Shown here piece after piece: positions 1-14,707 of a stretch of 14,707 nt of DNA. Both the position numbers and the translations under genes were made by a program. Position 1 is the first letter of the stretch, and every line of letters begins with the position of its first letter. Under the pieces are notes generated by a model that saw only the letters and a program-made list of their open reading frames with translations, ran no database searches and was not told the origin of the DNA. Source of the stretch: Gemmatimonadota bacterium. GTDB taxonomy: Bacteria; Latescibacterota; UBA2968; UBA8231. The DNA is taken from assembly GCA_038153405.1 (NCBI GenBank), contig JAYOYH010000085.1:1-14707 (forward strand), written 5' to 3'.

Positions 1-896
1 ACATAGTGCGCACCCAAGCCGTTTAGCATCGTCATGCAACCGGCCCACATGCAAATTCTCCCGTGGCTCCAGCCCATGCGCTGTAGCCGCTGATACAGGT
101 GTTTGTTATGCGCATGCAGCGGGTTTTCGCCGTTGATAAGCCGCCGTATTAGGGTGTAGGACGTGTCGAAGAGGTAGTAGGCCAAAAGGGCAAAAATGTG
201 CCGTGGCGACATGCCCGCCCCCACGGACAGAGCGGCCAGTGCCGCAACGGTGAAACCGCAAAAGAGCGAGCCCACGTCGCCCATAAAAATGCGGGCCGGC
301 GGTTTATTGAATACGAAAAAACCGGCCAGTGCCGCTGTAAAAAGACACGCCTGGGCAGCAACCTCTGCGCTAAACGGCGCGGCTTCAAAGGCCAGCCATC
401 CCGCGATGCACATCGATTGGGTAACGCTCAACCCGTCAATGCCGTCCATAAAGTTGAACGCATTGCACAGCCCAAAAAACCAAGCCAAACCGATGCCAAA
501 CCAGACGATTCCTCCGGCCGCAATGACCAGATCGCCGATGAGCAGCGGCTGCGCGGGAGCACCAACCAGAAAGCATGCCGCCGCGACTAGGAGAAGAATG
601 GTTTTTTCCAACGCGCTCAGCGGGCGCACGACATCGTCGATGACGGCCAGCAGCAACACGCCAAGTGCAGCCCACCACAGGGCAAATAGCGGCAGGTCAA
701 TGAGTAGATGACCGACGATAAAACCTGCAACAATCCCCAGCCCACCGGCCGTCGGCATCGGGGTAGAATGGGCACCGCGAGTGCTCGGCTCTACCAGATA
801 ACGGCGGCGGCGGACGACCCACAGCACGACAGCGGTTGCCAATAGAGCAGCGAGCCCGGCCGCGACACTCCCCCAAGCCAGCTCAGTCCTCGGCAT
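1..896 (-). CDS. WecA/WbpL/MraY-family (Pfam Glycos_transf_4) polyprenyl-phosphate N-acetylhexosamine-1-phosphate transferase; 3' end runs off the window
   Basis: Not in the ORF track; translated by hand from the ATG at 896-894: MPRTELAWGSVAAGLAALLATAVVLWVVRRRRYLVEPSTRGAHSTPMPTAGGLG...AVIDDVVRPLS...NAFNFMDGIDGL...FNKPPARIFMGDVGS...GENPLHAHNKHLYQRL...GAHY(V). It carries the family motifs (HxxPxPxxGG, DD, NxxNFMDGxDGL, FMGDxGS, HxxHLxxRL) and many hydrophobic helices. No stop before base 1; overlaps the SDR stop by 14 nt. Confidence 0.92.
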   Translation of the reverse strand, partial: MPRTELAWGSVAAGLAALLATAVVLWVVRRRRYLVEPSTRGAHSTPMPTAGGLGIVAGFIVGHLLIDLPLFALWWAALGVLLLAVIDDVVRPLSALEKTILLLVAAACFLVGAPAQPLLIGDLVIAAGGIVWFGIGLAWFFGLCNAFNFMDGIDGLSVTQSMCIAGWLAFEAAPFSAEVAAQACLFTAALAGFFVFNKPPARIFMGDVGSLFCGFTVAALAALSVGAGMSPRHIFALLAYYLFDTSYTLIRRLINGENPLHAHNKHLYQRLQRMGWSHGRICMWAGCMTMLNGLGAHY

Positions 897-1755
897 GGCG
901 ACCCCACGCTCCCACTAGGTGCAACCCCCGCTCAAAGGCGACCGGATCATAGTCCAAATCTCGCTGTGCCTCCCCAATATCGTACTGTTTGTCTTCCTGC
1001 AGACGCAGGATCTGTTCGGGTTCCAGCGGCAGTGGAATGCCCCACCGACGCAGGGCGCGCACCGCATAGACTGCAGGACGAACCGGCAGCGGCACGATCA
1101 GCGGAGCAACGCCGATAGAATGGCCGAGTGCCGCCAGCAAATCGCGGTAGCTCAGCGCACTGCGCCCGGCCAGCGCGTAGGACCGATGCTCAATGCCGGA
1201 CTGGCGCAGCGCCGCAACGGTGGCCTGTACGACATCGCCGACGTAGACGGGCTGGTGCAGCGCCTGGCCACGGCCAAAAATCGGCAGGAGCCGCCAGCGC
1301 CGCAGCTGCGCCCTGAGACGGCTGATATTGCGATCACAGCCCGGTCCATAGATCATCGATGGACGCAGCACGACCCACGGTTTTTCGCTCTTTTCTACTG
1401 CCTTTTCCGCATCTACGACCTCGGTAACAGCCGGCGCAGCCACGCGCGAAAAGCGCCACAGCGAGCTCATGAGCACAAAGCGTTCGACCTGCGGGCCCCC
1501 ATCTTTGAGAATGAGCGGCGCGTAGCGAATATGCGCCAAATGAATCACGGCGCGCACGCCTTCTAGTGCCCTGCACCGCACGCGCTCGTCGAGCAAATCG
1601 CCCTCCAGAATACCCATGCCCCAATCGCGCAGTGGGCGCAGCGCCTCGGCTGCTTTACCCGGACGCACCAAGCAGCGCACAGACTCGTCCTGCTGCGCCA
1701 GTTCGCGCAACAAAAAACCGCCGACGTATCCCGTCCCCCCGGTCACGAGGATCAT
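883..1755 (-). CDS. NAD(P)-binding atypical SDR / NAD-dependent epimerase-dehydratase family protein
   Basis: N-terminal Rossmann motif ILVTGGTGYVG, plus GDLLD, VIHLA, LRPSMIYG and QPVYVGDV. ATGA overlap (1752-1755) with the upstream glycosyltransferase stop. Confidence 0.88.
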   Translation of the reverse strand: MILVTGGTGYVGGFLLRELAQQDESVRCLVRPGKAAEALRPLRDWGMGILEGDLLDERVRCRALEGVRAVIHLAHIRYAPLILKDGGPQVERFVLMSSLWRFSRVAAPAVTEVVDAEKAVEKSEKPWVVLRPSMIYGPGCDRNISRLRAQLRRWRLLPIFGRGQALHQPVYVGDVVQATVAALRQSGIEHRSYALAGRSALSYRDLLAALGHSIGVAPLIVPLPVRPAVYAVRALRRWGIPLPLEPEQILRLQEDKQYDIGEAQRDLDYDPVAFERGLHLVGAWGRHAED

Positions 1756-2909
1756 GAGATATTGCGCTCCCGCAAGAGCTCTTCGTATAAATCCTGCACT
1801 TGCCGCAGCGCCTCATCGCGCGCAAAAGCACGGAGTGCGCGGCCGCGACCGTTGGCCCCTAGGCGGGCGCGCTCTGCAGGGGCAGCCAACAGCTTGCAGA
1901 TGGCATCAGACAGCGCTTCACTAGCGCCCTCTTCAACCAAAAGACCGGTTTCGCCATCGACCACGACCTCCGCCAAGCCTCCAACTCGGCTCGCCACGAC
2001 CGGGCAGCCCATGGCCATGGCTTCTACGACGGCAATACCCATGCCCTCCCGGCGCGACGGAGCGACAAATAGCGCGCATTCGCGCAGCCAGGGTCGCACG
2101 TCTTCTGCAAGACCGACAAAGCGCACGTGCTGGGCTACGGACAGTTCCTGCGCCAGCGCCTCGAGCTGCACTCTCAGGGGACCGTCGCCTACGACGACGA
2201 GTTCTACGCCTGGGTGTAAGCGCGCCACCGACGGCAGCGCGCGCAGCATTACATCCACGCCCTTTTCGGGCGTTAGGCTGCCAATCGCCACTAAACGCAG
2301 CCCCCGTTCGCTGGCCGGTTGCACCCCTTCGAGGGCGAAAAATGCGGGGGCTATCCCGTTGTATATAACCGCCCAACGGCGGTTGCGGCCTATATCCAAA
2401 TCTAGCATGTCCTCGCGCACCGCGCGACTAACGGCGACAAGCGCATCGGTGGTGCGGGCCGCGCGCCGCTCAACGGCGCGAAATAGACGCGCTTTCGTCG
2501 CGTTGCCCAACCATTCCTCCGGCACGCCGTGGTAGGTGTGCAGCACGAGAGGAACTCCTGCCCAGCGCGCCGCTTGACGCCCGAGAATACCCGCCTTGGC
2601 AATATGAGTATGGACGATGTCGCACGAGACGCGGTGCAAATGCCGATAGATCTGATAGAGCGCAGCCAGATCATCGCGCGCGTGCACGCTACGGCGCAGC
2701 GCAGCGATACGCGTGACAACGATGCCGCGATCGCGCGCTTCCGAAATCAGGTCGCCTTCGCCCGGCTCGCTATGACCGGTAATAATTTCGACGCAGAAGC
2801 GCGCGCGATCGAGTCCGGCCGCCAGTTCAATAACGTGGCGCGGCACGCCCCGTACGGCTAAGCGCGTGACGATATGGCAAATTCGAATAGGCCGATCTGC
2901 TGCGCTCAT
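1752..2909 (-). CDS. GT-B fold glycosyltransferase, family 4 (Glyco_transf_4 + Glycos_transf_1 type)
   Basis: RICHIVTRL..GVPRHV N-terminus, DIVHTHIAKAG, HTYHG, IYNGI, KGVD, and the donor-binding signature PSRREGMGIAVVEAMAMGCPVVASRVGGLAEVV..GETGLLV. Start moved from 3056 to the ATG at 2909 (MSAADRPIR), which forms an ATGA overlap with the GT2 stop at 2906-2908. Confidence 0.92.
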   Translation of the reverse strand: MSAADRPIRICHIVTRLAVRGVPRHVIELAAGLDRARFCVEIITGHSEPGEGDLISEARDRGIVVTRIAALRRSVHARDDLAALYQIYRHLHRVSCDIVHTHIAKAGILGRQAARWAGVPLVLHTYHGVPEEWLGNATKARLFRAVERRAARTTDALVAVSRAVREDMLDLDIGRNRRWAVIYNGIAPAFFALEGVQPASERGLRLVAIGSLTPEKGVDVMLRALPSVARLHPGVELVVVGDGPLRVQLEALAQELSVAQHVRFVGLAEDVRPWLRECALFVAPSRREGMGIAVVEAMAMGCPVVASRVGGLAEVVVDGETGLLVEEGASEALSDAICKLLAAPAERARLGANGRGRALRAFARDEALRQVQDLYEELLRERNIS

Positions 2910-3874
2910 ATCCACGAGAAGTAGCGCATGATCTGCATCGTTCCGACAACGCGACGCGACTGCACGCAGCGACGCCAGCGCAGGGCGCGCGGCAGCAGGC
3001 GCAGCGCATCGGATAGAGCCGGTAGCAAATGCAGCCAGCGGCGCGGCGAACGGCATAGCAACACCAACCAGACGAGGGGTTCACCCACCAGCCAGTAGGG
3101 CGCCAGCAGCAGCAGCTCTATAGATGAGGCATTTTTAACGAGGGTCAAATAGCGATTCTTCAAAATATGACGCTGCAGAAACGCGGGTTTGTCGACAAAG
3201 CGCATTTGTTCGTTCGAGGAACCCGATCCCACGTGCAGCGCACACGCCTGCGGCACGTAGCGCGCCTTCCAACCCAGCAGGCGAGCGCGCCAAGCTAAAT
3301 CTACATCTTCCCCATAGCTGAAATAGCATTCGTCAAAGTACTGGCCTTCGACGGCGATATCTTCCAACATCGATCGGCGAAATAAAATCAGCGCCCCACT
3401 GCAACCGAATATATCTTCCTCGCTGTCGACCTGTCCACTGTGCCGCGTGCGCATTTGCGGACGCAGAAAAAAGCCGCTGTTGAGCCATTCGTTCGTCGCT
3501 TGCTGATACACCTTTCCGGCAACGGCACCGAGCCCTTCATCTCCGCTCAGGATCGGCAGAACGCACCGCGAAAAATCGGTTTCGACAAAGACATCCGTGT
3601 TGAGTGCGAGTATCCAATCGTGAGAGCAGGCGGCGATCGCGCGATTATACCCGGCAGCAAAGCCTTTATTTTCCGCGTTGGCCAATAGTTTAACCTGCGG
3701 ATAGTGCTCGGCGATCCACTCGCGCGATCCGTCTGTGGAACCGTTGTCGACGACGACGACTTCGGCAGGAGGACAGCTCTGTCCATAGAGCGCTGATAGA
3801 CAGCGATCGATGTATTTCATGCCATTCCAATTGGCCAGCGCTACCGATATCTCCGGCGCCCGCGCAGGTTCCAT
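2906..3874 (-). CDS. GT2 family glycosyltransferase (GT-A fold; WbbL/rhamnosyltransferase-like subgroup)
   Basis: ISVALANWNG, VVVVDNGSTDGS, NKGFAAGYN, LNTD (DxD-equivalent), FDECYFSYGEDVDLAWR, HVGSGS, NRYL. Its start abuts the upstream stop with no gap. Confidence 0.92.
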   Translation of the reverse strand: MEPARAPEISVALANWNGMKYIDRCLSALYGQSCPPAEVVVVDNGSTDGSREWIAEHYPQVKLLANAENKGFAAGYNRAIAACSHDWILALNTDVFVETDFSRCVLPILSGDEGLGAVAGKVYQQATNEWLNSGFFLRPQMRTRHSGQVDSEEDIFGCSGALILFRRSMLEDIAVEGQYFDECYFSYGEDVDLAWRARLLGWKARYVPQACALHVGSGSSNEQMRFVDKPAFLQRHILKNRYLTLVKNASSIELLLLAPYWLVGEPLVWLVLLCRSPRRWLHLLPALSDALRLLPRALRWRRCVQSRRVVGTMQIMRYFSWI

Positions 3875-5125
3875 CTACCCACCACTAGCCGTAGTGAGCG
3901 TGCGCTTTTTCTGCTGCCAACCGGCAATTTCTTGTTTCAGTATGGCAAACTCACTCACCAAGCGCTCTCGCCGAGTTTCTACCGTCTGCGAAATCGATTG
4001 CAAATAGCGCTGCGTAGCGACAAAATAACTCTCGTCCGCCTTTTCTACCTCGCCGGCAGCCACCGCCAGCTGCGCGCGCTTCCAACTGATTTTTGCAAGG
4101 CGATGTAGGTAGTCGCGCTGGATTTCGTTGACTTCGCGCATGAGATTGAGCGCCTCGCCCGAATGCGACCGCTGGTATACCATCGCCAAGTACTTAAACG
4201 CCTGATCGGCGTAGTACTGGTGTTTCTTGCGATCAACGACTTCGCGCACTGCGCCCTCGTAGTAGATCCGCCCGAGTGCGAGCATATCGGCGTTGATTTC
4301 TCTTTCCATGCTGTCGGTGCGAAAGAGATCAGAGGCAATACTTTGTCCAGCAGTCCCGTCCTTTATCGAACGCGCCGTGCTATTGCGCCGATCAATCTTA
4401 AGGCGCCGATCGAGGATGGCCGCTTCCAGCGTGCGCACGCACTCTTTCATCCACGGCGCTGGATCCTGGCCCTGATCGGCGGCCATTTTGCTCAGCATCT
4501 GGTACATGATGAACATTTTTTTGTAAAAGTTCCCCATGAACTCCACTTCGATTAATTCCACGCCTTCGGCTTCTTCCTGCTTTTTAAAAAGGGCCAGCGA
4601 CAGGTTTTCCTTTACTCCCGCAATTAGCATCGACTCGGTATTATCTTTGGCCACTAGCGTTGCGTGCGCCTGCGAAACAAAGTAGCGAGGGTCTTGCGGC
4701 ATGAGTTTCTTGGAGCGGATCTGGGCGCGTTCGAGCAGGCTAGACCGACTGGCTCCCAGACTCACGTGTTCGGCCCAGTAGGCGCGCAGGCCGTCATCGT
4801 CCTTCACGTACTGGTTGGCGCGCTGTAGCCAGTCGCTGTTAAACTCTTTGTCTGTTTGCGCAATACGCCCCAACAAAATGCGAACGAGCTGGCGGCGCAG
4901 TTCCTCTTCGGAAATTTCGGGCTCGGGGACTTTTTCGGGCTCGGGTTCGACGGGTGGAGGGGGTTTTGCCGCTACGACGGGCTGCACGGCCTTGGCCGGT
5001 GGCTGCTCGGGCGTATGCCCATCGCTATCGCGCAGCAGACTCGCTCCGAGCCCGGCCAGCGCTGCACCGATGAAAACCACGCCTATAACAAGGGGGACGA
5101 TTTGACTTATCTTACTGGAACTCAT
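3875..5125 (-). CDS. Hypothetical bitopic membrane protein: N-terminal TM helix, Pro/Glu-rich linker, large alpha-helical (possibly TPR-like) domain
   Basis: Long ORF. Hydrophobic IVPLVIGVVFIGAALAGLGASLL, then PEQPPAKAVQPVVAAKPPPPVEPEPEKVPEPE, then an amphipathic-helix-rich region (LGRIYYEGA, AFKYLAMVY). ATG at 5125 preferred over TTG at 5137. The stop at 3875-3877 directly abuts the GT2 start. Confidence 0.75.
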   Translation of the reverse strand: MSSSKISQIVPLVIGVVFIGAALAGLGASLLRDSDGHTPEQPPAKAVQPVVAAKPPPPVEPEPEKVPEPEISEEELRRQLVRILLGRIAQTDKEFNSDWLQRANQYVKDDDGLRAYWAEHVSLGASRSSLLERAQIRSKKLMPQDPRYFVSQAHATLVAKDNTESMLIAGVKENLSLALFKKQEEAEGVELIEVEFMGNFYKKMFIMYQMLSKMAADQGQDPAPWMKECVRTLEAAILDRRLKIDRRNSTARSIKDGTAGQSIASDLFRTDSMEREINADMLALGRIYYEGAVREVVDRKKHQYYADQAFKYLAMVYQRSHSGEALNLMREVNEIQRDYLHRLAKISWKRAQLAVAAGEVEKADESYFVATQRYLQSISQTVETRRERLVSEFAILKQEIAGWQQKKRTLTTASGG

Positions 5126-5150
5126 GGCAGTTAGCAATTGTTATAAACCT

Positions 5151-5179
5151 AATGTAACTGAGTGTCATTTCCCGTGCAA
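5151..5179 (-). promoter_or_regulatory. Putative sigma70 promoter for the glycan operon
   Basis: Minus strand TTGCAC (5179-5174) - 17 bp - TACATT (5156-5151). An overlapping alternative is ATGACA (5168-5163) - 17 bp - TATAAC (5145-5140). Confidence 0.55.
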
Positions 5180-5188
5180 CAAAGGCGC

Positions 5189-5217
5189 TTGACTTCCTTG
5201 CCACTTGCTATGAATAT
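5189..5217 (+). promoter_or_regulatory. Putative sigma70 promoter for mpl (possibly leaderless transcript)
   Basis: TTGACT (5189-5194) - 17 bp - GAATAT (5212-5217). The A of the mpl ATG lies 7 nt after the -10 box, and there is no Shine-Dalgarno sequence. Confidence 0.45.
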
Positions 5218-5223
5218 TTCCTT

Positions 5224-6648
5224 ATGACATTACGCCAGGGCGCACATATTCACCTGATCGCCGCCTGCGGTATGGCTATGGGCTCGCTGGCTGCTATGCT
5301 GCGCGAAAAGGGCTATCGAGTGACGGGGTCAGACACCCACGTGTACCCGCCGATGAGCACCTATCTGCAGCAGGTGGGCATCGAGCTCTTCGAGGGCTTC
5401 TCTCCCGACAATCTCCGCGACGTGCCCGACCTAGTCGTCGTCGGCAACGCCGTATCGCGCGGCAATCCCGAGTTGGAGGCAGCACTCGACCTCCATATTC
5501 CCTATACCAGTTTGCCTGAGCTTCTCCGCGATGTCTTTATCCGCGGCAAGCACTCTGTAGTCGTTACCGGCACGCACGGCAAGACGACCACCACGGCTCT
5601 GACAGCGCATCTATTTGCCAGCCTACAGCTCGACCCCTCTTTCTTAATTGCCGGCCTGCCCAAAAATTTTCCACGCCCTTACCAGCTTGGCATGGGCAGC
5701 CACGTTATCGTCGAGGGCGATGAGTACGACAGCGCCTATTTCGCCAAATGGGCCAAGTTCTTCTACTATCTACCCGACACGCTCATCATCAACAATATCG
5801 AATTCGACCACGCCGACATATACGATTCTATAGAGCAAATTGCCAAGGCCTTTCGCCAATTGGTCAATACGGTGCCAAGGAGCGGTCTCATCATTGCCCA
5901 CGCATCTGATCCGGTCGTAGCAGACGTCGTCGGCATTGCCCACGCCCCAGTACAAACGGTTGGCGTTGAGGCAGAGGCCTACTGGCGCGCCGATATCCTT
6001 TCATCGACATCAGAGGGCACCGACTTCAGACTCTTTCGGCAAAACCAAGTTCAAGGCGATTTCCACCTGCCGCTGCACGGCGAATACAATGTTCGCAACG
6101 CGCTGGCCGGCATTGCCGCCTGCGGCCGTGCCGGTATCGCACCCGTAGCCATGCGATCGGCCCTAGCGACATTTGCAGGTGTCCGTCGGCGGCAAGAGCA
6201 GTTGGGCGAATGGGACGGTATTTTGCTCATCGACGACTTTGCCCACCACCCAACGGCCGTCGAGCACACGCTGCGCGCCATCGCCACGGCGCATCCAGGG
6301 CGGCCGATCTGGGCTATCTTCGAACCAGCGAGTGCAACCAATGCGCGCGCGCTCTTTGAGGAGCGCTATCGAACGGCTTTTGCGCCAGCGACCCATATTA
6401 TCATCGGCCGCGTGCCCCGTCCTGAACGGGCGCGAGACGACGAGCCCTTTTCTCCACAGCGCCTCGTCGAACGCCTGCAAACGGAGGGCAAGCAGGCCCT
6501 CTATATGCCCAACGCAGAGGATCTCTTATCCCACCTTTCAACCCATGTACAAGCGGGCGATATTGCCCTATTTATGAGCAACAGCGGGTTTTCTGGTATT
6601 CAACAGAAGCTGCTGGCCGCGCTGAGCAATCGCCATGCCTCGACGTAG
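5224..6648 (+). CDS. mpl: UDP-N-acetylmuramate:L-alanyl-gamma-D-glutamyl-meso-diaminopimelate ligase (murein peptide ligase, peptidoglycan recycling)
   Basis: HIHLIAACGMAMGSLA, VTGSDTHVYPPMST, GNAVSRGNPELE, P-loop GTHGKTTT, EGDEYDSAYF..K, NIEFDHADIY, DDFAHHPT, IFEP, MSNSGF. YPPMST, DEYDxAxF and MSNxGF distinguish Mpl from MurC. Confidence 0.92.
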   Translation: MTLRQGAHIHLIAACGMAMGSLAAMLREKGYRVTGSDTHVYPPMSTYLQQVGIELFEGFSPDNLRDVPDLVVVGNAVSRGNPELEAALDLHIPYTSLPELLRDVFIRGKHSVVVTGTHGKTTTTALTAHLFASLQLDPSFLIAGLPKNFPRPYQLGMGSHVIVEGDEYDSAYFAKWAKFFYYLPDTLIINNIEFDHADIYDSIEQIAKAFRQLVNTVPRSGLIIAHASDPVVADVVGIAHAPVQTVGVEAEAYWRADILSSTSEGTDFRLFRQNQVQGDFHLPLHGEYNVRNALAGIAACGRAGIAPVAMRSALATFAGVRRRQEQLGEWDGILLIDDFAHHPTAVEHTLRAIATAHPGRPIWAIFEPASATNARALFEERYRTAFAPATHIIIGRVPRPERARDDEPFSPQRLVERLQTEGKQALYMPNAEDLLSHLSTHVQAGDIALFMSNSGFSGIQQKLLAALSNRHAST

Positions 6649-7546
6649 ACGCTCCGCCTCGCGCTGGTTAATGGCCCTTTATGCGCTGCTGCTCCTGCCT
6701 AGTCTGCTGGTGGCCCAGGACCCCAATATAGACCGCCTGGCGCAGGAGTTGCAGAGCAACAACACGGGCATCCGTCGCAAGGCAGCAATAGCGCTCGGAC
6801 GCGCCAGTTATCCACAGAGCGTTAACCTGCTGCGCGGCGCCATGCGCAGCGAAAAGGACGTTTCCATCCGCCTAGAGATCGTGCGCGCGCTGCGCCACAT
6901 CGTCTTCCAGCGCTTTCCCGGCTACCCCGAGGCGATGCGAGCGCTAGGCGAAGCGGCCGACGATGGGATAGAGAGCGATGAGTTGGTGCGCCTGCGTTCC
7001 AGCGAAGCGCTGTGGGAAGCGGCAAAAAAGGACCTGCTCAACCCCGTGCCTTTTCTACAGCGCAATTTGGGCGATAGCAGTCAGCGCCTGCGCCTTTCTG
7101 CCGTGCTCATGCTGCGCAAACTCGGCACGCCGCAAACCATAGACCCGCTGGGACGCGCTGCGCTAGACAAAACGCAGAGCGACGCTATTCGCCTGCGGGC
7201 AATTGATGCGATCGGCGCCGTGTCACTTTCCGACCCGGGTGCGGTAGGACGCGCCATTGCCGAAAGCAATCGGCGAACAGCGCAATTGCTTGGCCAACCC
7301 CCACTAGTGGGCCCGGGCAGCGTTGAGCCGCGCCACGAGCGCCAGGTTGGCTATCTATCCTCCGTTGTCCGCGATCCCGACAACAGCCCGACGCTCATGC
7401 TGCAGGCGGTAAAGTCGCTGGGAAAAGTCAAAGACAAGAGCGCCATGGCCGCGCTGCAAGAAATTATTGCAACGCACTCCAACCAAACCGTGCGCAAACA
7501 GGCCACGCGCGTTCTGAGCCACATCATGGCACGCCAGTACGAGTGA
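6635..7546 (+). CDS. Secreted/periplasmic HEAT-repeat (PBS-lyase-like) protein
   Basis: Signal-peptide-like N-terminus (MPRRRRSASRWLMALYALLLLPSLLVA|QD). Repeated HEAT units: IRRKAAIALG, IRLEIVRAL, VRLRSSEAL, LRLSAVLML..LG, IRLRAIDAIG, LQAVKSLG, VRKQATRVL. Overlaps the mpl stop by 14 nt; alternative ATG at 6671. Confidence 0.82.
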   Translation: MPRRRRSASRWLMALYALLLLPSLLVAQDPNIDRLAQELQSNNTGIRRKAAIALGRASYPQSVNLLRGAMRSEKDVSIRLEIVRALRHIVFQRFPGYPEAMRALGEAADDGIESDELVRLRSSEALWEAAKKDLLNPVPFLQRNLGDSSQRLRLSAVLMLRKLGTPQTIDPLGRAALDKTQSDAIRLRAIDAIGAVSLSDPGAVGRAIAESNRRTAQLLGQPPLVGPGSVEPRHERQVGYLSSVVRDPDNSPTLMLQAVKSLGKVKDKSAMAALQEIIATHSNQTVRKQATRVLSHIMARQYE

Positions 7547-7615
7547 TGTGTAAACCGGGTAGCACGGGCGACGCCGTTCTATCACAGCTCTCGCTCTCTC
7601 TGCCGCCGCCTAGAC

Positions 7616-7677
7616 TTTAATAAGTTCATTAAAAATAATATTTTATATATAATCTGTGCAATGGCACGATTTTTGGT
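7616..7677 (+). promoter_or_regulatory. AT-rich promoter region with a sigma54-like -24/-12 site and a sigma70-like -35/-10 pair
   Basis: TGGCACG-ATTT-TTGGT at 7662-7677 (consensus TGGCACG-N4-TTGCW, one mismatch at -12). TTCATT (7625-7630) - 17 bp - TATAAT (7648-7653). Almost pure A/T tract 7616-7653 in a GC-rich context. Confidence 0.5.
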
Positions 7678-7725
7678 AAACCCCTTGAAGAAGGCGTTAT
7701 CCTCTCTCACATCAAGGAGTTTACC

Positions 7726-8373
7726 ATGCGCGTATGTATGCTCGCTCTGCTCTTGGCCTGGCCGGCTTATGCCCAACATGCCTCCGTCGTGTTTTCAGAG
7801 ATCATGTGGATGGGCAGCAGTGCTTCTAGTGCAGATGAATGGGTTGAATTATACAATGTTAGCGATACTGCCCAGGATTTGCGCGGCTGGACGCTAACCC
7901 GGCTGAGCGATCAGGGGGAAGATGTCCTGTTGACCATTGAAGAGGGCCAGATTGGCGCTAGAGAAACATTTCTCATCGCCAATTACGCGGCAGACCACGC
8001 CAACTCTCATTTGGCCGCAGTCCCTCAATTGGTCAATTCCGCCCTTTCGCTGCCCAATAGCAAACTACAGCTCTCCCTGTATGCAGGTCATCCGGATGAA
8101 GGCGCAGAATTGGTCGATGTGGCCTACGACGGCCGCGGCGCCCCGCTAGCTGGAGATGCCCAATTAAAGCGGTCGATGGAGCGGGCAGACCTCTACGGCG
8201 ATGGCCGTTTGCAGTCTAGCTGGCAAACAGCGGAAGTCGCCTATGGTTGGGACCCCGAAAGTCAAGAAATGGGTACGCCGGGCACGCTGCCCATTTACCT
8301 CAGCGCTCCCCCAGTTTCGCCAACAACGGCGGTAACGTCGGCAAATTGGGCCGCAGTAAAACGGTACCGATAA
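7726..8373 (+). CDS. Secreted lamin-tail-domain (LTD) protein with a short C-terminal tail motif
   Basis: SD AAGGAG at 7714-7719. Signal peptide MRVCMLALLLAWPAYA|Q. LTD signature VVFSEIMW...DEWVELYN.S....DLRGWTL, later GTPG. Ends PPVSPTTAVTSANWAAVKRYR. Confidence 0.85.
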   Translation: MRVCMLALLLAWPAYAQHASVVFSEIMWMGSSASSADEWVELYNVSDTAQDLRGWTLTRLSDQGEDVLLTIEEGQIGARETFLIANYAADHANSHLAAVPQLVNSALSLPNSKLQLSLYAGHPDEGAELVDVAYDGRGAPLAGDAQLKRSMERADLYGDGRLQSSWQTAEVAYGWDPESQEMGTPGTLPIYLSAPPVSPTTAVTSANWAAVKRYR

Positions 8374-8412
8374 AAGCAAAAGAGGCCCCGGGTGAAAATC
8401 CCGGGGCCTCTT
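8372..8412. terminator. Rho-independent terminator between convergent genes (strongest for the minus strand, possibly bidirectional)
   Basis: Perfect 13-bp inverted repeat AAGAGGCCCCGGG (8380-8392), loop TGAAAAT, CCCGGGGCCTCTT (8400-8412). The minus-strand transcript continues into TTTTGCTTTT. Confidence 0.88.
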
Positions 8413-8436
8413 CGCATCGTTTATATACCTACTACA

Positions 8437-9795
8437 TCATTGCGTAAACTGGGTAACGTTGGCAATACCACCCGGCTGCGTGAGCGCATATACAATCAGG
8501 TTTACGCCAAACTGCAGACCGCGCTCGCGCGCATCGGCCAGCGGATCACCCCAGTACCAGCTGATATTGAGATCGGAAAATACAACGGCGACGCGGCCGC
8601 GCAGTTCCAACATCTCCATATCAAAGACGTTGCCTCCGGGAGCTCCACCCATGGGCGGACCATCGGGGAAATCCCAGAAACTGTAGAATAGATCGTGCGT
8701 CTTGGGAACTTTCTGCCACTTCGACCCATCGCTTCCCAACACCAGCGGATCTTTCATCAACGCCTTGAACTGGCGATCGAAAGGCGTGCCGGCAACTCCA
8801 GCTTCTTTTCCTTCCAACCCGTTTTCGGCGTCGCTTTGGCGAATTTCCTCGGCGTACATAAATCCACCGTTCTTGAGGTAGTCACCCAAGTTTTTCTTTT
8901 CCGTATCGCTAATTTGCAGCACCGCGTCATTGCCCGTAACGTAAATTAGCGGAGCCGTCATAATGCGCGGATCAGAAAATTCCAAGGTAGTGCCCTCAAT
9001 ACGAGCCTGTATCTTGGTGTGGTCGCGCATATAGCGCATCAACTCTTCAACGGCCGTCGGGAAGCGATCCCGGTTTTTATCGGCTATATCGTAGTCAATG
9101 ACGGTCATATTGAAAAAGCCGCGGATGTTCTTCTTGTTGTCCGGGTCCTGGATCAGAATCGCCTGGTAGCGCCCAACGTCCAAGTCGCCTACGTTGAGCA
9201 GTTCGTGCTTGAGGCTCAGCGCCTCCTGCACGGGAGCCGCGGTCTCAGTCAGCTCGACCATTTCAACGTCGTCGAACGACAGTTCTTCGGCCTTCGCACC
9301 ACTAAATTGACCGAGGACCTGCGTGCCGGGCATAACGCCCTGCAGAAGATCACTACCCACAGCACTCACGTCGGCCATAGCCGAAATATCCGTCGGCATA
9401 TCCGGGGGAGCCATGGACTGTAGCATCTCCATTTGCACTTCTGAAATCTCGGGACGCTTGGCCAGGTCGAAGTTCTTTTCCAGAATGGGCGGAGGCGGCT
9501 GGAAGCGAACGACTTTCTCTTCTTCTTCAGCTATGTCGACGCCAAAGTAATAGTCATACGCGACTACGCCGCCGTGCGCGGCAAGAGCTAGCAAAAACGC
9601 TATGTTCATGCCCAGACGACGGCCGGTCGTTGCCTTCCACAACGCCACCAAGAGCACAGCCAAGCCTGCAATGCCTACCGCATAGGCGACAACCTTAAAC
9701 AGCAGGAATAGGGCGTGGATTACAACGGCCACACCGACGGCGGCATAGGCGAACTTCTTGCGCTCGTCCTGTACTTTCTTCTTATACTCGTCCAC
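8437..9795 (-). CDS. DUF4159-like domain protein with three N-terminal TM helices and a TonB-like Pro/acidic linker
   Basis: GTG start with GAGGG about 10 nt upstream. The C-terminal region matches my recollection of DUF4159 (APLIYVTGN, LGDYLKNGGFMYAE, GRVAVVFSD..W, GLQFGVNLIVYAL). TM helices at about aa 15-33, 35-53 and 63-84; FQPPPP linker. Confidence 0.75.
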   Translation of the reverse strand: MDEYKKKVQDERKKFAYAAVGVAVVIHALFLLFKVVAYAVGIAGLAVLLVALWKATTGRRLGMNIAFLLALAAHGGVVAYDYYFGVDIAEEEEKVVRFQPPPPILEKNFDLAKRPEISEVQMEMLQSMAPPDMPTDISAMADVSAVGSDLLQGVMPGTQVLGQFSGAKAEELSFDDVEMVELTETAAPVQEALSLKHELLNVGDLDVGRYQAILIQDPDNKKNIRGFFNMTVIDYDIADKNRDRFPTAVEELMRYMRDHTKIQARIEGTTLEFSDPRIMTAPLIYVTGNDAVLQISDTEKKNLGDYLKNGGFMYAEEIRQSDAENGLEGKEAGVAGTPFDRQFKALMKDPLVLGSDGSKWQKVPKTHDLFYSFWDFPDGPPMGGAPGGNVFDMEMLELRGRVAVVFSDLNISWYWGDPLADARERGLQFGVNLIVYALTQPGGIANVTQFTQ

Positions 9796-9834
9796 TAAGG
9801 TATTTCCCTCTCTCTAGAAGGAACCGTAACAGCA

Positions 9835-10242
9835 TCAGTTCCTCTGGGGCTCCGTGGCAATGATCTGATCTACCACTCCAACCTGCCGCGCAATATCCAT
9901 AATCTGAACGATCTGTCCGTGCGTCGACCGCTCGTCTCCCTGGATAATCATCATCGTAGTATTGTCTAGCAGCCGCCTCTTTTCTTGGAGCTCATCTTTC
10001 AACGTTGCAAACGTAACGTCTTTGTGATTGAGCTTCATATTACCGTCCTGATCAACGACGATAAAGAGGTTCTCTTTTTCCGGTGCCTGCGCCTCTTCGG
10101 CTTCAGGTAATTTGATGTCGAGACCCGGCGTTACGGCAAACACCGCCGTAACCATAAAAAAGATTAGCAGCTGAAATACCACGTCGATCATCGGCGTCAG
10201 ATCGGGCATGGCCATTTCTTTTTTCTCAGCTTGCTTAGCCAT
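9835..10242 (-). CDS. exbD: Biopolymer transport protein ExbD/TolR
   Basis: DLTPMIDVVFQLLIFFMVT TM helix with the conserved Asp, IKLPEA, IQGDERSTHGQIVQIMDIARQVG. Directly downstream of exbB. Confidence 0.95.
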   Translation of the reverse strand: MAKQAEKKEMAMPDLTPMIDVVFQLLIFFMVTAVFAVTPGLDIKLPEAEEAQAPEKENLFIVVDQDGNMKLNHKDVTFATLKDELQEKRRLLDNTTMMIIQGDERSTHGQIVQIMDIARQVGVVDQIIATEPQRN

Positions 10243-10274
10243 CTCTATTTACGTCCTTCCGATAAGAGCAGTAA

Positions 10275-10928
10275 TTAAGCGGCCCGCGAGCTCTGCAAGC
10301 GGCGCAGGAGGGCATCGACAAATCCGTGACCATACGCTTCGAACTGAATGGCCTTGCCCGTAGCGCGATTGCTGAAATAGGTGAAGATAGCAATGGACGG
10401 AATCGAAATGACCAGCCCGGTGACCGTCGTGATAAGCGCTTCGGAAATACCAGCGGCCACGATCGTCGGCTCACCCAAGCCTTTTTCAGCAATACCTTCA
10501 AAGGCGTTGATCATACCGTTAACCGTGCCCAGCAGACCGAGCAACACCACGGACTTAGAAACAAAGTCGATCACCGCCAAATAGCGCTCGAGGTAATTCA
10601 GCGCAGCACGCTCAACGGTGCCGTTCATTTCCTCGCGCATTTCTTCCACAGAGCGCTGCTCGCGCGAAAGGTGCTCGAAACGCTCAATCCCTTCGCCGAA
10701 AACCTCACCTTCCATCTTGCCGACCTCTACACAAAACTCCTTGAGCTGTTCAATGGACGTGCCCGAGTCAATGCGCGCATTGACATCGTTGGTTACCTCG
10801 GCCAATTCATCCTCGGTGCGGAGCTTAGCGAAGGTGTATACGCGCTCCAGGAAGAAGGCCAGAGAAAGCACTGACCACAAGGCCAATGGCCACATGAAGG
10901 GTCCACCTTCTTGAAAAAATTCAATCAT
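10275..10928 (-). CDS. exbB: MotA/TolQ/ExbB proton channel family protein
   Basis: GGPFMWPL...ER first helix, LLGLLGTVNGMINAF, AAGISEALITTVTGLVISIP. SD AAGGAGG upstream. Confidence 0.95.
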   Translation of the reverse strand: MIEFFQEGGPFMWPLALWSVLSLAFFLERVYTFAKLRTEDELAEVTNDVNARIDSGTSIEQLKEFCVEVGKMEGEVFGEGIERFEHLSREQRSVEEMREEMNGTVERAALNYLERYLAVIDFVSKSVVLLGLLGTVNGMINAFEGIAEKGLGEPTIVAAGISEALITTVTGLVISIPSIAIFTYFSNRATGKAIQFEAYGHGFVDALLRRLQSSRAA

Positions 10929-10984
10929 TGTTCTCTATCCCTCCTTTTTGGGCTCGAACGTTTTCTTGCGCATTTCACAAAATC

Positions 10985-13900
10985 TTATAAGACGCGGGCT
11001 TCCTGCATCACTTCTAGCTGCTGCTTAGAAAAGTCGACCTGTTGCAAATACTTCGAACTGTCGCTGTATTTGTCGACAACCTCCTGAAATATTGCACCCG
11101 CCTGACGAAATTCTTCCTGCGCCATATAAGCCGCGCCGATATTGACCAAGGCGTTGACCGCCTGATCGCTCTCGGGGTACTTGACCTGCACCTCTTTGAA
11201 GATCTCGATGGCCTCTTCGTACTTTTTCTGGTCAAAGAGGACTTCCCCTTGAGCATAGAGGTTATACGCATCAATTTCCGCCAAGTGGCCCAACAGCGTT
11301 TCGGCCTTGCTAACGAGTTGGCGATCGCGGCCTTGCAACTTGTCGAGTGGGAACAACTCCAAGAAGCGCTCGTAGCTTGCAGTGGCTTTATCGTACTCTT
11401 TGAGGCCGTAGTAATAGTCTCCCAAGGTGAACTGGCTCTGCGGCCCGTAGCGACCATCCGGATGATCCGTGACAATCCGTTCAAAAATCGGCACGGCTTC
11501 CTCTTTGCGTTCCATGGTGATCAACGCCCAAGCCTTATTGTATAGGGCATCATCCACATAGTCCGACCCGGGGTACTGCGCAACGACGCGGTCGTATATG
11601 GCCATGCATTCGCCTAACACGCCGTCCTTCTCGTCGCGCGTTCCGCGGTTGGTGAGGTTAAACAGCGCCTCGCCTGCGCGGAAAACCGCCTCGGGGGCGT
11701 AGCGCTCGTTGGGATACTTTGTAGCAAGCGAACTAAACGTCTCACTGGCTTCGCGCCACTTGCCCAATCGATAGCGCGCCCATGCGTCGTAATAGTAAGC
11801 GTGGACGGCTTTGTCGTCGTCGGGATACATCGTGTAGTAGGTCTGGAACGCCTCCGACATCTTCGGCAAGACGCCGATATCCCCATTCGACAGCTTTTGG
11901 TAGGCGACGCCTATTTGAAACTGCGCGTTGCGCGCCCATCCAATCTGGGGATAGTTCTCAATAATCTTGCTGTAGGTTGCTATCGATGCCGTGTACTCAC
12001 CCGCTTTGTAGTACGAGTTGCCCTGCACGAAGAGCGCATTGGCTATGCTTTCCTCGTTCGAGGCCAGATCAATCAGCTCCTGTGCCGCTTCAATACTCTG
12101 CTGGAACTGATTGAGACGGAAGTAGGCATTGGCCAAGCGAATGAGCAGGCGCTCCTTGTCCTCCGTTGAATCGATGCCGGCTAACATCTCTTCGTAGATG
12201 CGAATGGCATCTTTAGGATCGCGCTTTTCGGCCATGGAGATCAACTGCAGGCGAGCCGAGCGCGCCAGGCTCTCATCGCCCGACTTGACGACCGCGTTCA
12301 GCAACCTCTCTGCTTCGGCATCGCTGCCCTGTGCCGAATACGACAGCGCCATGGAAAACTCAACTTTGAGCTGCATGGTCTGCGGCAGGCGCTGATCGAG
12401 AAGCCAGCGGTAGTCGTTCAGGGCACGATCATAGCGCCCCGTCCAGTGATAGGCCAGCGCGCGCCCGTAGCGCGTATCGCGGATAAGTTCGCTCTCCGGA
12501 TACTCTTCCAACACCTTGGTATAGCGCTCGATGGCATCGAGGTAGTTCTTGTTGTTCAGGTCGAGCTGCGCCATCTGATAATGTGCCCGCGCTTCCAGCG
12601 CGCGGTCGCCCGTAACACCGGCGAGCAGTTGGTTGAGCATCTTGCGCCCTTCGTCGGGGCGCCCTTCGCTAATGTGTATATTGGCCGCCTCAATGAGTGC
12701 CGCAATATAGGTCTCGCGCGAGTCTCGATCGACCTGAGAGAAAGCCGCAACCGCTTCGTCAGCTCGTCCCTCATCGCGATAGAGGATACCCAAACCATAG
12801 AATGCATCCGCTGAGTAACGCGTCTCCTGATAGCTCTCGGTAATTGCCCGATAGGCGTCAACGGCTTCCTTAACCTTCTGCTGTTCGTAGTTGATACGGG
12901 CAATGCGCAGAAGGCATAGCGGAGCCTGCTCTGAGCGAGGAAAGCTCTCGACTGCTTGGCTATAGCTTTCGATAGCCGAACCGGCCTCCCCCATTTTCTC
13001 GGCCGACCAGCCCGCGCTGTAGAGCGATGCCGAACGCAGACCCGTATCGCTATCGGGGTATTCGGACAGCACTTTCAGATAATCGTCTCGAGCCTGACCG
13101 TACTCGTTGGCAAAATAGCGCGCCTCGCCCTTCTGGTACTGAGCGTTGGGCGGATAGGGTGTATCGGCGTAGAGCTCAATCACCTGATTGTAGGCGGTCC
13201 AGGCATCGTCAAACTTCTTCCACTCCATGTAGTTGTCGCCGATGCGCATCTGGACTTTCGCCTTGTAGAAGCGCTCTTCCGCCGTTTCCTGAGCGGCGAT
13301 TAGCTCCTGATAGGCCTGCTCAAACTGGTCCGTCTTGCGGAAGATCTCGGCTACGCGCAGCGATGAGGTTTCAAAGAGCTGACGATAGTTTTCAAAGTCG
13401 ACGTTCTTACCTTCGCGAAACGAACCGCGCAGCAGCTCAAACATGCGATCGTATAGGCTGCGCACTTCGCGATAGGCTGCAATGGCGTCTTCGTCCTGAC
13501 TCAGCTTGTCGAATGAATTGGCCTTGAGATAGACCGACTGGGCGATAACGGGGCTGTTGGGATACTTATCCAGCACGACCTGCGCCGCGCTGACGGCCTC
13601 TTCAAAACGCCCCTTCTCATACAGCGCATTGGCAATGCGGAACTGGGCATCCGGCGCATAGCGATCCTCGGGATAGGCTTCGAGCATGGCCTGCAACGTC
13701 ACGATGCTCTCGTCGTAATCCTTTTGGTTGAACTGGCTCCACCCACTATAGTAGAAGGCCTTGCCCGCCTCACTCGTGTTCGGAAACAGTTCGACATAGC
13801 GTTTGTATTCCTGAGCTGCCTCGGCCCACTCTTTGGCCAAGAATCGCGTTTCGGCCACCTGGAACTGCACCAGCTGACGAAACTCGTAGGGCACGCCTCT

Positions 13901-14224
13901 GACGTCCATGACATGGCGATATGCATCTACGGCCTGCTCGTGCTGCCCACTCTTCTTGTAGGCATTACCCAGCTGATACCAAGCGGCGGCAACGACCGGC
14001 AGTTCAAGTTCGTCGCCAAAGTTTACGCGCACACTATCCGTGCGCACAGCCCGGCTTTTGAACTTGACGATCTTCGAGTACTCGATGATCGCTCCTTCGT
14101 ATTCGCCAAGCGCGTAAAGCGACTGCCCAGCATCAAAACTGGTCTTCAGGTTTTGTGGCACGGGAAGAAATAGGCTAGCGCCTAACCCTAATCCCAGTGC
14201 AATGAGTCCTGCCCAGACCGTCAT
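10985..14224 (-). CDS. Very large tetratricopeptide-repeat protein (BamD/CpoB-type TPR units), N-terminal signal/anchor
   Basis: 1079 aa with recurrent (Y/F)Px(S/T/D)xxAxxAx(F/Y)xxG units (FPNT, YPED, YPNS, YPDS, FPRS, YPES, YPQI, YPDD, YPNE, YPGS, HPDG, YPES and others). Hydrophobic N-terminus VWAGLIALGLGLGASLFL without a lipobox Cys. SD AAGGAG at 14238-14233. Confidence 0.9.
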   Translation of the reverse strand: MTVWAGLIALGLGLGASLFLPVPQNLKTSFDAGQSLYALGEYEGAIIEYSKIVKFKSRAVRTDSVRVNFGDELELPVVAAAWYQLGNAYKKSGQHEQAVDAYRHVMDVRGVPYEFRQLVQFQVAETRFLAKEWAEAAQEYKRYVELFPNTSEAGKAFYYSGWSQFNQKDYDESIVTLQAMLEAYPEDRYAPDAQFRIANALYEKGRFEEAVSAAQVVLDKYPNSPVIAQSVYLKANSFDKLSQDEDAIAAYREVRSLYDRMFELLRGSFREGKNVDFENYRQLFETSSLRVAEIFRKTDQFEQAYQELIAAQETAEERFYKAKVQMRIGDNYMEWKKFDDAWTAYNQVIELYADTPYPPNAQYQKGEARYFANEYGQARDDYLKVLSEYPDSDTGLRSASLYSAGWSAEKMGEAGSAIESYSQAVESFPRSEQAPLCLLRIARINYEQQKVKEAVDAYRAITESYQETRYSADAFYGLGILYRDEGRADEAVAAFSQVDRDSRETYIAALIEAANIHISEGRPDEGRKMLNQLLAGVTGDRALEARAHYQMAQLDLNNKNYLDAIERYTKVLEEYPESELIRDTRYGRALAYHWTGRYDRALNDYRWLLDQRLPQTMQLKVEFSMALSYSAQGSDAEAERLLNAVVKSGDESLARSARLQLISMAEKRDPKDAIRIYEEMLAGIDSTEDKERLLIRLANAYFRLNQFQQSIEAAQELIDLASNEESIANALFVQGNSYYKAGEYTASIATYSKIIENYPQIGWARNAQFQIGVAYQKLSNGDIGVLPKMSEAFQTYYTMYPDDDKAVHAYYYDAWARYRLGKWREASETFSSLATKYPNERYAPEAVFRAGEALFNLTNRGTRDEKDGVLGECMAIYDRVVAQYPGSDYVDDALYNKAWALITMERKEEAVPIFERIVTDHPDGRYGPQSQFTLGDYYYGLKEYDKATASYERFLELFPLDKLQGRDRQLVSKAETLLGHLAEIDAYNLYAQGEVLFDQKKYEEAIEIFKEVQVKYPESDQAVNALVNIGAAYMAQEEFRQAGAIFQEVVDKYSDSSKYLQQVDFSKQQLEVMQEARVL

Positions 14225-14274
14225 GTGTGCGTCTCCTTACTCTGTCCTCGAGTGAGAGCTGTATTCAGTTAGAC

Positions 14275-14707
14275 TTAGAATCCGTAGGCAAACGAGAAGC
14301 GATGCGCGCCGTTGGTCTCGGTCAGATCCAGCGGAATGTGATAGCCGTAGTCAAAGTGCAGCTTGTTCCAGCGGTAACCCAGTCCCGCATTCAGATCGCC
14401 GGTGGCATCTTCCTCAAAAATCTTGCTGCCGCCGGCCCGCAGCATCAGGCCTTCGACCAGCGTCGTCTCACCGCCCAATACCAAGCGGCTATCCGGCGCA
14501 TCGCCCGACACGTCGCGGCGCACATACTGCACCGAAACTAGCGAGGAAGCATTGAGTTGGTACGCCAGACCCACGTGCAAATCCATCGGCAGCGAGCCGT
14601 CCTCGGAACCCAGTTGGGCATCTGGTGCACAGTCAGTCCCACAGGAAGCATTGGGCTGGTTCAGATTCTTGACCATCAGACCAAACTGCGCGCCCTTCAG
14701 CGGGCTC
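14275..14707 (-). CDS. Outer-membrane beta-barrel, PorV/PorQ (FadL-like) family, C-terminal part; 5' end outside the window
   Basis: The frame stays open to the right edge (SPLKGAQFGLMVKNLNQP...). Amphipathic strands and motifs typical of PorV/PorQ-like proteins: G.MVKNL, LP..LHVGLAY, LMLRAG, AGLGYRW..LHFDYGY, G.HRFSFAYGF, with a C-terminal Phe BAM signal. Confidence 0.72.
   Translation of the reverse strand, partial: SPLKGAQFGLMVKNLNQPNASCGTDCAPDAQLGSEDGSLPMDLHVGLAYQLNASSLVSVQYVRRDVSGDAPDSRLVLGGETTLVEGLMLRAGGSKIFEEDATGDLNAGLGYRWNKLHFDYGYHIPLDLTETNGAHRFSFAYGF

Follow-up and report, generated by a model that had tools for sequence, protein, structure and literature searches.

Organization of the operon

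The analyzed window is a stretch of 14,707 nt that makes up the whole contig C85 of genome G000 (G000:C85), so the ORF of a small barrel protein stops at its edge. Five co-oriented ORFs lie on the minus strand, with gaps of 50, 56, 32 and 39 nt along the operon, and are followed by a terminator-like hairpin (Table 1) with a folding energy of -33.9 kcal/mol (z -5.2; none of 200 shuffled sequences was equally stable). The five packed same-strand genes and the closing terminator, described in an earlier model-made reading of the letters (the sequence-only reading), are thus borne out by the ORFs, the gaps and the hairpin fold. All matches of the operon to the Pfam MotA_ExbB, ExbD, DUF4159 and TPR models exceed the cut-offs. 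Contigs from four RNA runs of three studies cover positions 8348–14707 and leave 1–8347 little covered; these runs were chosen by matching this stretch and are represented by contigs only. Contig C10, with its giant-barrel genes (see below), is covered by RNA in patches that are unusable for ranking genes.

Table 1. Features of the operon in the window
Feature	Position	Strand	Basis
Small barrel, 3' part (~half of ~310 aa)	14275–14707	-	Cut by contig end; FadL/PorV superfamily
TPR protein, 1079 aa	10985–14224	-	ORF and many Pfam TPR models
ExbB/TolQ-type motor subunit	10275–10928	-	Pfam MotA_ExbB, 82 bits; GLLGTV and ISEALITT
ExbD/TolR-type motor subunit	9835–10242	-	Pfam ExbD, 100 bits; transmembrane Asp20
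DUF4159 fusion, putative TonB-like transducer	8437–9795	-	Pfam DUF4159, 89 bits at residues 234–438
Intrinsic terminator-like hairpin, end of operon	8379–8413	-	14-pair stem

The operon is real and conserved in five families of Latescibacterota, and the comparison with relatives that the sequence-only reading had proposed finds the gene order kept in their loci. In the upstream part, where it had asked for a standard TonB or Tol-Pal set to be looked for, no TonB, TolB or Pal gene was found. No earlier account of this operon was found in a literature search whose coverage excludes most subscription journals.

The motor looks intact, as had been noted from the sequence. The ExbB-type protein carries GLLGTV from residue 131 and ISEALITT from residue 161, the transmembrane Asp of the ExbD-type protein is D20, and both proteins pass the family cut-offs. 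The operon therefore possesses the conserved Thr motifs and the transmembrane Asp of a Ton-type motor.

The DUF4159 protein (hereafter the arm) had been read as having one membrane helix; prediction gives three in the window, the last of which carries the motif (S/A)xxxH74. Among 39 aligned relatives, His74 is present in 33, replaced by Glu in two and absent in four, and Ser or Ala occupies position -4 in 38. The arm thus has the His anchor helix of the Ton system, of the type for which the available part of PMC12204202 uses the name SHLS. The helices are followed by a conserved Pro-rich segment, a low-confidence linker (about residues 92–207) and the C-terminal DUF4159 head. The best structure match of the head is 4i66 (Z 20.0, rmsd 2.3, 188 aligned residues), and the next ones are glutamine-amidotransferase-like folds (Z 8–9). 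The head is DUF4159 instead of the TonB_C domain of the Ton system, which together with the TonB-like His anchor agrees with the non-canonical transducer proposed earlier. Judging from these sequence features, the arm is very probably a TonB-like transducer coupled to the ExbB/ExbD motor. DUF4159 (PF13709) is scarcely mentioned in the literature covered by our search, which left out most subscription journals.

The claimed long TPR protein is indeed present (Table 1), and its repeats resemble BamD/CpoB models. It begins with a hydrophobic segment (residues 2–20) and is predicted to be a periplasmic scaffold; a cytoplasmic location is possible because this N-terminus has no charged n-region in the window.

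The small barrel and the exchange of motors

The 5' part of the small barrel gene lies on another contig (G000:C10:1–777). The gene is present as two gene-converted copies, which accounts for the contig break at this point. C85 and C10 of G000 overlap with 82%, which was first taken for an allelic bubble; this idea was replaced by the two-copy reading.

The earlier assignment of this protein as a PorV-type barrel stands in part. Its FadL/PorV superfamily membership and weak PorV and PorP matches speak for it, but the fragment in the window scores 28 bits against PorV_fam (cut-off 90) and none of seven full-length relatives passes the PorV/PorQ family (NF033709, cut-off 90; 60.7–81.6 bits). The small barrel is 26% identical to the PorV-like protein of the same genome, itself scoring 257, and the full protein gave no real match in a phmmer search of the PDB. 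Weak BamG matches (19–28 bits, cut-off 250) were also detected. It is thus a distant PorV-family paralogue, the true PorU-PorV pair sitting elsewhere in the genome.

In 26 of 40 loci the gene before that of the TPR protein encodes the small barrel. In family f9 (two loci) the operon has no small barrel, and a giant barrel lies directly before the TPR gene. Close relatives of the small barrel (E<1e-30) were found in none of families f2–f4 and f8, and a stand-alone gene is kept in G009, G015 and G133, all of which lack the window-type arm. With its scores below the cut-off and its absence from the f9 operon, the idea of a module built around a PorV-type barrel is not supported.

In four loci (L042, L076, L077 and L078) the motor genes are 23–27% identical to those of the window and include two ExbD genes. 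The N-terminal anchor of the arm is exchanged too, and the remaining arm is 64–76% identical to that of the window. The swapped ExbB is visible in L042 and L076 only, L077 and L078 being incomplete at their edges. Both tested ExbBs fall outside the window's ExbB clade in the tree (support 99/96), while the DUF4159 heads of the same two loci fall inside the window's clade (100/99). The motor genes and the membrane anchor of the arm have been replaced together in these four loci.

Three motor modules were revealed in G000: that of the window and those on C7 and C34, the latter two having two ExbD genes each, like the swapped loci. A fifth MotA/ExbB match (C53) is flagellar motA by context; the genome carries flagellar motA/motB genes. 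The two ExbD genes, together with a parts list like that of the Agl-Glt core (TolQR-type motor, TonB-like transducer, TPR proteins; Luciano et al., 2011, PMC3169522, available part), would suit a machine of the Agl-Glt kind, by which surface adhesins are moved or pulled. We give this reading a very small chance: a comparison with NCBIfam, made to look for GltD/E/G/C orthologues, gave no Glt family match for the window's five proteins (the only ones compared), G000 has its own flagellar motor genes, and the available part of PMC3169522 considers the core alone unlikely to drive motility.

An ordinary Ton or Tol-Pal motor that neighbors envelope genes by chance is extremely unlikely. ExbB and ExbD belong to their families in the standard way and G000 has seven TonB-dependent receptor matches, but a separate canonical TPR-ExbB-ExbD-ExbD-TonB operon is located at G000:C52, TonB_C matches in this genome are confined to C52 and C2, and the ExbB of the window makes up a clade by itself. 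TolB over the cut-off was found in none of five family genomes and Pal in none of four, in searches whose positive controls gave a signal (for Pal, G028).

Giant barrels, tailed proteins and distribution of the module

Genome G000 encodes 23 giant outer-membrane barrels of a ~900-aa family. The 22 full-length ones form three clades, two of which sit in the motor clusters of C7 and C34. The clade of 17 members includes the G054 barrel whose gene lies immediately upstream of the TPR orthologue. The three motor modules match the three barrel clades, that of the window going with the 17-copy clade, which is paired with type-B-tailed surface proteins. A tailed gene lies directly upstream of 15 of the 23 giant barrels, and 36 of 51 tailed genes are found within 15 kb of a giant barrel, compared with 128 of 828 long ORFs. 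Two module-bearing genomes contain 58 and 61 CHU_C matches, and three genomes without the module 2–3 weak ones. Among 14 tailed proteins, Pfam revealed F5/8 type C domains in three and an enzyme in none. It should be mentioned that an ABC importer adjoins the C35 cluster and that a parvulin PPIase gene lies within a barrel cluster.

The predicted model of a giant barrel is a large beta-barrel of about 24 strands (counted from DSSP; pLDDT 80), with a low-confidence N-terminal segment (residues 22–95). Seven giant barrels had no Pfam or NCBIfam match to TonB-dependent receptor or plug families. Because of this and of the poorly modelled N-terminal segment, they are considered as candidate gated pores only. 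The family comprises 1266 clusters at 50% identity, and no solved structure matches it in sequence. In an atlas comparison neither the giant barrel nor the upstream lipoprotein had a named family, the nearest to the barrel being DUF6029 (0.89, a lead only). In a fold search many barrels matched (Z 9–14), with SlpA, a structural protein, in first place (Z 13.9, rmsd 5.2, 382 aligned residues).

The SlpA match, the BamG matches of the small barrel, the BamD/CpoB-like repeats and the parvulin gene might point to an assembly or upkeep machine, in which the motor inserts, folds or remodels giant barrel-partner complexes and nothing is transported through the barrel. However, SlpA is tied with porins within 1 Z unit, the BamG scores are far below the cut-off, and 17–23 diverging barrels, each with its partner, suggest different substrates; we regard this reading as improbable.

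In total, 151 genomes were surveyed, one of the distribution searches scoring six candidates per genome. The giant barrel was found in 95 of them, the arm linker in 93 and the C-terminal part of the TPR protein in 89 (E<=1e-15), and each of the three in none of the 51 genomes of families f2–f4; the patterns of arm and giant barrel are almost identical. Sixty-six genomes combine the window-type arm with the close barrel clade and none has the arm alone, whereas 20 have both in the form of distant paralogues only. Nine genomes, mostly incomplete ones, contain the close barrel clade but yielded no window-type arm, with G019 (97%) and G042 (96%) as exceptions to the incompleteness; in G042 the four genes are missing beside the small barrel. 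Since the module-lacking genomes belong to few related families (f2, f3, f4, f8), they perhaps reflect two to four losses rather than 56. Fourteen ExbB loci, a part of the ExbB matches of seven module-lacking genomes, were of the TonB, Tol-Pal or motA-like type, plus one small unassigned locus. Homologue and cluster look-ups returned only Latescibacterota names, Gemmatimonadota labels and one Omnitrophota label.

Type IX secretion is distributed differently. The genome-wide check proposed in the sequence-only reading revealed one SprA translocon, PorU-PorV and many tailed cargo proteins of the T9SS in G000 (56 type A tail matches). PorL/M/N were not detected with profiles for which no positive control gave a signal (GldM 0 of 41 over the cut-off, GldM_1st in 0 of 151 genomes, GldL and GldN 0 of 5 each). 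SprA is present in 150 of the 151 genomes, including 55 of the 56 without arm and giant barrel, and no paper on type IX secretion in Latescibacter was found in the literature searched. The module tracks giant barrels and type-B-like tailed proteins, not SprA. A general PorL/PorM replacement that powers all SprA secretion in the phylum, the strongest form of the earlier proposal, would agree with SprA in 150 genomes and GldM_1st in none, and with PorU-PorV and the tails of G000; it is largely refuted by this distribution and thus very improbable. Moreover, five complete or near-complete module-lacking genomes keep SprA together with 9–19 type A tails, therefore another release route must exist. 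In the 55 genomes that have SprA and neither a detected PorM nor the module, type IX secretion is driven from another source or not driven at all.

A narrower link with type IX secretion, a dedicated energy chain for type-B-like cargo, is the main rival of the leading reading given below; it is also unlikely, although less so. The small barrel would be the carrier that binds the tail in SprA, and the motor, arm and TPR protein would extract carrier and cargo together and pass the latter on to a giant barrel for display. The PorV and PorP matches of the small barrel, its place before the TPR gene and its absence from f2–f4 and f8 agree with such a chain, as does the failure to find GldL/M/N by profiles lacking a responding positive control. 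Against it, one SprA per genome faces three motor modules, each with its own giant-barrel clade; the f9 operon dispenses with the small barrel, which persists alone in three genomes lacking the window-type arm; and type A tails occur with SprA where the module is lacking.

Proposed function and comparison with known systems

Because the module co-occurs with giant barrels rather than with SprA, it likely powers them, and the giant-barrel system is probably the client of the motor module. Our leading, still tentative reading is that the operon is a dedicated Ton-like energizer for one expanded clade of ~900-aa barrels, probably for nutrient import; a new import system, the second option of the sequence-only reading, has thus come to the fore. 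Protons would flow through ExbB5-ExbD2 via Asp20, and the DUF4159 protein would dock on the motor by its His-bearing helix in a TonB-like manner. Its linker would span the periplasm, and its head, assisted by the TPR protein, would meet the barrels on their periplasmic side. TonB serves scattered transporters; one motor operon would similarly act in trans on the 17 barrels that make up its clade. A surface protein, brought out by SprA via a type-B-like tail, would sit on each barrel and act like a SusD lid, and the small two-copy barrel may be a common carrier or anchor for such tails. Because their family is large and heavily expanded in these bacteria, giant barrels may be the main uptake route.

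It is possible, though more doubtful, that Ton and T9SS are joined here by a third class of outer-membrane transport system driven by protons. It would combine clade-specific ExbBD motors, swappable anchors, a DUF4159 head, a periplasm-spanning TPR rail and dozens of ~24-strand barrels with T9SS-exported lectin-like lids, and would serve most Latescibacterota as their chief means of capturing substrates, in a phylum whose SprA would function with no PorL/PorM.

In Ton systems with SusC/SusD, one motor serves scattered barrels covered by a surface SusD lipoprotein lid. Common features are the 5:2 motor motifs, the His anchor, the proposed service of one operon to many scattered barrels with surface partners, and an ABC importer nearby. 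In contrast, the system described here has no TonB_C, its barrels have no receptor or plug match, its partners bear T9SS-like tails instead of being SusD lipoproteins, and a 1079-aa TPR protein is always present.

With T9SS type B cargo, shuttled by PorP/SprF and powered by GldLM-GldKN (PMC12618676, PMC10994853, PMC12635249, PMC9143113; available parts), it shares CHU_C-like tails, the position of a tailed gene immediately upstream of that for a barrel, and the presence of SprA and PorU-PorV in the genome. It differs in its ~900-aa barrels without a named family, in an ExbBD-type motor and in GldL/M/N, which were not detected by profiles for which no positive control responded. In Agl-Glt, too, as far as the available part of PMC3169522 describes it, one genome has several paralogous sets that do different jobs, whereas GltG ends in a TonB domain and the outer-membrane parts of that system are small and OmpA-like; the window's proteins have no Glt match.

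A close parallel is provided by the motor-driven force transducers with a vWA head (Williams-Jones et al., 2025, PMC12204202), whose function is given as unknown in the available part of that work. There, too, a TPR-coding gene, one like tolQ and one or more tolR-like genes are followed by an anchored protein that combines a His helix, a disordered linker rich in Pro and a head other than TonB_C. The gene order and the His anchor are the same here, but the head is DUF4159, with a glutamine-amidotransferase-like fold, and not vWA; DUF4159 has no mention in the available text and supplement of PMC12204202. Here, in addition, the distribution allows outer-membrane clients to be named. Thus, a likely client is named for a class of non-canonical TonB-like transducers, and a role is proposed for DUF4159.

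The operon, its flanks and the small barrel

The five reading frames, gaps, motifs and terminator described in the sequence-only reading were all found again in the window. The window comprises the whole of contig C85 of genome G000. The missing 5' portion of its small barrel gene lies at the start of contig C10, and the probable joining of C85 to C10 is based on synteny. No TonB, TolB or Pal gene was found in the stretch upstream on C10.

The order barrel-TPR-ExbB-ExbD-DUF4159 was found in 26 of 40 related loci, and the CBM9-like and lipoprotein genes were present as well in 21 of the 40. The remaining 14 loci stop before the barrel or are short, and none has another gene in its position. In ten loci read across families (four of them incomplete), the order is kept in f6, f11 and f13, while in f9 a giant barrel occupies the position of the small one. 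RNA contigs from four runs of three studies, chosen by their match to the window, cover the operon and little of positions 1-8347; they bridge the barrel-TPR and ExbB-ExbD junctions but, being contigs, do not establish a single transcript.

The small barrel is a distant member of the PorV superfamily. None of its seven full-length relatives reached the PorV_fam cut-off, and a PorU-PorV pair scoring 665 and 257 bits is located on C91. The gene is present in two copies, one in the operon and one stand-alone, which adjoins pyrH in many f1 genomes (L207-L225). In all ten f1 genomes compared, these copies share 95.6-100% DNA identity, in most cases beginning just past the signal peptide and extending to the stop codon; among six genomes of a single genus, the gene is 81-93% identical. 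The near-identity of the two copies reflects concerted evolution and is why contigs break at the gene: the 5' flanks of the copies lie on C10 and C49 and the 3' flanks on C85 and C66. Two loop variants occur, and RNA contigs connect each of them with the common portion of the gene. G048, an f6 genome, holds four copies, and the two compared were 81.8% identical. It should be mentioned that the sister genome G042 lacks the TPR, ExbB, ExbD and DUF4159 genes, which would lie between what in G048 are two barrel copies; the gap could stem from a recombinational deletion or from collapse of the copies in the assembly.

Features outside the operon and in related genomes
Feature	Location	Description
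Upstream of small barrel	G000:C10	lipoprotein, then CBM9-like protein, then ~900-aa barrel genes alternating with CHU_C/FlgD-like-tailed proteins
Converging genes	window 5224-7546 (+)	mpl-like Mur ligase and HEAT-repeat genes; converge on operon end in genus relatives
420-aa protein	window 3875-5137 (-)	N-terminal hydrophobic segment, Pro-rich stretch; no Pfam/NCBIfam match
Lamin-tail protein	window 7726-8373 (+)	W-G/A-x-I/L/V/M-K end
Stand-alone arms	G000:C24:40183-41508; C32:49557-51419	
Short secreted DUF4159 proteins, anchor-less	G000:C21:4822-5712	47% identity to the arm's head
	G000:C9:25120-25803	near MoxR-like genes (by look at sequence)
f2/f4 ExbB-ExbD locus	L108:8188-9682; L110:6784-8787; L111:7737-9620; L118:7237-9212	
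Module gap	G042 L217:7308-10010	compared with G048 L187:9363-18713

Giant barrels as candidate clients

G000 encodes 23 giant barrels, 15 of them with a tailed gene directly upstream. A quick tree of 22 of these barrels and 10 from relatives revealed three clades: that of C7, that of C34, and 17 copies together with the f9 barrel, which directly precedes an orthologous TPR gene. The C7 and C34 clusters are each equipped with a separate set of TPR, ExbB, two ExbD and DUF4159 genes, which leaves the window's motor for the 17-copy clade. The giant-barrel model has pLDDT 80 and ~24 strands by our count; no solved structure matched the sequence, and its fold matches were generic barrels, with SlpA at the top (Z 13.9).

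We propose that the motor would act through the TPR protein and the DUF4159 arm to pull on complexes of barrel and partner, and that pulling would import whatever the partner binds, like Ton with SusC/SusD. Because the barrel-partner pairs are many and diverging, some partners contain carbohydrate-binding-like domains (3/14 in one set, 4/7 in another) and an ABC importer lies near, such Ton-like import, with the barrel as a putative gated pore, is the leading reading, if a tentative one. Thus, of the two options left by the sequence-only reading, a new import system now comes first and a T9SS-linked machine is its main rival.

Secretion components and distribution in the phylum

According to this rival, the module would extract small-barrel-cargo complexes from SprA, keeping the T9SS link; we consider it rather unlikely. 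G000 encodes SprA and PorU-PorV and has 56 type A tail matches. GldL, GldM and GldN were not detected in it by profiles, which matched no control genome either. Of 151 genomes of the phylum, a single sample of kin, 150 gave a match to SprA, 95 to the giant barrel, 93 to the arm linker and 89 to the C-terminal part of the TPR protein. Barrel and arm occur together in 93, the barrel alone in two, the arm alone in none and neither in 56; 55 of these 56 retain SprA, and five that were tested carry 9-19 type A tails. With clade-level thresholds placed by eye at E-value gaps (1e-80 and 1e-20), the close barrel clade accompanies the window-type arm in 66 genomes and occurs by itself in nine; the arm occurs without it in none, and 20 have neither. 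Since the genomes are kin, the module losses are few events. The near-complete G042 and G019 count against a strict dependence.

Families f2, f3, f4 and f8 have SprA and type A tails; no PorM and no module was detected there. A small conserved locus of f2 and f4 encodes a ~285-aa membrane protein, ExbB and ExbD, without TonB.

Besides type A tails, 20 G000 ORFs have W-G/A-x-I/L/V/M-K within their last 17 residues, mostly after T-A-V-E, among them the window's lamin-tail protein and the CBM9-like gene that lies upstream on C10; sought 40 residues further in, the pattern occurred in one ORF. The motif has the appearance of a second sorting signal at the C terminus.

The DUF4159 arm and comparison with described systems

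In the arm model (pLDDT 68), three helices at the N terminus are followed by a low-confidence region (92-207) and a compact head, whose fold matches PDB 4i66 (Z 20.0) and glutamine-amidotransferase-like folds (Z 8-9). According to PMC4702930, DUF4159 is assigned to its Pfam clan on structure alone. The last N-terminal helix contains His74 in 33 of 39 relatives and Ser/Ala four residues earlier in 38; in distant orthologues it seems to be the sole helix. At four loci a distant ExbB and two ExbD genes stand where the motor genes would be, and the arm's anchor changed together with the motor, while linker and head did not. As the best evidence, this joint evolutionary exchange suggests that anchor and motor form one unit. 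Three genomes (G041, G043, G128) have 12-26 arm-linker matches, far above the number for TPR; several arms may therefore share a motor as interchangeable heads.

Ordinary Ton components are also present in G000: a canonical TonB operon on C52 and seven TonB-dependent receptor matches, with neither TolB nor Pal above cut-off. No published description of the operon was found in the literature searched; the relevant part of PMC4454575 only mentions ordinary TonB import, and the text and supplement of PMC12204202 do not mention DUF4159. The vWA-headed transducers of the latter work resemble the operon's transducer in design and differ from it in the head, which here is DUF4159.
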